A stretch of 64,000 nucleotides of DNA from Candidatus Latescibacterota bacterium (GTDB lineage Bacteria > Latescibacterota > UBA2968 > GCA-2709665), in contig OZ252100.1 in the NCBI GenBank assembly GCA_965248435.1, positions 192,001 through 256,000 of the forward strand, given 5' to 3'. Positions 1 to 64,000 of this stretch are shown here, one piece after another (within the stretch, counting starts at the first letter, position 1; each line of letters opens with the position of its first letter). Made by a program: the position numbers and the translations under genes. The notes below the pieces were generated by a model. The model saw only the letters and a program-made list of their open reading frames with translations, ran no database searches and had not been told where the DNA came from.

Positions 1-49
1 GCACGAGGATGTGGTGGCCCTTTCCGTCGTTTGCTCTGGAAATCGCCAT
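1..49 (-). CDS. Possible N-terminus of a gene running off the left edge (MAISRANDGKGHHILV...), perhaps a receiver-domain protein
   Basis: ATG at 49 on the minus strand, open to the window edge; HHILV resembles REC strand beta-1; only 16 codons visible. Confidence 0.3.
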   Translation of the reverse strand, partial: MAISRANDGKGHHILV

Positions 50-223
50 CTCTGGATCATTTCAAAAGAGGGAAATGAGGAGGCGCGTGCCCTCTCTCGA
101 AAGGGTGAGGACCGGGTTCTGACATACGCTCTTTGAGTCTACAATCCTTTTGATTTCAGACATCAATTGATTATATTCGTTGCACCGTTTTTGCCATTCT
201 AACCCAGGATCGAAAGGGTCCGT

Positions 224-1603
224 GTGTCCCAGACCCTCCAGAACATAGGCACCGAATATCGCGATGTCCTGGCCGGTTCGGCAGACCTTTATGAACGCGC
301 CTGCGAGGTCTTTCCGAGCGGAGTGACCCACGACAACCGATTCAGACGTCCTTTTCCCGTCTACGCGGTTCGGGCCGAGGCGGGTCGCAAATGGGACGTG
401 GACGGCAGGGAATACGTCGACTTCTGGATGGGTCACGGCGCGCTGATACTGGGCCATTCGCATCCCACTCTGGTAAACGCAGTCACCGAGCAGATTCGGC
501 GCGGCACGCATTACGGATCGTGTCACGAGCTGGAGGTTGAGTGGGGGGAATGGGTGAAACGGCTGGTTCCTTCCGCGGAACGGGTTCGTTTCACGAGCTC
601 CGGGACCGAGGCCACACTGATGGCCCTCAGGTTGGCCCGCACCTTTTCAGACCGAAAGAAAGTGCTCAAGTTTCAAGGCCATTTCCACGGCTGGCACGAT
701 AACCTGATCTCTGGGCATAAACCGCCATATGACCGGCCGCCTCCAGCCGGGGTCCTTCCGGCCGTGGCGGATACTGTGCATCTATGTGCACCGAATGACA
801 TCGATGCCGTTGAGGACACTCTCAAGCGTGACAATGACGTCGCCTGTGTGATCATCGAGCCGACGGGCGGCGCGTTCGGGATGACCCCTACTCGAAAGGG
901 GTTTTTGACTGAATTGCGTGAAGTGACTTCGCGCTATGGCGTTCTCTTGATCTTTGACGAGGTCGTCACCGGTTTTCGTTGTGCGCCTGGTGGGGCACAG
1001 GCCTATTTTGGGGTCACACCTGACCTGACGACCATGGCGAAGATTCTGTCCGGCGGGCTGCCGGGCGGGTGCCTGGCGGGGCGGGAAGATATCATGAAGC
1101 TTCTGGCATTCCAGGGGGAGCCCGAGTGGGATTTGTTCCGGAAGATGCCGCATCAGGGGACTTTCAACGCAAACCCGCTTTCAGCGGCAGCCGGAATTGC
1201 CATGCTGAGCAAGATTGCGAACGGTGAGGAGATCGAAAAGGCGAATCGAATCGCGGATTCCTTGCGATCCCGCTTGAACGAGGTTGCCGCCTCACACCGG
1301 GCAGATTGGGTCGTCTACGGAGACTTTTCCCGGATTGCTTTCCTTGCCGGATGTGATTCACCGGCGGAAGATCTGCAGGCGATCCAGGAGGGGGCTTACG
1401 ACCATCGAAGGCTCAGGTCGGTGGATCCGGATCTGGACGGTCCTTTTCAGCAGGCGATGCTCCTTGAAGGGATTGATTTTACGGGGTGGATGGGGTTGAC
1501 GGCCTCGACGCACACCGAAGAAGATGTCGACCGAACCGCACAGGCGTTCGATCGAGCCCTTGACCGACTGAAGGCAGAAGGGCTTGTCAGGACGGCAGGT
1601 TGA
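224..1603 (+). CDS. Class III PLP-dependent aminotransferase (glutamate-1-semialdehyde aminomutase-like)
   Basis: WDVDGREYVDF, FTSSGTEAT, LIFDEVVTGFR, PDLTTMAKILSGGLP (PLP lysine) and GTFNANPL motifs. Confidence 0.9.
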   Translation: MSQTLQNIGTEYRDVLAGSADLYERACEVFPSGVTHDNRFRRPFPVYAVRAEAGRKWDVDGREYVDFWMGHGALILGHSHPTLVNAVTEQIRRGTHYGSCHELEVEWGEWVKRLVPSAERVRFTSSGTEATLMALRLARTFSDRKKVLKFQGHFHGWHDNLISGHKPPYDRPPPAGVLPAVADTVHLCAPNDIDAVEDTLKRDNDVACVIIEPTGGAFGMTPTRKGFLTELREVTSRYGVLLIFDEVVTGFRCAPGGAQAYFGVTPDLTTMAKILSGGLPGGCLAGREDIMKLLAFQGEPEWDLFRKMPHQGTFNANPLSAAAGIAMLSKIANGEEIEKANRIADSLRSRLNEVAASHRADWVVYGDFSRIAFLAGCDSPAEDLQAIQEGAYDHRRLRSVDPDLDGPFQQAMLLEGIDFTGWMGLTASTHTEEDVDRTAQAFDRALDRLKAEGLVRTAG

Positions 1604-1620
1604 TCTAGGAAGTAAAACCC

Positions 1621-2964
1621 ATGTCCGAAGACACGCGAGTGCTCATCGTAGATCACGGCAGATTTTCCTCGCTCATCTCGAAGATGCTGGTGGGAAAGTT
1701 TGCGACCGAGACGGCCGAGGATGGCCTGCAGGCCATCAAGGCCCTTAGGACCACCCCTCCGAATATCCTTATTGTGGACCAGGATATTCCGGGAAACGGC
1801 ATCAGGCTGGCAGAACTGGTTGGCATGAGCCCCAAATATAAAGACGTTTCAGTTGTCTTGACATCGGGAAAACCGTCTCCCGACACGATCATCCGGGCGA
1901 AAAACGCAGGTGTGAGCTCTTACCTGGCAAAGCCCTTCCGGCCCAGCGAGCTCGTGAATCGAATCGAGGGGGCGCTACTCAATCAAGCAGCTGCCACAGC
2001 GGCGGCCACCTCCGAATCTGCTTCTGGTGAAGATGGCAAAGAGGATGCTGCTGCTTCAGCCGCGGGAGGCGAGGGCGCAGAGGACGACGAAGGCGAAGAA
2101 GAGAGCGGATCCGCGGGTGACATCCGGAGCAAGGTGAAGAATATCGACGGACTGCCTCAATTCCCGGCCACTCACGCGGAAATCATGAAGCTGTCCAAGA
2201 GCGACGAATCTTCGAGCGAAGACCTGGCAGAGAAGATTCAGCTGGACCCCGGTTTTCTGGCGACCGTCCTCAAGCTGGCCAATTCCTCCTACTACGGGTT
2301 TAGCAAGAAGACCGATTCCCTTCAGCTGGCCGTCACCCGGTTGGGGATGGAGGAGATCGGCAATCTCGTGATGGCCGCCCAGGTATTCGAAAAACTGGGT
2401 GGCAATGATGAGGGCAGTGCTCTCGACATGGCAGGGCTTTGGAAACATTCCGTGGGCACGGCCTTCATCGCTCGCGCGGTCTCCAAAAAGCTTCAAACCG
2501 AAGTGGATGCTTCCTTCCTGGGCGGCATGCTGCACGACCTGGGCAAGATCGTACTGGATCGATTTTTCGCCGACTACTACGGGGCGGTGGTCGACACCGT
2601 CAAGTCGGAAAGCATGTCCCTGTATCAGGCCGAGATGGAAATCCTCGGGGTCAGCCACGCCGAAGTGGGTGGCCTGCTCGCAGAGTCGTGGGCCTTCTCG
2701 AAGAACTTCCAGAACTGCATGACGCACCATCATCTACCCAGGGGGACGCGCCGTCATCAGCGATTGGTGTGTGTCATCCATCTGGCGGACGTCTTATGTC
2801 ATCAACTCGAGTTCGGGTCGGGTGGGGACGAGCAGGTTCCAGACGTGGACGAGAGCGCATTGGACCGCTTCTCGATTGGCGACCGTGGGCTGACGACCTT
2901 GAAGGAGGTGGCCGAGACCGATCTCGGAGACGCCGAATCTTTCCTTAGCGGCCTGGCGAAATAA
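1621..2964 (+). CDS. Response regulator receiver + HDOD domain protein
   Basis: N-terminal REC (LIVDQDIP, YLAKPF), acidic linker, HDOD motifs DPGFLATVLKLANSSYYG, LWKHSV, GMLHDLGKIVL, HAEVGGLLAESW. Confidence 0.9.
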   Translation: MSEDTRVLIVDHGRFSSLISKMLVGKFATETAEDGLQAIKALRTTPPNILIVDQDIPGNGIRLAELVGMSPKYKDVSVVLTSGKPSPDTIIRAKNAGVSSYLAKPFRPSELVNRIEGALLNQAAATAAATSESASGEDGKEDAAASAAGGEGAEDDEGEEESGSAGDIRSKVKNIDGLPQFPATHAEIMKLSKSDESSSEDLAEKIQLDPGFLATVLKLANSSYYGFSKKTDSLQLAVTRLGMEEIGNLVMAAQVFEKLGGNDEGSALDMAGLWKHSVGTAFIARAVSKKLQTEVDASFLGGMLHDLGKIVLDRFFADYYGAVVDTVKSESMSLYQAEMEILGVSHAEVGGLLAESWAFSKNFQNCMTHHHLPRGTRRHQRLVCVIHLADVLCHQLEFGSGGDEQVPDVDESALDRFSIGDRGLTTLKEVAETDLGDAESFLSGLAK

Positions 2965-3280
2965 AAGACCGTCGTTCGTAGATCGTCGTTCGTCTCAATC
3001 GTTCCGCTAGTTTAAGACCCGCTCCCCCCTAAAGTTCCAACCCTAATTCAATCGTCAATAGCCCTTCTTTGCAATCCTAAGTCCGTTCGAGTTCGGATTC
3101 AATAAACAGCATTCGCTTCATCCTGCCATTATCTCCTCCTAGCAGGTGCACCTAACCTAGATTTTCAAGCTCTCCCTCAGGGTTCCTCCAGCCGAGTCCG
3201 TCGTTTCGTAGCCAACCACATCTATAGCGACACGCGGGTTTGTGTCCCTTACCCGGCCACTTTAAGAAGGATTCTATAGA

Positions 3281-5146
3281 ATGCCCAATCGAATCCGCAT
3301 TCTCCCGGATGAAACCGCGAACCGGATTGCGGCCGGGGAGGTCGTAGAGCGGCCCGCCTCTGTCGTTAAAGAGCTTGTCGAAAACGCCATCGACGCTGAC
3401 GCGGACAGGGTTGTGGTTGAGATAAAGGCCGGCGGGAAAGAGCAGATTCGCGTGAGCGACAATGGCGTAGGGATGTCGCAAGATGATGCGCTCCTTTCGC
3501 TGGAGCGGCACGCGACCAGCAAGATCTCTGACCTGTCCGACCTGCGAGGCCTGCGAACGCTTGGTTTCCGTGGGGAGGCACTTCCCAGCATGGCTGCCGT
3601 GTCAAGAATGGTCCTGGAAACCTGTCTTCGGGATGAGACAGAAGGAACGCGGATCGTCGTTGAAGGGGGGCGAATAAGAGATGTGTCTCCGGTCGGACGC
3701 GGCGCCGGGACAACAGTGTCGGCCGACGGGATTTTCTTCAATGTGCCGGCCAGGCGCAAGTTCCTCAAGGGGACCGAAACCGAAATGCGGCACGTCGTCA
3801 ACTCGGTTACCGGTCTGGCGATCGCCTATCCGGAGATCGCCTTCACCCTCTCACACAATGGCCGAGAGGTCCACAACCTGCAGCGATCGGACCGCAAGCA
3901 AAGGATCGAAACCATCTTCGACCTCGCGGCCGATAGAAATGCGATCTACGTTGAAAAATTGACGCAAGGCATCGGCGTGCACGGGTTCGTCGGGCTTCCG
4001 GAATCGGCCCGTAAGTCGGGGGCTCGGCAGGCCTTGATCGTAAACGGGCGCTGGGTGTTTCACAAGGGGATCTCGTATGCGATCTTCGACGGCTACGGGG
4101 GCCTGCTGCCGCGCGGCCTCTACCCGACCTTCTGCATCTTTCTGGAGGTGGACCCGAGCCGGATCGATGTGAACGTCCATCCATCGAAACGGGAGGTCCG
4201 CTTCACTGACGAGCGGGCGATTTACCGGGTGATTGCAGATGCCGTGCGCGAGTCTCTGACGATCGCGAACGTGATCCCGGAATTCTCTCAACCTCCCTTC
4301 GCGCGACCGTCTTCAGGCCTGCCGGAGGAGGCCAGCGATGACTTTGGCGAGCCGGCATCGCTCCCACCGCCCGCGAGTATCGTTGCGGATCGACCGGGCG
4401 GAGGCCCGCGCGGGGCCTACCTTCCTGGACATCTGACGCTCGAGGCTGAGCGCCAGATGACCCTCTCGCTGACCCGTGCTCAGCCGGGAGCTGATCCAAT
4501 GGAAGGGACTGGGCAACAGGACGATACAGAGCTCTTTGAAGATGATACATCGGAGATCGCAGCGTGGCAGCTTCATCGGCGCTATATCCTCGCCCACATC
4601 AAGCAGGGCGTCGTGATCATCGATCAGCACGTGGCTCACGAGCGGGTGCGTTACGAGGCGGCATTGGACCAATTTCAGGCAACCTCGGGAACCGGCCAAG
4701 GCCTGCTCTTCCCGCTGACGCTTGATTTCAGCCTGCCGGAGAAGGAGATCCTGAACGAAGCCATCCCGCTGTTGGACAGGATGGGGTTCAGCATCCGAGA
4801 CTTCGGGGGGAACAGTATGGTTGTGGATGCGATTCCGGTAGACCTGGAGATCTGGCAGGATGGCAAACTCCTGCGCGAAATCGTGGATGACCTGATTGAC
4901 GACGAACAGCGCCTGGATACCCCTCCATCACAGCAGGATCCCAAGGTCACGCCCCTCGAGCACCACCTCGCGGCTTCCTACGCTTGCCATACATCGATCC
5001 GATCGGGAGATGCACTCTCGACTCAGGAGATGCGCGGCCTCATAGATAAGCTTTTCGCCACACGCGAGCCCTTCGTCTGTCCCCACGGTCGGCCGATCGT
5101 GGTCAAGGTCCCCCTGCAGGAAATCGACCGTCGTTTCGGGCGTTAG
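3281..5146 (+). CDS. mutL: DNA mismatch repair protein MutL
   Basis: NRIAAGEVVERPASVVKELVENAIDA, GFRGEAL, DVNVHPSKREV, IDQHVAHER, CPHGRP. Confidence 0.98.
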   Translation: MPNRIRILPDETANRIAAGEVVERPASVVKELVENAIDADADRVVVEIKAGGKEQIRVSDNGVGMSQDDALLSLERHATSKISDLSDLRGLRTLGFRGEALPSMAAVSRMVLETCLRDETEGTRIVVEGGRIRDVSPVGRGAGTTVSADGIFFNVPARRKFLKGTETEMRHVVNSVTGLAIAYPEIAFTLSHNGREVHNLQRSDRKQRIETIFDLAADRNAIYVEKLTQGIGVHGFVGLPESARKSGARQALIVNGRWVFHKGISYAIFDGYGGLLPRGLYPTFCIFLEVDPSRIDVNVHPSKREVRFTDERAIYRVIADAVRESLTIANVIPEFSQPPFARPSSGLPEEASDDFGEPASLPPPASIVADRPGGGPRGAYLPGHLTLEAERQMTLSLTRAQPGADPMEGTGQQDDTELFEDDTSEIAAWQLHRRYILAHIKQGVVIIDQHVAHERVRYEAALDQFQATSGTGQGLLFPLTLDFSLPEKEILNEAIPLLDRMGFSIRDFGGNSMVVDAIPVDLEIWQDGKLLREIVDDLIDDEQRLDTPPSQQDPKVTPLEHHLAASYACHTSIRSGDALSTQEMRGLIDKLFATREPFVCPHGRPIVVKVPLQEIDRRFGR

Positions 5147-5151
5147 ACGCC

Positions 5152-6072
5152 GTGTCTGAGCTACCCCTTCTGCTCGTCCTCGCTGGACCGACAGCGACCG
5201 GCAAGACCAGAACCGGTATCGGCCTCGCCGAAGCATTGGATGGGGAGATCATCTCGGCGGATGCCCGGCAGATCTATCGCCACATGGATATCGGCACTGC
5301 CAAGCCGAATAAGGAGGAACGGGCGGACGCGTCTCACCATGTTATCGACGTGGCGAACCCGGATGAGACCTATAGCGCTGGACGCTACGCGAGAGAGGCT
5401 GCGGCCGCGATCGACGATGTGATCAAAAGGGGGCGATCTCCGATCGTAGTGGGGGGGTCGGGGTTTTATCTGGAAGCGCTGCTCAAAGGGTTCTCGCCGA
5501 TCCCCGAGGTTCCACCAGATATGAGGGCCGCCCTGCAGGAGCAGGCGAGGGCTGATCTGGAGGGTCTGTATCGTCGACTGATGGGGGTGGATCCCGAAAC
5601 GGCATCGCGCCTGAATGCGAACGATGCGCAGAGGATCGTGAGGGGGCTGGAAGTGTATGAAGCGACCGGCGAGAAGCTGTCGGACCTTCAAGCCCTTCCT
5701 CGAGCGCAATACGGATCCTGGAACGTCAAATCGTTCGGCCTGACGATGGATCGGGAAGCGCTCTATCGCAGGATCGAGGACCGAGTGGGGAGAATGATCG
5801 AAGCGGGGCTGATCGAAGAAGTGAAGGGCCTCCGAGAGATGGGATATGGTCCGGAACTGAACGCGCTGAATACGTTCGGTTACCGGGAGACGTTTTCTTA
5901 CCTGGATGGGCGGATGAGATTGGATGATGCGGTGGAGGAGATGAAGATGGAGACGCGGCGCTACGCCAAACGCCAGATGACCTGGTTCAGGCGGGATCGC
6001 GAGATCGCCTGGATTGATCCCACCACGCAGGACGCCCCTTCTGAGATCCTTCGCGTGCTGGAAAGGGGTTGA
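5152..6072 (+). CDS. miaA: tRNA dimethylallyltransferase
   Basis: GPTATGKT P-loop, IISADARQIYRHMDIGTAKP, VGGSGFY, TRRYAKRQMTWF; follows mutL. Confidence 0.97.
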   Translation: MSELPLLLVLAGPTATGKTRTGIGLAEALDGEIISADARQIYRHMDIGTAKPNKEERADASHHVIDVANPDETYSAGRYAREAAAAIDDVIKRGRSPIVVGGSGFYLEALLKGFSPIPEVPPDMRAALQEQARADLEGLYRRLMGVDPETASRLNANDAQRIVRGLEVYEATGEKLSDLQALPRAQYGSWNVKSFGLTMDREALYRRIEDRVGRMIEAGLIEEVKGLREMGYGPELNALNTFGYRETFSYLDGRMRLDDAVEEMKMETRRYAKRQMTWFRRDREIAWIDPTTQDAPSEILRVLERG

Positions 6073-6097
6073 CAGACCTGTAGGGACTGGCTAGATT
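6069..6097 (+). promoter_or_regulatory. Sigma-70-type promoter for tRNA-Gly
   Basis: TTGACA (6069-6074), 17-nt spacer, TAGATT (6092-6097), 13 nt upstream of the tRNA. Confidence 0.75.
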
Positions 6098-6110
6098 CGG
6101 GAATACCGGG

Positions 6111-6185
6111 GCGGGAGTAGTTCAGCGGTAGAACGCAAGCTTCCCAAGCTTGATGTCGCGGGTTCGATCCCCGTCTCCCGCTCCA
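6111..6185 (+). tRNA. tRNA-Gly (anticodon CCC)
   Basis: Cloverleaf: GCGGGAG/CTCCCGC acceptor stem, GTTC/GAAC D arm, CAAGC-TTCCCAA-GCTTG anticodon arm, GGTTCGATCC T arm, encoded CCA. Confidence 0.97.
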
Positions 6186-6253
6186 AATAATCTATTGAAC
6201 AACAATAACTTACGGGCAGCTGGCCAGTCAGCCAACTGCCCATTCTTCTGTCC

Positions 6254-6272
6254 TGCTAACAGCGTGCTAACA
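6254..6272 (+). repeat. Putative integrase arm-type direct repeats (left end)
   Basis: TGCTAACA-GCG-TGCTAACA, 11-bp period; matches 9241-9259 at 16/19 nt. Confidence 0.65.
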
Positions 6273-6416
6273 AAAGACTGATTTCTGCCGCTTTGTCAGT
6301 GGACAGGTCATTTCCAAAAGGCACTATCGGTAACAAATTGCGTGGAACGGGATTTGGTTATACCTTGCATGGTCGTCCGCGTAGTCTCCACTAATGTCCA
6401 ACAGCATCGAGGCGCT

Positions 6417-9119
6417 ATGACAACCGAACACGCCTGGACCCACCGTGGTTTCGAATCCTTTTCTGAAGGCCGCTTTGAAGATGGTGGCACCAACCTCTAC
6501 GTCAACGCTAAGGGCATCATTGAGACCATCCATCGCACGGACGTCGACAACGACGGCTATGTCGACATCGTCTTGCCGAACGCACAGGGCTACAACGAAC
6601 GCGGACCGACCTGGATCTACAAGCCCGGTCCCGGCGACGGTGCGACGTGGGAACGGCGTGAGTTGCCGACCGACAGCGGCGACTCGTGCCGCATCGTGGA
6701 CCTGGACGGCGACGGGCATCAGGATCTGATCATCATTAATTCGTCGAACGGCGTGTCGTGCGAATTGCTCTGCCACATCTACTGGGGCGGGCCGAACGGG
6801 CTGACCGGTGAGAGGACCGATCTGCGGACGGTCGGGGCCTACGACGTTGCCGTCTTCGACGTAAACGGGGACGGGCGTCTGGACCTGGTTTTTCCGTCGG
6901 CGTGGGTCGATCATCACAACCCGGGGAGACCCCTTCCGCTGCACGTTTACCTGCAGGGAGACGACCGACAGTTCAAAGACCGGGGCGAGGAGTACGGTCT
7001 CACCGGGATCGGCGCCCGGTCTGTGGCGGTGGCGGACCTGAACGGGGACGGTCATCTCGACCTGGTGGTGGCCAACTACCGCCACGAGTTCGAATACAAA
7101 ATCGATTCTTACATCTACTGGGGCACGAAGGACGGTTTCGACACGACGCCCCAGGGTCTTCCGACGGACACGGCGACCAAGGTGTTCCTCGCCGATTTCA
7201 ACGGGAACGGCCGGCCTGATATCATGTTCTGCGGCAACAACAAGGTCCAAGTCTACTGGAACGACGAGGGTCGCTTCAGTCCCGACAATGGTCTGGTCGT
7301 CGAGACGGAGGGGCTTCAAGGCGAATTTCACTTCGGCAAACTCTACGCTACGGCGGCCGACGTGGACGGCGACGGGCGGGACGAGCTGCTGGTCGCGACA
7401 CAGCGCGGGGTGGAGATCCGGTCCGCCGACGATCTGACCGAGGTGAAGCAGTTCCTGCCGCTGACATATGCCTACTGCGTCCACACCGCAGACCTGGACG
7501 GCGACGGACGTCCGGAGCTGATCGTCAGCAAGTATCAAGAGACGGAGACCTTCAACACGCAATCGGCGATCTACTGGAATGGTCCGGATGGATATTCGAC
7601 CGAACGCTGCGCCCGCGTGCCGACGATGGGGGCCGAGGGGGTGACCGCGGGCGACCTCGACGGCGACGGCAAGCCGGTTGTGGTCTTCTGCAATACCATG
7701 ACCGGACACGCCAAGACCAGCCCGACGCTGCCCTCCTACATCTACTTCGGAGGGCCTGAGGCGGACTACGGCGTGCACCGCCGCCAGGAATTGCCGGTGG
7801 GCGGCGAATGTTCTGAATGCGCGGTCACCGATCTGGACCTCGACGGGTGGAACGATCTCGTGTTCGGCAATATGGAAGGCCTGCGCATCTTTCAGGGAGG
7901 TCCCGACGGCTTCCATCCGGACCGTTATGAGGATCTGCCCTGTTTCATGCCGGGCGTGCAGGTGGCGGACTTCAACAGAGACGGGTATCTGGACATCTTG
8001 GCGCTCAGTCACACCTACAACGACAAGCCGGAGACGTTCGCGAATTCCTCGCGCATTTTCTGGGGCTCCGCCGAGGGATTCAGTCCCGATCGCTTCGACA
8101 TCTTTCCGACATTCACCGGCTCCCACGCCCATCTGGCCGACTTTACTCGAAACGGAACCCTGGATGTGCTGGTTGGGGACAAGCGCGGTTACATCCTGAT
8201 CTATCTGGGTGGCCCGGGGGGGTATTCCCTCGACCGCACGCAGCGCATCCCGATGTACAAGGACTGGCTCGGCAACGTCAACACGGCCGCCGACCTGAAC
8301 GGCAACGGTTGGCTTGACCTGGTGGTTTCCAGCGCCGGCCACTACCTCCGCAGGCCGGATACGCTGACGATCTTCTATGGCGGCCCGGACGGCTACAGCT
8401 GGGACAACACGCAGCACTATGAGGGCGGCTTCTCGCCTGGACAGATGACCGTCGCGGACCTGAACAACAACGGCCTGCTGGACCTGATCGTGCCGGCGTA
8501 CTCGACCGAACTGACGCGGGTCGTGCCGGTGCAGATCTTCTGGAACCAGGGGGACCGCTTCGACCTGGAACACCCGCTCGTGCTGCACGCGGATGCCGGC
8601 TTCGAGGCGCTCCCGATCGATCTCAACCGAAACGGCTACATCGACCTGTTCCTTGCGTGCCATCGCAACGACGTCGGCCACGTTGTGGACTCCCATATCT
8701 TCTGGAACGGCCCGGAAGGAATATCGAACGACCGCACGACGCCGCTGCCCGGCATGGGGCCTCACAGGCTGAATGCCCGCATGCCCGGGAACGCCTACAC
8801 GCGAGAGCCGATCGAACGCTACACCTCGCCGGCACACGAGACGGGTGATCGTCGGCCGTGCCGGATCAGCTGGGAGGCCGAGGTACCCGAGACGACGACT
8901 TTGCAGTTCGAGTTGCGCTGTGCGGAGAACGAAACGGCGCTGGAGCAGATGCCGTGGATGGGACCGGAAGGGGGGGGGTCGATGTTCGAGAATACGGGGG
9001 TGTCGATTCCGGAGCTGTGGCCGTCGACCCGCTTTGTGCAGTATCGCGCGACATTCACATCGCTATACGGCTGCCGTTCGCCACGGCTGCGCCAGGTCCG
9101 TATCGATTTCCGAAGCTGA
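6417..9119 (+). CDS. Large FG-GAP/VCBS repeat (beta-propeller) protein
   Basis: More than a dozen DxNxDGxxDL Ca-binding repeats with IYWG/IFWG spacers; start moved to ATG 6417 after a GAGG RBS. Confidence 0.88.
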   Translation: MTTEHAWTHRGFESFSEGRFEDGGTNLYVNAKGIIETIHRTDVDNDGYVDIVLPNAQGYNERGPTWIYKPGPGDGATWERRELPTDSGDSCRIVDLDGDGHQDLIIINSSNGVSCELLCHIYWGGPNGLTGERTDLRTVGAYDVAVFDVNGDGRLDLVFPSAWVDHHNPGRPLPLHVYLQGDDRQFKDRGEEYGLTGIGARSVAVADLNGDGHLDLVVANYRHEFEYKIDSYIYWGTKDGFDTTPQGLPTDTATKVFLADFNGNGRPDIMFCGNNKVQVYWNDEGRFSPDNGLVVETEGLQGEFHFGKLYATAADVDGDGRDELLVATQRGVEIRSADDLTEVKQFLPLTYAYCVHTADLDGDGRPELIVSKYQETETFNTQSAIYWNGPDGYSTERCARVPTMGAEGVTAGDLDGDGKPVVVFCNTMTGHAKTSPTLPSYIYFGGPEADYGVHRRQELPVGGECSECAVTDLDLDGWNDLVFGNMEGLRIFQGGPDGFHPDRYEDLPCFMPGVQVADFNRDGYLDILALSHTYNDKPETFANSSRIFWGSAEGFSPDRFDIFPTFTGSHAHLADFTRNGTLDVLVGDKRGYILIYLGGPGGYSLDRTQRIPMYKDWLGNVNTAADLNGNGWLDLVVSSAGHYLRRPDTLTIFYGGPDGYSWDNTQHYEGGFSPGQMTVADLNNNGLLDLIVPAYSTELTRVVPVQIFWNQGDRFDLEHPLVLHADAGFEALPIDLNRNGYIDLFLACHRNDVGHVVDSHIFWNGPEGISNDRTTPLPGMGPHRLNARMPGNAYTREPIERYTSPAHETGDRRPCRISWEAEVPETTTLQFELRCAENETALEQMPWMGPEGGGSMFENTGVSIPELWPSTRFVQYRATFTSLYGCRSPRLRQVRIDFRS

Positions 9120-9240
9120 AGACGAGAGGACCCTGCCAAGCTACCGGATCGAGGCTTGGAAGGGACCTGCCGATGAGAAAGATCTGGTTTGTGAAGTAAC
9201 GCAGAGATCGCCGTGACAGGTAATGATGTGCCACTATTCG

Positions 9241-9292
9241 TACTAACAGCCTGCTAACCGGACCGACCGAAACGGGCCGAAACAGCCGAGAT
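9241..9292 (+). repeat. Putative arm-type repeats plus CCGAAAC direct repeats (right end)
   Basis: TACTAACA-GCC-TGCTAACC (9241-9259); CCGAAAC at 9267 and 9277; CCGAGAT at 9286. Confidence 0.6.
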
Positions 9293-9304
9293 GCCAAATA
9301 ATGA

Positions 9305-9352
9305 CTTCCCAAGCTTGATGTCGCGGGTTCGATAAGCCCCGTCTTCGCTCCA
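9305..9352 (+). repeat. att-type duplication of the tRNA-Gly 3' half
   Basis: CTTCCCAAGCTTGATGTCGCGGGTTCGAT (29 nt) identical to 6140-6168, then an imperfect copy of the tRNA 3' end. Confidence 0.9.
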
Positions 9353-9525
9353 GAATCTCCTCTTGAATATCTTTGGAGGATCGCTTTTTGCGATCCTCCG
9401 TTTTTGTAGATGCCACGGATGCACAAAGAAAGGGCCCCGTTCGCGAACTGCGAGCGGGGCCTTCTCAGTCTAGCGCTTCCCTCAATACGGATGATTTTAG
9501 ATGTTTGGTTCCTCAAGAAACCTGT

Positions 9526-10455
9526 TCAACGGGCTACGAAGTTGATCTGTCCAGGTTGAAAGGTCAGCTCGGAAAATAGCGGCCCTGGCTTAGTCCCAGG
9601 CGGGGGCTGCACCGGCTGGAAAGAAACAATCGTCAGAGCGTGCAGCTCGATAGAAAATCTCCTTGTTTGTCCTCTGTCCAGGAGATGAAATGCGATCTGA
9701 CCCCGCAGCGGGACACCCATGCTGGCCTTCTTCACCAGGTCAGAAACGGCCGCTGTACCATCTTTGTCCGAGTTTAGACTCAATTGAACCGGTGAGATCT
9801 GGAGCCGACCCCCTTCGTTCCGACAGGTCACCGGGCTGGCGGCGTGGACTTGCACGTTCCCGGGCAGGCCGATGCTGTTTTCCATGATGAAATATGCCTC
9901 TTTAGCCAGAATATTTGGATCTATGCGCGGAGCAGATCCCCCACCTGAGCCTGACTTGAGGGGGATGGTGCTGGGGATGATCTGGACCGACATCGTGGCA
10001 AAAGAGCTGCTCTCGGGGTTTAACGTGGGGAAGGTAACCTGCGAGATGGCATAGTTGCTGTAGTTTTGGCGGCCCACTTCGCGCCCGGTCTTATCAAAAG
10101 TTTGGACTTCGACAGGCCTCGTACTGGGGGCTCCTCTTATCGCATCAAGAATCCAACTGGATAATGCTGGAGGCATCGATTGCGGATGAAAGCTGAAATC
10201 GATCGGCCCTCCCTGTGTTTTTCCTGTGGTGGTGACCTGGTATCTATCTCCCCCGGTGGTGCTGGTTGCCATCTGCGTGACCGGGTCAGCCACATTGAAA
10301 TGGATTACGTTTACAAGACCGCCCCCGATCAACACTGCTACTCTATGCGCTTGGGCCATGTCTGTTTTCACATCTGCAGCCTTGGCTGGTAGAGAAACAA
10401 TGAGTAAGAGCAGAACTACATGGGTTAGGACCCAAGGTAATTTATGGGCTCGCAC
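9526..10455 (-). CDS. Secreted protein with two tandem T4 gp19/Afp-tube-like domains
   Basis: GTG at 10455 with an AAGGGAGGT RBS; signal peptide MRAHKLPWVLTHVVLLLLIVSLPAKA; segment SSWILDAIRG..RPVEVQTFDKTGREVGRQNYSNYAISQVTFPTLNPESSSFATMSVQI resembles gp19-type tubes. Confidence 0.6.
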   Translation of the reverse strand: MRAHKLPWVLTHVVLLLLIVSLPAKAADVKTDMAQAHRVAVLIGGGLVNVIHFNVADPVTQMATSTTGGDRYQVTTTGKTQGGPIDFSFHPQSMPPALSSWILDAIRGAPSTRPVEVQTFDKTGREVGRQNYSNYAISQVTFPTLNPESSSFATMSVQIIPSTIPLKSGSGGGSAPRIDPNILAKEAYFIMENSIGLPGNVQVHAASPVTCRNEGGRLQISPVQLSLNSDKDGTAAVSDLVKKASMGVPLRGQIAFHLLDRGQTRRFSIELHALTIVSFQPVQPPPGTKPGPLFSELTFQPGQINFVAR

Positions 10456-10747
10456 GGCTTGTACCTCCCTTTCTAAAGGTTTCCTGCGGACTGGTGAGCG
10501 GATACAATGGACAATATAAGCACTTGGAAGAGAAAAACTCGTGACAATGGTCACCAAGATAGGGCGCAGTAATTGGTTCAACAATGAGAAAATGATTCTA
10601 CGACCCCTATGGGACCAAACATGATGTCGCGTTGGACATCGGGAGGTTTCTCGCTGAATTGCCTTGACCCCCAAACCCTTTTCGTTTATCTTCAGTATTA
10701 AGTAATTCCGTAGAATTTCCCCACACCGCATTGTGTGACAACCAGAT

Positions 10748-12169
10748 ATGAGCGATCCAATTCCCGTCGAAGGTCGCCCCATGGTGACCGAGCTGCAGAT
10801 CGGCGTCGAGGTCACAGGGGTGATTCCGCGCGGCCTCGGGGAAGAGGCTGGAATTCTCCCGGGGGATGTAATCGAGCGGATAAACGGGGAAGCGGTCCGG
10901 GATCCGATCGATTACCGGTTCCACATCGGCGAGGACCTGGTCGAACTGGAGGTTCTACGCGGGGAGGAGAGGGTTGTCTTCGACATCGAAAAGGATCCGG
11001 ATGATGATCTCGGACTGGAACTCGAAGACCTTTCGATCCTCAAGTGCAACAACAAATGTGTCTTCTGTTTTCTGCATCAAATGCCGAAGGGGATGCGCAA
11101 GACCCTCTACTATCAGGACGATGATTACCGCCTTTCTTTTGCACACGGGGCCTATGTAACGCTCACGAACCTTTCGGAAGCCGATTTTCAGAGGATCGTG
11201 GATCAGCGGTTGAGCCCTGTCTACATCTCCGTTCACGCGACCGATCCGAAATTGAGGGGAAGCCTTTTGGGGCGCGAAAAGGCGGTCGACGTGGACGTGA
11301 TGGAAAGGATTCGCTTCCTGAGCGAAAACGGGATCGAGATGCACACGCAGGTCGTCCTCTGCCCCGGACTGAACGATGACCTCCATCTGAAACGAACCGT
11401 CTTCGACCTCGCAGCCTGTTATCCAGACGTGGCGTCCCTTGGTATCGTCCCTCTGGGGTTGACGCGATTCCGAAAGAACCTTCCAGAACTCGATCCAGTC
11501 ACCCCCGAAATTGCAGATAGGACGATCGAGCAGGTAACGCCGTGGCAGTCCAGTTTGAAGAAGAAGCTCGGGCACAATTTCGTCTACCTCGGGGACGAAT
11601 TCTACCTGCAGGCCGACCGAGACATTCCGTCCGCATCCGCCTATGATGGATTTCCACTCCTGGAGAATGGGGTGGGGATGGTGCGCCGGTTCTGTGACGC
11701 CTTTGAAAGCGGAGTTGACCGCCTTCGGAGCGTCCCCGAGCCGCGACGCATCCTGCTGGTGACGAGCCGGCTTGGCGAAAGATTCGTGCGGGGGATGGTA
11801 GATCGTCTGAACGGTCTGGGATGCCTAGAGGTCGAACTCGTGGAGGTCCGGAATCGATTCTTCGGGGATGGGATCACGGTCACCGGTCTGCTGACCGGGG
11901 CGGACATGCTGGATGCGTTGAAAAGCGAATGGAAATCGCCCCAGGTTGTGGTCCTTCCTCCCAATTGCGTCAGCCACGCCGGGCTGTTTCTGGATGATCT
12001 CACACCGTCGGATCTTGCCGATGCCCTCGGGGCGGAGGTCGTGGTTGGGAGCTACGACCTCGTGCAGACGATAGAGCGGATTACCAGCGGCCGGAAAATG
12101 GAGAAGGGTGTCGGTGGTGACCCGCCGTGGGCGCATCCTTACATCTCTTCGCGCCAGATGGCATCCTGA
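10748..12169 (+). CDS. PDZ + radical SAM Fe-S oxidoreductase (DUF512 family)
   Basis: N-terminal PDZ (AGILPGDVIERING), CNNKCVFCF CxxxCxxC motif, YYQDDDYRLSF, YDGFPLLENGVG, FFGDGITVTGLLTG; upstream of der. Confidence 0.92.
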   Translation: MSDPIPVEGRPMVTELQIGVEVTGVIPRGLGEEAGILPGDVIERINGEAVRDPIDYRFHIGEDLVELEVLRGEERVVFDIEKDPDDDLGLELEDLSILKCNNKCVFCFLHQMPKGMRKTLYYQDDDYRLSFAHGAYVTLTNLSEADFQRIVDQRLSPVYISVHATDPKLRGSLLGREKAVDVDVMERIRFLSENGIEMHTQVVLCPGLNDDLHLKRTVFDLAACYPDVASLGIVPLGLTRFRKNLPELDPVTPEIADRTIEQVTPWQSSLKKKLGHNFVYLGDEFYLQADRDIPSASAYDGFPLLENGVGMVRRFCDAFESGVDRLRSVPEPRRILLVTSRLGERFVRGMVDRLNGLGCLEVELVEVRNRFFGDGITVTGLLTGADMLDALKSEWKSPQVVVLPPNCVSHAGLFLDDLTPSDLADALGAEVVVGSYDLVQTIERITSGRKMEKGVGGDPPWAHPYISSRQMAS

Positions 12170-13485
12170 TGGGCCAGAGACTACCAGTCGTCGCCATCGT
12201 CGGGCGCCCAAACGTCGGAAAGTCCACATTGTTCAACCGGTTTCTGGGTAAACGTCGGGCCGTCGTGGACGATCTGCCCGGGGTGACACGAGACCGGAAT
12301 TATGCAGAAGTCGCCTGGAACCGTCGCGTGTTCACATTAGTCGATACAGGCGGCTACGTGCCTCGTTCGGATGAACAGATCCTTGAGTCGATCGCCAGCC
12401 AGATCGAGAGGGCGATGGGCGAGGCGGACCTGATCCTGATGGTGGGGGACGCGAAGACAGGCCCGACCGATTACGATGATGAGATGGCACGCCTTGTTCG
12501 TGCTTGCGGAAAGCCCTATCTCCTGGTTGTGAACAAGGTCGATTCCGAATGGGACGAGCCTGAGGCGACGCGCTTTTACAGCCTGGGGTTGGGAGAACCG
12601 ACTCCAGTTTCGGCACTGGGCGGACGTCTCGTTGGGGACCTGATGGATCTGGCGATCGACCAGCTTCCACCAGGAGAGGAAGAGGAGGAGAAGAAGCTCT
12701 GTCCTAAGATCGCGATTGTCGGCCGGCCAAATGTGGGAAAATCAACCTTTGCGAATAAGCTCATCGGAGAGGACCGCGTCGTGGTCAGCCCGATCCCCGG
12801 AACGACTCGGGATTCGATCGACCTTCCGATGCGGCGGAACGGAAGAGACTATCTGCTGATCGATACGGCTGGACTCCGTCGCCGCACGCGGATTCGGGAG
12901 CAGGTGGAGTACTACAGTGCCTTGCGAACCGCTGAAAGCCTGGAGCGAAGCGATGTCGTGACCGTCCTGGTGGATGCCGTTGAGGGGTGTACGACTCAGG
13001 ACATGAAGATCCTGAATCAGGCCGTGGATCTTGGAAAAGGGGCGGTCCTGGTCGTGAACAAGTGGGACCTCGTGGAAAAAGACCACAATACCTCTGCGGA
13101 GTACACCCGTGAGGTACAGAAACGGTTTCCCTCGCTGCGGGCATATCCGATCCTGTTCACCTCCGCCCTCACCGGACAGCGAACCTGGCGGGCCATCGAC
13201 TTCGCCCTCGCTGTCTACGACCGCCGCGCTTCAAGAATCCCGACATCTGAGATCAACCGGTTCCTGGTAGAGCTTAATGCGGTGTCCCCCCCGCCCTCAA
13301 AAGGGCGGCGCCTGAGCCGAATGGTCTATGCCGTGCAGCCTCGAACCGAGCCGCCGACGATCGTGTTTTTCACTTCGAGACCCGACGACGTACCTGAGCA
13401 CTACCGGCGATTTCTTGAGCGGAAGCTGAGAGAACGGTTCGACTTTCTGGGCACGCCGGTTCGCGTCGCGTTCAGAAAAAAGTAA
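12169..13485 (+). CDS. der: Ribosome biogenesis GTPase Der (EngA)
   Basis: Two GRPNVGKST P-loops, PGVTRD/PGTTRD, DTGG/DTAG, NKVD/NKWD, C-terminal KH-like domain. Confidence 0.97.
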   Translation: MGQRLPVVAIVGRPNVGKSTLFNRFLGKRRAVVDDLPGVTRDRNYAEVAWNRRVFTLVDTGGYVPRSDEQILESIASQIERAMGEADLILMVGDAKTGPTDYDDEMARLVRACGKPYLLVVNKVDSEWDEPEATRFYSLGLGEPTPVSALGGRLVGDLMDLAIDQLPPGEEEEEKKLCPKIAIVGRPNVGKSTFANKLIGEDRVVVSPIPGTTRDSIDLPMRRNGRDYLLIDTAGLRRRTRIREQVEYYSALRTAESLERSDVVTVLVDAVEGCTTQDMKILNQAVDLGKGAVLVVNKWDLVEKDHNTSAEYTREVQKRFPSLRAYPILFTSALTGQRTWRAIDFALAVYDRRASRIPTSEINRFLVELNAVSPPPSKGRRLSRMVYAVQPRTEPPTIVFFTSRPDDVPEHYRRFLERKLRERFDFLGTPVRVAFRKK

Positions 13486-13532
13486 TTAGAAGCATCTCGC
13501 GATTCCTTCGAACCCAAAACTGATCAAGAGCC

Positions 13533-13907
13533 ATGAAAGAGACCGACGGAACCAAACTCTATTACTCGATCCGCGAAGTTTCCGAACTGACACGGGTGCA
13601 GCCTCACGTGCTCCGATTCTGGGAAAAGGAGTTCTCGATGCTTCGGCCAAAGCGGGGACGATCCGGGAATCGGTCTTACAGGGCGCGGGACGTGAAGGTC
13701 GTCCTGGCCATCCAGGACTTGCTTTACAACCAGAAATACACGATCAAAGGCGCCGTAGAGCGCCTCAAGACAGATCGCTCGCTTTGGGAAGACCGCGAGT
13801 TGGAGGCGGCGCCCCCGTCGACCGAGGGCTCGGAGAGGGATGAGGTGTTGGTGGACATCAGACAGATGCTTATGGATCTCAAGAACTTGATTAATGGCGA
13901 TAAATGA
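13533..13907 (+). CDS. MerR family transcriptional regulator
   Basis: KLYYSIREVSELTRVQPHVLRFWEKEF..P.RGRSGNRSY. Confidence 0.9.
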   Translation: MKETDGTKLYYSIREVSELTRVQPHVLRFWEKEFSMLRPKRGRSGNRSYRARDVKVVLAIQDLLYNQKYTIKGAVERLKTDRSLWEDRELEAAPPSTEGSERDEVLVDIRQMLMDLKNLINGDK

Positions 13908-13929
13908 AGGAGATACGCGGCATTTCTGC

Positions 13930-13998
13930 TTGCGCGAACTTTCCAAATGTCCTATATTTTTAAACTCCCCTCGAGAGTGGGCCATGCCCACTCTTTTG
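13930..13998 (+). promoter_or_regulatory. Promoter plus rimP-leader hairpin
   Basis: TTGCGC-N17-TATATT (13930-13958), then GAGAGTGGGC-CAT-GCCCACTCTTTT (13973-13997), matching the AGUGGG..CCCACU leader typical upstream of rimP operons. Confidence 0.7.
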
Positions 13999-14046
13999 AG
14001 TAGGGGGCAGTTTTTACCCCTCTAAACCATTTTATCCTGAAATCAG

Positions 14047-15069
14047 TTGATAACGAAGCCATTTTTAGATTCTTCATCGGTCGTCGAAGACGGCGCTGAA
14101 CTGGGCAGACGCGTCGAGCGTGACGGGTATCTCTACCTCCGGGGGCTCATTCCACCACAGGTCCTGGAAAACCTCAGGATTCAGATCCTTCGTATCGCCA
14201 GGGAGGCGGGCTGGATCCAACGAGGTACGTCGCTAGAGCAGGGCATCGCCAATCTCGACAGCTTTTGCGTCGAGCCCCAACCGGAATACTTTGAGGTCTA
14301 TCACCGCTTCTACAGGCTGCCTGATTTTCACGCCATGCAGCACCATCCGAATCTCATCGGCCTGTTCGAGCGGTTCCTTGGTGAGGAGGTCCTTCCGCAC
14401 CCACGAATCATCGGAAGGATCATCTTTCCTCAGCGGGAGGCATTTACAACGCCGGCCCATCAGGATTTTATTCCGATCCAGGGTACGCCCGATACCTACA
14501 CGGCCTGGTTTCCCCTGAGCGACCTGCCGCCCGAGATGGGTGGCCTCCAGATTTCGTCCGGGTCGCACAGAAAGGGCGTCTACGATTTCCGGCCGGCGCT
14601 CGGCGCGGGCGGTATGGAGGTGACGGACAACCTCGAGGGAACGTGGGTCTACAACCCCTTCCAACAGGGGGATGTCCTGATCTTTCACAGCATGGCCGTT
14701 CACAAGGGTGTGGCGTGCACATCCGACAAGCTCAGGCTTTCAATAGATGCCCGGTTCCAGAAGGCGAGCGAGCCGGTTTCTCCGGGTACGCTAGAACCGC
14801 ACGGGGGGATTCCCTGGGCGGAGGTCTACGAAGGCTGGTCCACGGACGACCTCAAGTATTACTGGAAGAAGTGGAATCTGGAGGTCGAACCCTACGACCG
14901 GCAGTACTTCGAAAAACGGGATCGACTGGCATTCGAAATGGCCGAATCGGGGGACGAGCTGGCACGTTCGACGCTCCAGCGGATCATCGCTCGCGATCCT
15001 GACGCCGCCAAGAGGGAGAAGGCGGAGGACCTTCTGGAGAAGCTGGATGCTTTTGAGCGAGTCTCTTGA
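14047..15069 (+). CDS. Phytanoyl-CoA dioxygenase (PhyH) family Fe(II)/2OG oxygenase
   Basis: ERDGYLYLRG, PAHQD (HxD), WFPL..GGLQI..GSH, GDVLIFHSMAVH, RLSIDARF. Confidence 0.88.
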   Translation: MITKPFLDSSSVVEDGAELGRRVERDGYLYLRGLIPPQVLENLRIQILRIAREAGWIQRGTSLEQGIANLDSFCVEPQPEYFEVYHRFYRLPDFHAMQHHPNLIGLFERFLGEEVLPHPRIIGRIIFPQREAFTTPAHQDFIPIQGTPDTYTAWFPLSDLPPEMGGLQISSGSHRKGVYDFRPALGAGGMEVTDNLEGTWVYNPFQQGDVLIFHSMAVHKGVACTSDKLRLSIDARFQKASEPVSPGTLEPHGGIPWAEVYEGWSTDDLKYYWKKWNLEVEPYDRQYFEKRDRLAFEMAESGDELARSTLQRIIARDPDAAKREKAEDLLEKLDAFERVS

Positions 15070-15560
15070 TGGACGTAAAGAACAGAACCGACCTCTCGCT
15101 GAATGGTCCTGTCGGGGAATCTGATCTTCAAGAATACCTTGAACGCCTGACGAGCCAACACCTGGAGGAAAACGGGACGGAGCTTGTAGAGCTCCAGCTG
15201 GCCGGAAACCGTAGTCGGAGAATGATCCGCATTTACGTGGATCGACCAGGCGGGATCTCGATCGACCAGTGCGCGAAGCTGAGCCGCGGCATTGCGGACC
15301 TTCTGGATACCCACGAACCCGTCTATGGGACCTACACACTGGAGGTCTCATCCCCTGGCCTGAATCGTCCGATCAAGTCCGACAGTGACTACAAACGGGC
15401 TGTTCAGAACCAGGTTCGTCTGGTTGTTCAGGGTCGAGGCGAGTGCATTGGAACCCTGATGTCCTTCAGCGAGAAAGAATTACTGGTCAAGGTCAACGGA
15501 GAAGTCCAAAACATCTCCCGTGAGCATGTGGCTAAAGCGAATCTCCATTTTGAGATTTAG
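15069..15560 (+). CDS. rimP: Ribosome maturation factor RimP
   Basis: IRIYVDRPGGISIDQCAKLSR, YTLEVSSPGLNRP; TGATG overlap with the upstream gene. Confidence 0.95.
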   Translation: MDVKNRTDLSLNGPVGESDLQEYLERLTSQHLEENGTELVELQLAGNRSRRMIRIYVDRPGGISIDQCAKLSRGIADLLDTHEPVYGTYTLEVSSPGLNRPIKSDSDYKRAVQNQVRLVVQGRGECIGTLMSFSEKELLVKVNGEVQNISREHVAKANLHFEI

Positions 15561-15587
15561 GCATAGAAGTTCAGGAGGGTGATTTCA

Positions 15588-17327
15588 TTGAATTACGAAG
15601 TGCTTGAAGCCCTGGGTCAGATCGCGCAGGAAAAGAGCGTCAAGAAAGAGCTCGTCATCGAGACCTTGGAGATCGGGCTGCTGTCGGCGGCGAAGAAGCG
15701 CTACGGCACATCCGACAACATCGAGGTCAAGATCGACGAGGCTTCGGGCGGCATCTCCCTTGTTGCGACAAAGCAGGTCGTGGATGACGACGCGCTGGAG
15801 GATCCCGGCCTGGAGATCGGTCTTTCAGCGGCCAAGGAGATCGACTCCAAAGCCAAAGTCGGGGAAACAGTGACGGAAGAGCTGAATTTCGCAGACTTCG
15901 GGAGAAATGCGATTCAGACGGCCAAGCAGATTCTCATTCAGCGGGTCAGAGAGGCCGAGCGGGAGAGAATATTCGAGGATTACCAAGGCCGAATCGGTGA
16001 AATCGTCAGTGGGACCGTCCAGCAGATCAGTCGAGGGGATATCCTGGTCAACCTTGGGCGAACAGAGGCAGTGATTCCGCTCAAAGAGCAAATCCGCAAG
16101 GAGAGATATCGCCAGGGAGATCCCATTCGTGCGTACATCGTCAACGTGCTGCGGACCTCAAAGGGGCCGCAGGTGCTGCTTTCACGTACGCACCCCAGCT
16201 TCCTGATGCGGCTCTTCCAGTTCGAAGTCCCGGAGATCTACGAGGGGATCATCGAGGTCAAGGGTGTGGCGCGCGAGCCTGGAGAAAGGGCAAAAATCGC
16301 AGTCTTTTCTCACGATGCGCGCATCGATCCTGTCGGAGCGTGTGTCGGCATGAAGGGCTCACGCGTTCAGGCCGTAGTGCGGGAACTCAGCAACGAACGG
16401 ATCGACATCGTCCCCTGGAGCGAAGACGCGGCCATCTTCCTTTCCCGATCCCTCGGCCCGGCCGTCGTCAAGCGCGTGGTCGTGGAGAGGATCGACAAGC
16501 GGATGACGGCAGTCGTGGAAGATGATCAGCTTTCACTCGCGATCGGGAAATCAGGACAGAACGCGCGTCTGGCCTCACAACTTACAAGCTGGAAAGTAGA
16601 CATCATCACGGAGACGCGATTTGACGAGATGCAGACCGAGAAGTCGGAGACCTTCATTTCTCTGGCCAGCGTGCCTGGCATCGGCAAAGTGATGCGTGAG
16701 CATCTGGAGACGGCAGGTATCGCCTCGGCGAACGAGGTTGCAGGTTCCTCCCTCTCGCGTCTTATGGATGTCCCTGGGATCGGGGAGGCCACTGCCGAGA
16801 AGATCAAGGTCGCAGCCGATGAGCTTGTCTCTGTGAAGGTGTCCGAATACCGAGAGGAGCTCGAAAAACGGAAGGCTGCCGAGGAAGTAGAGCGGGCCGC
16901 GAGGGAGGCGGAGGAAGCAGAACGCGCAGCAAAGGAGGCGGAGGAAGCGGCCAAGGAGGCGGAAGAAGCAGCCAAGGAGGCGGAAGAAGCAGCCAAGGCG
17001 GCCGCGGAGGCCGAAGGGGCAGCTGTGGAAGATGAGGCGAGCGATGGTGAGGCGGGGGATGCCGCAGAAGCGGATGGTGAGGCGGAGGACGGGGGTCCTG
17101 AAGCCGCCGCCGAGACAGAGCGGGGCGAAGATGCTGGGGAAGGTCCAGGTCTTGAAGAAGGAACAGAAGGGGAAGAAGCCGTTTCCGATCTAGGGGACGA
17201 TGCGCTTGATGCAGGTGAACAGGAACCCGATGCCGTAGCGGAAGTCGCGTCCGCTGCGGAGGAGTCCGAAGGAGGGGAGGAAGGTCTTGGCGGAAGAGAC
17301 GAAGCGGTCCGCAGCGAAGAAGAGTAA
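15588..17327 (+). CDS. nusA: Transcription factor NusA with a long acidic C-terminal extension
   Basis: FGRNAIQTAKQ, S1 and KH domains (AREPGERAKIAV, DPVGACVGMKGSRV, AIGKSGQNARLA), HhH repeats; likely TTG start after AGGAGG. Confidence 0.97.
   Translation: MNYEVLEALGQIAQEKSVKKELVIETLEIGLLSAAKKRYGTSDNIEVKIDEASGGISLVATKQVVDDDALEDPGLEIGLSAAKEIDSKAKVGETVTEELNFADFGRNAIQTAKQILIQRVREAERERIFEDYQGRIGEIVSGTVQQISRGDILVNLGRTEAVIPLKEQIRKERYRQGDPIRAYIVNVLRTSKGPQVLLSRTHPSFLMRLFQFEVPEIYEGIIEVKGVAREPGERAKIAVFSHDARIDPVGACVGMKGSRVQAVVRELSNERIDIVPWSEDAAIFLSRSLGPAVVKRVVVERIDKRMTAVVEDDQLSLAIGKSGQNARLASQLTSWKVDIITETRFDEMQTEKSETFISLASVPGIGKVMREHLETAGIASANEVAGSSLSRLMDVPGIGEATAEKIKVAADELVSVKVSEYREELEKRKAAEEVERAAREAEEAERAAKEAEEAAKEAEEAAKEAEEAAKAAAEAEGAAVEDEASDGEAGDAAEADGEAEDGGPEAAAETERGEDAGEGPGLEEGTEGEEAVSDLGDDALDAGEQEPDAVAEVASAAEESEGGEEGLGGRDEAVRSEEE
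16932..16998 (+). repeat. 21-nt tandem repeat x3 encoding KEAEEAA in the NusA tail
   Basis: AAGGAGGCGGARGAAGCRGCC three times in tandem. Confidence 0.85.
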
Positions 17328-19719
17328 GGCGAAGAAGGCAAAAAAGGCCGAAGCTGCATCGACCGCCGACAAGAAGAAGCGGATCTACGAGGTCGCGAGA
17401 GAGTTCAACCTCTCAAGTGTTGCGATGGTTGAAGTGATTCGAGGGCTGGGGTATGATGCCAAGAACCACATGGCCGTCTGCACCGCAGAGATGCTCGAGA
17501 GCATCCAGAAGAAGTTTGAAGAGGAGCGGAAGGCCTCGAGGCAGGAAATCAAGCGCAAGGACACCCAACAGCGAGAACGAGAAGAAAAGGAACAAGAGGT
17601 CGCTGCCCAAAAGAGGACTGCCCGGGCGAAGAAGGAACCTGCATCTGTGGAGACCAAGCAGGATAAGCAGGACCGTCCTCGTCGCAGGCGTCCGAGCAGG
17701 TCCCAGGAAAACATCCCGAGAATCGAGGACGCTTCCGGGAGGGTGATCACGCCGACGACCTCTACAGCCCGGCCAACCACATCTTTTGTCGGCTCTATGC
17801 ACCGCGGCGGAGGTAAGAAACGGAGACGGCGTCGAGGTCGGCCGACTGTGGATCAGCGAGAAGTCGAGGAGTCTGTCCGTCGGACGATGGCCGAGATGGA
17901 GGCCGGCGCTCGCCAGAGGAGGAGGCGAAGACGAGAAGATGGAGCCACGGAAGAGGAGATCCAAGAGAGCCTGATCAAAATCAATGAGTTTACGACGGTT
18001 GGTGAACTCGCGGGGCTAATGGATACTCCGATTGCCGAGGTAATCAAACAGTGTCTCCAGATGGGAATGATGGTCACGATCAATCAGCGTCTGGATATGG
18101 AGACAATTACGCTCGTTGCAGACGAGTTTGGATTCGACGTTGAGGAACAGGAAGAGTTCTCGGAAGCTGTGCTTGAAGACGAGGACGAGGAAGAGGAAGG
18201 GGAACTGAGGCCCAGGCCGCCTGTTGTGACCATTATGGGTCACGTCGATCATGGCAAGACTTCACTTCTAGATTACATCCGCAGAACGAACGTGGTGGCC
18301 GGTGAAGCCGGGGGTATCACCCAGCATATCGGCGCCTATCACGTGGAGTTGGAAAATGGCCGGGTGGTAACGTTTCTGGACACCCCTGGTCACGAAGCGT
18401 TTACGGCCATGCGCGCCCGCGGGGCCCAGGTGACCGACGTGGTCGTGCTTGTCGTGGCCGCAGATGACAGCGTGATGCCCCAGACGCTCGAGGCCATCGA
18501 CCACGCGCGTGCTGCGGAAGTACCCATCGCCCTGGCGATCAATAAGATCGATTTGCCGGCCGCGAATCCAGACCGGATCAAACGTCAGCTGATGGAGAAC
18601 AATATCGTCGTGGAGGACTTTGGCGGCAAAGTGCAGTGTTGCCAAGTCTCTGCTTCAACGGGTGAACACGTGAACGAACTTCTGGATCTACTGGCTCTGG
18701 AAACCGACCTCCTTGAACTGAAGGCAAACCCGGAAGCGCGCGCCAAGGGAACTATCGTCGAAGCCCGTCTGGATCGAGGCCGCGGAAACGTGGCCACCGT
18801 GCTTGTTCAATCCGGGACCCTTCGCATTGGTGACCCGTTTGTGACCGGGTTGCATAGCGGACGCGTTCGGGCCTTGCTGGATGAGAGAAGCAATCCCGTC
18901 GAGGCCGCGGGGCCCTCGGTACCCGTACAGGTCCTGGGGCTGGATGGGCTGCCGCAGGCAGGGGACTCGTTCCACGTCGCACAGAACGAGCGTCAGGCGC
19001 GGGAGTTGAGTCAAAGACGGCAGCAGCTCCGACGCGAACAGGACTTCCATCGAGGCAAGCGTACCAGCCTTGTCGACATCCGTGATCAGATCCAGGCAGG
19101 CAAAATTCAAGAACTCAGATTGATCTTGAAGGCAGATGTGGATGGTTCAGTCGAAGCCCTGCACGATGCACTTTCTCAGATCGCCAGCGAAGAGGTCCGA
19201 CTCAACGTCATCCACCGCGGCGTCGGGGCGATCTCTGAATCTGATGTCCTTCTGGCTTCGGCTTCGGACGCGGTCATCATTGGATTCAACATCAGGCCGG
19301 ACGCTCGCGGCCGGGAAGTTGCCGCACAAGAACGGGTGGACATATGGCTTTATCGAGTGATCTACGAAGCCGTAGAGGACATCAAGGCTGCGCTCTCCGG
19401 GCTTCTGGCACCGAAAGTTGACGAACAGATTTTGGGTTCGGTCGCGATTCGTGAAACGTTTCAGGTATCTCGGTTCGGTACGATAGCAGGATGTTATGTG
19501 GAAAACGGAACCATCGGGCGAGAGTCACTCGTGCGTGTCCTCCGGGATAGTGTCGTGATCTTCGAAGGCCAGCTCGCATCCCTCAAGCGGTTTAAGGATG
19601 ACGTTCGTGAAGTGCAATCTGGCTTTGAGTGTGGCATGCGGGTGGAGAATTTCAATGACATCAAGATCGGTGATACGATCGAAGCTTATGAAATGGTCGA
19701 AACTGCGCGAAGCTTGTAG
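17287..19719 (+). CDS. infB: Translation initiation factor IF-2
   Basis: [56 protein letters not shown]. Confidence 0.98.
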
Positions 19720-19721
19720 GT

Positions 19722-20003
19722 ATGACGATTGGGCTCTGTCGACTCGTGCTTTACCTTCCTGAAAGTGGTTCCCTCAAGAACAAGCGCAACCTGCTTCAGA
19801 GCATCGTCACGCGAATTCGAAACAAGTTCAATGTCTCCATTTCCGAGTTGGATGACAATGAACTGTGGCAAAAAGCAACTCTCGGTGTAGTAATCGTGTC
19901 GAACGAATCGCGCTATGCAAATCGTGTCCTATCCAAAGTCGTTGACGTGGTGAAGGCTGACATTAGAGTTGAACTCCTCGACTATTCGCTTGAGATGATA
20001 TGA
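19722..20003 (+). CDS. DUF503 (YlxP-like) protein
   Basis: SLKNKRNLLQSI..RIRNKFNVSISE..D.WQ; canonical position between infB and rbfA. Confidence 0.9.
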   Translation: MTIGLCRLVLYLPESGSLKNKRNLLQSIVTRIRNKFNVSISELDDNELWQKATLGVVIVSNESRYANRVLSKVVDVVKADIRVELLDYSLEMI

Positions 20004-20004
20004 T

Positions 20005-20346
20005 ATGCCTTCGTGGCGTCCCGAAAGCGTTGGACGACAGATTCAGGAAATCATCAGTGAGATCATCCACAGGCGTCTCAAGGATCCACGGCTTGGATTT
20101 GTAACCGTTACTGGAGTGAAGGTGACTCGAGACCTCAAGACCGCGAAAGTCTACGTGAGCGTGATGGGAGATGATGAATCGAAAGACAAGTCGCTTGAAA
20201 CTCTTTCTCACGCGCTTCCTTTCGTAAGGAAGGAACTCGGCAGACGAGTTCGTCTGCGACATACGCCTGAGGTCTTGTTCGAACACGATGATTCGATTCA
20301 GCGTGGCAGCAGGATCGATCGACTGCTTGAAGACCTGAAACCATAA
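20005..20346 (+). CDS. rbfA: Ribosome-binding factor A
   Basis: LKDPRLGFVTVTGVKVTRDLKTAKVYVS, LRHTPEVLF..D.S. Confidence 0.96.
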   Translation: MPSWRPESVGRQIQEIISEIIHRRLKDPRLGFVTVTGVKVTRDLKTAKVYVSVMGDDESKDKSLETLSHALPFVRKELGRRVRLRHTPEVLFEHDDSIQRGSRIDRLLEDLKP

Positions 20347-20356
20347 AGGGCGTAAG

Positions 20357-21259
20357 GTGGACGGTTTCCTGGCGGTCGACAAGCCGCGCGGATGGACGTC
20401 GCACGATGTTGTGGACAGAGTTCGCAGCATACTAAGCATAAAGAAGGTGGGCCACACCGGGACGCTCGATCCCATGGCTACAGGTGTTCTCGTGCTCTGC
20501 CTCGGACGGCTGACTCGGTTGAGTTCCTTCCTGACCGTCCAGGATAAAGGCTATCTTGCGAGGATCTGGCTTGGCGTAAGCACAAACACCTTAGACTCGG
20601 AAGGGCGTGTGACCGCACGGTCAGATTGTGTTCCTGGAGATCCCGAGGAAATCCGGAAGGCGATCGAGGGGTTTGTTGGACAAAACAGGCAAACTCCGCC
20701 GATGTTCTCTGCGAGAAAGATTTCCGGAAGGCGACTCTACCGCTGGGCGAGGGAAGATAAGGAAATCGCACGGCCATCTCAGATCGTAAATATTTATTCG
20801 ATTCAGATTGCCCAATTCGATCCACCATTCCTTGACCTTGATGTTTCCTGTTCCAAGGGTACCTACATACGAGTCCTGGCCGAGGACATCGGACGCGAAC
20901 TGCGGTGCGGAGGGCATCTCTCAGGGCTCAGGCGGACAGGGGTGGGGAGCATCGGACTCGATCAGTGCATTGCAATGGACAAAATTGGTGAGGAGGGGTG
21001 GGAACATCACCTCATCGATCCCAATCGGGCCCTTGGACATTTACCACTCCTTCGCCTGGCCCCTGAAGAGGCTCGGAGATTCACGCACGGAAATCCTATT
21101 TCGGGACTAAGGCCAGACATGGAACTGGACGCGGAGGGGTCGATTCGGGTTGTCGACGTGGAAGGGCGCCTTTTGGGAATCGGAAACTGGCAGATGGAGG
21201 ACCTCGTCTTGAAGCCGATTCGAGTCCTCCGACCGTATAAACCGGAAATGGCTGTGTGA
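20357..21259 (+). CDS. truB: tRNA pseudouridine(55) synthase
   Basis: DKPRGWTSHDVV, KVGHTGTLDPMATGVL, QTPPMFSA, CSKGTYIR. Confidence 0.97.
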   Translation: MDGFLAVDKPRGWTSHDVVDRVRSILSIKKVGHTGTLDPMATGVLVLCLGRLTRLSSFLTVQDKGYLARIWLGVSTNTLDSEGRVTARSDCVPGDPEEIRKAIEGFVGQNRQTPPMFSARKISGRRLYRWAREDKEIARPSQIVNIYSIQIAQFDPPFLDLDVSCSKGTYIRVLAEDIGRELRCGGHLSGLRRTGVGSIGLDQCIAMDKIGEEGWEHHLIDPNRALGHLPLLRLAPEEARRFTHGNPISGLRPDMELDAEGSIRVVDVEGRLLGIGNWQMEDLVLKPIRVLRPYKPEMAV

Positions 21260-22203
21260 TGCGAACAGCCAGCCTCGACTCACCCATCAACCTGCCAGGG
21301 CCGGTCGTAACGGTCGGGACCTTCGATGGCGTGCACCTGGGCCACCGCGCGGTGCTGGAAGCCGTGCAGGAAAATGCCCGTACCCGGGGTGGGACGAGCG
21401 TGGTCGTCACATTCGACCCCCACCCCCGCGCTGTCATAGACCCGAGTCATTCCCCAGACATCCTGACGACGATGCGTGAAAAGGAATGGAGAATAGGTGA
21501 ATCAGGGATAGATCAGCTGCTCGTCGTCAAATTTACACCCTCTCTGATGACATTGCGTCCTGAGGCGTTCGTGCGGGAGTATCTGGTCCGCAGGCTTCAG
21601 GCAAGCGTTATCGTGCTCGGCCACGATCACGGATTCGGGAAAGATCGTGGTGGAAATTCGGAAACGATGAAAACGTTAGGGCGATCTTTGAACTTCGACG
21701 TAATTTCTATGCCTCCGGTCCTTATCGGAGGGGCGCCCGTAAGCAGCACTCGACTCCGGAGGCAGATTGCTGAGGGCGACCTGGAGGAGGCCGGCAGGCT
21801 ACTTGGCAGCGGGTATTTCATCGAGGGTTGCATCGTGCGAGGAGAAGGTCGCGGCCGACAGATGGGATATCCCACAGCAAACCTGGCTCTGGAAGACGAG
21901 TCAAAACTGCTTCCCCCCGATGGCGTCTATGCGGCCTGGGTCCATCTCCCCGATCCACACGCCGCCGTCGTGAACCTGGGTTTCCGACCGACCTTCAACG
22001 GGAAGTTTCGCTGCCTCGAGGCCCACATTCTGGATTTTGAAGAAGACCTTTACGGCGAGAGGGTAGGGATAGAGGTGACTCAATGTATTCGCGGCGAACG
22101 CAAGTTCGAAAACAGCACTGCCCTCGTTGAGCAGATCAGAAACGATCGACAGGTCGCCCGGGCGCTGCTCTGTGAAATGGACGAAACACCGGTTAGGAGG
22201 TAG
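21259..22203 (+). CDS. ribF: Bifunctional riboflavin kinase/FAD synthetase
   Basis: [40 protein letters not shown]. Confidence 0.96.
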
Positions 22204-22207
22204 ACAC

Positions 22208-22477
22208 TTGAGCTTGACGAAAGAGAGAAAGGCTGAACTGTTCGACACCTTTGGCAGGACAGGAGGAGATACAGGTTCGCCCGAGGCACAGATTGCGCTT
22301 CTGACCGAGCGCATTAAGACGCTAACGAGCCACTTCCAGATACACAAGAGAGACCATCATTCACGCCGAGGCCTGCTCAAGCTCGTTGGGAGCCGACGCA
22401 GGCTGATGAGGTATCTGCGTCGTAGGAATCTACCCGTTTACCGAGAGCTTGTGGGAAAACTCGGCATTCGCGGATAG
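22208..22477 (+). CDS. rpsO: 30S ribosomal protein S15
   Basis: [29 protein letters not shown]; TTG start after AGGAGG gives 89 aa. Confidence 0.97.
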
Positions 22478-22478
22478 T

Positions 22479-22503
22479 TCGTCGCTTCGCTGCGAAGCGA
22501 CGA
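22479..22503 (+). promoter_or_regulatory. Stem-loop between rpsO and pnp
   Basis: TCGTCGCTTCG-CTG-CGAAGCGACGA 11-bp stem with no U tract; a processing or stability element is plausible. Confidence 0.5.
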
Positions 22504-22584
22504 CTCTACACTCCCCTCTAGTCGTAGATCTCCGCGTCATTACAAACCAAAGCTGATCGCAACTTCTCAATGGAGGTAAGTTGG

Positions 22585-24729
22585 ATGAGTGAGAAAGTAT
22601 CTCTGGATTTAGAGGGGCGTGAGTTTTCCCTTGAAACGGGACGGGTCGCGAAGCAGGCGCACGGGGCTGTTTGGGTGCGCTATGGTGATACCATCGTGCT
22701 GGTGGCCACCGTTGCAGATACGAGAGAAGCAACAACCGACTTTTTCCCTCTCATGGTGGATTACCGTGAGCGGTTCTACGCGGGTGGTCGGATTCCTGGA
22801 AACTTTTTCAAACGGGAGGCTGCGCCCTCGACGACCGAGAAGCTGAACGCCAGGTTAATCGACCACCAGATCCGTCCACTTTTTCCAAAGTCATTTCGAT
22901 ACGAGACCCAGGTGCTGGTCTCCGTGCTCTCGTTTGACCAGGAAAACGATCCGGCCATTTTGGCCATGGCCGGGGCCTCAGCCGCTCTGGGGATCTCCGA
23001 CATTCCGTTTGATGGACCGATCGGGGCGGTTCACGTGGGGCGTGTGGATGGAGCCTACATCGTGAACCCCACGTATGCCCAGGTGGAAGAGAGCGACATG
23101 AATGTGATCGTCTCCGGCAGTCGCGAATCGGTTATCTCCGTGGAGGGACAGATCAGCGAAATGCCGGAGGACGAAGTCCTCGAAGGTCTCAAAGTGGCCC
23201 ACAAGGGGATCGTGCGGCTCATCGATCTTCAGGAAGACTTGATCGCCCGGTGCGGCAAGCAGAAGCGGGAAGTCATCGAACCCGAAGTTGACGAGGCGCT
23301 CGTCTCTGCCGTTCGGGAATTGTCAGAGGAGAAGGTCAAGTCGGCCAACCGGTTGCCGGCCAAGGAAAATCGGGAGGGCGTGCTGAGTCAATTGAGAACA
23401 GAGGTGCAGGAGGCGCTTGCGGAGCAATTCCCGGAATCAGAAGGGGCAGTATCCGACGAGTTGGGGGCCATTGAAAAGGCCGACATGCGGGAGATGATCC
23501 TGAACGAGAACCGCCGGATAGACGGTCGAGGATTGGACGAGGTGCGTCCAATCACGATCGAATTGGGCTCCCTTACCCGGGCGCACGGCTCTGCAATTTT
23601 TACGCGCGGTCAGACGCAGGCGCTGTGCGTGGCCACCTTAGGCAGCAAACTCGACACCAGGATGGTCGACGACCTGGAAGGTAAATCCTTCAAGTCGTTC
23701 ATGCTTGATTACAACTTTCCGTCCTACAGCGTAGGAGAAACCCGGCGGATCGGTCCTCCGGGACGGCGCGAAATCGGACATGGTGCCCTGGCCGAAAAGG
23801 CACTGGATCCTGTCATTCCCACAGAGGACCATTTTCCCTATACCATTCGGATGGTCTCTGAGATTCTGGAGTCTAACAGCTCGTCATCCATGGCCACAGT
23901 CTGCGGAGCGACCCTGGCCTTGATGGACGCCGGCGTTCCAATAAAGACCCCTGTCGCCGGGGCCGGCGTTGGGCTGGTCATAGAAGACGGTAAATGGGTC
24001 GTACTGACGGATATCCTGGGCGCAGAGGATCATCTGGGAGATATGGACCTGAAGATCACGGGCACCAAGGATGGGATGACCGCCATCCAGCTCGATATCA
24101 AGATCGCCGGTATTCCCTTCGAGATTATGCAGGAGGCGTTCAAGCGGGCTCGCCAGGCCCTGGATCACGTCCTCGGGGTCATGAACGATGCGATCTCCGA
24201 GCCTCGCGTTGAGCTCTCCCAGTATGCACCCAGAATCCTTTCGATCCGGATCGACCCCTCGAAAATCGGGCTTGTAATCGGTCCGGGCGGCAAGACGATC
24301 CGAAGCATCGAGGAGAATGGTGCGACCGTTGCAGTCGAGGATGACGGAATGATTACGGTGAGCTCGACAAAGCCTGAGGCCGGCGAGGCGGCCCTGGCGA
24401 TGATCAGTGCCTTGGTAGAAGACGCTGAAGTCGGCCGCGTCTACGAAGGGACGGTCAAGCGCCTAATGGATTTCGGGGCGTTTATTGAGATCCTGCCCGG
24501 GAAGGAAGGCCTTTGCCATATTTCGGAACTCGAGTACAGCCGTGTCCGTAAGGTGGAAGATGTCCTGGAAGAAGGGGATAAGACGAAGGTGAAGGTGATC
24601 GGAGTCGATGATCAGGGCAAGATTCGCCTCAGCCGAAAGGCGACGATGGAACCGCCAGCCGGGTATGATCCCAAGGCGGAGGAAAGACGACCGAGGCCCG
24701 ACAGGGGTCGAAGGCCCACAAGAAGGTAA
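22585..24729 (+). CDS. pnp: Polyribonucleotide nucleotidyltransferase
   Basis: DFFPLMVDY, RRIDGRGLDEVRPI, RREIGHG, EDHLGDMD, KH and S1 domains; ATG 22585 after GGAGGT. Confidence 0.98.
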   Translation: MSEKVSLDLEGREFSLETGRVAKQAHGAVWVRYGDTIVLVATVADTREATTDFFPLMVDYRERFYAGGRIPGNFFKREAAPSTTEKLNARLIDHQIRPLFPKSFRYETQVLVSVLSFDQENDPAILAMAGASAALGISDIPFDGPIGAVHVGRVDGAYIVNPTYAQVEESDMNVIVSGSRESVISVEGQISEMPEDEVLEGLKVAHKGIVRLIDLQEDLIARCGKQKREVIEPEVDEALVSAVRELSEEKVKSANRLPAKENREGVLSQLRTEVQEALAEQFPESEGAVSDELGAIEKADMREMILNENRRIDGRGLDEVRPITIELGSLTRAHGSAIFTRGQTQALCVATLGSKLDTRMVDDLEGKSFKSFMLDYNFPSYSVGETRRIGPPGRREIGHGALAEKALDPVIPTEDHFPYTIRMVSEILESNSSSSMATVCGATLALMDAGVPIKTPVAGAGVGLVIEDGKWVVLTDILGAEDHLGDMDLKITGTKDGMTAIQLDIKIAGIPFEIMQEAFKRARQALDHVLGVMNDAISEPRVELSQYAPRILSIRIDPSKIGLVIGPGGKTIRSIEENGATVAVEDDGMITVSSTKPEAGEAALAMISALVEDAEVGRVYEGTVKRLMDFGAFIEILPGKEGLCHISELEYSRVRKVEDVLEEGDKTKVKVIGVDDQGKIRLSRKATMEPPAGYDPKAEERRPRPDRGRRPTRR

Positions 24730-24826
24730 ACTTCATCTTTCGGATTGACAAAGCGAGAAGGCGATCGGAAACTTTCCTGGTCGTCTTTTTCGATTTAGGT
24801 CCTTTGAGCGTGTGGGGGCAGGTTTC

Positions 24827-26062
24827 ATGATGCCGAACGGTGATTTTCGAAAGACACGACTCGAGAATGGCATGCGAGTAGTGACCGAACACGTCCCGCA
24901 CGTTCGGTCCGTCTCTTTGGGCATATGGGTTCGTGTCGGATCACGGGACGAACGAACTGACGAGCACGGTATTTCTCACTTCCTAGAGCACATGGTCTTC
25001 AAAGGCACCCATAAGCGAGATGCATTCGAGATCGTCTACAGTCTGGAGTCTCTTGGCGGCAGCATCGATGCCTTCTCTTACCGGGATTCAACCTGTTTCT
25101 ATGCTAGATGCCTGGATGAACACTTCGAGGAGGCCCTGGACGTCCTGGGAGACATCCTTCAGAATGCTCAGCTAGACCCAAAGGAAATAGAGAAGGAGAA
25201 GCGCGTTGTTCTGGAAGAGATCCAAAGCGTGGAAGACACACCCGAAGACCTTGTGCACGACTTGTTTGCGAAGTCGGTCTGGGGGCGCCATCCCGTGGGG
25301 GAACCGATTCTGGGCACGAGAGAGTCCGTATCCGCCTTCACTCCCGAGTTGTTGCGCGATTTTATGCATAGACACTATCAACCCGGCCGCATGATCTTTT
25401 GTGCGGCCGGGAATCTGGATCACGATCGATTTGTCGACAAGCTCTCGGAAATCTTCGGGACAGCAGTCCCCGATTTCTCGACCCTTGAACGCGCGCGCCC
25501 AGAGCTTGCTCACGGACACGAACAGCACCATTCGCGTGACATCGGACAGACTCACATCTGTCTTGGTGCGGTCGGCTACGCCTACACGCATCCCCGGACC
25601 CACGAACTCCTCGTGGCCAATACAGCGCTCGGAGGGGGGATGAGTTCGCGACTGTTTCAGGAGATCCGAGAACGGCTGGGACTGGCCTACGCAGTCTACT
25701 CCTACCTCGAGATGCTGGAAGACACGGGCCTGTTCGGAACCTATATTGCCTGCGATCAGGCACGTGTGGAACAGGTCGTTGAAATCGTCCGGGCCGAACT
25801 CGATCGGTTCAGGACGGAAGGCATTTCCGAGAAGGAACTCGAAAGCTCGAAGGCACAGCTCCGTGGGGAGCTCATTTTGGGGTTTGAAAGCATGGACAGG
25901 CGAATGAGCAGAATGGCCAGAGACGAGCTCTATGAGGGAAAATTGCGGACCGCCGAGGAGGTCCTGGCTAGAATCGACGGGGTGAGCCAGGAAAGCATGG
26001 TTAAAGCTTGCAAGGAGCTGGCGGAGGAAGAACACCTTCACTTGGTCACCGTAGGCCCTTAG
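24827..26062 (+). CDS. M16 (pitrilysin) family Zn peptidase
   Basis: GISHFLEHMVFKGT (HxxEH), GGGMSSRLFQEIRERLGLAY. Confidence 0.93.
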   Translation: MMPNGDFRKTRLENGMRVVTEHVPHVRSVSLGIWVRVGSRDERTDEHGISHFLEHMVFKGTHKRDAFEIVYSLESLGGSIDAFSYRDSTCFYARCLDEHFEEALDVLGDILQNAQLDPKEIEKEKRVVLEEIQSVEDTPEDLVHDLFAKSVWGRHPVGEPILGTRESVSAFTPELLRDFMHRHYQPGRMIFCAAGNLDHDRFVDKLSEIFGTAVPDFSTLERARPELAHGHEQHHSRDIGQTHICLGAVGYAYTHPRTHELLVANTALGGGMSSRLFQEIRERLGLAYAVYSYLEMLEDTGLFGTYIACDQARVEQVVEIVRAELDRFRTEGISEKELESSKAQLRGELILGFESMDRRMSRMARDELYEGKLRTAEEVLARIDGVSQESMVKACKELAEEEHLHLVTVGP

Positions 26063-26089
26063 TCTGGCACGACGTTCGGGAGAATTTGC

Positions 26090-27208
26090 GTGATCGTAAG
26101 CGTCGTCAAAGAGAACAAGGTCGACGAAAACAGGGTCGGGCTGCTACCGGTTGGTGTGGAAGCGCTTGTTGAGAACGGGCACCGTGTCCTGGTCCAGTCA
26201 GGCGCGGGGGTCGCTAGTGGCTTCCTGGACTCGGATTACAAGGACGCGGGAGCGGAAATCTCCGAAGACCTGAAAGAGATCTACGGGCTGGCAGAACTCG
26301 TCGTCAGGGTAAAAGAACCACAGAAGAAAGATATATCGTTGCTCAGGCCCGGCCAGATGGTCTTCTGCTATTTTCATTTCGCTGCGAGCCGTGAACTCAC
26401 CCTCGCGGTTCAGGATTCGGGGATCGTGGCGCTCGCCTACGAGACCGTAGAGTTGCCCAATGGTGAACTTCCCCTGCTCGTGCCCATGAGCGAGGTGGCG
26501 GGACGCATGGCGCTGCAGGAGGGGGCCAAATATCTGGAAAGCCCTCAGGGCGGGCGCGGGATACTCCTTGCGGGCGTCCCCGGCGTTGCGCCTGCCGACG
26601 TCGTGATCCTCGGAGGTGGGGTCGTCGGGGCCAACGCAGCGCGCATTGCTGCAGGACTGGGCGCCAATGTCTTCGTCCTGGACATCAATCTGGCGCGCCT
26701 TCGCTATCTGGCGGATGTCATGCCTCCGAATGTCATCACCTTGATGTCGAACCGATACAATTTGAACAAGCTGGTCTCCTCCGCAGACCTTGTGATTGGC
26801 GCGGTCCTCAAAACAGGGGCGAGGGCCCCGCGGCTCGTCACGCGCGAAATGGTTTCGAAGATGAAGGAGGGGGCTGTCATTGTCGACGTATCGGTCGATC
26901 AGGGAGGCTGCGTGGAGACGTGCCGTCCCACGACGCATTCTCAACCCACTTACAAGGTCGGTGAGGTCATCCACTACTGTGTCACCAATATCCCCGGTGC
27001 AGTGCCAAGAACGTCCACTTTTGCCCTCACGAACGCAACACTGCCTTATATTATGGAGATCGCAGATAAGGGGTGGCGAGAAGCGTCGCGCACTTCGACT
27101 GAATTGGCGGCCGGTCTGAACATCGTTGAAGGTCGCGTCACCCACACAGGTGTTGCGGAGGCCTGGGATCTGCCGCTTGAGACGCTTTCGGAGGTCCTCG
27201 GGCACTGA
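26090..27208 (+). CDS. ald: Alanine dehydrogenase
   Basis: ENRVGL, VKEPQ, LPLLVPMSEVAGR, GGGVVGANAA, VDQGGCVET, PGAVPRTSTFALTN. Confidence 0.96.
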   Translation: MIVSVVKENKVDENRVGLLPVGVEALVENGHRVLVQSGAGVASGFLDSDYKDAGAEISEDLKEIYGLAELVVRVKEPQKKDISLLRPGQMVFCYFHFAASRELTLAVQDSGIVALAYETVELPNGELPLLVPMSEVAGRMALQEGAKYLESPQGGRGILLAGVPGVAPADVVILGGGVVGANAARIAAGLGANVFVLDINLARLRYLADVMPPNVITLMSNRYNLNKLVSSADLVIGAVLKTGARAPRLVTREMVSKMKEGAVIVDVSVDQGGCVETCRPTTHSQPTYKVGEVIHYCVTNIPGAVPRTSTFALTNATLPYIMEIADKGWREASRTSTELAAGLNIVEGRVTHTGVAEAWDLPLETLSEVLGH

Positions 27209-27249
27209 TCTGACTTGGTCATCTTCAGATTAACTCTGGGAAATAGAGA

Positions 27250-28545
27250 ATGGCAGTTCGAATATCGATTTCAGGTGTTGGCGAACACGAAGGCAAAGAG
27301 GTCGTCCTGGAAGGATGGCTTTACAACAAACGCTCCAGCGGGAAACTTTTCTTTCTTCAAGTACGAGATGGGTCAGGCGTGATTCAATGCGTGGTCTTCA
27401 AGGGTGAAGTAGCCGACGTCGTTTTCGAACGATCCGAGGAGGTCACGCAGGAGTCTTCGCTCCGTGTCCGCGGCGTTGTCCGCGCGGACGAACGGTCTCC
27501 GATCGGGTACGAGATCGGGGTGACGGATCTGGAAATCGTGCAGGTTGCGGAGCCATATCCCATCTCGCCGAAGGAGCACGGCACCGCGTTCTTGATGGAC
27601 AACCGCCACCTCTGGCTCCGGTCTTCCAGGCAGCACGCCATTTTGCGTATTCGGAGCGCCATTGTAAGTGCCTGCCGTGACTATTTCGATAACAACGGTT
27701 TTGTGCTTGTCGACGCGCCGATCCTAACGCCTTCGTCGTGCGAGGGCACGACGACCCTGTTTGAAATCGACTACTTCGATTCCAAGGCTTATCTCACTCA
27801 GAGTGGACAGCTTTACATGGAATCTGCCGCCATGGCTTTCGGGAAGGTTTACTGCTTTGGTCCTACATTCCGCGCCGAGAAGTCGAAGACCCGTCGGCAC
27901 CTGACCGAATTCTGGATGCTGGAGCCCGAGGTGGCGTTCATGGATCTCGCCGGGGACATGGATCTTGCCGAAGACCTCCTCGTTGAAGTTGTCAAGCGGG
28001 TGGTGAAGAAAAACAGGAAGGAGCTGGAATTTCTCGAGCGGGATCTACGGCCTTTGGACCGGGTGGAGAAACCTTTTTCCAGGATCTCGTACGATGAGGC
28101 CGTCGATCTTCTGAAGAGAGAGGGGATGGAACATCAGTGGGGAGACGATTTTGGTGGGGATGAGGAGACCCTCCTGGCCAAGGCGTTCGACCGTCCCGTC
28201 ATTGTCCATAGATTTCCTGCTTCCTGCAAAGCCTTTTACATGAAACAGGATCCTGAAGATGCCCGACTGGCACTCTGTATGGACGTACTGGCTCCGGAAG
28301 GTTACGGCGAGCTCGTGGGGGGGGGCCAGCGAGAGGACGATCCAACATTACTTCAGGAGAAGATCGCTGAACACGGCCTGGATGAAGACCCTCTGCGCTG
28401 GTATGTGGACCTCAGGCAGTACGGCTCGGTTCCGCACGCCGGCTTTGGATTGGGTATAGAGCGGACGGTCGCGTGGATCTGCGGACTGCCCCACGTTCGA
28501 GAAACCATCCCTTTTCCGCGGATGCTGCAGCGGTTGTATCCATAA
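27250..28545 (+). CDS. asnS: Asparagine--tRNA ligase
   Basis: OB fold, [48 protein letters not shown]. Confidence 0.96.
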
Positions 28546-28600
28546 GACACAATGGTTTGGCTTTTGGCGGGACCCCGTAGAAGGCCAGGAGAAAGATCGT

Positions 28601-31489
28601 ATGGAGCAAGGGGAGTATAACTTCCAGCAGATCGAAAAACGGTGGCGAGAACACTGGCTGAAGGAAAAGACTTTTCGCACTCCCGAGCCAGGCGATCCGG
28701 ATTTCGATCCTGAAAGGCCCAAGTTTTACGTGCTGGACATGTTTCCATATACGAGCGGGTCCGGTCTACACATCGGGCACCCCAAAGGATACATTGCTAC
28801 GGATATCTACAGCCGTTTTAAGCGGATGCACGGCTACAACGTCTTGCATCCAATGGGCTTTGACAGCTTTGGACTTCCGGCGGAGCAGTACGCCATCCGG
28901 CACAACGTGCACCCTGCCGTAATTACGGAAGAAAGCATCAAGACGATGCGCCAACAGTTCGAGTTCCTGGGGATGTGTTATGACTGGGGTCGTGAACTCG
29001 CAACGTCCAGGGCGGATTACTATCAATGGACGCAATGGATATTCCTGCAATTGTTTGACAGCTGGTTCGATCCCGTAAGGGAGTGGGTCGATGCGGCAGG
29101 ACGGGAAGTAAAAGGAAAAGCTGTTTCCATTTCAGAGCTTACTGCTCAGTTCGAATCCGGAAAACGCACTTTAAGCGAAGAAGAAGCGACCGCCGCCAAT
29201 GCAGGCCAATACACCGAATGGAAGGAATTGGCCTCTGAGCAGAAGCAAGCTGTCCTGAACTGTCACCGACTTGCATACCAGAAAGAGGCCGTCGTTAATT
29301 GGTGTCCAGGACTAGGCACGGTCCTTGCCAACGAGGAAGTTACCAGTGAGGGATTGAGTGAATTAGGTGATTTCCCTGTCTATCAGCGACCCCTCAGGCA
29401 GTGGATCATGAGAATTACAGTTTTCGCAGACCGATTGTTGGAGGACCTGGATGCACCAAGCCTTCCTGACGGCAGGGGAGCCACCTATTCCCTGGACTGG
29501 CCCGAAGCAGTAAAACTAATGCAGCGGAACTGGATCGGGAGGAGCGAAGGGGCTGACGTGACTTTCGAAGTCCTAAAACCCGGTACGGAAACGGTGGCGA
29601 GTTCATTGAACGTATTTACGACGCGTCCCGATACATTGTTCGGCGCGACCTTTATGGTAGTCGCTCCTCAACATCCACTCGTAGATCCAAAGTCGTCGGA
29701 AAGTCTCGTACCCGAGGATTGGTCTGATGAGGTTCCTCAATCGTGGAAGGGGCCGGAGCCCAGTATGAACATTCGGGATGCCATCTCCGCTTACATCAGG
29801 GTCGCAGAGGCGCAGGCGACCAACCGCGACGAGGAAAAAGGGAAGACGGGTCTATTTGTGGGGATTTACGCAAGAAATCCGGTGAGCGGCAGGAAGCTGC
29901 CCGTTTTTGTGTCAGATTACGTCAGTATGGAATACGGCTCAGGGGCCATTATGGCCGTGCCGGCGCACGACGCAAGAGACTTTGAGTTTGCGACCCAATA
30001 TGGACTCGAAATTGTGCAGGTGGTCGAGCCCCCCGGGGATCAGCAAGAACAATGTTTCACAGGGGACGGATCAAGTATCCACTCTCCTCTCGATGACGAC
30101 GGGGCAAACCCGTTTTCCATCAACGGACTCGTGACTTCCCAGGCCAAACGGACGATTACCGAAGCGTTGGAAAAAACGGGACGAGGAAAATCTTCGGTGA
30201 ATTACCGGTTGAGAGACTGGATTTTTTCTCGACAGCGCTACTGGGGAGAGCCCTTTCCTTTGGCTTCATCTGCTGAAGGCGAAGTTATTCCGGTTTCACC
30301 TCCTGTGTTACTTCCGGAGCTGGAGGACTTCAAACCCGAAACATCAGACGATCCGCATGCCCCGATCAAGCTGCCCTTGGCTCGAGCTGACGATAGTTGG
30401 CGAAGGGTCAAGATCGACGGCAAAGAGTACGAGCGGGAGACGAATGTGATGCCCCAATGGGCTGGGTCATGCTGGTATTATCTGAGGTTTATCGACCCAA
30501 ACAACTCCGAAGCTTTTTGCGATACCGAGAAAGAGAAACACTTCATGCCGGTGGATCTCTACGTTGGAGGAGCAGAACACGCGGTTTTGCATCTTCTCTA
30601 TTCTCGGTTCTGGCATAAGGCGCTCTATGATCTGGACCACGTTTCATCTCCAGAGCCCTTCAAGCGTTTATTCAATCAGGGGATGATTACCGCCGATGCG
30701 TTCACGGACGATCGTGGTGCGTACGTCGATATTAGGGAAGTCGAGATCCGAGACGGTGAGGGCTACCACAAGGAGACAGGGGGAAAATTACAGAAGTTCT
30801 CGGGAAAGATGGGTAAGCGGTTTAAGAACGGACTCCCTCCCGAGGAAGTCGGGGAGGAGTTTGGTGTCGATTCTCTCCGTCTGTATGAGTCTTACATGGG
30901 TCCACTGAACGCCAGCACGCCGTGGAGCATGAACGGAATTCGCGGAATGCAGCGGTTCTTGCAGAGAGTCTGGCGGAACTTCATCACACCGGAGCGAAGT
31001 GCAAACATCGAGGGCGAACTGACTTCGGAACTTGAAAGGCTGATGCACAAGACGATCATCCGCGTTTCAGAGGATATCGAAGCGCTCCGTCTAAATACTG
31101 CGATCGCAGCATTAATCGAGTTGAACAATCGACTTGTAGGCCTCGGATCCGTCCCGGAGCCCCTCGCTCGCACGTTCCTTCTGTTGCTTTCACCCTTCGC
31201 GCCCCACTTGGCTGAAGAGGTGTGGAAAATTGCAGGGTTCGGCGATAATGGAATAGCAGGAGAGGACTGGCCGATAGGGGATGAAGGGCTTGCTGCGGAG
31301 GAGACGATCGAAATCCCTGTCCAGATCAACGGCAAGGTTCGTGCACGATTCGAGGTAGAAGTGGACGGCCCACAGGAGACCGTTGAACGGCTTGCCCTGG
31401 AGCAGGCGAATGTCCAGGCTCACCTGAAGGGGCAGGCACCCAGGAAGATCATTGTCATCCCGAATCGGCTGGTTAACATTGTGGTATAG
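28601..31489 (+). CDS. leuS: Leucine--tRNA ligase
   Basis: DMFPYTSGSGLHIGH (HIGH), FTTRPDTLFG editing domain, YVGGAEHAVLHLLY, KMGKR (KMSKS variant). Confidence 0.97.
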   Translation: MEQGEYNFQQIEKRWREHWLKEKTFRTPEPGDPDFDPERPKFYVLDMFPYTSGSGLHIGHPKGYIATDIYSRFKRMHGYNVLHPMGFDSFGLPAEQYAIRHNVHPAVITEESIKTMRQQFEFLGMCYDWGRELATSRADYYQWTQWIFLQLFDSWFDPVREWVDAAGREVKGKAVSISELTAQFESGKRTLSEEEATAANAGQYTEWKELASEQKQAVLNCHRLAYQKEAVVNWCPGLGTVLANEEVTSEGLSELGDFPVYQRPLRQWIMRITVFADRLLEDLDAPSLPDGRGATYSLDWPEAVKLMQRNWIGRSEGADVTFEVLKPGTETVASSLNVFTTRPDTLFGATFMVVAPQHPLVDPKSSESLVPEDWSDEVPQSWKGPEPSMNIRDAISAYIRVAEAQATNRDEEKGKTGLFVGIYARNPVSGRKLPVFVSDYVSMEYGSGAIMAVPAHDARDFEFATQYGLEIVQVVEPPGDQQEQCFTGDGSSIHSPLDDDGANPFSINGLVTSQAKRTITEALEKTGRGKSSVNYRLRDWIFSRQRYWGEPFPLASSAEGEVIPVSPPVLLPELEDFKPETSDDPHAPIKLPLARADDSWRRVKIDGKEYERETNVMPQWAGSCWYYLRFIDPNNSEAFCDTEKEKHFMPVDLYVGGAEHAVLHLLYSRFWHKALYDLDHVSSPEPFKRLFNQGMITADAFTDDRGAYVDIREVEIRDGEGYHKETGGKLQKFSGKMGKRFKNGLPPEEVGEEFGVDSLRLYESYMGPLNASTPWSMNGIRGMQRFLQRVWRNFITPERSANIEGELTSELERLMHKTIIRVSEDIEALRLNTAIAALIELNNRLVGLGSVPEPLARTFLLLLSPFAPHLAEEVWKIAGFGDNGIAGEDWPIGDEGLAAEETIEIPVQINGKVRARFEVEVDGPQETVERLALEQANVQAHLKGQAPRKIIVIPNRLVNIVV

Positions 31490-31527
31490 AAAAAACTGTA
31501 TCTTGTTGTTCGAGACACCGAGAAACT

Positions 31528-31566
31528 AAAAAACAGGGAGCCGAGGTTGAAAGGCTCCCTGTTTTT
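31528..31566. terminator. Bidirectional intrinsic terminator between leuS and gcvT
   Basis: AAAAAACAGGGAGCC-loop-GGCTCCCTGTTTTT. Confidence 0.85.
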
Positions 31567-31596
31567 CGTTCTGTAGGACATCGATGCGGCAGATGA

Positions 31597-32691
31597 TTAC
31601 CGTTTGGGGCGCTTGTAGAAGGGCCTCCGCACCACCAGGGCCTCGCAAGGGCGATCCCGAATCAAGACGCGAAGGGACTGACTGACTTTCGTATACTGGG
31701 GAGAGACATAGGCCATTGCGATCCCTTTGTTGAGCCACGGCCCAAATGTTCCGCTGGTCACACGACCGATCGACTCACCCGAGTCGGTTTGCACTTCGTA
31801 ATCCTGTCGCGGAATTCCCCGCTCGCGCATCTCCAGCATAACCAATTTCCTCCGAAGGCCCTCGTCACGCTGCCTGCGCATCACATCGGATCCTATATAA
31901 CCATCCGACTTCGCCACAAACACTCCAAGCCCTGCCTCGAGTGGGGAAGTATCCTCATCCAGCTCGTGACCATAAAGCGCGAGTGAGGCCTCCAGCCTGA
32001 GCGTGTCTCGGGCCCCGAGTCCGGCCGGGAGCACACCGTGCGTCTCACCAGCCCCCAGGATCGTGTCCCAGAGTTTGGCAACATGCTCGGGTGCGATAAA
32101 AATCTCGAACCCGTTCTCCCCGGTATACCCGGACGCGGCGATCAAGGTAGGATATCCTGCTACCTCGCCAGAAGCCACCTGATGAAAGCGAAGTTTAGTC
32201 AGATCGATACTGGTGAGCCCTGAAAGGACAGGTTCAGCCTTGGGTCCCTGAAAGGCCAGTAGGGCATAGTCATCGCAGCGATTGCGCACTTCCACGTGCT
32301 CAAAATCACCACCAATACCAGAAATTTGGTCCCAGTCCTTCTGAATATTTGCCGCGTTTCCAACAACGAGATATCTCTGCTCTTCGACTCGGTAGACCAT
32401 GATATCATCGATGGTGCCGCCTTGCTCGTTCAACAGCATCGAATACTGCAGGTCGCCCAAGCTCAGCCTCCTAACATCATTTGTCGCAATATATTGGATG
32501 AAATCTTCGGCACCAGTCCCACGGACCTCAAACTCTCCCATGTGACTGACATCGAACAGCCCGGCGGCTGAACGAACGGCACGGTGCTCCTCTGAGAGGC
32601 CACAATACTGCAAGGGCATCTCCCAACCGGCAAAATCCACCATCTTTGCATTCAGAGATCGATGTGTTTCGAATAGGGGAGTCCGGGCCAT
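31597..32691 (-). CDS. gcvT: Glycine cleavage system aminomethyltransferase T
   Basis: RTPLFETH, FAGWEMPLQY, GLFDVSHMGEF, SGYTGENGFE, GLGARDTLRLEA. Confidence 0.96.
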   Translation of the reverse strand: MARTPLFETHRSLNAKMVDFAGWEMPLQYCGLSEEHRAVRSAAGLFDVSHMGEFEVRGTGAEDFIQYIATNDVRRLSLGDLQYSMLLNEQGGTIDDIMVYRVEEQRYLVVGNAANIQKDWDQISGIGGDFEHVEVRNRCDDYALLAFQGPKAEPVLSGLTSIDLTKLRFHQVASGEVAGYPTLIAASGYTGENGFEIFIAPEHVAKLWDTILGAGETHGVLPAGLGARDTLRLEASLALYGHELDEDTSPLEAGLGVFVAKSDGYIGSDVMRRQRDEGLRRKLVMLEMRERGIPRQDYEVQTDSGESIGRVTSGTFGPWLNKGIAMAYVSPQYTKVSQSLRVLIRDRPCEALVVRRPFYKRPKR

Positions 32692-32895
32692 TAGTACCTC
32701 AAAAAAGGGTTTTAGTTGGAGCATTTCGCTGGCTAATAATAGCATTGGAATGCCCAGGATCCATCCAAAAACTGTGGTGCCATCATAGTTTCTTCGCTGG
32801 AATTTCTATGGTTGCGAACAGGAAAAGGTTGACTTTTATAATAATTATATAAATATTATAGTAATAAAGCGGATCTTCAGAACCAGGAGGCAAGA

Positions 32896-33564
32896 ATGAA
32901 TTTACGAAGGAACGAAGCCGAAACTTCCAGCTTGAACATCCCCCAGGCGGCAAAAGTGCTTAAAGTAACGGACAAAACGATAAGAAACTACATAGATCGC
33001 GGATTCCTCCGGGCAGAGAAGTGGAACGGTTCCTGGAGAATCGAGAAGGGGACTCTACTGGAACTATACTGGAAAAAATATGGTAATACGATGGAATCAT
33101 CGTCTCTCGAGAGAAATTATGTCCAGGTTCCACTCGGCGAATACGATTGGCTCCAACGGCAGTCCGGTCAGCTTGAGGCCTCAGAGCGCCTTGTGGAAGG
33201 GCTGAAGGCGGATTTGGAGCGCTCCCTGAGCAAAGTCACGGAGTTGGAAGCATCTTCGGCTTCGGGTTGGACAGAGGCCCGTACCCAGCGTGAGGAAAAG
33301 GGAGTCCTCGAAAAGGAGCTGAAGACCGTTCGACGCCGTGAACGGCAGGTGAGTCTAAAGCTACTTGCAAGCTCTGACAAACTGGTGACGATTCGAGCCG
33401 CAGAGCAGGAAGCTCGGAATGAGATTAAGGAGCTCGAGGACGAGAATAGGGAGATGAAAAGGCGGATTGAAACGCAGGAGGGGGAACTGAAGCGGTACGG
33501 TGAAAGGTTAAGGACGAGGAGAAACAGACAAAGGAGGATGTCGAGATTGGGAGATTACTCTTAA
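32896..33564 (+). CDS. HTH_17/excisionase-like helix-turn-helix protein with C-terminal coiled coil
   Basis: LNIPQAAKVLKVTDKTIRNYIDRGFLRAEKWNGSWRI, then an E/K/R-rich heptad region; AGGAGG RBS. Confidence 0.8.
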   Translation: MNLRRNEAETSSLNIPQAAKVLKVTDKTIRNYIDRGFLRAEKWNGSWRIEKGTLLELYWKKYGNTMESSSLERNYVQVPLGEYDWLQRQSGQLEASERLVEGLKADLERSLSKVTELEASSASGWTEARTQREEKGVLEKELKTVRRRERQVSLKLLASSDKLVTIRAAEQEARNEIKELEDENREMKRRIETQEGELKRYGERLRTRRNRQRRMSRLGDYS

Positions 33565-33599
33565 GGGGGCACAGCAGCATTGAGGGGGCCTGCGGGTCC

Positions 33600-33954
33600 T
33601 CTTGAGGGGATTCTTCTCGCGAAGATGCCGCAAAATCAACGATGTCCGCGTCTTCAATGTAGGGAGTTGTCGCAACGCGCCGGATCTCTTTCATCTTAAG
33701 GAGGATGTCGGTGATCCTGTGCCCAGCCTCTACAATGTCTGGAGCCGCTCCCGTTCAGACCCATTCGGGTTTGACTTCGCCAGAAGGATGTCCGCCATTT
33801 CCATGATTACTGTCAGCGGCTGGTTGATTTCATGGGCGGCCGCACCGGCCGTTTGGGTCAGCACCCGCAATTTCTGAACCTCGTGGTGTGCCTCTTCAGC
33901 CTGTTTGATTTGTGAGATGTCCTCGGCGATCCCGGCGATATGTCTGAATCTCAC
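33600..33954 (-). pseudogene. Truncated, frameshifted PAC/HisKA-like signalling gene remnant
   Basis: GIAEDISQIKQAEE (PAC end) and AAHEINQPLTVI (H-box); stop at 33730, while an adjacent frame continues IVEAGHRITDILLKMKEIRRVATTPY. Confidence 0.6.
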
Positions 33955-34100
33955 AAGTTTACATAATGTATCTTATACTCCCTTTCAAGATGTGCCGCCA
34001 CGGGGCCGAATAAACCCCAACATCTTGTGTGCCAGAAATATAGACCAACGCCGTTTTTAAGTCAAGCACGTTTCCGTAACCGCGCCCGAATCAACCAGCG

Positions 34101-34304
34101 TTACGCGAGCTCCTCCAGCGAGGTTTCCGTCGGGGCGGTGGCTTTCGGTTTCGCTGCTGGGGTTCCGGGAATCGGAGAGCTTTCTTCCCACGTCGGATTA
34201 TCGCGGAGAAAACTCTGTGCTGACATACGGTACACTGTTCCATCGTCACAGACAACGATTGTCCACCCGTGTTGGTCCGTAGCGAGCCCGACTGGCTTTC
34301 TCAT
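34101..34304 (-). CDS. Small hypothetical protein (VVCDDGTVY..W..PIPG)
   Basis: GGAGGAGG RBS before ATG 34304; 67 aa. Confidence 0.65.
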   Translation of the reverse strand: MRKPVGLATDQHGWTIVVCDDGTVYRMSAQSFLRDNPTWEESSPIPGTPAAKPKATAPTETSLEELA

Positions 34305-34373
34305 TTTGCCTCCTCCTATGGGTAGGATGACACTACGCAAAAAAATTGTGGTTGGTTCGGTGCCGAGTGCTTT

Positions 34374-34598
34374 TTATCTCTTGGGTAGGTGGACGATGTC
34401 GCCCACGATGAGAAACCTTTCACCTTTCTGAAAATCAAGACTCATAGTAGGCTTCAGTTCAGCTCCCCTCGCCCAAATGTGGATACCGGCTTCGCCGCCA
34501 TCGCATTGGTATGTTACTCCGGGGTTTCCTTCACCGAAGCACTGTTCGAAGCTACCATTTGTCTGAATCCTCTCGCACCTAATGATTTCATGGTTCAC
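34374..34598 (-). CDS. Small hypothetical protein
   Basis: AAGGAG RBS 6 nt before GTG; 74 aa. Confidence 0.55.
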   Translation of the reverse strand: MNHEIIRCERIQTNGSFEQCFGEGNPGVTYQCDGGEAGIHIWARGAELKPTMSLDFQKGERFLIVGDIVHLPKR

Positions 34599-34616
34599 AG
34601 CAGACTCCTTTCAGGG

Positions 34617-34699
34617 TAAAAGAAAAGGAGGGCCCTCTACTTGAGGGCCCTCCCAACCTCAGTTGCTTAGAATGTAGGTCGAATCCCCATCCCCGTCAA
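34617..34699 (-). promoter_or_regulatory. Minus-strand promoter immediately followed by a terminator hairpin (short RNA or attenuator)
   Basis: TTGACG-N17-TACATT (34699-34671); 11-bp stem 34627-34653 followed by TTTTCTTTT on the minus strand. Confidence 0.65.
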
Positions 34700-34765
34700 G
34701 GGGCTAGATTCACCCGGTATTCCCCTGCTTTTCCGTGAACTCACCTATGCCTGCGAGGTTGAACC

Positions 34766-34794
34766 TTGACAAGGATGGCCTCCTGTTCTAGATT
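34766..34794 (+). promoter_or_regulatory. Sigma-70-type promoter for the candidate large ncRNA
   Basis: TTGACA-N17-TAGATT, the same hexamers and spacing as the tRNA-Gly promoter. Confidence 0.75.
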
Positions 34795-34800
34795 CGTTTC

Positions 34801-35293
34801 AGAACGTCTGTGATGCCCCCAGGGATAACGACCCGGGGTCCCAGCTTGCGATAAAGACGTAACGGAGTAGCCGTACACTCCCGCCAGCGGGAATGCAGAC
34901 GACCGGGTTGCCACTGCATTTGGCGGCTTAAGAGTCTGCCGACCGAAGGGACCTGGGCAACCTTGATGGGGATTCGTCGAACGCGGCTGAGTAGAGAGGC
35001 CGCCCGATGAACGATCGGACAGGACCCAAGGCAACTCTACGGTTTGGGCTTGCTCGATGCTCTGAACCTACGGCCGTAGGTGTCAGGGCGAAATTGGACC
35101 TCCGAATGCTTTCAAATGGTTCGGGACCGGTCCCGAACTTAATCATGGGAATTATCACAATGATTAGGTTCGAAATCCGGGTCAAGGTGAAGGGAAACTC
35201 AGTCGTCAAGTTGCTATTGGCGATTACAGCAGCCCTCTCGTTGGCCTAAAATGCCGGACGGCTGATCGTGCAGATCGGCCGTCCCTTTCTTTG
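34801..35293 (+). ncRNA. Candidate large structured ncRNA (~490 nt), family unassigned
   Basis: Own promoter and terminator, no credible ORF, about 11 predicted helices, a loop-loop pairing and a long-range closing stem. Confidence 0.6.
35256..35293 (+). terminator. Intrinsic terminator (plus strand)
   Basis: GGACGGCTGATC-GTGCA-GATCGGCCGTCC followed by CTTTCTTTG. Confidence 0.8.
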
Positions 35294-35345
35294 TTCCCTA
35301 CTCGGTTTCCCTTGATCTGAGCAGCTCATTGCGCAGTGTCCCCTA

Positions 35346-36020
35346 CTACAATGAGAGCATTTCCAATTCCAGTTTGGCTGTCCTTGCGTGCGACGTGTTT
35401 GAGTAGGTCTTTGTGATTCTCTTCAGAAGAAGGGCCTGTTTCTCCAAATCTCCGGCCAACCCGGAACACCTGGCAGCGTGCCTGAGGGCCAGCGGCGCAT
35501 AGGGCGAAGATTGATATGCATCCGCATAGGCGACGTAACTGGTAATCGCACCTGAGTAATCTTCCCGTTCCTCAAGGCAGGCGGCCACACCTGAAGTAGC
35601 CCCATATCCCAACGCGCCCCCATCGCCATAGGCGGCCAGGTATGTTTCATAGGCGGCCTGTGCCTCGGGAAATCGACCCAGTTCGAAGTAAAGATTTCCG
35701 AGTATGATCGTGGCGTGACCAGCCTCGGGGTTTCCTTTGTATTCAGCCGCGATGCTCTCTGCCTGCAGGATCGCCTCCCCCGTCTTTCCCTGATAGAGCG
35801 CGATCCGGACTTCACCGAACGCATCTATGACTTCATTCGCCTGTGTTTCAGATCGCTGTTGGAACAACGTAGCAATCAGGATGATGACCAGAACCGCCGC
35901 AGCGACCGCCAGGAGTTTAACATACTCCTTTTGGATGTAGCCCCAGATCTTCAGGGCCCAGATCAAGAATTCATCCTGTTTGATCTCTTTTCTGGTCAGT
36001 CGCTTTCTTGCTCTTTGCAT
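35346..36020 (-). CDS. Membrane-anchored tetratricopeptide repeat protein (YfgM-like)
   Basis: LTRKEIKQDEF N-terminus, one TM helix, TPR helices (LGNLYFELGRFPEAQAAY). Confidence 0.85.
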   Translation of the reverse strand: MQRARKRLTRKEIKQDEFLIWALKIWGYIQKEYVKLLAVAAAVLVIILIATLFQQRSETQANEVIDAFGEVRIALYQGKTGEAILQAESIAAEYKGNPEAGHATIILGNLYFELGRFPEAQAAYETYLAAYGDGGALGYGATSGVAACLEEREDYSGAITSYVAYADAYQSSPYAPLALRHAARCSGLAGDLEKQALLLKRITKTYSNTSHARTAKLELEMLSL

Positions 36021-36168
36021 TTGTGTTGGCCCCTGATCATTGTGTGGCTTCCGCTAGAAGCGTTTATTTTTGTGCTAGTTAGGCTCAATATAGAAAAAAC
36101 CGACAGGGGTGGCAAGGTAAAACAGCCACGGGAAAAGAGTTTCTCTACTTGACGCCTTTCTGGGATAG

Positions 36169-36202
36169 AAAAACCCCCGGGCCATTCGGATAGCCCGGGG
36201 GG
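36169..36202 (-). terminator. Terminator downstream of flagellin 1
   Basis: CCCCCGGGC..GCCCGGGGG stem with an A-run giving a minus-strand U tract. Confidence 0.75.
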
Positions 36203-36230
36203 AAGCGACCAGCGGTCTTTGGAAAAGATG

Positions 36231-37427
36231 CTACTGAAGCAGTGTGAGCGCGTTCTGCGGGACTGCGTTTGCCTGCGCAAGCAATGCCGTGCTGGACTGC
36301 ACGAGAATTTGATTGCGTGTGAAATCTGAGACCTCTTCCGCGACATCCGTGTCCCGGATGATAGACTCAGAGGCCTGCATGTTCTCGATAGACACGTTGT
36401 TGTTTGCGATCGTGTGTTCAAGTCTGTTTTGCTGGGCCCCGAGGTCTCCCCTCGTCCGGGAGACGATGTCAATCGACAGGTCCAGTGCGGAAATGGCGGC
36501 GCGGGCCCCAAGCAATGTGCTTAAAGATTGACCACTCAGATTCAACGTTGTGCCGCTCGCACTCAGGTCGTTGATATTGAGCTCTACCCGATCTACGACC
36601 TGGGCGTCCGGGCCGACCTGGATACTCCCCCCGACACCTTGATCCACGACGAGTACGCGCCCGTCCAGGTCTCCGTCCCGGTAGCCGTCCGATGCCGGGT
36701 TTGCGCCGGCGGCGGCTCTTCGACCAGACAAGACCAGCTGAATTCCAAGCCTGTCGAAATTCGCGACAACCGACGAACCGGACGCAACCACCCCACCCAG
36801 CGCGTCATTATCCAGCGCCGTCCCGATGTCTATGGTTTGAGAGGCGATCCCGTTGCCGAGTGTAATTTCATTGTCCGCGGTACTGGAGTCGATGAAAACG
36901 TAGGTTCCGGCCTCTGCCGCGGTCAGATTGACATCGACAACCCCGGTTGTTGTAGACGCGGTCGCGCTAGAGACGTCAACATCTTTATTGACCGTGTTTC
37001 CAAAGCCTTTCAATATGGTGTTGTCATTGTAGCTCGTGGAACTCGCGATCCTGTCGATCTCCGTGACCAGCTGAACGAATTCCGCATTGATGGCGTCCCG
37101 GTTGTTGTCATTGACCGTCGAGGACGCAGACTGCACAGCCAGTGTCCGCATCCTGATCAGCATGTCGCTGACTTCGTTCAGCGCCCCCTCAGCCGTCTGG
37201 ATCAGGTTGGACCCCTGCTCTGCGTTCCGGGTCCCCTGGACCAGCCCGCCGATTTGTGCGCGGAAGCCCTCAGATACGGTGAGCCCGGAGGGGTCATCTG
37301 CACCGCGGTTGATACGAAGACCAGAAGATAGCCTCTCTAGATTCGTTCCCAGCCCACGGCTGTTGATACCGAGGTGTCGCTGGGAATTCATGGCCATAAT
37401 GTTGTGGTTTACGATCAACGCCGACAT
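36231..37427 (-). CDS. fliC: Flagellin (paralog 1)
   Basis: N-terminal ERLSSGLRINRGADDPSGL..QTAEGAL; C-terminal RGDLGAQQNRLEH..ESIIRDTDVAEE..ALLAQAN. Confidence 0.93.
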   Translation of the reverse strand: MSALIVNHNIMAMNSQRHLGINSRGLGTNLERLSSGLRINRGADDPSGLTVSEGFRAQIGGLVQGTRNAEQGSNLIQTAEGALNEVSDMLIRMRTLAVQSASSTVNDNNRDAINAEFVQLVTEIDRIASSTSYNDNTILKGFGNTVNKDVDVSSATASTTTGVVDVNLTAAEAGTYVFIDSSTADNEITLGNGIASQTIDIGTALDNDALGGVVASGSSVVANFDRLGIQLVLSGRRAAAGANPASDGYRDGDLDGRVLVVDQGVGGSIQVGPDAQVVDRVELNINDLSASGTTLNLSGQSLSTLLGARAAISALDLSIDIVSRTRGDLGAQQNRLEHTIANNNVSIENMQASESIIRDTDVAEEVSDFTRNQILVQSSTALLAQANAVPQNALTLLQ

Positions 37428-37520
37428 GCCCAACCTCCTTGTGGGGGGCCTTAGACTACCAGTGTGTGCATCCGTGCTCAGGTCGTCAGTGTATCAAGTG
37501 ATACCAGTTCGTTTGTTTTA

Positions 37521-37548
37521 CTATCGGTCTATCCCTCTTAGTCCTTTA
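37521..37548 (-). promoter_or_regulatory. Sigma-28 (FliA) promoter of flagellin 1
   Basis: TAAA-N16-ACCGATAG on the minus strand; the leader holds a GCA-CGGA-TGC CsrA-type hairpin (37468-37477). Confidence 0.75.
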
Positions 37549-37637
37549 GCAGAATTTTACTTTACGTCGGAGCTTGAATTGGCTACTCTTTTGGTATAGT
37601 CCTCGAATCTCCAAATTTATGATGGATCTAATATAAT

Positions 37638-38768
37638 ATGGCCGATTCAATGGATTTGCCGCTTGCAAAGGGAGCCTCCTTAGAAGAGATTCTGGATGAG
37701 TTCACCATAGAATCAGCCTCCGGGGATCTCTGGGCGGGCCTCTCTGGGGACCGGATCAAGTGCTACGCCTGCGGTCATCGATGCAACATACCCCCGGGAC
37801 GCAGGGGAATCTGCAAGGTTCGTTTCAACCGGGATGGCAAATTGCGGGTCCCGTGGGGATATGTTGGCGGTTTCCAATGTGACCCAACGGAGAAAAAGCC
37901 CTTTTTCCACGTCCATCCAGGGTCTAACACTTTGACTTTTGGTATGTTAGGCTGTGATCTGCACTGTTCTTATTGCCAGAATTGGCTGACTTCGCAGGCG
38001 CTCAGGGATTCCGCTGCCGTCTCTGCCCCACGTGAAATCTCTGCAGAAACGCTGATTTCAAAGGGGGTCCGGCTTGACCCCGTAATGGTGGCCAGCTCCT
38101 ACAACGAGCCGTTGATCACATCCGAATGGGCGGTTGAGGTCTTCAGGCACGCAAGAACGGCAGGCATCAAAACGGCCTTCGTGTCGAATGGAAACGCCAC
38201 GCCCGAGGTCCTGGACTACCTCAGACCCTGGACCGATTGCTACAAAATCGACCTCAAGACGATGTCGGATCGCAACTACAGAAAGCTGGGCGGTGTTCTT
38301 AAGAACGTGCTGGACACGATCAAGATGGTTTATGAGCGAGGGTTTTGGATGGAGATCGTAACCCTCCTCGTACCGGATTGGAACAGCTCTGAAGCGGAAT
38401 TGCGAGACGCGGCGCAGTTTCTCGGATCGATTTCTCCGGAGATTCCCTGGCACGTCACCGCCTTTCATAAGGATTACAAGATGACGGAGCCGGATAATGC
38501 ATCAGCCAAACTCCTTGTCCGGGCGGCCGAAATCGGGAAGGAGGCCGGTCTCAGCTATGTCTATGCGGGCAACCTTCCAGGGCAGGTTGGGGCATTTGAG
38601 AACACCTGGTGTCCGGGTTGCGATGGGCTTCTCGTCCAGCGAACCGGATTTTCGGTCGGACAGGTCAGGATCGGGGAGGATGGGTGCTGCCCGGACTGCG
38701 GCCGAATCACACCTGGGTTCTGGGGCAGGGTTGAGCGGAAGGGAGACGGATCTGTAAGGGCGCTTTGA
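37638..38768 (+). CDS. amrS: AmmeMemoRadiSam system radical SAM enzyme
   Basis: CYACGHRC..GICKVR, DPTEKKPFFH, GCDLHCSYCQNW, SYNEP, IPWHVTAFH..Y, YVYAGN..TWCPGC. Confidence 0.88.
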   Translation: MADSMDLPLAKGASLEEILDEFTIESASGDLWAGLSGDRIKCYACGHRCNIPPGRRGICKVRFNRDGKLRVPWGYVGGFQCDPTEKKPFFHVHPGSNTLTFGMLGCDLHCSYCQNWLTSQALRDSAAVSAPREISAETLISKGVRLDPVMVASSYNEPLITSEWAVEVFRHARTAGIKTAFVSNGNATPEVLDYLRPWTDCYKIDLKTMSDRNYRKLGGVLKNVLDTIKMVYERGFWMEIVTLLVPDWNSSEAELRDAAQFLGSISPEIPWHVTAFHKDYKMTEPDNASAKLLVRAAEIGKEAGLSYVYAGNLPGQVGAFENTWCPGCDGLLVQRTGFSVGQVRIGEDGCCPDCGRITPGFWGRVERKGDGSVRAL

Positions 38769-38792
38769 GCCAACACCTTCCATATAAAGAAT

Positions 38793-38837
38793 AAGGAAGG
38801 GGGCCTCATCATCACCAAGAGGCCCCCTTCCCTTTTT
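38793..38837. terminator. Terminator between convergent genes
   Basis: GGAAGGGGGCCTC..GAGGCCCCCTTCC followed by CTTTTT. Confidence 0.8.
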
Positions 38838-38854
38838 CCTGAGATGTTTCTTCT

Positions 38855-39682
38855 TTAGCCTGCAGATGTTTCATTCAATGCGTCGACCGCTCCCTGCAAG
38901 AAATCGTGTGCCTGAACGGCGAGTTCGTCGATTTCCTCTTCGCCCCTGGACTGGGTCCCATGAAGCCTTTCGACCATCACGGGACCTGAAAATCGGTTCA
39001 TTTTGAGAAGCCGGAGGATTCTGACGAAATCAACGCTCCCCTGGCCTGGAACAGGGAAGTCTTCCTCCCCCTTCTGGCCACGATGATCGGTGGCACACAG
39101 GGCCCCGAGATGTGGAAGCACGTGAAGGATGTCCACTTCGGGGCTCAGACCCTGTAAGAACCGCACCGTTCCTGGGTCATAGCAGGATTCCATCCAGCGA
39201 GAACCGACCTTGCTCAGCGTAGCCCTCAGAACGGGTCCGTGCGCCGTGTTCCCGGTGTGAGATTTGAGCAAGATCTTGACATTGTTCTCCTCCGCATAGG
39301 GAAGAATTTGAGACATCCGGCTAAGGAATTGTGCCTCCAGGGAGGCTGCTTCCTCCGGATCACTCTCTGTCGGGGTCCCATCCGTCAACAAAAGCCCAAT
39401 TTCCAGCAGCTGGGCCTGATCTATCCTTTTCTTGAAGTCTTCTACGCCTGTCTCCCCTGTCCAGTTCGCATACAAGATGACGGGCTTGAGCGAAAGGGCG
39501 TCCAGCTTGATCTGGATCTCCCTGGCGCCGTCCTGGCCTCCCCCCAAGGACTGAAACTCGTCCCCTTCGTTGCTAGAACCCAGACCCACGTATTCGAAGC
39601 CGGCTGACTTGATCCCATCAAGGGCGCGGTCGATCCCGAACGAAGCCCAGGGCGAGGTAAAACAACCGATTTTCCAATCCAT
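38855..39682 (-). CDS. Sugar phosphate isomerase/epimerase (AP endonuclease 2 TIM barrel) family protein
   Basis: ALDGIKSAGFEYV, YDPG, PGQGSVDF..L....FSGPVMVE; some metal ligands look substituted. Confidence 0.8.
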   Translation of the reverse strand: MDWKIGCFTSPWASFGIDRALDGIKSAGFEYVGLGSSNEGDEFQSLGGGQDGAREIQIKLDALSLKPVILYANWTGETGVEDFKKRIDQAQLLEIGLLLTDGTPTESDPEEAASLEAQFLSRMSQILPYAEENNVKILLKSHTGNTAHGPVLRATLSKVGSRWMESCYDPGTVRFLQGLSPEVDILHVLPHLGALCATDHRGQKGEEDFPVPGQGSVDFVRILRLLKMNRFSGPVMVERLHGTQSRGEEEIDELAVQAHDFLQGAVDALNETSAG

Positions 39683-39791
39683 CTCAAATGTTCCCACCTG
39701 AAAGGTGTCGTACTCTCAACAGAAGTGACGAAGTATAATCCGCCCGGGGGTAATTGTCAAGGAGCGCTTGGCAGAATTTTCGAGATAGTGT

Positions 39792-39819
39792 TCAAGAATC
39801 GCTCAAGCGCCGCCGATAT
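39792..39819 (+). promoter_or_regulatory. Sigma-28 promoter of flagellin 2
   Basis: TCAA-N16-GCCGATAT; CAC-CCGGAT-GTG CsrA-type motif at 39839-39850. Confidence 0.75.
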
Positions 39820-39899
39820 ACCTCGTATGCCCGGTAAACACCCGGATGTGGGAGTCCGGGTTAAGATCGGGAACACCACTTACTTGCCAGTTGTGACAC

Positions 39900-41090
39900 A
39901 TGCCAATCCGTATCAACAACAACATTCCTGCGATTAACTCGCAGCGAATCCTGAATATCACAAACCGGGATGTCAAACTCCGCGTGGAGCGACTCTCCTC
40001 CGGTTTGAGGGTCAACCGAGCGGCAGATGACGCAGCCGGTTTAAGCGTATCAGAAGGACTGCGTGGAGAAATCAGTGGATTTGCTCAGGGCATCAGAAAC
40101 TCTGAACAGGCCATTGACCTGGTGCAGACTGCCGAGGGCGCTCTCAGCGAGATGAGCGCCATCATACTCAGGATGCGTGAACTAGCGGTGCAATCTGCCT
40201 CGTCTACAGTGAATGACCAGAATCGGGAAGCGATCAACGCGGAATTTGCCCAGCTGGTAACCGAAATCGACCGGATCGCTCAGGTGACGAGCTACAACAA
40301 TACCGCTTTGCTGGCTGGGTTCGGAAATACGGTCGATGAAGCTACTTCTTCGGCGGTCACATCCAGTGCAACGACAGGCGTGGCCGATATTCAGATCAGT
40401 GGTGCGGGGGTTGGGAATTACACGTTCATAGATTCTTCTACGGGCGACAACGAAATCACATTGGGTAACGGGGTTGCATCTCAAACAATCGATGTCGGAC
40501 GAGCCCTGGACAACGATGGAGTTAGCGGCGTGGTGGCATCGGGCAGCGCAATCATCGCCAACTTCGACCGCCTCGGAATCCAGTTGACGTTAAGTGGGCA
40601 GCGCGCTGCTCAGGGTGTGACCCCGGCAACCGACGGATATCGCGATGGAGACCTGGATTCGGAAACCCTGGTTGTCAGCCAGGGCGCAGGCGGCGCCTTC
40701 CAGGTAGGGCCCGACGATACAGCGGTGCACCGGTTGCAGCTCAGCATATCAAGTATGCGTACATCTGACACGACTCTGAACCTGAGTGGATTATCGATAT
40801 CGTCACGCGCCTCTGCTCAAGGCGCCATCGGCTCGATCGATAACTCCATCAACCAGCTCAGCCGCACACGGGGTGACCTTGGGGCTATTCAGAATCGCCT
40901 CTCGACAAACATCAAGGCCAACGGGGTGATGCTGGAAAACGACCAGACTTCAGAATCGACGATTCGAGATGCAGACATTGCAGAGGAGGTTACTTCGTTC
41001 GCGCGAGGCCAGATTCTCATCCAGTCGGGTCTTGCAGCCTTCGCGCAGGCCAATATCACAGCCGCAACGGGTTTATCACTGCTCTCATAA
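39900..41090 (+). CDS. fliC: Flagellin (paralog 2)
   Basis: RINNNIPAINSQR, ERLSSGLRVNRAADDAAGL, RGDLGAIQNRL, ESTIRDADIAEE; central domain clearly homologous to paralog 1. Confidence 0.93.
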   Translation: MPIRINNNIPAINSQRILNITNRDVKLRVERLSSGLRVNRAADDAAGLSVSEGLRGEISGFAQGIRNSEQAIDLVQTAEGALSEMSAIILRMRELAVQSASSTVNDQNREAINAEFAQLVTEIDRIAQVTSYNNTALLAGFGNTVDEATSSAVTSSATTGVADIQISGAGVGNYTFIDSSTGDNEITLGNGVASQTIDVGRALDNDGVSGVVASGSAIIANFDRLGIQLTLSGQRAAQGVTPATDGYRDGDLDSETLVVSQGAGGAFQVGPDDTAVHRLQLSISSMRTSDTTLNLSGLSISSRASAQGAIGSIDNSINQLSRTRGDLGAIQNRLSTNIKANGVMLENDQTSESTIRDADIAEEVTSFARGQILIQSGLAAFAQANITAATGLSLLS

Positions 41091-41163
41091 GCGCGTTTTC
41101 GATTGTCGGTAGAGATGGTTGGAATCAGGGATGAAACGACCGCCATCTTTTGATTGCCGCCCG

Positions 41164-41188
41164 AGCCCCAAGGAAGGGGCTTTTTTAT
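41164..41188 (+). terminator. Terminator downstream of flagellin 2
   Basis: AGCCCC-AAGGAA-GGGGCT followed by TTTTT. Confidence 0.75.
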
Positions 41189-41265
41189 TGCCACTTGACA
41201 CACCTCGGACATGCTGCATATTCTTAGCAGGAGATGAGGGTCTTCAAATTCCGTGGAGGGCGGAC

Positions 41266-41490
41266 ATGGTCCAGCAAATACGTGTGAAGTTCGGAACAAC
41301 GGTAGAGGAGTTGAAGAAACAGATTCTGAATCTGTCCGAGCAGTGTGGTTGGGATAAATCGCGGGTCCGCTTCGTTATCGACATGGACTCGTGTACTGTA
41401 AAAGAAACCGCCTATGCCGTCTCAGACAGTTCTTCAGAGCTTCCTCTCCATCCGGGCGGGCCGGACGCTGTTCAAAGCCTGGCGTCCTGA
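41266..41490 (+). CDS. Small hypothetical protein
   Basis: GGAGG RBS, ATG 41266, 74 aa (MVQQIRVKFGTTVEELKKQI...); TTGACA upstream at 41195. Confidence 0.6.
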   Translation: MVQQIRVKFGTTVEELKKQILNLSEQCGWDKSRVRFVIDMDSCTVKETAYAVSDSSSELPLHPGGPDAVQSLAS

Positions 41491-41500
41491 ATCATTTTGC

Positions 41501-41527
41501 TAAACCGCCCTATCATTCTGCCGATAA
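41501..41527 (+). promoter_or_regulatory. Consensus sigma-28 promoter with no downstream ORF
   Basis: TAAA-N15-GCCGATAA, an exact FliA consensus. Confidence 0.8.
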
Positions 41528-41532
41528 AATAA

Positions 41533-41602
41533 CTGGCAAGTGTGTGTCGGTGTTTCTATTTCCCCGAGCGTCGATCTCCCAAGGATCGGCGCTTTATTTT
41601 TT
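41533..41602 (+). ncRNA. Candidate sigma-28-dependent sRNA antisense to the flagellin-2 5' UTR
   Basis: Lies between a sigma-28 promoter and the terminator AGCGTCGATC/GATCGGCGCT-TTATTTTTT; 5' part is complementary to 39869-39894. Confidence 0.6.
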
Positions 41603-41614
41603 CTCTCTGTCCGC

Positions 41615-42763
41615 CTACCAATTCGTGAAGGATCCGTCCTCCCGAAACCAGTGCGGGCCCTCCCAGAACTCGAAGGACTCCTTTGCCATATCCTCATTGA
41701 ACTCCACGCCGAGTCCGGGGCCTTCCGGCAAGGGATAAGAACTGCCTTTCAGCCGATGCTGCACCGGGAAGAAGTCATCACCGAACGTAAATTCGTGCTT
41801 CCGGTCTTCAAGCCAGGCGAAGTTGGCGACTGCTGCGCCAAAGTGGATGTGTGCTGCTGTGCTGATCGGTCCAAGGGGATTGTGCGGCATCATATCAATG
41901 TAATGGGCCTCGCTCCAGCCGGCGACCTTCATTCCCTCTGTAAATCCCCCGACGTTGCAGATGTCGATTCTCGCGAAATTGGTCAGCCCCTTCTCGATGT
42001 AGGGCAAGAAGGCCCATTTGCTCGAAAACTCCTCCCCTATCGCCATGGGCGTCCGGGTCATTTGACGCAACGTCGCATAGGCATCCGGAGTTTCGCAACG
42101 AATCGGTTCTTCCAGAAAGTCGAGTGTCCCCTCTGGCATCCGCTGACAGAATGAGGCGGCCTCGGCGACACTCAATCGGTGGTGATAGTCGATTCCGAGC
42201 ACAGGAGCCAACCCCACTTCCTCCCGGACGGCAGCCATCCATTCCGCGGATAGAGCGATGGACTCGCGGGGCTCGAAGCGGTTTTCGTTGTCCTGCGCTC
42301 CGGGGTGCGCAGGCATGAAGCGAATCACGCTCCAGCCTTCCTTGATCAGATCCACTGCCTCTTTGATCACTTCGGGGCCTTCAAGGGGTTTATCGGAGGT
42401 TACAAAGCATGGCACGGCGTGGCGCTGGGCACCGCCAAGCAGTTGATAGACTGGCACATCCAGCTTCCTGGCAACCAGGTCGTGCAGGGCGATGTCGATC
42501 GCGGAAATGGCTCCAGTCAGGATCCGGCCCCCTTCGAAATACTGGCCCCGGTAGAGTTCCTGCCAGAGGGCCCCTATGCGCATCGGATCCTTGCCAAGCA
42601 GAAATTCTCTGAAATGTTTGACTGCTCCGGCCACTGCCAGTTCTCTGCCAGACACCCCGGCTTCTCCCCACCCGTAGTAGCCTTCATCCGTTTCCACCTT
42701 CAAAACAAACTGATTTCTCTTACCCACCCATACGGGATATGACTTGATCTCTGTGATCTTCAT
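41615..42763 (-). CDS. Mandelate racemase/muconate lactonizing enzyme family (acid-sugar dehydratase-like)
   Basis: KVETDEGYYGWGE, AISAIDIALHD, DYHHRL, FLEEPI, AIGEEF, MPHNPLGP. Confidence 0.92.
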   Translation of the reverse strand: MKITEIKSYPVWVGKRNQFVLKVETDEGYYGWGEAGVSGRELAVAGAVKHFREFLLGKDPMRIGALWQELYRGQYFEGGRILTGAISAIDIALHDLVARKLDVPVYQLLGGAQRHAVPCFVTSDKPLEGPEVIKEAVDLIKEGWSVIRFMPAHPGAQDNENRFEPRESIALSAEWMAAVREEVGLAPVLGIDYHHRLSVAEAASFCQRMPEGTLDFLEEPIRCETPDAYATLRQMTRTPMAIGEEFSSKWAFLPYIEKGLTNFARIDICNVGGFTEGMKVAGWSEAHYIDMMPHNPLGPISTAAHIHFGAAVANFAWLEDRKHEFTFGDDFFPVQHRLKGSSYPLPEGPGLGVEFNEDMAKESFEFWEGPHWFREDGSFTNW

Positions 42764-42801
42764 TTCTCCTCCTCGCGTTCGCGTCTTTTAAGTTGACGAG
42801 C

Positions 42802-43944
42802 TCACCAGTTTGTGTATGTGCCATCCCGCCGATGCCAGTGAGTGAGCTCCCAGAACTCGTAGGATTGTTTCTGGGCCTCCTCTTCGTTGAATTCTACACC
42901 GAGCCCGGCCCCCTTGGGCAACGGGAATTCCGTTCCTGCCAGCTCGGGCTGGACGGGAAAGAGTTTACGATCGAATTTGCGAGCGAAGGTCTCGAGCCAG
43001 GCAAAGTTGGGGACAGCGGCGCCAAAGTGGATGCCCGCAGCTGTGCTGATCGGTCCCAGCGGGTTGTGGGGCATCATATTTATGTAGTGGGCTTCGCTCC
43101 ATCCGGCCACCTTCATCGCCTCCGTAAATCCTCCGACGTTGCAGATGTCTACCCTTGCGAAGTTTGTCAAACCTTTCTCGATGTAGGGTAAGAAAGCCCA
43201 TTTGCTCGAAAACTCCTCCCCTATCGCCATTGGAAGCTCGGTCATTTGACGCAAGGCAGCGTAGGCATCTGGGGTCTCACAACGGATCGGCTCTTCAAGA
43301 AAGTCTATCGTCCCGGCGGGGAGTCGCTGACAGAAGGAGGCGGCCTCGGCAACATTCAACCGATGGTGGTAGTCGATTCCAAGCACGACGGACGGCCCGA
43401 TCTCCTCACGAACCGCCACAGCCCACTCCGCAATCAGGGCGATCGATTCCCTGGGCTCGAACAGTCCGCTGCCCTCCACGTAGTCCCGGGGCTCCGTGGT
43501 GTATCGGATGATGTTCCACCCCTCCTGGATGAGACGTTTGGTATCGCTTACTGCTTCTGGACCATTCAGAGGCTTCGACGTGATGAAGCAAGGCACAGAA
43601 TCACGCTGGGCTCCACCCAGAAGTTGGTAAACCGGAACATCCAATTTCTTCGCGACAAGGTCGTGAAGCGCAATATCGATCGCAGAAATGGCCCCAGTCA
43701 GGATTCGGCCGCCCTCGAAGTACTGGCCCCGGTATAACTCCTGACAGAGGGCCCCTATGCGCATCGGATCCTTCCCGATGAGAAATTCTCTGAAGTGCTT
43801 GACGGCGCCCACTACACCCAGCTCACGGCTGCATACACCGGCCTCGCCCCAGCCATAATATCCCTCATCCGTCTCCACTTTCAGGACAAGCTGGTTCTGG
43901 TCGCCAACGCGAACGGGATAGGTCTTCACGTCCGTAATTTTCAT
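42802..43944 (-). CDS. Mandelate racemase/muconate lactonizing enzyme family, tandem paralog
   Basis: Same motifs, with long stretches identical to 41615-42763. Confidence 0.92.
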   Translation of the reverse strand: MKITDVKTYPVRVGDQNQLVLKVETDEGYYGWGEAGVCSRELGVVGAVKHFREFLIGKDPMRIGALCQELYRGQYFEGGRILTGAISAIDIALHDLVAKKLDVPVYQLLGGAQRDSVPCFITSKPLNGPEAVSDTKRLIQEGWNIIRYTTEPRDYVEGSGLFEPRESIALIAEWAVAVREEIGPSVVLGIDYHHRLNVAEAASFCQRLPAGTIDFLEEPIRCETPDAYAALRQMTELPMAIGEEFSSKWAFLPYIEKGLTNFARVDICNVGGFTEAMKVAGWSEAHYINMMPHNPLGPISTAAGIHFGAAVPNFAWLETFARKFDRKLFPVQPELAGTEFPLPKGAGLGVEFNEEEAQKQSYEFWELTHWHRRDGTYTNW

Positions 43945-44120
43945 GTCTCCCCCAATTTCTGGCCTTTCGGTTTGTCAGAAGAATAACACGGGGGGGCCGG
44001 GAACAGAAATGGAATCATCTTGCCCTTGGTGCAAGGCTCGTACACTCAAAAATAGAAAAAGAGCCACATCATTCTCGATGTGGCCCGGTCCTGGAGAGAT
44101 GGGATCGTGAATCTCCCCCT

Positions 44121-44558
44121 CTAACTCCCTTTGTCTTGACCTGTCTTGCTGAAAATTCGTGTATCTGCCCCATAACGGCCTGAGCCGCATAGAAAGATAC
44201 AGAGGGCAGCCGACAAATACACAAGCGCCAGTTCCTTTTCACGAAGGGGGTCGTGCAGGTGCTGACCGAATGCTGCGACAGACATCGTGCACAGGATAAA
44301 GAAAGAAGCCGGGCGAGTGGCCAGGCCGAGGATGAGTAAGATGCCGCCGACAAATTCGGAAAGACCGGCGGCCCAGGCGAAGACTTCTGGCAAGGGGAAT
44401 CCCAGATTCGCCACACCCTCGATAAACCCTGGCATGCGGCCTCCTAAAACCTTTCCAAAACCGTGATATGCCATTCCCGATCCGAAGGTAACACGCAGGA
44501 TCAGCAGTCCCCCATCGATCCAGCGCACCTCGGTCAGCCAGTAACTGATTCGCTTCAT
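44121..44558 (-). CDS. DoxX family membrane protein
   Basis: LLILRVTFG..MAYHGFGK, EFVGGILLILGLATRPA, GSGRYGAD. Confidence 0.9.
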   Translation of the reverse strand: MKRISYWLTEVRWIDGGLLILRVTFGSGMAYHGFGKVLGGRMPGFIEGVANLGFPLPEVFAWAAGLSEFVGGILLILGLATRPASFFILCTMSVAAFGQHLHDPLREKELALVYLSAALCIFLCGSGRYGADTRIFSKTGQDKGS

Positions 44559-44609
44559 CCCGGTCCTCTCGTGTCGTAATCGTGAATCGGCCTACCGAAG
44601 TTCAGTAAG

Positions 44610-45818
44610 TCACTCTGGCCGAACGACAAGAACCCGGTCGTCGTTGGCGGCAGGAACCCCGCGGCCGTCACGGTTGCTCGTCGCCAGGTAGACTTCGCCT
44701 TCGGGGCCCACAAGGACGTCCCGCAGGCGACCGAATTCGTCTTGAAAGTGGATCTCCTCCGCCTGGACAGCCGTTCCGTCATCGGAAAGCCGCAGCTGGA
44801 TCAACGCGGCGAACTTCAAGGTGGTAAAAAGCAGGCTGCCATTCCAGGCCGAAATCAGGTCGGAATCGTAGAAATCCGCCCCGGAAGGCGCGATGGTGGG
44901 TGTCCAGGCTGCTATCGGTTCGGCAACATTGTTCTCCGCGCAAAAGGTTTGTTCATTCAGTCCGGAGACGTCGTTATCGCAAAAGCCGTGGACATCTGGC
45001 CAGCCATAATTCCGACCGATCTCTACTATGTTGACCTCGTCATTGTCACGGGGACCGTGCTCGGTGATATAAGGCATTCGGGTTTCTGGATGGAAGACGA
45101 GACCCTGAGGATTGCGATGACCGTAAGAGAATATGAGCGAACCGAAAGGATTGTCAAATGCAGGGGTCCCATCCAGATTGAGACGGAGCACCTTGCCGGC
45201 CAACGAGGAAAGATTCTGGGCAAGCGCGGCCTCGCTCGCGTCGCCTGTCGTCATGTAGAGCAAACCATCCGGGCCGACGGCGAGCCTGGAACCATCGTGA
45301 TTGGAAGCACCGGGGATGTCCTCGAGAAGGGTCTCGGGGTTGGAAAGACTGACACCATTATAGGTCATCCGGATCAGTCGATTTCGGATTCCGCTCCCGC
45401 TCTGATAGGAATATGCCAGATAAACAAAGGGCTGCGAACCAAATTCGGGATGAAAGGCCATGCCCATCAGACCGCTTTCGCTCAGTTCGAAGGCATCGAC
45501 TTGCCCGACTTGTGTCCTCTCACCATTGGCGGGATCAATCCTGGAAATGGCCCCTTTCCGTTCTGTTACCCAGACCATCTGGTCCGGCCCCCAGGCAAGA
45601 TCCCAGGGGGTATCCAGTCCGGAACTCAGCGTCGATACGCTCAAGGACTGGGGTGTCTGCGGAGGGGCCTCCTCACCTTCGGTCGAGTCGCCTGAATCGC
45701 TCGAGGATCCACCGGGCCCCAATGGATCAGTCGGGACGTTCCCACATCCCGAAGGGAGCCCAAGCAGCAATGAAAGCACCCAGATTATTGATCTGACATT
45801 CGTGATTAGGCTCTTCAT
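44610..45818 (-). CDS. PQQ-dependent sugar dehydrogenase (GSDH family), probable lipoprotein
   Basis: Lipobox-like LPSGC, LDTPWDLAW, GLMGMAFHPEF, HDGSRL..GPDG.LY.TTGD, SYGHRNPQGL, GRLRDV. Confidence 0.9.
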   Translation of the reverse strand: MKSLITNVRSIIWVLSLLLGLPSGCGNVPTDPLGPGGSSSDSGDSTEGEEAPPQTPQSLSVSTLSSGLDTPWDLAWGPDQMVWVTERKGAISRIDPANGERTQVGQVDAFELSESGLMGMAFHPEFGSQPFVYLAYSYQSGSGIRNRLIRMTYNGVSLSNPETLLEDIPGASNHDGSRLAVGPDGLLYMTTGDASEAALAQNLSSLAGKVLRLNLDGTPAFDNPFGSLIFSYGHRNPQGLVFHPETRMPYITEHGPRDNDEVNIVEIGRNYGWPDVHGFCDNDVSGLNEQTFCAENNVAEPIAAWTPTIAPSGADFYDSDLISAWNGSLLFTTLKFAALIQLRLSDDGTAVQAEEIHFQDEFGRLRDVLVGPEGEVYLATSNRDGRGVPAANDDRVLVVRPE

Positions 45819-45879
45819 GGCTACTTTCAGATACGACTGTCCTGCCCAGAAGTTGCGGAAGAAATCGTAGCCTAGGGAA

Positions 45880-47454
45880 TTAGTTCAGATTCGAAGGGAG
45901 AGATTCTCTAAGAACCCTCTTCAGTACCTGTCCCTTCGTGCCTTTGGGCAGAGTTTCCTGGAAGGCGATTCTACGAGGATATTTGTAGGCAGCCAATCTA
46001 TTCTTACAATGCGCGATCAATTCCTCCGCTGTTGCCATCGTCTCCGAACTCATTACAACAACAGCTACGACCTCTTCCCCACAAGCCGCATCTGAAATCC
46101 CGATGACGGCTGACTCTGTCACCGCAGGATGGGAAATGAGGACGTCCTCGACCTCACGGGGATACACACTATACCCGTTGCGTAAGATTGTATCCTTCTT
46201 TCGATCGATTACGAAGAGGTGGTCCCCGGCGTCCAGGTAGCCGATGTCGCCCGTGTGAAACCATCCTGCACGCATCACCGCGGATGTGGTTTCTGGGTCC
46301 CTGAAATAGCCCTTCATAACTGGATCTCCAAGCACAACGATTTCTCCCGGTGTGCCACGTGGAAGTTCCGTTTCGTGATCGTCGACGATTCGAACTTTCA
46401 CTCCAGATATTGGTTTGCCGACACTGCCAGGCTTTCCTGGCGTCCCTGCCGTGCAAGAGGCGACCACGGGCGAAGTCTCGGAAAGGCCATACCCCACCAA
46501 AATCTCCGCATCGAACTCCTTTCTAAATGCTTCCACCGATCCTTCTGAAATCGGCGCTCCTCCCACGAGACAATACAGAAGCGTCGAGGGGACCTCCTTG
46601 TGGGATCTTGCATAGTCAAGAAGGGAGACGATCATGGAGGGAACAGCGGCAGCAAGGGTGATTCGATCCTCGTGGATTTTCCGAACAGCAAGTTCTGCCG
46701 AGAAACGGGGAAGGAGGGAAACCGCGGCTCCATGAAACAGTGACGCGTTCTGCAGGCAGGTCTGCCCAAAACTGTGAGAAAACGGCAGGGCTGCCAGTAC
46801 GACGTGGCCGGGACCCCAGAATTCCTTCACGCCGCTGCTTTGGATCGTCTCCTCTGAAACCCACCGGGCATTGGAATAGAGGTTGAAATGGGTGATTTCA
46901 GCTCCTTTCGGCTTCCCGGTGGTGCCGGACGTATAGAAGATAACTGCCGTATCGTTTGGCTTTGTGTCCTCCACATCCAAACTCTCTGCGGATGTCTCTA
47001 TGGAAGCGTCGAAATCGAGCGAACCATCGATCGCCCGGGATCGAGAGGATCCTATCGTAAAGAGACGCCGACACGGCTCCGCACGAGCAAACCCTTCAAG
47101 ACCCGCTTCGACCACGCCTTCCCAGAGAACCAGACCTGTGCTGCCGGACCCCGTGAGTATCGACGCAACCTCTTCCCCCGTGAGCAGGGCGTTGAGTGGA
47201 ACAACGATCCCTCCTACCGAGAGGATGCCAAAATAGGCAACCGTAAATTGAGGGATATTCGGCGCCATAATCGCGACTCGGTCGCCGATACCGATGCCGG
47301 TCTTTCTAAGCAGAGTTGCAAATCTCCGACACCTCGATTCCAACTGGCCGTATGAGACGGACTCGCCATCAGAGAGGAGCGCCGGCTCCTGCGAGTATTC
47401 CAGCACAGAGTTGAAAAGGATAGAGGCCAGGTTCAAGACCGACGACCCGCTCAT
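45880..47454 (-). CDS. Long-chain fatty acid--CoA ligase family
   Basis: YTSGTTGKPKG, GYGLSETSP, GWFHTGDIG, DRKKD, VYPREVE. Confidence 0.92.
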   Translation of the reverse strand: MSGSSVLNLASILFNSVLEYSQEPALLSDGESVSYGQLESRCRRFATLLRKTGIGIGDRVAIMAPNIPQFTVAYFGILSVGGIVVPLNALLTGEEVASILTGSGSTGLVLWEGVVEAGLEGFARAEPCRRLFTIGSSRSRAIDGSLDFDASIETSAESLDVEDTKPNDTAVIFYTSGTTGKPKGAEITHFNLYSNARWVSEETIQSSGVKEFWGPGHVVLAALPFSHSFGQTCLQNASLFHGAAVSLLPRFSAELAVRKIHEDRITLAAAVPSMIVSLLDYARSHKEVPSTLLYCLVGGAPISEGSVEAFRKEFDAEILVGYGLSETSPVVASCTAGTPGKPGSVGKPISGVKVRIVDDHETELPRGTPGEIVVLGDPVMKGYFRDPETTSAVMRAGWFHTGDIGYLDAGDHLFVIDRKKDTILRNGYSVYPREVEDVLISHPAVTESAVIGISDAACGEEVVAVVVMSSETMATAEELIAHCKNRLAAYKYPRRIAFQETLPKGTKGQVLKRVLRESLPSNLN

Positions 47455-47466
47455 CTCTCCTCTCCA

Positions 47467-48207
47467 TCAATCCATCCAGATTCCGCCGTTGACATCCAGG
47501 ACCTCTCCGGTGATATAATCAGATTCGCTTGACGCCAGGAAGAGGGCCGCGTTCGCGACCTCCTCCGGCTCTCCCCTTCGATGCTTAAGGACGATGGATG
47601 CATCGCCAGAAGGCGGATGAGCACGGGTCATTTCCGTCTTGATGATGCCGGGGGAGAGAGCATTTACGCAGATCCCGTGCGGGCCCAGTTCCTTCGCCAA
47701 GGAGAAGGTGTATGCGGACACTGCGGCCTTCGATGCAGCGTAAGGGGGACTTGCGGAGACTCCGCCGGTCTTCGCCGCCATGGAGGAAAGATTGATGATC
47801 TTTCCAGACCCTCTCTCGATCATCTCGTCCATGACGGCCCGGCAGCAAAGAAAGACACCTTTGATGTTCACGGCGAGCATTCGGTCCCACTCCTCTTCTG
47901 GACAGTCCGCCGTGGTATACCGGCTGTGGATCCCGGCATTGTTTATGAGGATGTCGATTCGAGAAAAGGCATTTCGGGTCATCGCCACCATCTCGCGCAC
48001 ACTGTCCCCGCTGGAGACATCCACGCTCATTCCAATGGAACGCCCGCCTTCACTCTGGATGGCATCGGCAACCGACAGGGCCCCCTCTGAATTCAGGTCT
48101 GCCACGCCCACGGAGGCGCCCTCACTTGCAAATCGTTCTGCAATGGCCCTTCCGATTCCCTGGGCAGCTCCGGTGACCAGCGCAACCTTGTCCTTAAGCC
48201 GGTCCAT
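47467..48207 (-). CDS. Short-chain dehydrogenase/reductase
   Basis: TGAAQGIG, NNAG, YAASK. Confidence 0.92.
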   Translation of the reverse strand: MDRLKDKVALVTGAAQGIGRAIAERFASEGASVGVADLNSEGALSVADAIQSEGGRSIGMSVDVSSGDSVREMVAMTRNAFSRIDILINNAGIHSRYTTADCPEEEWDRMLAVNIKGVFLCCRAVMDEMIERGSGKIINLSSMAAKTGGVSASPPYAASKAAVSAYTFSLAKELGPHGICVNALSPGIIKTEMTRAHPPSGDASIVLKHRRGEPEEVANAALFLASSESDYITGEVLDVNGGIWMD

Positions 48208-48248
48208 CACTCACCTGATCTATTAATGCCCGACGATGACCACATTTC

Positions 48249-48989
48249 TCAGTCCATCCAGATTCCACCGTTGATATCAAGAACTTCTCCGGTGATGTAA
48301 TCCGATTCGCTTGAAGCCAGGAAGAGGACCGCGTTCGCGACCTCTTCAGGCTCCCCCTTCCTCTTGTTCAGTACGACCGATTCCAGTACGGAGGGGGGAT
48401 GATTTCGGGTCATCTCGGTGTTGATGATGCCCGGGCATACTGCATTTACGCAGATTCCGTGCGGGCCCAGTTCCTTGGCCAGGGAGAAGGTATAGGCCGA
48501 AACAGCCGCCTTGGAGGCGACATATGCGGGGCTGGCGGCGAGCCCACCCGTCTTTGCGGCCAGGGAGGAAAAGTTGATGATCTTGCCCGATCCGCGTTCG
48601 ATCATTCCAGCCATAACGGCTCGACAGCAGAGGAAGACACCCTTCAAGTTTATCGCAAGCACACGGTCCCACTCTTCCTCCGGACAGTTGGCAGTTGTAT
48701 ATTGCTTGAACACGCCGGCGCTGTTGACGAGAATATCGACCCTAGAAAAGCGCTCTATTGTGTGAGCCACCATTTCGCGTACGCTATCGCCTCTCGTTAC
48801 ATCCACTCCAAAGCCAAGGGCTTCGGCACCTGTATGCTGAATGTCCTTGGCAACCGTATGGGCACCTTCATAGTTGATATCGGCTACAGCGACCGCCGCG
48901 CCTTCGCGAGCAAAGCGTTCGGAGATGGCCTTTCCAAGCCCCTGGGCCCCGCCTGTAATCAGTGCGACCTGTTCTTCCAATCTGCCCAT
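48249..48989 (-). CDS. Short-chain dehydrogenase/reductase, tandem paralog
   Basis: TGGAQGLG, NSAG, YVASK; C-terminal half nearly identical to the neighbour. Confidence 0.92.
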   Translation of the reverse strand: MGRLEEQVALITGGAQGLGKAISERFAREGAAVAVADINYEGAHTVAKDIQHTGAEALGFGVDVTRGDSVREMVAHTIERFSRVDILVNSAGVFKQYTTANCPEEEWDRVLAINLKGVFLCCRAVMAGMIERGSGKIINFSSLAAKTGGLAASPAYVASKAAVSAYTFSLAKELGPHGICVNAVCPGIINTEMTRNHPPSVLESVVLNKRKGEPEEVANAVLFLASSESDYITGEVLDINGGIWMD

Positions 48990-49098
48990 ATCGTTGACCT
49001 CTTGTACGATTTAATGGTGACTTGAAAAAGCGCGCGTAAACTAAGCGAGCCGGAATCAAAAGTCAAGCAGCTCTCCGATCCAGGTACAATTATATACT

Positions 49099-49111
49099 AA
49101 TCAATGACTTA
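49099..49111 (+). promoter_or_regulatory. IHF consensus site
   Basis: AATCAATGACTTA matches WATCAANNNNTTR, in an AT-rich divergent intergenic region upstream of the HU/IHF gene. Confidence 0.5.
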
Positions 49112-49262
49112 TACAACATACGCAGAAGTGAAAAAACGAACGGTCCTTGACCGCGGGACTTTGAAAATGTGCGTATCCTCTAGTAAATTTTTATCTTGCG
49201 CCTTATTGTCACCTGACTCTATATTATCGCCGTTCGTTTAGGCAGGAAAAGGGAGGGTTCGG

Positions 49263-49634
49263 ATGACTACGACGAAAAAGGATTTGGCTTTAAAGATATC
49301 CGAAAGGCTCGGTGTCAAGAAGCAACTGGCCTATGAAGTGGTAGACACGCTCTTTAAGGGAATGCGAGAACGTCTCATCTCTGGAGACAGAATCGAGATT
49401 CGAGGTTTCGGTGTCCTCGGTGTCAAAGATACTAAACCGAAACCTGCGGCGCGCAACCCAAGAACGGGCGAAATTGTCTACGTGCCTGCGAGGAAGAAAA
49501 GCTATTTCAAGGCAGGCGTACTCATCAAGAAGGCACTTCACGAACCTCTAGAAAACAGAGAGGAAGTGCAGAAACCTCTGGAGCCGGCGCGGGAAGGCTC
49601 CGGTGAGGTCGGAGGGAGTCCGGGCCAAACTTAG
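49263..49634 (+). CDS. HU/IHF family DNA-binding protein
   Basis: TKKDLA..ISE, RIEIRGFG, ARNPRTGE..VPARKKSYFKAG. Confidence 0.95.
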   Translation: MTTTKKDLALKISERLGVKKQLAYEVVDTLFKGMRERLISGDRIEIRGFGVLGVKDTKPKPAARNPRTGEIVYVPARKKSYFKAGVLIKKALHEPLENREEVQKPLEPAREGSGEVGGSPGQT

Positions 49635-49717
49635 TCTGATATATACCTTGAAACGCTTAGGGGGGCGCGGTCGATGCACCGCGCCCCCCTTCTATTATAG
49701 TCCTAAGATTAGAAAAA

Positions 49718-51127
49718 TTAATGAAATACGACGTTTTTCAGCTCGGTCATTTCCTCCACGGCATATTTTGGCCCTTCCTTGCCCATTCCACTATCCTTCA
49801 GACCTCCGTAAGGCATCAGATCGGCTCTCCATTGCGGTCCCCAATTCACCATCAGGTTGCCGGAATGGACCTTTCGCACAAACTGGATCGCCCAGTCCAA
49901 ATTCTGGGTGAACAGCGCCGCGCTCAGCCCGTAGTTCGTGTCGTTCGCCATGGCAATCGCCTCTTCGATCGTCTCAAATCTAGTGAGTGCAACTGCCGGA
50001 CCGAACAGCTCATCGCGTGAGACCCGCATGTCTGGATCGACGTCCGCCAGGATCGTGGGTGTGTGCATGGTCCCCTCACGACTGCCGCCCGTAACGATCC
50101 GAGCACCCTGTTCCTGTGCCTCGACGATCCATTCGTTTACACGTACAGCATCACTTTCCCGGATCATTGGTCCCATAGTCACATCGCCGTTCGTCGGATT
50201 TCCTGTTTTGAGCCCCTCGACCTTCGGCGTGAGGACATCGATGAAATCTCCGTAGACCTGTTGATTGACCAGGATCCTCTGTGCGGATATGCAAACCTGA
50301 CCCGCGTTTGCGAATCCTGTGGCCGCGGTTGCCGCAGCTACCTTTTCAAGGTCGGCATCGGGCATAACGATAAGCGGTGCATTCGAGCCGAGCTCCATGG
50401 TTACCTTCTTTAGTCCGGCGACGTGACAGATGTGCTCACCCACATCGCGACTTCCGGTGAAGGAGATCTTCCTTACTCGGGGATCGCTACAAAGCGCGTC
50501 ACCGATCTGCCCACCGGAGCCCGTAACGCATTGGATGGCCTCTGGTGGTAGGCCTGCCTCAAGCAGCAGTTCCGTGAGCTTGAGGGCAGATAGGGGTGTA
50601 TCCGTTGCGGGTTTGATAATGACCGAATTTCCGGCAGCGAGGGCAGGGCCGACCTTATGACAGACAAGATTGAGCGGGAAGTTGAACGGCGTGATGGCCA
50701 CAACCACGCCGCACGGTACCCGAAGCGTAAACCCGAATTTTCCGGCACCGTTCGCACCGCCATCTAGAGGAAGCGTCTCGCCATACAGTCGCTTTGCCTC
50801 TTCTGCGGACAGCGTCATCGTTTCAACGGCCCTCGCTGCTTCGCCCTTGCCCTCTGCATCCGTTTTTCCCTCCTCCAGAGTAATAGTCCTTCCGAAGTCG
50901 TCCAGACGTTCTTCCATCAATTCCGCGGCACGGTGCAATATTTGGTAACGCTCATATCCCGGCATCGCTGCCATGATCTCGGCCCCTCTGACCGCGGCCG
51001 CGAGCGCCGATTTGATATCCGCCTCATCCCCCTTCGGCACCGTGTCGATGACCGAGCCATCGAACGGATTCAAGACCTCTATCTTCTCTGCCTTGTCCGT
51101 CCACGCTCCATTCAGATGCATCTTCAT
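49718..51127 (-). CDS. Aldehyde dehydrogenase family protein
   Basis: ITPFNFPLNL, KPATDTP, FTGS, MELGSN, NAGQVCIS, ELFGP, PYGGLKDSGMG. Confidence 0.95.
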   Translation of the reverse strand: MKMHLNGAWTDKAEKIEVLNPFDGSVIDTVPKGDEADIKSALAAAVRGAEIMAAMPGYERYQILHRAAELMEERLDDFGRTITLEEGKTDAEGKGEAARAVETMTLSAEEAKRLYGETLPLDGGANGAGKFGFTLRVPCGVVVAITPFNFPLNLVCHKVGPALAAGNSVIIKPATDTPLSALKLTELLLEAGLPPEAIQCVTGSGGQIGDALCSDPRVRKISFTGSRDVGEHICHVAGLKKVTMELGSNAPLIVMPDADLEKVAAATAATGFANAGQVCISAQRILVNQQVYGDFIDVLTPKVEGLKTGNPTNGDVTMGPMIRESDAVRVNEWIVEAQEQGARIVTGGSREGTMHTPTILADVDPDMRVSRDELFGPAVALTRFETIEEAIAMANDTNYGLSAALFTQNLDWAIQFVRKVHSGNLMVNWGPQWRADLMPYGGLKDSGMGKEGPKYAVEEMTELKNVVFH

Positions 51128-52065
51128 GTCGCTCCTCCTCCGTGTGAGTTTCTTTTGATAACGATATAGCTGATGTCGTCCTCTGGTTTGCCGAATTCGA
51201 TTAGGTCTTCCTTGATGCTCTGAAAGATCTCTCTGGCCGATCGATCCTTCACCTCTCGAAGTTTCGTTTCCAGGTGATTCGGGAAGTACTCCTCATCTCC
51301 CTTTGTGTGCTCTGAAAGGCCGTCTGTGTAGAGCAGGAGGATATCCCCTTCCGCCATCAGTTTAATTTGATAGACTTGATATTTGGTCTTGTAGCCCAGG
51401 ACGCTCTGGGTTGCCCGCTTGTCGATATCCTCCTGAGAAGGAAGCGTACCGATCGGCGGAAAGGTCGTCAGCAGTTCTTCGTTGAAGTCTACGAATTGAT
51501 CGTGATGACTTGAAAAGAAGAGGGGCATGGGATGGGCAGCTGAGATGAACTTGAACATTCCTTCCTCGGAGATCTCGCCGTAGATCATCGTCAGAAATTT
51601 GGTCACGCTGGAAGAGTTGTAGAAGCGGGTATTGATGTTTTCGAACAATCTTTCGGTGATATTCCCAGAATGGTCCAACTCATAGATTGCCCCGAGCAAA
51701 AAGGCCTGGTGCAACATGGCCGCCAGTAGGGCATCAGTGATTTGATGGCCCGAAACGTCGAGTAAGGCCATTCCGGCTTTTCTCCGGCATCCTTTCAATT
51801 GAGCTTCCACCTCGTCGCGCCCGGCCTCGTGGGCGTGTTGTATCCTGGCCTCAAGGTCGTAGCGCTTCTTAAAATCCAGATAAATGATGTGGTCGCCTCC
51901 GATCACGCCATTCAGGGGCATGGACTCCCCAAAGAGTTCAATTCCGGAGAGACTGGGCAGGTTTCCCGAAGAGGGCGTCAGGGCCTTGGCGATATCCTGG
52001 AAATTTTCCAGCTCGCCCGTCAACCTCCTCAAGGATTTTCTTACTTCCTCAATGATATCTTCCAT
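51124..52065 (-). CDS. PP2C/SpoIIE-family Ser/Thr phosphatase
   Basis: IGGDH, LDVSGH, SAAHP.P, LLYTDGLSE, EDDISYIVI. Confidence 0.88.
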   Translation of the reverse strand: MEDIIEEVRKSLRRLTGELENFQDIAKALTPSSGNLPSLSGIELFGESMPLNGVIGGDHIIYLDFKKRYDLEARIQHAHEAGRDEVEAQLKGCRRKAGMALLDVSGHQITDALLAAMLHQAFLLGAIYELDHSGNITERLFENINTRFYNSSSVTKFLTMIYGEISEEGMFKFISAAHPMPLFFSSHHDQFVDFNEELLTTFPPIGTLPSQEDIDKRATQSVLGYKTKYQVYQIKLMAEGDILLLYTDGLSEHTKGDEEYFPNHLETKLREVKDRSAREIFQSIKEDLIEFGKPEDDISYIVIKRNSHGGGAT

Positions 52066-52260
52066 CTATTCGACCAAATAGAAGTTGAGTTTTTCCGAAA
52101 AAAACGGGAGAAAGTCCGCGTCCGACGTATAAGATACACGGAAACCGGGACCGTTACAAATCTTCTTTATCCCATAAAGGCAAAAGGCCGGTGCGAAGTG
52201 AAGAAGGGGGCACTGTTCAGCTTCACAGCGCCCCCTCCGCTCACCTGATGGAACTAACGA

Positions 52261-52524
52261 TCAGGCCTGTGCCTCCTCTTCCTCCATTTCGGCGTTGCCG
52301 TTGGAAGTCAGGTGCTCGTAGGCTTTGTTCAGAACAAGAACCGCTTTAGGGAGGTCGTTGACGTTCAAACTACTGGACGTTTTCCAATCCCCTTCCTTGT
52401 CCCGATAACGCTTCTGGAATGAGACGTTTCGGACACTGAACGTTTCTTTACCACGATTGTATTCATTTTCGAATACCGAAGCGCTGCAAGCACCGTTCCT
52501 GAACGTAATCTCGGGCTGTGCCAT
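52261..52524 (-). CDS. Small conserved hypothetical protein, possibly nucleic-acid binding
   Basis: AAGGAGG RBS; P..TFRNG.CSASVFEN, RYRDKEGDWKTSSSL..NDLPKA. Confidence 0.75.
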   Translation of the reverse strand: MAQPEITFRNGACSASVFENEYNRGKETFSVRNVSFQKRYRDKEGDWKTSSSLNVNDLPKAVLVLNKAYEHLTSNGNAEMEEEEAQA

Positions 52525-52559
52525 CTGTTTCACCTCCTTTCTGTGATAGAAGTGACTGA

Positions 52560-55500
52560 CTACTTCATTAGTGCCATCCGTACGGTTGAGATTCCCTCAT
52601 CTGTCTGTATCCGGAGAAGGTAGAGCCCTGACCCTACCCGTCTACCCCTATCATCTTTTCCGTCCCACACAACCCTGTGATGGCCGACCGTGGTATTTCC
52701 CCTGATCAGATACCTGACCGGCTGGCCCAGCAGATTGTAGACCGACAGTTGGACAAAGCCGCCCGGCGAGTGAAATCCAACAATCGTGCGAGCATTGAAG
52801 GGATTTGGTCTGGGCCCTTGAACCTGAGTGACAGCCGCGGTGTCTTCCTGAGTGGTATGTACGGGTCCAGATACTTGTGTATTCACAAGCCTTTCAGGTA
52901 GGCCTGGAGAGAAGGACCGTGCTGAGACGCTATTGTGAGGTACCCACTCTCCGGGCAGACCGGGGTCTCGCACGAGGGAGGCACCCGCTCGCCCTCCCCT
53001 GTACTGGAGATCGATGAGGGTGTCTGGACCAGACGGCGCAACGAGTAGAAGGCGATCTGACTCCCCAAGCCCGTTCCCGATACGGCCCCCGGCAGAGAAC
53101 CGCCCTGACCTCGCATCGGACACCCCTCCCCCAAAGAGCGTCACCCTACTCGCTGACGATATGAGCGATCCGTCAGGAAACTCGAAAGGCTTACCATCGT
53201 CATCGCCCAGTGTCCATCCCTGAAGGTTCAAGGGACGCGGCCCCCGGAAGGAGAGTTCTATGTATTGATCTTCAAACGGATCAAGCAGGGCATCTCCGTT
53301 CATATCCTGGGGTGGGTCGACCATGATCTCGGCAATCTGGATATCCGGCGCAGATAAAACAATTATCTGATAGGCAAGAATCAGATCTTGAAGACCGTTT
53401 GTGCTGATAGACACCGATACCGTTCTCTCCCCTTCGTCCCCCTTGTTCGGTCTCCAGACCAGCCCCAGACCGCTCTGTTCAACAACCGGCCCTCCATCCG
53501 CCTGAACCTCCACGCCGGTTGGCGGAACGAATGGCCATCGCCACGTAAGGCCGACATAGGCCGAATCTTTCGGCGATCCTTGCAGGATCTGTTCCTGTGC
53601 CAGGACACGAATTCTGAACCGCTGCTCGGACCGTGCCCAACCATCGCTTGCCTCAAGCTCCACGTCAGCGTGACCAGCATCTTTCTGGGCGGGTGTGCCC
53701 GCTAGCTGGTCCGCCGCAAGCGTCAACCAATCCGGAATCACAGGAGCACTCAAGTGAACGCTGTCTTCTTCCGAGTCGCTCACGCTTACCCGGTATAGAT
53801 ACTGCAACCCCACAACAGCGGTCGTTTCTGGCCAGGAGGAGATGATCGGAGGCAGGTTTTGCACTGGTTCTGGAGGTTCAGAAATGTCCTGACCGCTCGC
53901 ACGACCCTCATTGCGGCCCCCAGTGCCGGGAGTGGGTGGTGGTTGCCCATCTTCCGGGGAATGGCTATCCTCTTCCAGGTCGACGGTTCCGGCCGTTTCC
54001 GACTTCAGACTATCTTTGCGTTCGAAGAGAAGCTCATCCGTAACAATTTCTATTGTGACTGTACGGGCAAACTGCCCTTCGACTGTGACCTTTACCGAGG
54101 TCACCCCCGATCGTAGGCCGCTGACCATTCCAACCTGATCCACTCCTGCGATGAGCGAATCCGCAACTGACCAGTCGACAAGCCGGGTAAGTTCCTGTTG
54201 CGAGTCGTCAGTAAACGTCCCGAAGGCCAGGAGTTGACCGGACGCTCCGACTTCCAGCACCAGAGTGTCAGGCATCGTGTCGAGACGCACGAGGTGGGTT
54301 CTTGCCCTTCCGGGCGACAACCGACCCCTTCCAGGCAGCCGGTCGTGCGGGCGGAGGATTCCTCCCCGCGCGTTCACCCAGGAGACCCCTCTATGGCCTT
54401 TGTTATATCGAATTTGGTCCAGGGTGTCACCCCCCGTCTCCGAAATCAGCAGAACCCTGTCGCCCCCGTTGGACAGACCGTCTCCGATCCTCCCATCGTC
54501 TGTAAACACCTTCCCTGGCACTGCGAGTGGATCGCCCCCACCGAATAGCGCGACGAACTCACCTGGTTGGAGGACCATCCCTTCTGGAAATTTGAATTGA
54601 CGGTCCACGGAGACGTCATCGTCCCCCAGGCGCCAATGCGAGAGGTCAGCCGGCTCAGTGTCGGAGTTCCAGAGCTCGACGAATTCGTCTTCGAACGGGT
54701 GTCGGACACCGTCTCCGTTAGCGTCCCCCTCTGGTCCCAAAGCGGGATCGGCGTAAATTTCACTGATGATGACACCTTTCGGTCGAATTCGTAGAGATCT
54801 GTCATCCACAGGAAGCTTTTCTCTCTCAGAGAGAATGCCCGAGCGCATCCAATCTCGCGGTCGGCCCGGTGAAAAGGGGGCTTGCCCAGCGTGGTCCGCG
54901 TGGGGGATCCACCGACGTCCCCGGGGCACGAGGGACTGATTCAAATCCCCATCCACGGTATAGCTCGCGAACGCAACTGTGTCTGAAAACACAGGATCGA
55001 ACAACAGGAGGATATCCCCTGAGTTCGTCAGCCCGTTCCCGATGCTGCCGTCGTCTGCAAAAACAAGCCCCGGTATTTTCTGGTGGCTGCCGCCCCCAAA
55101 AAGGACAGACCTTTCTCCTGGCTCGAGAAGAGTTCCTTCCGGGAAAGTGAATCGCCCCGCTTCCGAAACGTCATCGTCGCTTAGCTGCCATCCGCCAATC
55201 GGTACGGGATGTTCATCCTGGTTGAGGATTTCCACGAATTCGTCTGCTGTTCCGTCGCGCTCGCCGTCACCGTTTGCGTCGCCTGCTGGGCCAGGAGGAG
55301 GATCCGCCAGAATCTCGGAGATAACAATCGCGGGCCGATTTGTAACGAGTACAGTAAAGGCCTGCCTGCCTTCCCGCCCCTGGGGATTGGGCGCGAATAG
55401 GATGAACGAGAAGGTACCGGATTTCTCGGGGCGCCACGTGATCCCCCCCGTCACTGGGTTCACCTGGACGCCCTCAGCGTTGGTTGCGACCCACGCCCTT

Positions 55501-57356
55501 CCGCCGTAGAGGTGTAAAATCTTGGGCAGGTAGGCATAGAGCACGCCGACCCGGGCGTGCCCGGGAGGATCTCCTAAGATGAGGGGCTGACGAGCCGGAG
55601 GGTGATGGATCCTGATTCTTCTCTGGGCCGAAAACGTATGCCAGGCCGCCGAAAGGTCTGCCATACCGGGCGATATCCCGAGCAATTCTCCCCCTTCGTC
55701 TACCTGGAGAAGCGAGGAGTCCGCCTCCCATAGGACCTCGTGTGTTACATCTACTTCGTCCCCGTCGCTGTATTGTGCGAGCGCTGTGGCTGCAATCGAT
55801 TCCCCGATCACGAGGGACCCTACCCCTTCGATCTGCAGACCAACCGCCGTAGGGCGTTCGATTCCGGGCGAAAATTCACCTTTTCCCGGGAACGCATTGT
55901 GGCGTACGAATATGCCCATCTCGTCCAGGGCCAGCGATGTGTTCAGGTTCGATTTCGCCGTATACTCAACTCGCGCGATCGTGTCCCCGGCGGTTGGATC
56001 GATCAAAAGCAAGACATCCCCTGAATTCGCGAGTCCGTTTCCGATACTGCCGTCGTCGCTGAACACCTTTCCGGGTATCCCCTCAGGCTCTCCTCCCCCG
56101 AAGAGTACGGCGCGTTCTCCGGCCTTGAGCTCAGCAGTGGAAGGAAAGCGAAACCGCCGAGTTTCGGAGACATCGTCGTCACTCAAACTCCATCCGCCGA
56201 TCGCGACCGTTTCTGATCCCAGATTGGCGATCTCCACGAATTCGTCTTCTCGTCCATTTCGTGTTCCGTCCCGATTGACATCACCCAGGTCGCCGTCCGG
56301 AGGATCTGCAAGGATTTCATCAATGACAACTCTCGGAATCAATGCTGGGAGTGGAAGTTCTGGGGGTATATTTAAGTAGAACTCTATGGTCACTGTTCCA
56401 GATCGACTGATGACAGGCAGGGACTTACCGTTGGGGCCCACCAGGGTGGTGGACTCCAATCGGATCGGGATTTCGGCTGGATCTGCGGAAGCAGCGATCA
56501 GGACCCAAACACGCATCACAGACCCTTCGCCAGGCAAGATGAGGGAACCTCCTGAAAGGTCCATCAACACCACCCTCGCCCCGTCTCCACCCTTCGACGC
56601 ACCGTGGGCGTTCAACGCGTCTGCTCTGCCCGTAGATTCGACGCGCACGAAGCTCAGCGCAGGGTTCACCCAAACAAGATCGGCCTGGAATCCGGCGACT
56701 GATTCCACGTTTTTTGAACTGATTTCAATCACCACCGTTTCTCCGGGATACCCTGTTGTCCTGCTGAGGCTCAACTCGTTCCCGGATAAGACCACGCCCC
56801 CGTGAACCCGAGCAGGGGTGATCATCTCCGGAGGGCGTTGATTGTCTGTCATGTTGGCCTCCACCAGATTCAACGGGTGGAAACCATCCATTGCATCTGA
56901 GCTCACCTCGAAATGGACGCGACCGATGGCATCTTCTCCAGGAGGGATAGGGCTGCCAAGGTCAGGATCGAGCATCATTACCTTGAGGGAATCGCTTTCT
57001 ATCCGTGAGTAGACGGACACTCCAGATGCCCTGCCCACCGACTCAACAACGATCGAGTCAAAGGTTCTCCGGTTCAGCGTCATCGTCCAAGAAATCCCCG
57101 TGACTGGAAATTCGTTCTTCAATCGGACCTCTACAGAGCCAGAGTCTCCCCGCGAGGCAATTTGCTGCCCAACAGACAGGGTGTCGGATCGTGAAGATGC
57201 GTTTTGCGCGAAGGAGATCACCACGGTGAGGCCTGTGAAGATCGCAATCAGACTTCGCTTTGTCTTATCGCAGCAGGAGCATTTTGACCACGCCGCGGTA
57301 GTCCGCGATCTCAAGACAGGCAAGATAAACCCCACTCCCAACTTCCCGCCCTTCAC
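52560..57356 (-). CDS. Large secreted protein: two cohesin-like domains, four lamin-tail-like domains, Ig-like domains, C-terminal FlgD-Ig/T9SS-like sorting domain (true start uncertain, near 57265)
   Basis: Repeated EILADPP..D.N.DG.R..DEFVE..N..GW.LSDDD..RF.FP units; PNPFN..VYNLLGQ.V..WDG.D..G..VGSG.Y C-terminus. Confidence 0.85.
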   Translation of the reverse strand: MKGGKLGVGFILPVLRSRTTAAWSKCSCCDKTKRSLIAIFTGLTVVISFAQNASSRSDTLSVGQQIASRGDSGSVEVRLKNEFPVTGISWTMTLNRRTFDSIVVESVGRASGVSVYSRIESDSLKVMMLDPDLGSPIPPGEDAIGRVHFEVSSDAMDGFHPLNLVEANMTDNQRPPEMITPARVHGGVVLSGNELSLSRTTGYPGETVVIEISSKNVESVAGFQADLVWVNPALSFVRVESTGRADALNAHGASKGGDGARVVLMDLSGGSLILPGEGSVMRVWVLIAASADPAEIPIRLESTTLVGPNGKSLPVISRSGTVTIEFYLNIPPELPLPALIPRVVIDEILADPPDGDLGDVNRDGTRNGREDEFVEIANLGSETVAIGGWSLSDDDVSETRRFRFPSTAELKAGERAVLFGGGEPEGIPGKVFSDDGSIGNGLANSGDVLLLIDPTAGDTIARVEYTAKSNLNTSLALDEMGIFVRHNAFPGKGEFSPGIERPTAVGLQIEGVGSLVIGESIAATALAQYSDGDEVDVTHEVLWEADSSLLQVDEGGELLGISPGMADLSAAWHTFSAQRRIRIHHPPARQPLILGDPPGHARVGVLYAYLPKILHLYGGRAWVATNAEGVQVNPVTGGITWRPEKSGTFSFILFAPNPQGREGRQAFTVLVTNRPAIVISEILADPPPGPAGDANGDGERDGTADEFVEILNQDEHPVPIGGWQLSDDDVSEAGRFTFPEGTLLEPGERSVLFGGGSHQKIPGLVFADDGSIGNGLTNSGDILLLFDPVFSDTVAFASYTVDGDLNQSLVPRGRRWIPHADHAGQAPFSPGRPRDWMRSGILSEREKLPVDDRSLRIRPKGVIISEIYADPALGPEGDANGDGVRHPFEDEFVELWNSDTEPADLSHWRLGDDDVSVDRQFKFPEGMVLQPGEFVALFGGGDPLAVPGKVFTDDGRIGDGLSNGGDRVLLISETGGDTLDQIRYNKGHRGVSWVNARGGILRPHDRLPGRGRLSPGRARTHLVRLDTMPDTLVLEVGASGQLLAFGTFTDDSQQELTRLVDWSVADSLIAGVDQVGMVSGLRSGVTSVKVTVEGQFARTVTIEIVTDELLFERKDSLKSETAGTVDLEEDSHSPEDGQPPPTPGTGGRNEGRASGQDISEPPEPVQNLPPIISSWPETTAVVGLQYLYRVSVSDSEEDSVHLSAPVIPDWLTLAADQLAGTPAQKDAGHADVELEASDGWARSEQRFRIRVLAQEQILQGSPKDSAYVGLTWRWPFVPPTGVEVQADGGPVVEQSGLGLVWRPNKGDEGERTVSVSISTNGLQDLILAYQIIVLSAPDIQIAEIMVDPPQDMNGDALLDPFEDQYIELSFRGPRPLNLQGWTLGDDDGKPFEFPDGSLISSASRVTLFGGGVSDARSGRFSAGGRIGNGLGESDRLLLVAPSGPDTLIDLQYRGGRAGASLVRDPGLPGEWVPHNSVSARSFSPGLPERLVNTQVSGPVHTTQEDTAAVTQVQGPRPNPFNARTIVGFHSPGGFVQLSVYNLLGQPVRYLIRGNTTVGHHRVVWDGKDDRGRRVGSGLYLLRIQTDEGISTVRMALMK

Positions 57357-59483
57357 GATCCAGACCGTCCCAAGGTATCTCGTAAGCTCCAGGTGTCAGG
57401 GACGCATCCAGCAGGGTTACGACCTCTTGACCCAGCGCTGAAAATATGCGCAGCACCACCCTCTCATCTCCAGTGAGGACCACGGGCAGAATCGTAGACG
57501 CATTGAACGGATTCGGGTGATTTTGCTCGAGATCGTCACCTTGGGTCCCAGCCACGCTTTCCCTGAGGTCCAACGGATTCCCCTGGAAATCCACGGCCTG
57601 GATCTCTGTCAAATGACCTTTCCAGATGCTATGTCCGGATTCTGGATCTTCCGGATTTGAAAACTGGACACAGATTTCATTGTCGTCCGATCTCATTCCT
57701 TGGGGTGTCAACGCGTAGCCCACTAGCCTGGTTTTTCCATCAGGCGTTTCCGTGACAAGCAGTTCACCCTGATGCTTGCCTTCCAAGCGAGCCTTTTCGA
57801 TCAGCCCATCGAACTCGGCGTAAAACGCACGCAAAGGAAGCGGCACTTTCATCTTCAGTTTCGAGCCCTCGATTCGCCACTCCACGACTCTCGTTCCGGC
57901 CGATTTGCTTCCCCCTATTGGAGCACCCAGGATTCGATTGACCAACTTTGCGAGATCAATGATGTCAACCTTTCCGTCCCGATCCAGATCAGAGGCTTTC
58001 GATTCGAAGCTTGAAGGCGCAGGAGGCTCGCCCAGGATCAGGTGAACCAGCCGAACTGCGTCAAGCAGGTCATACGATCCGTCTCCATTCAGGTCTCCGG
58101 CACCTGCAACACGAATGGATGCATCTACCCGAAGTTGATCCAGTCCAACGGAAACTGTCGCGAACCCTTCGTCGCGAGCGAGAAGCCAGTTCCCACTAAG
58201 AGGCGTGGCAACGGATGAATCCGAACTCACCCAATCCATCCCGCTCACAAGAGCCTGCCGAGAGTCATCCGGATAAACGCCCTCTACACGGAACAACATC
58301 GAATCCTGTGCCAGGATGAGCGTATCTAGAGGAGTGAGCGCAAGCCTTGAAAATGCGGGCAAGTCGACACGGATACGGGCTTCAGGAGACGTAATTCCTG
58401 CGATCCGTGCCGTGACGCCGACCTCTCCTGGTGAAATGGCAAGTGCAAGGCTATCGTTTACCCGCAAAACGGTGGCATCCGTGACCGAAAAGAGGAGACC
58501 TTCGGACAAAGAGGATCTGCTGGCATCCGTGAACAGGCCTGAAGTACCAAATACGAAACTTGAACCGATCTCGAGCGAGGTATCCAAAGGTGATAGTTCA
58601 ATCTCCGAAAGCACGATTCGTGGTTTTCCCGGAGAAAATCGACTCCCTTTGCCTGGCAGGTCTGCGTGAAATGCAAATCCCCCACGGCCCTCCGGATTCC
58701 TGATCAGTGACTGATCCTTTCCTGCCTCAGAGCCGTATTCCGCCCAGGCCACGGTGTCGCCGTCTGCGATGAGGAAAACACCATCTCCTGAATTGCTCAA
58801 CCCGCCGCCGATCTTTCCGTCATCGATGAAGACCTTCCCTTCGAACCCGAATGGCTGGCCCCCACCGAACAGAACCAGGCGTTCTCCTGGGTCGGCCCAC
58901 GTCCGATCGGGGAATTGGAATCGGCTTGCTTCAGAGGCTCCGCGGTCGCTGAGTTGCCATCCGCTTATGTTGACCGCGAACCTCCCGATATTGAGGAGTT
59001 CGACAAATTCATCCTCGCTGCTGCTTCGGGTTCCATCCTGGTTTGCATCTCCGCCCTCGCCGGTTGGCGGATCCGCGAGGATCTCGTTGATCACAACTAC
59101 CTCGAATACACCTTCCCCCGCCAGGCTGACATCCAGGCGTCCATCCCCTGTAGACAAGTCCAGTTGTCCCGGATAAAGGCCTGTGTCGGGAGGGGCGAAT
59201 CGAATCAAGACCTCCAAGACCTCGTTCTCATTCAGCAAGACCGGCGCACCGGAAAAGGGCGATTCGGGGAGGTCGTAGGCGGGCCCCGTCAGGTCTGCGG
59301 ATTCGACCAGAAGGGAGCTGACATCCGCATTCCGCAGTCTTAGGGTATCCACGGCGACGCTCCCGAGGCGCACAGGGCCGAACTGGACCTCAGTCTCTTC
59401 CACCACACCACCCGACCATACGGGCCCTGCAGCCCGTTCAGGACCACGCCTACGACGATTGGTAACATCCCAAATCTTCCCAT
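57265..59483 (-). CDS. Secreted lamin-tail-like + Ig-like + dockerin + FlgD-Ig/T9SS-like protein, with an apparent 1-nt frameshift near 59410
   Basis: ORF 57265-59406 has the LTD, dockerin GDLNGDGSYDLLDAVRL..SDLDRDGKVDIIDL and a QNHPNPFN C-terminus; the signal-like N-terminus with a GGAG RBS starts at 59483 in another frame. Confidence 0.75.
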
Positions 59484-59671
59484 ATCAACACTCCACACGC
59501 TGACCCCCACGCAAGGTGCGTACCAGGGTGCGGCGGCCTGTCCAACGTGTTATATCTGAATCGGTTATCACCTTCGTGAACACATCGAGGTCACGGTTGG
59601 AATCGAAAGGGGCTTTCAAAAAGGAAGTCACCGCTGAACATAGGGTTCCAAAGGCCGTTCAAGGGAGCAAC

Positions 59672-59710
59672 AAAAAGGCCCCGATCGGATTAACCGGTCG
59701 GGGCCTCTTG
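59672..59710. terminator. Intrinsic terminator
   Basis: AAAAAGGCCCCGATCGG..CCGGTCGGGGCCTCTT. Confidence 0.7.
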
Positions 59711-59772
59711 GTCAAAAATATTGATTATCTCTTTAGGACTTCGGTCGTTGATTCTCCATTTGCATCGTGCCC

Positions 59773-61371
59773 CTAATTAAACGCACGGGCGAGGTTTTGA
59801 GTCACCCAGGTTTCGTACTTCGAGAAGTTCTTCTGGTACGTGTCCTTCCCCACGATGCCGGTAACCGTTACTGAGAGATTTCCCATTTTGCCCACGGGCA
59901 CGTACATATAGCGATCCGGATCTGACCTCTCTGTCAATTCCGGGACTTCAGGAGGAATGCCCTCCAGCGGCTGGAGCCCGCCATCGGGACCCTTCCTGAA
60001 GATCCTGATGGTATGCGGCGCGAACCAGCCTTCATCATAGATGCAGATTCCGATGTCTCCGCTCAATTCAACCAGATGCTTATGGCCAAGGGAGCCAGCT
60101 GCGACCTTCCCATCAAATTTCACGAGTGCCCGCTTGGGGGCAACGACCTTTGGCTGAGAGTTGCAGAGAGTCACCATGTAGCTCGAGTAGAGACCGTTTC
60201 CGCAATACGAAACCGCCTCGGAAATGATATGAATCGGCCCCGGAGAATTGCGGTCGTTGCTGCGGGTGACGAAGTGTTCGGCAATCGCTACAGGCAGGAT
60301 CTTCCTCAGGTCTTTCTTCTGGAGGATCTTTGTGTCGCTAGAATCCAAAACTTCCGCATCGTCAAGATGAGAACCAAATTCCTTCCTGTAGATCTTCGAA
60401 TCGGGCGAGTCTCCAGAAGCAGTAATTCTGAAGATTCGCTCACAATTCGCAACGCGCTCAAGATCGGAATGGAACAGCACGATATCGACGAGGGACTCAG
60501 AAATTTCCTCGACCTGAGGCGTTTCCGAGACGATCGTTGCCCCCCTCTCTTCGTGGTCTGCGTAAATCGGACACCCCCAAAGTCCGGCGTCGTGCGTGAA
60601 CCCGCCGATGAATATCTCGACCAGTTCCCTCTTGAAGAGCTCCTCCTTCTTTCCTTCCATATCGGAGGAAGAAAACAGTTCAGGCGCTTCCTTCTCCCCC
60701 AGCTCCTCGACGAGCCCCTGCATGGTGATGTTTCCGAAGTAGGTTTCGAACCCGAGGTCGAAAGTGAGCTCCGTTGCCAGACACGCGACGTCCAGACCGT
60801 GTTTGACTGTTTCGGCATCGAGATCATAGGTGCGAATGATATCGAGCACAAGTGGGTTCTGGTTGTCGAAATACTCGTCGATCGCGATTCGGGCCATAGA
60901 CTTGAATTTGTTCAGGGCTTTCTTCAATTCGAAGAGCGACGCCTTTACTTCAGGCCTTTTGAGACCACCGAACGAGATGTTCTGCTCAGCGATGATCCGA
61001 TGAAGGCCCTGTGCTGTAGTGACCAGATCTCTGCCCGATTTTACAACGCGCTTGGAGACATCGCGGGCGCGCTTTTCCAGATTCCGCTCGGTCTCAGGGC
61101 CCAATAACTCTTTGGTCGTCTCGGTGAGTGTTTCGAGTTCCGCCTCGCTTTCAAACAGACGGAGCCTGATTCTCGGGTCTTTGGCTTCAGTGTGATCCCG
61201 AAAGTAGTCGAGGATGCGATAGGTGAGCGGTGAGTCTTGAAGGGCCATTTTCACCCTGGAATTCGGCCCGGCGATGTCCTGCCCAAGCCTCAGAAGGGTC
61301 GACCGGGATTGATCTTCCAGCTTCTTGAGGAGATTTCTTGCCTGGGAAACGTTCAGCCTTCTCTCGACCAT
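59773..61371 (-). CDS. HD-domain (HD-GYP-like fold) protein
   Basis: KHGLDVA, GGFTHDAGL, DHEERGA, IVLFHSD; no GYP motif. Confidence 0.7.
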   Translation of the reverse strand: MVERRLNVSQARNLLKKLEDQSRSTLLRLGQDIAGPNSRVKMALQDSPLTYRILDYFRDHTEAKDPRIRLRLFESEAELETLTETTKELLGPETERNLEKRARDVSKRVVKSGRDLVTTAQGLHRIIAEQNISFGGLKRPEVKASLFELKKALNKFKSMARIAIDEYFDNQNPLVLDIIRTYDLDAETVKHGLDVACLATELTFDLGFETYFGNITMQGLVEELGEKEAPELFSSSDMEGKKEELFKRELVEIFIGGFTHDAGLWGCPIYADHEERGATIVSETPQVEEISESLVDIVLFHSDLERVANCERIFRITASGDSPDSKIYRKEFGSHLDDAEVLDSSDTKILQKKDLRKILPVAIAEHFVTRSNDRNSPGPIHIISEAVSYCGNGLYSSYMVTLCNSQPKVVAPKRALVKFDGKVAAGSLGHKHLVELSGDIGICIYDEGWFAPHTIRIFRKGPDGGLQPLEGIPPEVPELTERSDPDRYMYVPVGKMGNLSVTVTGIVGKDTYQKNFSKYETWVTQNLARAFN

Positions 61372-61506
61372 GGATCCCCTGCTTGATTCAGATCGCCGCT
61401 TTCACTTCCTATCTAAATGGATAACAGGTACTTACCGATCAAACCTTAAGACAGAGTCCGAGGAAAGTCAAGACCCGAAACCGGCATGCCGATGGGATTC
61501 GGGTAA

Positions 61507-61547
61507 CAAAAAGACCCCGAAGGTAGAGGCCCTTCGGGGTCTTTTTG
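61507..61547. terminator. Bidirectional terminator
   Basis: AAAAAGACCCCGAAGG..CCTTCGGGGTCTTTTT. Confidence 0.8.
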
Positions 61548-61570
61548 TCGGTGCTCGTCTTTCAGCCCTA

Positions 61571-61966
61571 TCAGTCAGCTTCCATTAGAACCGATTTTTT
61601 GGAACCGATTTTCGCTGAACTCGGCTTAACGGCCCCATTCCCCCCAATTGACATCCACTCACTCCAGGGAATGTGCTCTATGAAATCCTGCGCCGACGGG
61701 ATAAATCCTCCGTAGTCCTCTTTCACGTGCTGCTGACCGATATCCCGGACGTCGACCGTCTTCCCGTCGGAGTTCTCGAAGTTTGCATCGAAGACCCTTG
61801 GAAGTACGACGTAGATAAACCAGTTGTTATGGGTTAGACATCTGTGCCTCAGATCTGGAAACGCCGTGTTGCTCGAGTCGATGAACTCGTGAATCTCAAT
61901 GTAGTCTTCCGGCTTTCCACCGAATTTTTTTACAGAACTCCTGGCGTGCTTCCATGGCTTGGACAT
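61571..61966 (-). CDS. DUF6915-like protein
   Basis: P.KHARSSVKKFGGKPEDY..IH.F.D.S...PD.RHR..H, VRDIGQQHVKED.G.IPS..D; GGAGG RBS. Confidence 0.75.
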   Translation of the reverse strand: MSKPWKHARSSVKKFGGKPEDYIEIHEFIDSSNTAFPDLRHRCLTHNNWFIYVVLPRVFDANFENSDGKTVDVRDIGQQHVKEDYGGFIPSAQDFIEHIPWSEWMSIGGNGAVKPSSAKIGSKKSVLMEAD

Positions 61967-62043
61967 GTCGAGGATCCTCCTCTCTAACTGGTCGATCAGT
62001 AGAATACCCAAAGGGTGTATGACTTACAAGTGGTTTCCATCCG

Positions 62044-64000
62044 TTATCGGATGTGGTCTCCAACGCGCAGCGCCACGCAGGTCAGGTCATCTATCTGGGC
62101 GGCCTCTCCGATGAATCGAGTGACATCGGCCACGATCTTGTCTCTGATGCCTTCGGCAGATGCCCCATCCCTAGCCGCCTCCTGGATGAGTGACACGAGG
62201 CGATCTTGCCCGTAGAAGGCTTCCTGTGAATCCTGGGCCTCTTCGATCCCGTCAGAGGTAAAGACGATGACATCTCCAGGGGTCAGGTCCAGGTCTACAC
62301 TGGAATACAATTCTCTTCCTTCAGGTTTCAAGGGGATCCCGAGGGGCAACCCCGTGAGGCCTAGTGCGCGGACTGACTCGTCGGCCTTGGAGTAATGATA
62401 AACTTCTGGGTTTGCCCCGCTCGCAACGGTCAGTGACTGGCTCGCTGTATCCAGGACACCGATCCCACACGTCACAAACATCTCCATCGGGATCTGGCCA
62501 CGTAAGGACTCGTCCAGTCCGGTCAAGATCTCCATCGCGGACGTCCGACCCCTCGCTTCGTAGCGCAGGATCTCGTTGAAGCGCATCGCAACGGTCGCGG
62601 CCTGCATCCCCTTGCCGGAAACATCTGCGAGGAAGATGCCCACCTTCTGCCTGGCGTCATCCAGATGGAAGAAATTGTAGTAGTCACCCCCGACGTGGTT
62701 GGCCGGAATGCAGATGCCTGAGAGCTCTATGCCTTTAACTTCTGGAGGCGAATCAGGCAGGAGGCCCATCTGCATATCGTGGGCAGTTTGCAGCTCTCGT
62801 TCCATCCCCTCGATCACCTTTTGCTGGGCAGTTTCCACGGCTTTGAAGTCCAGGAAGCGGGCATACCCAAGCGCGACCGCCCCGGCGAAGTCATCGAGCG
62901 TCTGGATCTCCTCCTCAGTGAACTCGTCGCGATCGGAAGTCGTGATCCGGAGCCGCCCATAGCTGGATGCCGGCACTTCCAGAATGGCGGTCTGCTCACT
63001 GCTGCCCTGCCAGGGCTGCCCGACAATAAAGCGTTCAATCGTCTCCAGGTATACGGGTGGGAATGGAGCGGGAATGTGATACGAGTCACTCGTCACTGCG
63101 CCATCAGGATCGATCGTGTAGGTTGTGTAACCGAACCCGTTCGCTTCAAAATAGGCCATGGATGGCTCGTCAACGGGTTCGTTTAGTACATCGATTCCAC
63201 AGGTCTCGAACCGGAGACCGGCCTGATTCAGATCATCGGCCAGGAGCGAAAGGACCTTTTCGAAATCGGACGCCCGCTCCATCGACTGGACCTGTTCCCG
63301 GATGCGCTCAACTGCTCGCTCGCGTAGGAGGTCCTTATTCAGCTGAAATAAATCTTTGTTTGCATCCGACAGCGCCTTGTTGGACTCCTGCAGCCGGCCG
63401 TCCCTGCGAATCACGCGTGTCGTCTGCCAGCCGATCAGAACCACAGCGATGCCCAAAGCGGTCAGCAGTCCGATCCGCTCATAGGGCAGATGCACGGTCA
63501 GCGCCACGGTCGCCGGTGTCTCCGAATACCCCAGATCCCGATCTATCGCCTGTAGCTCAAATGTGTATGTTCCCTGCGGAAGATCCTGATATTCTATACG
63601 ACGGGCGCGTGTGGTCTTCCAGTCCTGCTCATAGCCTTTCAGGCGATATCGATAGACCATCCCGTCCGGGCGGGTTTTGAAGCTCATCCCGTGGAACTCA
63701 AACGAGGTCAGTCCGACCGTGGATGGAAACGCCAGCTCAGGCACCCCTTCGTAGCGGTGGTCGGCCACCACGGCATCTATGAATACCGGCGGAGGGAACG
63801 GTGTGGGGGGACGATAGCGCGTCACACCGTCGGTAGTGCCGAACCAAAGGTCACCGTTGCTGTCCTCGAACCCGGTCCAGACGTAATTGCTCACCAGGCC
63901 GTCCTTGCGTGTGATGTTCTGGAACGTCTTTCCATCATATCGGCTCACGCCGCCGCCGCCCGTGGTGAACCATAGATGCCCCGCGCGGTCCTGGACGATC
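62044..64000 (-). CDS. Sensor phosphatase (partial, 5' end outside the window): beta-propeller repeats, Y_Y_Y domain, TM, GAF-like region, SpoIIE/PP2C domain
   Basis: QDRAGHLWF / EDSNGDLWFGT repeats, YRYRLKGYEQDW..Y..L..G.YTF, VGGDYY, ADVSGKG, FTSDGIEE, DDLTCV; frame open to the window edge. Confidence 0.9.
   Translation of the reverse strand, partial: IVQDRAGHLWFTTGGGGVSRYDGKTFQNITRKDGLVSNYVWTGFEDSNGDLWFGTTDGVTRYRPPTPFPPPVFIDAVVADHRYEGVPELAFPSTVGLTSFEFHGMSFKTRPDGMVYRYRLKGYEQDWKTTRARRIEYQDLPQGTYTFELQAIDRDLGYSETPATVALTVHLPYERIGLLTALGIAVVLIGWQTTRVIRRDGRLQESNKALSDANKDLFQLNKDLLRERAVERIREQVQSMERASDFEKVLSLLADDLNQAGLRFETCGIDVLNEPVDEPSMAYFEANGFGYTTYTIDPDGAVTSDSYHIPAPFPPVYLETIERFIVGQPWQGSSEQTAILEVPASSYGRLRITTSDRDEFTEEEIQTLDDFAGAVALGYARFLDFKAVETAQQKVIEGMERELQTAHDMQMGLLPDSPPEVKGIELSGICIPANHVGGDYYNFFHLDDARQKVGIFLADVSGKGMQAATVAMRFNEILRYEARGRTSAMEILTGLDESLRGQIPMEMFVTCGIGVLDTASQSLTVASGANPEVYHYSKADESVRALGLTGLPLGIPLKPEGRELYSSVDLDLTPGDVIVFTSDGIEEAQDSQEAFYGQDRLVSLIQEAARDGASAEGIRDKIVADVTRFIGEAAQIDDLTCVALRVGDHIR

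Follow-up and report, generated by a model that had tools for sequence, protein, structure and literature searches.

A predicted exported protein with two tube domains of eCIS kinship, encoded in a genome lacking matches to contractile injection machinery

Introduction

Why should a bacterium encode, beside a tRNA gene, a protein that joins two phage-tail-tube-like domains to an apparent signal peptide? Tail-tube, Hcp and eCIS tube proteins are cytoplasmic and exit the cell only within a particle or needle, and polymerisation of tube proteins usually depends on an initiator or a tape measure. The question is raised by a gene, P0001, on the reverse strand at positions 9526–10455 of the window (the whole 64-kb stretch of DNA analysed here), for which a sequence-only reading had proposed a domesticated, Sec-exported tube fold. 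The analysis described below indicates that P0001 is genuine, an unusual version of a known fold, and suggests that a tube subunit now serves a new purpose outside the cytoplasm.

Genomic setting

P0001 has as neighbours miaA, tRNA-Gly, an FG-GAP protein, a DUF512 radical-SAM protein and der. The tRNA-Gly(CCC) gene (6111–6185, forward strand) is the integration target. Part of its 3′ region is directly repeated on the same strand at 9305–9352, exactly over 29 nt (9305–9333) and in diverged form thereafter, and a degenerate third copy (10615–10631, forward strand, 15 of 17 positions) lies about 25 nt before homology to a relative resumes; the search for this third copy gave three matches in 64 kb against 0.03 expected by chance. 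Comparison with genomes G001 and G002 delimits a 4.46-kb insertion (6193–10655) comprising an FG-GAP repeat gene (6342–9119), the tRNA fragment and the tandem-tube gene. In those two genomes the insertion is absent, and miaA–tRNA-Gly sits 208 and 246 bp from the DUF512–der genes. The tRNA integration site placed beside the gene by the sequence-only reading is therefore borne out, and the AT-richer composition that it had remarked on is genuine, if modest (GC 54.4% and GC3 58.4% for the gene, GC3 68–80% for neighbouring genes and 56.6% GC for the genome). The arrival of the P0001 gene is best explained by horizontal transfer of a small cassette at tRNA-Gly, as part of a fuller reading, discussed below, that we consider to have an even chance of being right. 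An Rfam scan of positions 5500–11500 had tRNA-Gly as its sole match, and a scan of 8900–10900 gave no match at E≤1. A tmRNA-like 3′ end suspected at 9320–9352 proved to be the tRNA-Gly fragment.

Gene and translation signals

The P0001 reading frame is intact over 309 codons plus stop, and begins with a GTG at 10455. It is preceded, 8 nt upstream of the GTG, by a ribosome-binding site, AGGGAGG (10464–10470, reverse strand), in agreement with the strong site and GTG start first read from the sequence. A paralog elsewhere in the same genome, P0004, is 44% identical from residue 1 through the last residue with no frameshift, carries AAGGAGG at the corresponding site and has a GCAGGAAACC motif upstream of the gene in common with P0001. 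The paralog also bears on a possible internal start at Met33: P0004 keeps its signal peptide behind its own AAGGAGG-ATG at the same position, and Met33 is not conserved, which supports the GTG. Across the signal region, 31 codons can be aligned between the two genes, 10 of them identical, 9 synonymous and 12 non-synonymous, so that 9 of the 21 differing codons are synonymous. Downstream, 65 nt past the stop codon, a G+C-rich hairpin followed by CTTTCTTTGT (9423–9461, reverse strand) has the sequence and fold of a possible terminator, an assignment that is tentative because the hairpin is missing from the list returned by a terminator scan.

Signal peptide

Residues 1–26 of P0001 (VRAHKLPWVLTHVVLLLLIVSLPAKA; 10378–10455, reverse strand) have the features of a Sec signal peptide: a positive n-region, a hydrophobic h-region (mean Kyte–Doolittle hydropathy of 3.03 over a 12-residue window), and an A-x-A motif, here A-K-A at −3 to −1, after which cleavage is predicted; there is no lipobox cysteine. 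Every clade member whose N terminus is complete, five in all (P0001, P0004, P0005, P0029 and P0014), begins with a similar signal peptide, and identity between P0001 and P0004 amounts to 15 of 24 aligned residues in the signal region and 113 of 265 in the core. The classic signal peptide ending in A-K-A described at the outset is borne out for P0001. With these features, the N terminus of P0001 departs from the cytoplasmic, signal-less state expected of a working contractile-system tube, and P0001 is probably a Sec-exported protein, judging from its sequence features and their conservation.

Tube domains

The mature protein consists of an N-terminal tube domain (residues about 36–165; 9961–10350, reverse strand), a GSGGGS linker (residues 169–174; 9934–9951, reverse strand), at which the family consensus conserves a GSG motif, and a C-terminal tube domain (residues 177–309; 9529–9927, reverse strand). 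Alignment of the profiles of the two halves with hhalign (79% probability, E value of 1.6e-5 over 69 columns) confirms that they are related, as had been read from the sequence. On its own, the P0001 sequence shows only a weak similarity to Pfam Phage_T4_gp19 (PF06841; E value of 0.019 and 15.2 bits against a cut-off of 28.2, residues 67–159), and single-sequence searches of NCBIfam, PHROGs and PDB sequences returned no match. The family is more informative. Its profile matches the solved eCIS tubes 8bl4_v (E value of 1.7e-12), Pvc1 (6j0b_a, 3e-6) and Afp1 (6rao_A, 6.3e-6), and also 9qgl_1A, with the N-terminal domain matching eCIS tube chains; 16 of 20 family members match PF06841 at E≤0.1 (best E value of 1.8e-14), and three of the 20 weakly match Pfam TssD.

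The predicted structure leads to the same assignment. The AlphaFold model of P0001 (pLDDT of 81.1, pTM of 0.76) retrieves tandem-domain tail tube proteins in Foldseek searches (E values of 9.7e-7 to 6e-4), and VIA-align superposes residues 34–309 end to end on the P74-26 tail tube protein (8ed0_A; Z of 15.1, r.m.s.d. value of 3.9 over 242 residues), 8xan_B (Z of 15.1) and T5 pb6 (5ngj_A; Z of 13.1). Taken separately, both modelled domains have the tube-protein fold, a beta-sandwich with a flanking helix: the C-terminal domain resembles CIS and T4 tube chains over residues 177–309 (Z of 11.0–11.6; 10.9–11.6 for CIS, T4 and Pvc tubes together), and the N-terminal domain resembles Hcp5, monocin and GTA tubes (Z of 7.7–9.1), reaching Z of 9.1 with Hcp5 (7yw0_A) over residues 37–165. 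The tandem T4 gp19/Afp1-type fold read from the sequence alone is supported by the family profile and by the fold searches. Residues 61–68 and 70–78 have pLDDT below 50; from known tube structures, we take these segments to be the site of the hairpin that contacts the next ring. The modelled domain arrangement is compatible with a ring of the type formed by T5 pb6 and P74-26. A predicted trimer of three copies of residues 36–309, computed with the family alignment in a run without controls, scored 0.00, with a mark of 0.42, and counts neither for nor against a trimeric ring.

Injection machinery in the genome

The genome carrying P0001 is 97.5% complete. Profile searches of it returned nothing over cut-off for Phage_sheath_1 (PF04984), GPW_gp25 (PF04965), VipB (PF05943) or Phage_GPD (PF05954); the T6SS gene set thus lacks a match to both VipB/TssC and Phage_GPD/VgrG. 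The search with PF14065 is uninformative, since its control matched nowhere. A 423-aa reading frame considered as a sheath candidate (G000:C1:4656840) reaches 19.6 bits against a Phage_sheath_1 cut-off of 31.4 and is not counted as a sheath. Within 10 kb, neither P0001 nor its paralog has tail genes as neighbours: the tape measure, terminator and distal tail genes of a phage tail context are missing around the window gene, and the paralog's neighbours are likewise non-tail. The observation that no sheath, baseplate or spike genes are nearby can therefore be extended, for sheath, gp25 and spike, to the genome as a whole. Eight Omp85 matches over cut-off indicate a diderm cell. PADLOC gave no match for P0001, P0003, P0004 or P0023.

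Relatives and family tree

P0001 had been called an orphan. This is correct in that it has no tail-gene neighbours, and incorrect in that relatives exist in its own genome, in databases and in Myxococcota. Besides P0004, the genome encodes a second tandem-tube gene, P0003, a long form in which a signal peptide is accompanied by helical repeats and a Pro/Gln-rich spacer of 200 residues. P0003 and P0004 are adjacent and represent two different tandem-tube lineages, both predicted to be exported; the region around them is accessory and contains an integrase, an IS91 transposase and a DUF1016-SNase protein matching the PADLOC candidate PDC-S02. A search of 1.84 billion representative sequences yielded 19 hits, and a survey of Myxococcota yielded 27 full-length relatives in 12 of 401 genomes. 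The window gene itself is missing from 40 relatives and also from the other 167 genomes of the phylum, which counts 168 in the collection. Word-indexed protein searches, which score only the 8000 candidates sharing most words, returned P0001 alone with the single sequence and P0015 or P0018 as sole additions with family alignments; a P0001 pattern search over genome contigs gave 78 matches, none of them a relative.

In Myxococcota, nine signal-less tandem relatives are distributed over seven loci that also contain Pvc16_N, a pair of sheath genes and a gp19 tube of 150 aa, and all five signal-bearing members lie away from sheath genes. The term 'domesticated' is justified in that the nearest signal-less relatives of P0001 are genuine eCIS tube genes. 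In the family tree, exported forms are interspersed with signal-less ones through seven label changes, at least four of which are forced by supported branches, and an AU test rejects a single clade of exported forms (p value of 5.9e-5). These trees point to no fewer than four gains or losses of export signals within the family. The appearance of export signals several times in a family that includes genuine eCIS tubes makes the change of compartment look recurrent rather than accidental. The clade of the window protein is separate and is set off by a stem branch as long as 1.9 changes per column, so the properties of P0001 may differ from those of eCIS tubes. The clade also lacks an insert of ~10–20 residues that many relatives carry in the C-terminal domain, which makes stacking into a long tube doubtful.

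Discussion

Because an export signal is conserved in the clade and the genomes lack sheath and baseplate, the tube fold appears to have acquired a second life in the cell envelope. The explanation that we prefer, and that as a whole we hold to be as probably right as wrong, is that P0001 is an exported two-domain tube protein from the eCIS lineage that forms rings outside the cytoplasm without contractile drive. Its ancestor would have been a tandem-fused inner-tube protein of that lineage, which then acquired a signal peptide and became wholly uncoupled from sheath, baseplate and spike, and a cassette carrying the gene would have entered the genome by horizontal transfer at tRNA-Gly. P0001 would be exported to the periplasm of the diderm cell, where the mature protein would fold and, as other tandem tube proteins do, may assemble into trimeric, pseudo-six-fold rings and possibly short stacks, acting as a structural or binding ring in the envelope or outside the cell. 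A trimeric pseudo-hexameric ring, also envisaged by the sequence-only reading, is proposed by analogy, from the likeness of the fold to trimeric tandem tube proteins. Neither an initiator nor a tape measure is encoded near P0001, and no conserved partner gene was found for it.

Two other functions for an exported ring seem to us improbable, and equally so. As a decoy or immunity ring of the envelope, the tube mimic would bind or cap the tip, tube or tape measure of an incoming phage tail, tailocin, eCIS or T6SS in the periplasm and block injection, a kind of superinfection exclusion borne on a mobile cassette. The mobile, tRNA-linked setting of a gene absent from 40 relatives and 167 further genomes of the phylum fits this idea, as do the repeated gain of export signals and the location of the paralog among an integrase, an IS91 transposase and the PDC-S02-matching protein; yet the tube proteins have no PADLOC match, the cassette has neither phage genes nor an integrase, and literature searches turned up no such mechanism. 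Alternatively, the ring might be an Hcp-like carrier or chaperone whose lumen houses a small protein, secreted or periplasmic, or a matrix or surface block tethered by partners such as P0003. Hcp rings do hold cargo in the lumen, both domains of P0001 have an Hcp-like fold (Z of 8–9), and the adjacency of P0003 and P0004, two exported lineages of which the former has helical repeats and a Pro/Gln-rich spacer, is suggestive; however, the gene in the window is solitary, having a ribosome-binding site and a possible terminator to itself, and no conserved cargo gene adjoins any of the five exported Myxococcota members.

The remaining alternatives dispense with an exported ring. That P0001 is an inert remnant of a decayed mobile element, unexpressed or started at Met33 without a signal peptide and devoid of present function, is very unlikely: the cassette does lack an integrase, its right-hand repeat is degenerate, GC3 is below that of neighbouring genes and the runs on record (four, from one study) include no RNA run, but the frame is unbroken over 309 codons behind a strong ribosome-binding site, a paralog of 44% identity preserves its two ends and its signal peptide without any frameshift, and that paralog does not keep Met33. 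Least credible of all is that P0001 is the tube of an unrecognised tail-like particle, be it a tailocin, a gene transfer agent or a non-contractile tail, with the remaining genes at other places in the genome. Although siphophage tail tube proteins give the best fold matches over the full length, a Sec signal peptide is at odds with assembly of a particle in the cytoplasm, neither copy has tail genes within 10 kb, the sequence kinship is to eCIS tubes rather than siphophage tubes, and sheath, spike and gp25 genes were not found in the genome.

A broader proposal goes beyond the preferred reading of P0001 as an exported eCIS-derived ring protein: by acquiring Sec or Tat signals, contractile-system tubes may several times independently have become proteins of the envelope or the extracellular space that self-assemble as sheath-less rings or tubes. 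We think this more probably wrong than right. Were it true, such proteins would form a new class of exported phage-derived nanostructure, maybe serving as conduits, as rings that carry cargo or as decoys for incoming tails, and the window gene would be a member residing in a genome without any injection system. If exported tubes form rings or tubes alone, they would constitute a new envelope structure, a simple secretable self-assembling scaffold and a test case for the domestication of phage parts; if they block incoming tails, they would define a new defence principle. Full-text literature searches found no paper on exported tube-fold proteins or tandem eCIS tubes. In PMC12019908, a gp19-domain protein is named in a secretome without a signal-peptide claim, and the terms 'signal peptide', 'tandem' and 'Myxococc' do not occur in PMC8213781.

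Comparison with known systems

The tube domains of P0001 are homologous to the inner tubes of eCIS (Afp1, Pvc1 and Streptomyces CIS; Phage_T4_gp19), as indicated by the profile E value of 1.7e-12. Those tubes are single-domain, signal-less proteins of ~150 aa, encoded beside sheath and baseplate genes and assembled in the cytoplasm, whereas P0001 has two domains per chain, a signal peptide and a genome without sheath, baseplate or spike matches. Its nearest signal-less relatives are the tandem tubes of Myxococcota eCIS (loci L049, L051, L052, L053, L058, L069 and L071), two-domain members of the P0001 family of about 300–320 aa that are encoded between Pvc16_N, sheath and sheath and match the family alignment profile with E values of 1e-60 to 1e-85. 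The tandem fusion of tube genes in these eCIS loci is an observation in its own right, relevant to the question of how contractile systems can make six-fold tubes out of trimers.

Rings of this kind are known from siphophages: T5 pb6, the P74-26 tail tube protein and the SH-Ab15497 major tail protein form trimeric rings with pseudo-six-fold symmetry. They have two tube domains per chain, disposed towards each other as in the P0001 model (Z of 13–15 over 217–243 residues), but share only 9–12% identity with it and no sequence-level match, so the tandem fusions probably arose independently; the siphophage proteins are, moreover, components of the virion that are synthesised in the cytoplasm. Hcp (TssD) has the basic fold in common with the P0001 domains (Z of 8–9) and its rings form without a sheath. 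Hcp is, however, a single-domain, signal-less protein that exits through the T6SS, whereas the P0001 genome has no VipB/TssC match and the protein itself carries a predicted Sec signal peptide.

Translation start and export signal

The target gene (window 9526–10455, minus strand) occupies an open frame ending at 9526, and translation from a GTG at 10455, set behind an AGGGAGG ribosome-binding site (10464–10470, minus strand; 8-nt spacer), yields the 309-residue protein P0001. Residues 1–26, VRAHKLPWVLTHVVLLLLIVSLPAKA, comprise basic residues followed by a hydrophobic core (mean Kyte–Doolittle value of 3.03 over 12 residues) and A-K-A at positions −3 to −1, with no lipobox cysteine. The GTG start, strong ribosome-binding site and A-K-A signal peptide proposed in the sequence-only reading are thus upheld, and are backed by conservation in the paralog P0004 (G000:C1:5164818–5165726), which shows 44% identity to P0001 from first to last residue (BLASTP E-value of 3e-61). 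In both paralogs GCAGGAAACC precedes the ribosome-binding site (window 10471–10500 and positions 10770–10800 of the paralog locus, L009), and this motif may be a shared regulatory element. A rival start at the internal Met33, the outcome that had been set against export, is unlikely given the full-length identity of P0004, its own ATG behind AAGGAGG at the position equivalent to the P0001 start, its lack of a methionine at the place of Met33 and the common GCAGGAAACC motif.

Of 31 aligned codons in the signal region, P0001 and P0004 share 10 identical ones and differ by 9 synonymous and 12 non-synonymous changes, the latter mostly exchanging one hydrophobic residue for another. The signal peptide is more strongly conserved than the mature part in comparisons of P0001 with P0004 (15/24 against 113/265 residues), P0029 (13/25 against 75/243) and P0014 (14/25 against 53/178), and a similar one occurs in each of the five clade members whose N-terminus is complete (P0001, P0004, P0005, P0029 and P0014). 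These comparisons show a conserved, predicted Sec-type signal on P0001. Eight Omp85 matches over cut-off in the host genome show an outer membrane and hence a diderm cell, in which a Sec substrate would reach the periplasm first.

Two domains of the contractile tube family

P0001 alone gives a weak match to Pfam Phage_T4_gp19 (PF06841; E-value of 0.019, 15.2 bits, cut-off 28.2) and, in single-sequence searches, no match in NCBIfam, PHROGs or PDB sequences. When 1.84 billion cluster representatives were scanned in full, 19 proteins reached E≤0.001; two of these, P0001 itself and P0005, reached E≤1e-10. In an alignment of 20 family sequences (A1), PF06841 is matched at E≤0.1 by 16 members (best 1.8e-14) and TssD by three. 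The A1 profile matches solved tubes of extracellular contractile injection systems (eCIS), namely 8bl4_v (1.7e-12), 9qgl_1A (2.4e-7), Pvc1 6j0b_a (3e-6) and Afp1 6rao_A (6.3e-6), with all matches limited to the N-terminal half. Kinship between the two halves is seen with hhalign (residues 36–168 against 178–309, 79% probability, E-value of 1.6e-5 over 69 columns).

An AlphaFold2 model of P0001 built with A1 has a pLDDT of 81.1 and a pTM of 0.76, with weak stretches at residues 1–5, 20–35, 61–68 and 70–78. Foldseek against the PDB gave eight matches at E≤0.001; tandem-domain siphophage tube proteins rank highest (8xan_A, 9.7e-7, then P74-26 8ed0_A and T5 chains), followed at lower ranks by single-domain Pvc, Afp, AlgoCIS, T4 and Hcp chains. 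In VIA-align comparisons with 48,161 chains, the whole model (34–309) aligned with 8ed0_A (P74-26; Z 15.1, 242 residues, 3.9 Å), 8xan_B (Z 15.1, 243 residues, 4.5 Å), T5 pb6 5ngj_A (Z 13.1, 217 residues) and 7qg9_I (Z 13.0, 230 residues), the C-domain (177–309) with CIS, T4 and Pvc tubes (Z 10.9–11.6) and the N-domain (37–165) with Hcp5 7yw0_A (Z 9.1). A viral structure library gave the same picture, and the tube fold is thus confirmed. Profile, hhalign and model comparisons thus bear out the claim of two related halves of the gp19/Afp1 kind; both domains are homologous to eCIS tubes, and the origin of the P0001 tube fold is clear. Look-alike clusters in the ESM Atlas (323–330 aa, Bacillota and Myxococcota, score 0.90) are labelled 'phage tail protein / gp19', so that public annotation places such proteins simply under phage tail proteins.

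Genomic setting of the target gene

Along the locus, mutL, miaA and tRNA-Gly are followed by a gene for an FG-GAP repeat protein and then by the target gene, beyond which lie a DUF512 radical-SAM gene, der, nusA and infB. The miaA–tRNA-Gly to DUF512–der distance is 208 bp in G001, a genome of the same genus, 246 bp in the related genome G002 and 4.46 kb in the host, the insertion spanning approximately window 6193–10655 (4.46 kb). The 3′ part of tRNA-Gly (6140–6168) recurs exactly at 9305–9333, within a near-exact repeat copy at 9305–9352, and a worn third copy (10615–10631, 15/17) lies ~25 nt short of the point where homology with G001 resumes; the 64-kb window contains three occurrences of the 17-mer when up to two mismatches are allowed, where chance predicts 0.03. 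Repeats and genes together give the layout tRNA, FG-GAP gene, repeat, tandem-tube gene, worn repeat, DUF512. The three direct copies flank two gene cassettes, which look like two successive integrations, both since decayed; no integrase is left in the insertion. The first cassette, bounded by tRNA-Gly and the first repeat copy, encodes an FG-GAP/VCBS-like repeat protein of 925 aa (6342–9119); its gene is also mobile, since copies with 78–79% identity occupy two other sites in G001.

The tube gene has no copies in G001, where the FG-GAP gene has some, and was not found in 40 relatives or in 167 other genomes of the phylum (E≤1e-5). Its GC3 is 58.4%, against 68–80% for its neighbours and 55% for P0004. 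The AT-richer DNA beside a tRNA integration site described earlier is therefore real, if modest, and the gene is shown to be intact and horizontally acquired.

Profile searches covered the whole host genome (5.67 Mb, two contigs, 97.5% complete). The target gene was the sole PF06841 match; Phage_sheath_1 gave no match over cut-off, and GPW_gp25, VipB and Phage_GPD gave none. One sub-threshold Phage_sheath_1 match, in a 423-aa ORF, was not counted as a sheath. With non-tail neighbours as well, the absence of sheath, baseplate and spike genes noted nearby extends to the genome.

The paralog locus

Directly upstream of P0004 lies the gene for P0003 (512 residues; L009 8856–10394, G000:C1:5162855–5164393). 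This protein combines its own signal peptide with helical repeats, has ~200 residues of Pro/Gln-rich spacer and ends in a tandem tube module (A1 profile E-value of 1e-43; Pfam gp19 8.8e-4). Neighbours of the pair encode TPR, PhyH, exported cupin, DUF1016–SNase and LRR proteins, an integrase and an IS91 transposase, with no tail genes among them. The DUF1016-N/SNase fusion (L009 12614–13630), two genes downstream of P0004, matches the PADLOC candidate defence family PDC-S02. The integrase and transposase, 4–6 kb beyond it, mark the paralog region as an accessory island.

Myxococcota relatives and the history of export

One relative, the P0008/P0023 cluster, comes from a Polyangiales MAG in which its annotation reads 'phage tail protein'; with that genome as the centre, 401 Myxococcota genomes were searched with the A1 profile. 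Matches at E≤1e-8, mostly single 150-aa tube domains, were found in 136 genomes, and full-length tandem matches at 27 places in 12. All 27 matches were classed, with their flanks, by N-terminus and neighbours, the latter typed by phmmer over all ORFs with queries for the sheath, Pvc16 and the 150-aa tube. Nine ORFs at seven loci lie inside eCIS loci without a signal peptide; 13 ORFs at 13 loci have neither signal peptide nor a sheath within ~7 kb; five ORFs at five loci (L018, L050, L065, L066 and L072) have a signal and no sheath nearby. Neighbours were also examined by a Pfam scan, which took in 55 ORFs at six of seven listed loci out of a greedy choice of 74; the remainder were the 12 ORFs of L052 and seven short or low-GC3 ORFs.

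The eCIS gene order is Pvc16_N, a 403-aa sheath, one or two tandem tubes, a 595-aa sheath and a 150-aa gp19 tube. A tandem gp19 fusion (~305–320 aa) is the main tube gene at L049 (G563:C281:29000–46000; 5297–12606) and at L051, L052, L053, L058, L069 and L071, which implies a contractile system whose tube rings are trimeric. Often two such genes stand in a row between the sheath genes, beside the normal 150-aa tube gene. The tandem gene of L069 (~7083–8013, minus strand; G413:C19) is broken into two frames that overlap (profile positions 29–235 and 220–312), owing to a frameshift or to an error in sequencing. Genomes with tandem-tube eCIS also have further tandem tube genes, between one and three in number, that lack a signal and lie far from any sheath gene; these might encode alternative tube subunits or cargo carriers; the 13 sheath-distant loci, all signal-less, are L054–L057, L059–L064, L067, L068 and L070. 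The signal-bearing ORFs neighbour an IS200 transposase, YceG, response regulators, MoxR–DUF58–transglutaminase genes, an RND pump and CotH. At L072 (6552–8048, G438:C110) the leader is twin-arginine-like (..TRRHLLYGAAAASAGGLLLPRPARA..), which suggests Tat export of a folded protein in one lineage. Among the entries listed by full-text literature searches, PMC12019908 and PMC8213781 included, there was no paper on tube proteins that are exported or on tandem-fused tubes of eCIS.

The maximum-likelihood tree (45 rows, 284 columns) excludes the signal region; in it, P0001 and P0004 are represented by their own ORFs and P0008 by L018, and the fragments P0006 and P0014 are left out. P0001 groups with P0004 and P0005 (98/92) and next, on a long stem, with P0009 and P0018 (100/99), whose contigs of ~1.9 kb may truncate their N-termini. 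P0003 stands apart from P0004 and groups with eCIS-embedded tubes (100/98), and the relatives of P0001 include true eCIS tubes. The signal label requires seven changes, at least four forced by supported branches; a single origin was found in none of 200 bootstrap trees, and one clade of signal-bearing rows was rejected by an AU test (p 5.9e-5) whose group was named from N-termini and which was run once a quick tree had been seen. Export signals are repeatedly associated with loss of eCIS context.

A possible ring outside the cytoplasm

The sequence-only interpretation of a domesticated tube assembling outside the cytoplasm is supported in part: two tube domains, eCIS kinship, an export signal and a genome devoid of machinery stand, while the exported trimeric ring is inferred. 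The model is poor over residues 56–84, presumably the place of the ring-contact hairpin of tube proteins, and a C-domain insert found in many A1 relatives is absent from the P0001 clade; both features weigh against long tubes. P0001 would be exported and form trimeric rings in the envelope. The main options for such a ring are a structural or cargo-holding role and service as a decoy for incoming tails. P0001 is best seen as a tail-tube fold transferred to the exported proteome. In the predicted structure the two domains are arranged as in tandem tube proteins of the P74-26 and T5 pb6 kind, which form trimeric rings with pseudo-six-fold symmetry.

What the first reader, a model, noticed from the sequence alone, without database searches (positions are those of the whole stretch)
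34766..35293. Candidate novel large, ornately structured ncRNA (~490 nt) with its own promoter and terminator
Seen: the promoter TTGACA-N17-TAGATT is identical in hexamers and spacing to the tRNA-Gly promoter. A plus-strand terminator lies at 35256-35293, both flanking genes are on the minus strand, and no credible ORF lies between. Nearly the whole length can pair: 34804-09/34855-60; 34862-65/34871-74; 34879-83/34888-92; 34895-900/34934-39 enclosing 34905-13/34921-29; 34983-88/34998-35003; 35004-08/35014-18; 35025-30/35043-48; 35059-71/35076-89; 35118-26/35131-39; 35140-46/35160-66; and a rod 35180-35246. The loops of two hairpins are complementary (GTAGAG 34991-96 with CTCTAC 35035-40, a kissing-loop candidate), and GACCCGG 34830-36 can close with CCGGGTC 35177-83. 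It lacks the hallmarks of tmRNA, RNase P RNA, SRP, group I/II introns and common riboswitches. Inference: a stand-alone structured RNA in the size class of OLE/ROOL/GOLLD/raiA RNAs, possibly undescribed.
Basis: partly seen in the sequence, partly recalled or inferred. Interest (0 to 1): 0.88.

Follow-up and report, generated by a model that had tools for sequence, protein, structure and literature searches.

The report
Orphan structured RNA gene candidate
A stretch of about 490 bases, found in only this one genome, has a strong promoter, a terminator and an unusually stable chain of six hairpins, so it is probably made as a non-coding RNA, but no relatives exist to test that.

Summary
The promoter TTGACA-N17-TAGATT (34766-34794) belongs to a class found 15 times in the genome against 0.27 expected, and 3 of those 15 sit in front of tRNA genes. 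A 12-bp intrinsic terminator lies at 35256-35293.

Only the 3' part (34973-35250) folds better than chance. It forms six abutting hairpins, with z -4.9 on the + strand against -1.8 on the - strand. None of 500 random genome windows is as stable, and it ranks first of 1,372 windows in this 64 kb. The 5' 170 nt (z -1.2) and the proposed closing stem are not above chance. The loop-loop complementarity is rare, seen in 1 of 200 shuffles.

I found no Rfam match. I also found no homolog in 168 genomes of the phylum, in phage or plasmid records, or by pattern scans of viral, genome and metagenome contigs.

The unit lies in a 1.36-kb orphan island that the same-genus genome lacks, so covariation cannot be tested. 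No RNA data were available.

Verdict: a plausible strain-specific non-coding RNA gene. It is not shown to belong to the OLE/ROOL/GOLLD/raiA class and it is unverifiable by comparison. Interest is moderate to low.

The parts
34766..34794 (+). Sigma-70-type promoter TTGACA-N17-TAGATT. The inferred start of transcription is near 34801.
   Evidence: 10 of 12 matches; 2 in the window against 0 in 100 shuffles; 15 in the genome against 0.27 expected from composition; 3 of 15 directly precede tRNA genes.
34801..34972 (+). 5' part of the putative transcript. It is a multibranch fold of low confidence and is not structured beyond chance.
   Evidence: z -1.24, 18 of 200 shuffles as stable; helix probabilities 0.13-0.65.
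34973..35011 (+). Hairpin H1 (7 + 6 bp), loop GAGUAGAGA. Its 3' arm pairs the AUG of ORF80.
   Evidence: pair probabilities 0.89 and 0.98.
35014..35058 (+). Hairpin H2 (5 + 4 + 6 bp), loop AACUCUAC. Six of its bases are complementary to the H1 loop (34991-96 with 35035-40).
   Evidence: probabilities 0.91-1.0; such loop-loop complementarity in 1 of 200 shuffles.
35059..35089 (+). Hairpin H3 (13 bp, one bulge) with the palindromic tetraloop GGCC. The core CCTACGGCCGTAGG is a perfect 14-nt palindrome.
   Evidence: probabilities 0.99-1.0. Sequence.
35096..35133 (+). Hairpin H4 (12 bp), loop GCUUUCAAAUG. Its 3' arm overlaps a perfect 20-nt palindrome (35119-35138).
   Evidence: probabilities 0.93-0.99. 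repeat I7.
35134..35172 (+). Hairpin H5 (13 bp).
   Evidence: probability 0.98.
35179..35247 (+). Hairpin H6, an interrupted rod.
   Evidence: probabilities 0.54-0.93.
35256..35293 (+). Intrinsic terminator with a 12-bp stem. It is possibly bidirectional, because on the - strand it follows the TPR gene and is itself followed by UUUU.
   Evidence: and the sequence.
35007..35249 (+). 80-codon ORF, the rival coding reading. A GAGAGG lies 7 nt upstream. Its start codon is paired in H1.
   Evidence: no relative, and not even called as a gene, in 5.8 billion proteins; the single hit is a repeat artefact; codon score 0.028 against 0.26 +/- 0.14 for real genes.
33986..35345 (.). Strain-specific island of about 1.36 kb. 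It holds the RNA unit and two orphan small ORFs.
   Evidence: in same-genus G001 the conserved element (L023 2945-2968) lies 30 nt from the TPR stop codon (L023 2999); both small proteins match only themselves.
34101..34598 (-). Two orphan small ORFs (74 aa at 34598-34374, 67 aa at 34304-34101), transcribed divergently from the RNA unit.
   Evidence: No Pfam, PHROG, PADLOC or NCBIfam match.
34626..34699 (-). A - strand promoter-like site (34699-34671, TTGACG-17-TACATT), followed at once by a - strand terminator hairpin (34654-34626), upstream of the 74-aa ORF.

Best explanation
This is an independent gene for a non-coding RNA of about 490 nt, on the + strand from about 34801 to about 35290, and it is specific to this strain or species.

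Transcription would start at a strong housekeeping-type promoter of the same exact class that drives three tRNA genes. It would end at an intrinsic terminator shared convergently with the TPR gene.

The first 170 nt or so are loosely folded. The last 280 nt or so form six abutting, well-defined hairpins. The loops of the first two can kiss, and two palindromic elements could in principle mediate self-association.

Inferred, not shown: the hairpin array makes a stable RNA that acts as a binding platform or decoy, for a protein or for another RNA. Its partner may be linked to the two orphan small proteins transcribed divergently from the same 1.36-kb island.

Shown: the promoter and terminator motifs and their statistics, the strand-specific thermodynamic signal, the absence of any homolog, and the island's absence from the nearest genome.

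Not shown: transcription, the ends of the RNA, the fold, and any function.
For: Promoter.
- There are 15 exact TTGACA-N17-TAGATT sites in the genome against 0.27 expected.
- 3 of the 15 are directly upstream of tRNA-Gly, tRNA-Phe and tRNA-Lys.
- There are 2 in the window against 0 in 100 shuffles.

Terminator.
- It has 12 pairs and a T-rich tail on the + strand.

Structure.
- The whole unit has z -5.31 with 0 of 100 shuffles as stable on the + strand, against z -2.06 on the - strand.
- The 3' part has z -4.88 with 0 of 200 on the + strand, against z -1.78 with 10 of 200 on the - strand.
- Against native genome sequence, 0 of 500 random 278-nt windows are as stable after GC regression, and 0 of 500 are as well defined: mean maximum pair probability 0.947 against 0.758 +/- 0.084.
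- The 3' part ranks first of 1,372 windows in the 64 kb on both strands.
- For the full 501 nt, 4 of 450 random windows are as stable.
- Loop-loop complementarity of 6 nt occurs in 1 of 200 shuffles.

Coding.
- ORF80 has no relative and was not called as a gene in the protein collection, although the neighbouring 74-aa and 67-aa ORFs were.
- Its start codon is paired in a hairpin of probability 0.89.
- Its codon score is at about the 5th percentile of real-gene segments.

Assembly.
- The region is contiguous and without variants in contigs of 4 runs. All are from one sample, which is possibly the source.
Against: - No homolog was found anywhere I searched, so there is no covariation and no sign of purifying selection.
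- The unit lies in an orphan island within a zone of gene loss and decay. A truncated HisKA ORF lies at 33954-33730. A 1,184-1,188-aa gene present in G004 and G005 is missing.
- The 5' third is not structured beyond chance.
- The thermodynamic outlier is the top of its distribution but not far from the next windows: residual z -3.3 against -2.8. A 5.7-Mb genome has tens of thousands of such windows.
- Two hairpins are perfect DNA palindromes including their loops (14 and 20 nt). That is more typical of DNA-level symmetry, or of recent template-switch mutation, than of long-selected RNA hairpins.
- An 80-codon ORF with a possible Shine-Dalgarno sequence spans the structured part and stops 7 nt before the terminator.
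Confidence: 0.45

Rival explanations
1. The region has no function. It would be young or relic DNA in a decaying, strain-specific island. The promoter and terminator may fire, but the transcript does nothing. The hairpins would be palindromes made by template-switch mutation, or left by a vanished mobile element.
For: - The whole 1.36-kb island is orphan. Both small proteins match only themselves in 5.8 billion proteins.
- It is absent at the syntenic site of same-genus G001.
- The neighbourhood shows decay: a truncated HisKA fragment and the loss of a 1,184-1,188-aa gene kept in G004 and G005.
- There are perfect 14- and 20-nt palindromes, and perfectly symmetric terminator arms (I5, I7, D7).
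- There is no homolog and so no sign of selection.
Against: - An exact match to a promoter class that is 55-fold over-represented in the genome is unlikely to be fortuitous.
- The structure signal is strand-specific, z -4.9 against -1.8, which plain DNA palindromes would not give.
- No terminal repeats or paralogs of a mobile element were found.
- No remnant of the lost 1,188-aa gene was found; the best tblastn E-value was 0.023 over 23 aa.
Confidence: 0.3
2. It is an mRNA for an 80-aa small protein (35007-35249). It would have a leader of about 205 nt and a start site masked by structure, so that translation is regulated.
For: - It is the only + strand ORF of 30 codons or more in the unit. 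It runs from just inside H1 to 7 nt before the terminator.
- GAGAGG lies 7 nt upstream of the ATG (sequence).
- Its codon score of 0.028 is not far below those of the neighbouring orphan ORFs, 0.13 and 0.08.
Against: - There is no relative in 5.8 billion proteins, and the gene was not called.
- The single phmmer hit among 1.84 billion representatives is a 23-residue match summed over a repeat protein.
- There is no Pfam, PHROG, PADLOC or NCBIfam match.
- The start codon is paired, and the whole coding stretch would be the most stably folded 278 nt of the window.
- The - strand of the same stretch carries two ORFs of 93 and 97 codons, so long open frames arise here by chance.
Confidence: 0.12
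3. It is a DNA-level element: an array of hairpins used as single-stranded DNA, such as a relic single-strand origin, transfer origin or recombination site of a lost plasmid or phage. On this reading it is not an RNA.
For: There are perfect palindromes, the location is island-like, and the hairpins abut one another.
Against: - There is no replication, relaxase, integrase or phage gene nearby. The Pfam, PHROG and PADLOC scans of the neighbours show only a conserved HTH_17 protein that is syntenic in the related genomes compared (G001, G004, G005, G006).
- There is no blastn match to 50,697 phage or 72,556 plasmid records.
- The array is bracketed exactly by a promoter and a terminator on the strand that folds.
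Confidence: 0.05

Closest known systems
Large 'ornate' bacterial ncRNAs: OLE, ROOL, GOLLD, raiA
   Same: It is a stand-alone unit of several hundred nt with many hairpins and no obvious coding role. It has a possible kissing loop and palindromic loop sequences. Passages of PMC12286853 describe kissing loops and palindromic tetranucleotides such as GGCC as intermolecular contacts in OLE and GOLLD.
   Different: - Those classes are conserved across many species and are supported by covariation. The raiA abstract in the listing (PMC12968392) speaks of over 2,700 species.
- ROOL and GOLLD lie in prophages near tRNA islands.
- Here there is one copy in one genome, no prophage genes and no model match.
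- Only about 280 nt are structured, as a simple string of hairpins rather than multi-junction domains.
- The GGCC here is a 4-nt loop, too small to kiss as such.
Strain-specific (orphan) bacterial small or medium RNAs encoded in genomic islands
   Same: It has its own sigma-70-type promoter, an intrinsic terminator and an intergenic position. It lies in an island with small orphan ORFs and has no conservation outside the strain. That description of this class comes from my general knowledge, not from a call.
   Different: At about 490 nt it is longer than typical sRNAs. No target or chaperone-binding features were identified. The duplex screen against five neighbouring translation-initiation regions gave nothing.
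Type I toxin mRNAs (hok-like)
   Same: It is a transcript of several hundred nt, highly structured, with a masked start codon and a small ORF that has hydrophobic stretches. The features of hok-like mRNAs are recalled, not taken from a call.
   Different: ORF80 is longer than typical type I toxins and has no clear transmembrane helix. No antisense promoter was found within the unit. No family match was found.

Membership tests
OLE RNA (Rfam RF01071) | Match to the family covariance model | tested here: not met
   0 matches at E <= 1 in the whole genome. The controls also rang in 0 of 14 genomes, so the negative is weak on its own; no OLE match at E <= 10 on 34600-35400 with all 4,227 Rfam models.
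ROOL RNA (Rfam RF03087) | Match to the family covariance model; prophage or tRNA-island context | tested here: not met
   0 matches at E <= 1 (controls rang in 0 of 14); none. No PHROG matches for the island ORFs. The only tRNA in the window is 28 kb away.
raiA motif RNA (Rfam RF03072) | Match to the family covariance model | tested here: not met
   0 matches at E <= 1 in the genome; none in the region.
GOLLD RNA | Match to the family covariance model; often over 800 nt; prophage context | tested here: not met
   no match at E <= 10 with all Rfam 15 models. I assume GOLLD is among them. The accession I recalled (RF01998) proved to be another family, group-II-D1D4-1, so there was no family-specific genome search. 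The unit is about 490 nt, and there are no phage genes.
RNase P RNA / tmRNA | Model match; one essential copy per genome | tested here: not met
   RNase P RNA lies at C1:1134632-1135012 (303 bits) and tmRNA at C1:3129673-3130034 (206 bits), both elsewhere. ARAGORN finds no tmRNA in the window.
Any conserved structured RNA class (general criterion) | Homologs in other genomes that show compensatory base changes | tested here: not met
   - BLAST: 0 of 40 relatives. In 167 other genomes of the phylum there were only two 31-33-nt matches at E 0.004-0.009.
- Covariance models R1 and R2: best foreign E-values 0.03-0.09 per genome in 150 genomes each.
- The reach beyond the phylum was limited to exact-pattern scans and blastn against phage and plasmid records.
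Independent transcription unit (RNA gene) | Promoter and terminator on the same strand; a detected transcript | tested here: inconclusive
   The motifs are present and statistically supported. No RNA run is listed for this sequence, so transcription is untested.

The most novel reading that the evidence does not exclude
This could be a young, lineage-restricted large structured RNA of a new class. A chain of six hairpins would be held by an intramolecular kissing loop (34991-96 with 35035-40). Palindromic elements (the GGCC loop of H3 and the 20-nt palindrome at 35119-35138) would let it self-associate, as OLE and GOLLD do. It would work together with the two orphan small proteins encoded divergently in the same island. 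If so, it would be a rare view of an 'ornate' RNA near its evolutionary origin.
Probability: 0.1. Interest if true: 0.65.

Novelty: new member of a known kind. Interest (0 to 1): 0.3.

Why it matters
If the RNA is transcribed and folded as predicted, it would be an orphan RNA gene of about 0.5 kb. It would have unusually strong and well-defined structure and would sit in a recently gained island. That would bear on how new structured RNAs arise, for example from palindromes made by template switching, and on what strain-specific RNAs do.

As it stands it is one sequence in one uncultured-looking genome. It cannot be checked by comparative analysis, so its value is as a target for a simple transcript test, not as a new RNA class.

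Tried and rejected
- Known RNA families: Rfam at gathering and at E <= 10 gave nothing for the region. OLE, ROOL and raiA were not found in the genome. RNase P RNA and tmRNA lie elsewhere. ARAGORN found only tRNA-Gly.
- Paralogs in the own genome: blastn with word size 7 and nhmmer found none. The hits below E 1 are self-inverted matches inside the unit.
- Homologs by BLAST: 0 of 40 relatives. Across the 168 genomes of the phylum, apart from the query's own genome only two short chance-level matches turned up.
- Homologs by two single-sequence covariance models built on the predicted fold: nothing credible in 150 genomes each. The best foreign match (G165, 28.9 bits) lies in 73% G+C sequence with mismatched helices.
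- Phage and plasmid records, blastn 'distant': no match.
- Exact two-anchor pattern of the two kissing loops: 1 hit in genome contigs (L035) and 1 in metagenome contigs (L036). Neither matched model R1 at that place, so both are chance. There were 0 hits in viral contigs for this pattern and for two hairpin strings.
- Remnant of the 1,184-1,188-aa gene that G004 and G005 have at this site: tblastn gave a best E of 0.023 over 23 aa, so this was rejected.
- The - strand ORFs of 97 and 93 codons: no Pfam match, negative codon scores and R/S/P-rich translations. They were rejected as genes.
- Target search by duplex folding of the RNA against five neighbouring translation-initiation regions: no duplex beat the shuffles convincingly (best z -1.5, 17 of 200). 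The method is crude.
- CsrB-like sponge idea: I saw no repeated GGA loop motif. This was an inspection of the loops listed, not a test.
- tRNA-like T-arm idea for GGTTCGAAATCC: it does not pair as a T-arm, and neither the tRNA model nor ARAGORN matched.
- Expression: no RNA holder is listed for this sequence. There are 4 runs of one sample and one study, kind not on record. The contigs of those runs cover the region without variants. This says nothing on expression.
- Two other exact-promoter sites without a downstream SD-ORF (C1:4197666 +, C1:5267159 -): no Rfam match and no terminator. I dropped them.
- The organism's name and phylum were not determined. Supplements of the papers were not consulted.

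Full report
**What is there**

The window between the 74-aa ORF (34598-34374, - strand) and the TPR gene (36020-35346, - strand) holds a + strand unit. It consists of a promoter-like site TTGACA-17-TAGATT at 34766-34794 and a terminator-like hairpin at 35256-35284 with a T-rich tail.

The promoter is not a casual consensus match.
- The exact pattern occurs twice in the 64-kb window (the other copy is at 6069-6097, 13 nt before tRNA-Gly) against 0 in 100 shuffles.
- It occurs 15 times in the 5.67-Mb genome against 0.27 expected from base composition.
- Three of the 15 directly precede tRNA genes (Gly, Phe, Lys). Most of the others precede ORFs with a Shine-Dalgarno sequence.

I therefore take + strand transcription from about 34801 as likely. 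No RNA data exist to show it: the 4 runs that hold the sequence are of one sample and none is on record as RNA.

**How much structure**

- The whole 501 nt folds at -208.7 kcal/mol, z -5.31 with 0 of 100 shuffles as stable, against z -2.06 for the - strand.
- Splitting it shows where the signal lies. The 5' part (34801-34972) has z -1.24 with 18 of 200 shuffles as stable. The 3' part (34973-35250) has z -4.88 with 0 of 200 on the + strand, against z -1.78 with 10 of 200 on the - strand.
- The 3' part is six abutting hairpins (H1-H6). Five of them (H1-H5) have pair probabilities of 0.89-1.0.
- Against native sequence rather than shuffles, 4 of 450 random 501-nt genome windows are as stable as the whole unit. 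For the 3' part, 0 of 500 random 278-nt windows are as stable and 0 of 500 are as well defined: 0.947 against 0.758 +/- 0.084.
- The central 278 nt of this genome's RNase P RNA and tmRNA score lower on both measures.
- In a scan of the window on both strands, the 3' part ranks first of 1,372 windows. The margin is modest: residual z -3.3 against -2.8 for the next independent window.

**The tertiary claims**

- The two loops GAGUAGAGA (H1) and AACUCUAC (H2) share 6 complementary bases. Among 200 dinucleotide shuffles folded the same way, 1 had a loop-loop complement of 6 or more. This is a post-hoc test but not a trivial result.
- H1 and H2 are neighbours of similar length, so a tip-to-tip contact is geometrically conceivable. 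That is my inference.
- The 7-nt 'closing stem' is at chance level: 57 of 200 shuffles have as many 7-nt complements.
- Two hairpin cores are perfect DNA palindromes including their centres, 14 nt at H3 and 20 nt at 35119-35138. This can be read as possible self-association sites, or as a mark of DNA-level or recent mutational origin.

**What it is not**

- No Rfam family matches at gathering score. At E <= 10 there were 7 hits of 12.7-17.3 bits, all far below their cut-offs.
- OLE, ROOL and raiA models find nothing in the genome. For OLE and ROOL the control genomes were also silent, so those negatives are weak.
- RNase P RNA and tmRNA lie elsewhere.
- It is single-copy.

**Coding potential**

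The only sizeable + strand ORF is 80 codons (35007-35249). It almost coincides with the structured part and ends 7 nt before the terminator.

- It has no relative, and is not even present as a called gene in the 5.8-billion-protein collection, although the two neighbouring orphan ORFs are.
- The single phmmer hit among 1.84 billion representatives is a 23-residue match repeated many times in a 2,283-aa repeat protein.
- Its ATG is paired in H1.
- Its codon score (0.028) lies near the 5th percentile of 80-codon pieces of long genes, which average 0.26 +/- 0.14.
- The opposite strand carries open frames of 93 and 97 codons, so long ORFs arise here by chance.

Coding is unlikely but not excluded.

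**Context and conservation**

- Synteny with relatives is GcvT, then an HTH_17 protein, then a 20-32-nt element conserved at 94-100% (window 33954-33985), then a variable segment, then the TPR gene, then flagellin.
- In the same-genus genome G001 the conserved element lies 30 nt from the TPR stop codon. The whole 1.36 kb from 33986 to 35345, which holds the RNA unit and two small - strand ORFs, is therefore absent there.
- G004 and G005 instead carry a 1,184-1,188-aa beta-propeller/FG-GAP gene at this place, and G004 carries one more gene besides. No remnant of that gene is detectable in the window.
- Both small ORFs of the island match only themselves among 5.8 billion proteins. They match no Pfam, PHROG, PADLOC or NCBIfam model.
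- The RNA has no BLAST relative in 40 close relatives or in the 168 genomes held for the phylum.
- Two covariance models built from the predicted fold of H1-H3 and H4-H6 find nothing credible in 150 genomes each.
- Phage and plasmid records, and exact-pattern scans of viral, genome and metagenome contigs, gave nothing but two chance hits.
- The word index of public runs finds the sequence only in 4 runs of one sample. Contigs of those runs cover the locus without variants.

**Reading**

The best-supported explanation (confidence about 0.45) is a strain-specific, independently transcribed non-coding RNA of about 490 nt. Its 3' 280 nt form a very stable hairpin array. A function as a stable binding platform or decoy, perhaps tied to the divergently transcribed orphan small proteins, is inference only.

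The main rival (about 0.3) is that this is functionless young or relic DNA in a decaying island whose palindromes happen to fold well. A small-protein mRNA (about 0.12) and a DNA-level hairpin element (about 0.05) remain possible.

Membership in the OLE/ROOL/GOLLD/raiA kind is not supported. The unit resembles them in size class and in having a possible kissing loop and palindromic loops. Those features are described for OLE and GOLLD in passages of PMC12286853. It fails the defining tests of model match and conservation.

**Limits**

- Searches beyond the phylum were restricted to exact patterns and to phage and plasmid BLAST.
- The covariance models came from one sequence and a predicted fold.
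- The organism's name and phylum are unknown to me.
- From the literature I saw one search listing with abstracts and passages of one paper. I did not see any supplements.

Noticed in passing
window 33954-33985 (also L023 2945-2968, L024 1432-1463, L025 810-834, L026 3019-3048): This is a 20-nt invariant core (GTTTACATAATGTATCTTAT) inside a 25-32-nt element. It is kept at 94-100% identity across four genera while both flanks diverge completely. It sits immediately upstream of a - strand ORF and marks the left edge of the variable segment. It holds a short palindrome (TACAT-A-ATGTA), so it may be an operator or promoter. A second organism in the same sample carries it with one mismatch.
   Followed up: partly
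window 33730-33954 (- strand): A 74-aa ORF with a partial HisKA domain (E 6e-6, profile positions 3-41 of 66) stops in mid-domain. It looks like a truncated histidine-kinase remnant. Its codon score is gene-like, 0.28.
   Followed up: partly
L024 2694-6248 and L025 892-4458 (- strand): G004 and G005 carry a 1,184-1,188-aa gene downstream of the TPR gene; Pfam on the G005 protein finds PQQ_2/FG-GAP beta-propeller domains. G000 and G001 lack that gene, and the G000 genome has no homolog of it.
   Followed up: partly
window 34626-34699 (- strand): A strong intrinsic terminator (12 bp, tail TTTCTTTTAC) lies only about 10 nt downstream of a promoter-like site and just upstream of the Shine-Dalgarno sequence of the 74-aa ORF. 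It could be a leader terminator or attenuator, or the end of an unseen - strand transcript antisense to the RNA unit.
   Followed up: no
window 34680-34691 and 34965-34976: This is a perfect 12-nt inverted repeat (CGAATCCCCATC / GATGGGGATTCG). One copy is in the spacer of the - strand promoter-like site and the other is inside the RNA unit (I3). By my rough estimate it would arise by chance in about 7% of cases in 1.5 kb.
   Followed up: no
G000 C1:1650564-1651747, 5500190-5500935, 1554704-1557263, and window about 40172-40657: Several flagellin paralogs at 65-68% DNA identity to the flagellin gene at window 36231-37433.
   Followed up: no
G000 C1:4197666 (+) and C1:5267159 (-): These are two more exact TTGACA-N17-TAGATT sites with no Shine-Dalgarno ORF of 50 or more codons starting within 500 nt downstream. 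I found no Rfam match at E <= 0.1 and no terminator in the roughly 0.8-0.9 kb downstream that I fetched.
   Followed up: partly

Follow-up and report, generated by a model that had tools for sequence, protein, structure and literature searches.

Flagellin translation initiation is the step at which the CsrA-FliW system of Bacillus and Campylobacter acts, through a repressor protein with GGA motifs as its binding sites. Among small RNAs (sRNAs), FliX originates from the flagellin (fliC) locus, and those of the MicL and DapZ type are embedded in a 3' UTR, have their own internal promoter, and share a terminator with the upstream mRNA. According to Melamed et al. 2023 (PMC10578931), sigma-28 controls the expression of FliX, MotR, UhpU, and FlgO in Escherichia coli, and flagellin levels and the number of flagella respond to several of these RNAs; they are presented there as UTR-derived RNAs in an Hfq setting. 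In Campylobacter jejuni, CJnc170 (FlmR) is reported to be FliA-dependent and, when overexpressed, to reduce filament length and motility (Konig et al. 2024, PMC11187230); this species is also described as using CsrA-FliW (PMC4894983). As for FlaX of Vibrio cholerae, the account of Ghandour et al. 2024 (PMC11879080) places it directly downstream of a flagellin gene and gives a length of ~265 nt, with an RNA that is cut by RNase E from the flaA 3' UTR, has no promoter of its own, is stabilised by ProQ, and targets flaB. FlaX pairs with flagellin mRNA, sequesters the standby site, prevents 30S binding, and alters filament composition, according to the same account.

The window analysed here is a stretch of 64,000 nucleotides from a Latescibacterota genome (GCA_965248435.1 OZ252100.1:192001-256000). 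Judged from its sequence, the unit at 41501-41602 encodes a short non-coding RNA, has a sigma-28 promoter, and sits beside one flagellin gene; it is present in several uncultured marine Latescibacterota. The evidence tips the balance slightly towards a FliA-driven sRNA of ~65-70 nt, a new family in flagellated members of one order, which would pair with the leader of the neighbouring flagellin-2 gene and repress that flagellin.

The small RNA unit and its relatives

The unit consists of the following features.

41501-41527, plus strand: sigma-28 (FliA) type promoter, with the -35 box TAAA at 41501-04, a 15-nt spacer, and the -10 box GCCGATAA at 41520-27
41534-41602, plus strand: predicted primary sRNA, ~69 nt, its 5' end placed by the onset of conservation at ~41534
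41534-41556, plus strand: conserved 5' core and putative seed, UGGCAAGUGUGUGUCGGUGUUUC, nearly invariant in alignments
41566-41602, plus strand: intrinsic terminator, in which a U-run comes after a stem of 12 pairs (41566-41594)

The first-pass annotation of this DNA had reported an exact FliA consensus, TAAA-N15-GCCGATAA, which is indeed present without a mismatch at 41501-41527, and all of its sequence statements on promoter, terminator, and pairing blocks check out. Within the window this is the sole match even when one mismatch is allowed (0.11 expected; at least one match in 10 of 100 shuffles), and the 5.67-Mb genome has two exact copies of the motif, both strands counted. The genome has one FliA gene above the curated cut-off (C1:3523553-3524224; TIGR02479, 281.8 bits vs 189.6), and looser TAAA-N14-16-GCCGATA sites stand 167-210 nt ahead of three other flagellin genes. 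The sRNA promoter is thus a good candidate for FliA dependence: RNA polymerase with FliA (sigma-28) would start the sRNA near 41534, and the terminator at 41566-41602 would end it.

Twelve FliA/WhiG-like sigma paralogues of ~290-335 aa were also noted in this genome at 84-142 bits, below the cut-off (e.g., C1:4401023-4401661 and C1:1306359-1306967). Separately, sigma-28-type motifs occur 188-242 nt before two genes, C1:1730612 and C1:1738445, the products of which look, from their translations, like a methyltransferase and a methyltransferase-glycosyltransferase fusion.

Since conservation sets in at ~41534, the transcription start is probably near this position, and bases 41529-33, the first of those proposed earlier to pair with flagellin-2, probably lie upstream of it, as had been suspected at the time. 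The fold of 41534-41602 has an energy of -20.9 kcal/mol (z -2.79; equally good in 1 of 200 shuffles), in which the core at 41534-41556 forms just a weak 5-pair hairpin. The U-tailed terminator expected ~70 nt past the promoter was found as the stem at 41566-41594 with its T-run. Its stem covaries among homologues: pairing holds in 99.1% of cells, double-sided changes occur in 6 of 11 pairs, and none of 500 shuffles reaches the score. Covariance model, alignment, and stem covariation agree with the earlier view of promoter and terminator as one conserved small non-coding unit. The accompanying statement that the stretch holds no ORF, however, needs correction, as mechanical ORFs do overlap it; a coding role is nevertheless disfavoured, because a 2-nt GT insertion/deletion occurs inside the core among homologues. 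Rfam reports nothing for 36000-44000 on both strands at E up to 1.

As for distribution, 5 of 40 relatives have a BLAST match to the region. A strict pattern search through one genome per species (185,579 species) returned 9 loci, consisting of 5 true homologues, all labelled Latescibacteria/Latescibacterota, and 4 chance matches. The first covariance model gives 8 strong matches among 151 genomes of the phylum, and the second gives 10 among 132 genomes of the class, at 71-104 bits, with the next best at no more than 30.5 bits. These weaker matches are mostly terminators alone or other small sigma-28 units and were not counted as members.

All 10 carriers belong to two families of one Latescibacterota order, and all have flagellin genes. 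Among the 151 genomes sampled from the phylum, 67 are flagellin-positive and include all 8 strong matches, while the 84 flagellin-less ones have none; weak matches at 22-24 bits (E about 0.009) occur in two of the latter, G045 and G062. No strong match was found in the 56 flagellated genomes of this sample that lie outside the order. Within the order, the combined searches place the sRNA in 10 of 14 flagellated genomes, with no strong covariance-model match in the other four (G008, G036, G091, and G123).

Nine of the 10 homologues retain the two promoter boxes, and the stretch between the -10 box and ~41533 varies. The exception, G005, is missing ~10 nt of the promoter spacer, which puts the boxes out of register, with core and terminator intact; its assembly is fragmented and 80% complete. 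From ~41534 onwards there is hardly any variation in the 5' core, GGCAAGUGUGUGU(GU)YGGUG, which is followed by a UCCCC patch.

Small units of a different kind were also seen at G036:C33:10358-10459 (L024 1501-1602, minus strand) and G128:C564 (L060 298-393), with an exact or near-exact sigma-28 promoter, a similar terminator (GCGTCG...), and a different body. The G036 unit has a small hairpin with a GGA in its loop and adjoins no flagellin gene. By their layout these may be further sigma-28 sRNAs.

Pairing with the flagellin-2 leader

The flagellin-type genes of this genome and the elements around the predicted target are as follows.

39792-39819, plus strand: sigma-28-like promoter of flagellin-2 (TCAA, N16, GCCGATAT), with similar boxes before orthologues
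39869-39890, plus strand: predicted site of sRNA pairing, at -31 to -10 of the flagellin-2 leader when counted from the ATG (39900)
39900-41090, plus strand: flagellin-2, "type A" (N-terminus MPIRINNN...), predicted target; Pfam Flagellin_N and Flagellin_C
36231-37427, minus strand: flagellin-1, "type B" (MSALIVNHN...), assigned by Pfam, with a CAAGGAGG Shine-Dalgarno; unsupported as a target
C1 1554273-1555454, 1556904-1557323, 1650552-1651742, 3502438-3502824, and 5500103-5501293: five further flagellin-type genes, outside the window

The circuit proposed at first, in which an sRNA sets the ratio of two flagellins, turns out to be too simple, as there are seven flagellin-type genes and the sRNA matches one of them. 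Only the flagellin-2 leader is complementary to it (z -2.9), the other six having z from -0.5 to +0.5. These six flagellins have long leaders with the CAAGGAGG Shine-Dalgarno and AGGA motifs in small hairpins that resemble CsrA sites. The flagellin-2 leader has neither an AGGA nor a Shine-Dalgarno motif, and the Shine-Dalgarno sequences of its orthologues are weak. A second pairing, AGTGTGTGT with GCACACACT in the flagellin-1 leader, had also been suggested; the sequence exists on the minus strand at 37461-69, but the match is at chance level (z -0.2 to -0.3, rank 1,839 of 4,934). For the type-B flagellins of the sRNA loci, z equals -0.3, 0.0, -2.1, -0.8, -1.2, -2.6, and +0.4. Nor was a CsrA or FliW gene found behind the hairpin of the flagellin-1 leader that had been ascribed to CsrA: CsrA (PF02599, TIGR00202) and FliW (PF02623) have no match in this 97.5%-complete genome, and the same applies to the chaperones Hfq (PF17209) and ProQ (PF04352), with control genomes positive in all cases.

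Both blocks of the proposed flagellin-2 pairing were reproduced, the first (41529-42 with 39881-94) with 11 consecutive Watson-Crick pairs and flanking pairs, the second (41549-57 with 39869-77) with 7 Watson-Crick and 2 G-U pairs. The predicted site and sRNA nt 1-23 form 17 Watson-Crick and 2 G-U pairs, with a core of -24.3 kcal/mol. For 41534-41565 and the leader, the RNAduplex energy is -30.6 kcal/mol (z -2.9; 3 of 200 leader shuffles as good). In a genome-wide ranking, the kind of check that had been suggested, flagellin-2 takes place 53 among 4,934 crude ORF start regions when the full 5' part is used, 193 with the core only, and 213 among the 10,860 genome windows that hold a 7-mer seed, ranks to be read with the caveat that GU-rich RNA pairs promiscuously. 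Within this genome alone, the pairing is above chance and good, not decisive. The best other duplex site genome-wide, C1:2088014, is leader-like but lies in no visible start region and was treated as a chance match.

The type-A flagellin leader is readable in six genomes (G000, G004, G038, G126, G128, and G144), and in all six it is complementary to the sRNA in the same register. Here sRNA nt 1-22 pair with the leader at about -10 to -38 (-52 in one genome), with UGGC:GCCA at about -19 to -13, the GU run against ACACAC, and CGGUGUU:AACACC(G) at about -36 to -28. The number of Watson-Crick pairs per duplex ranges from 14 to 19 and that of G-U pairs from 0 to 3, and the end of the site falls between -10 and -16. 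The z values of the cognate pairs against leader shuffles are -3.6, -1.6, -1.8, -4.3, -4.2, and -2.6, with the weak duplexes belonging to G126 (-1.6) and G128 (-1.8), where 19 of 300 shuffles are as good in each. The six genomes are kin and not independent samples; their leader sites differ considerably in sequence yet stay complementary. Compensatory changes in related genomes, which the first-pass annotation had listed as a check, amount to one double-sided pair change, UGGC:GCCA to UGGU:ACCA in G126. Cognate sRNA-leader energies hardly differ from non-cognate ones (-31.6 vs -29.2 kcal/mol), and the case for co-evolution therefore rests on this single double change.

A real sigma-28-dependent sRNA might, however, have its main targets elsewhere, with the leader match being a relic of its origin (e.g., an inverted copy of the leader) or a minor target. 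In this genome 52 crude ORF start regions and 212 seeded windows outscore flagellin-2, which suits such an account, as do the weak z values of G126 and G128. The same is true of G088, which has a perfect sRNA and an intact 74-aa ORF, whereas what remains of the adjoining flagellin is truncated at the N-terminus and has no leader (G088:C13, L031 4875-5650; a 195-aa ORF without the N-terminal domain); since the sRNA persists there although the flagellin beside it is not intact, it may have another target or a further one. Main targets elsewhere nevertheless seem unlikely, given a single register maintained in all six genomes despite diverged leader sequences and the fact that just one of seven flagellin leaders matches, namely the syntenic one. 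In addition, none of the 12 best-scoring other ORFs is recognisably flagellar according to its translation.

If flagellin-2 is the target, the unstructured GU-rich 5' end of the sRNA (UGGCAAGUGUGUGUCGGUGU) would base-pair with the leader at -31 to -10, and the duplex would cover the ribosome loading/standby region, so that translation of this one flagellin paralogue is most likely lowered. The site is unpaired to about 0.43-0.70 in the six free leaders (~0.59 in this genome). Blocking it leaves the start region unopened, with changes from -0.04 to +0.09 in the six leaders, which favours occlusion, i.e., repression, over activation and speaks against an anti-antisense mechanism, in which the start region would be freed. 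We infer that the two RNAs pair in vivo and that the outcome is repression.

The opposite effect, in which the sRNA activates flagellin-2 by stabilising the mRNA or helping ribosomes to load and thereby closes a coherent feed-forward loop, is rather improbable. The gene has no Shine-Dalgarno and its orthologues have weak ones, so they may need help, and the site stops upstream of the Shine-Dalgarno position, at -13 to -16, in most genomes. In this genome, however, the duplex extends to -10, the start region is not consistently freed across the six leaders, and FlaX is described as blocking 30S binding at a standby site (PMC11879080).

Flagellin-2 and the sRNA appear to share one sigma factor, and with repression as the preferred reading, sigma-28-type promoters on the two would make an incoherent feed-forward loop. 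The flagellin-2 promoter is itself only a probable sigma-28 promoter, because it is 2 positions off the consensus. Such a loop would cap or delay the share of flagellin-2 against that of the other six, whose leaders have a strong Shine-Dalgarno and no site.

Neighbouring genes and transcript evidence

Two further features lie between flagellin-2 and the sRNA.

41163-41182, plus strand: terminator of flagellin-2 itself, which divides this gene from the downstream units; in G126 this hairpin is likewise found after the orthologue
41195-41490, plus strand: 74-aa ORF unit, with the ORF at 41266-41490, a sigma-70-like TTGACA promoter at 41195-41224, and a GGAGG Shine-Dalgarno

The order type-A flagellin, terminator, (74-aa ORF), sRNA recurs in all 9 other sRNA loci fetched with flanks, and the N-terminus of the upstream type-A flagellins reads MP(L/I/F)R(I/V/L)N. 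The G005 homologue starts at a contig start, its upstream gene is unreadable, and it stands outside this count. In G126 the 74-aa ORF is absent, and promoter, core, and terminator stand directly after the flagellin terminator. On the other side, the gene downstream of the sRNA codes for a mandelate-racemase-type enzyme and is convergent, so the sRNA unit leads into no gene.

Between the divergent flagellin-1 and flagellin-2 genes (37638-39697), this genome alone has a radical-SAM gene (plus strand) and a xylose-isomerase-like TIM-barrel gene (minus strand), which could be flagellin-modification genes.

The 74-aa ORF has no match in Pfam, NCBIfam, or Atlas, and its AlphaFold model, with a pLDDT of 56.2, is too poor for a fold search. 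One copy each is present in 9 of the 10 sRNA genomes; within the class, the ORF also occurs in G154, where it stands alone, with no flagellin or sRNA nearby and no sRNA-like tail. One might imagine that the sRNA and the 74-aa protein form a flagellin checkpoint of a new type, with the protein as an RNA chaperone or a FliW-like partner switch that senses flagellin export, and the sRNA replacing CsrA on the one flagellin without a Shine-Dalgarno; such a scheme is speculative and quite improbable.

Regarding transcripts, a single RNA-library contig falls on the 2-kb stretch, a 151-nt marine metatranscriptome contig that spans 41489-41632 and overlies the sRNA. It overshoots both predicted ends, by 45 nt before the start and by 30 nt beyond the U-run, and may thus stem from transcription that continues out of the 74-aa ORF or from carry-over of DNA into the library; neither start, end, nor strand of the sRNA follows from it. 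Metagenome contigs of other organisms match only at 41515-41608 and in two conserved flagellin segments. Among sequencing runs, four from one sample contain the entire stretch and may have been used for the assembly, and small shares in many marine runs were given no weight. Production of the sRNA from its sigma-28 promoter would fit the conserved boxes.

Since no terminator was called between the stop of the 74-aa ORF (41490) and the sRNA hairpin (41566), mRNA of this ORF should hold the sRNA sequence in its 3' UTR. That the stretch is nothing but this 3' UTR and its terminator, with a coincidental sigma-28 motif, agrees with the missing terminator and with an RNA-library contig that begins ahead of the proposed start, but is very improbable in view of boxes conserved amid variable neighbouring bases, an sRNA stretch better conserved than the ORF and matched on its own by contigs of other organisms, the G126 unit that does without the ORF, and the G154 ORF that does without the tail.

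Comparison with known systems

The expectation that this sRNA would be undescribed in its lineage held: besides the negative Rfam result, no relevant paper on sRNA in Latescibacter* was found, and the literature retrieved on Latescibacterota (formerly WS3, a candidate phylum), including that on flagella, describes no regulatory RNA. The RNA family thus appears to be new, whereas the kind of regulator, as in FlaX and FliX, is already known. Sequence alone suffices to recognise it, as the sigma-28 promoter is of textbook form, the terminator covaries, and the conserved seed matches one flagellin leader, and it could join RNA databases. One of seven flagellin paralogues would be singled out for special regulation, which offers a handle on why so many flagellins are kept.

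Similarly to FlaX as described in PMC11879080, the sRNA lies downstream of a flagellin gene and would follow the same regulatory logic. The Latescibacterota RNA, however, has a predicted length of ~69 nt and its own sigma-28 promoter after the flagellin terminator, in a genome where no ProQ was found, and its predicted target is the flagellin just upstream and not another flagellin such as flaB. The likeness to FlaX is thus one of logic, with no sequence relationship shown and no Rfam match. In comparison with the E. coli sigma-28 sRNAs as presented in PMC10578931, the unit would be free-standing, has a putative seed directed at a leader, and belongs to a genome without a detected Hfq. With CJnc170, as reported in PMC11187230, it would share the role of a FliA-dependent, late-class brake on the filament; lineage and sequence differ. 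C. jejuni, according to PMC4894983, also has CsrA-FliW, unlike this genome, where that system was not detected. CsrA-FliW and the predicted sRNA would act at the same step, flagellin translation initiation at the leader, the difference being an RNA in place of a protein repressor. As for the MicL and DapZ type, the locus resembles it in that no terminator separates the 74-aa ORF from 41566, but the G126 unit stands alone. Taken with the absence of detected Hfq, ProQ, and CsrA here, these comparisons suggest that the arrangement in which the flagellar sigma factor makes an sRNA that trims a flagellin arose independently of the proteobacterial FlaX, FliX, and CJnc170.
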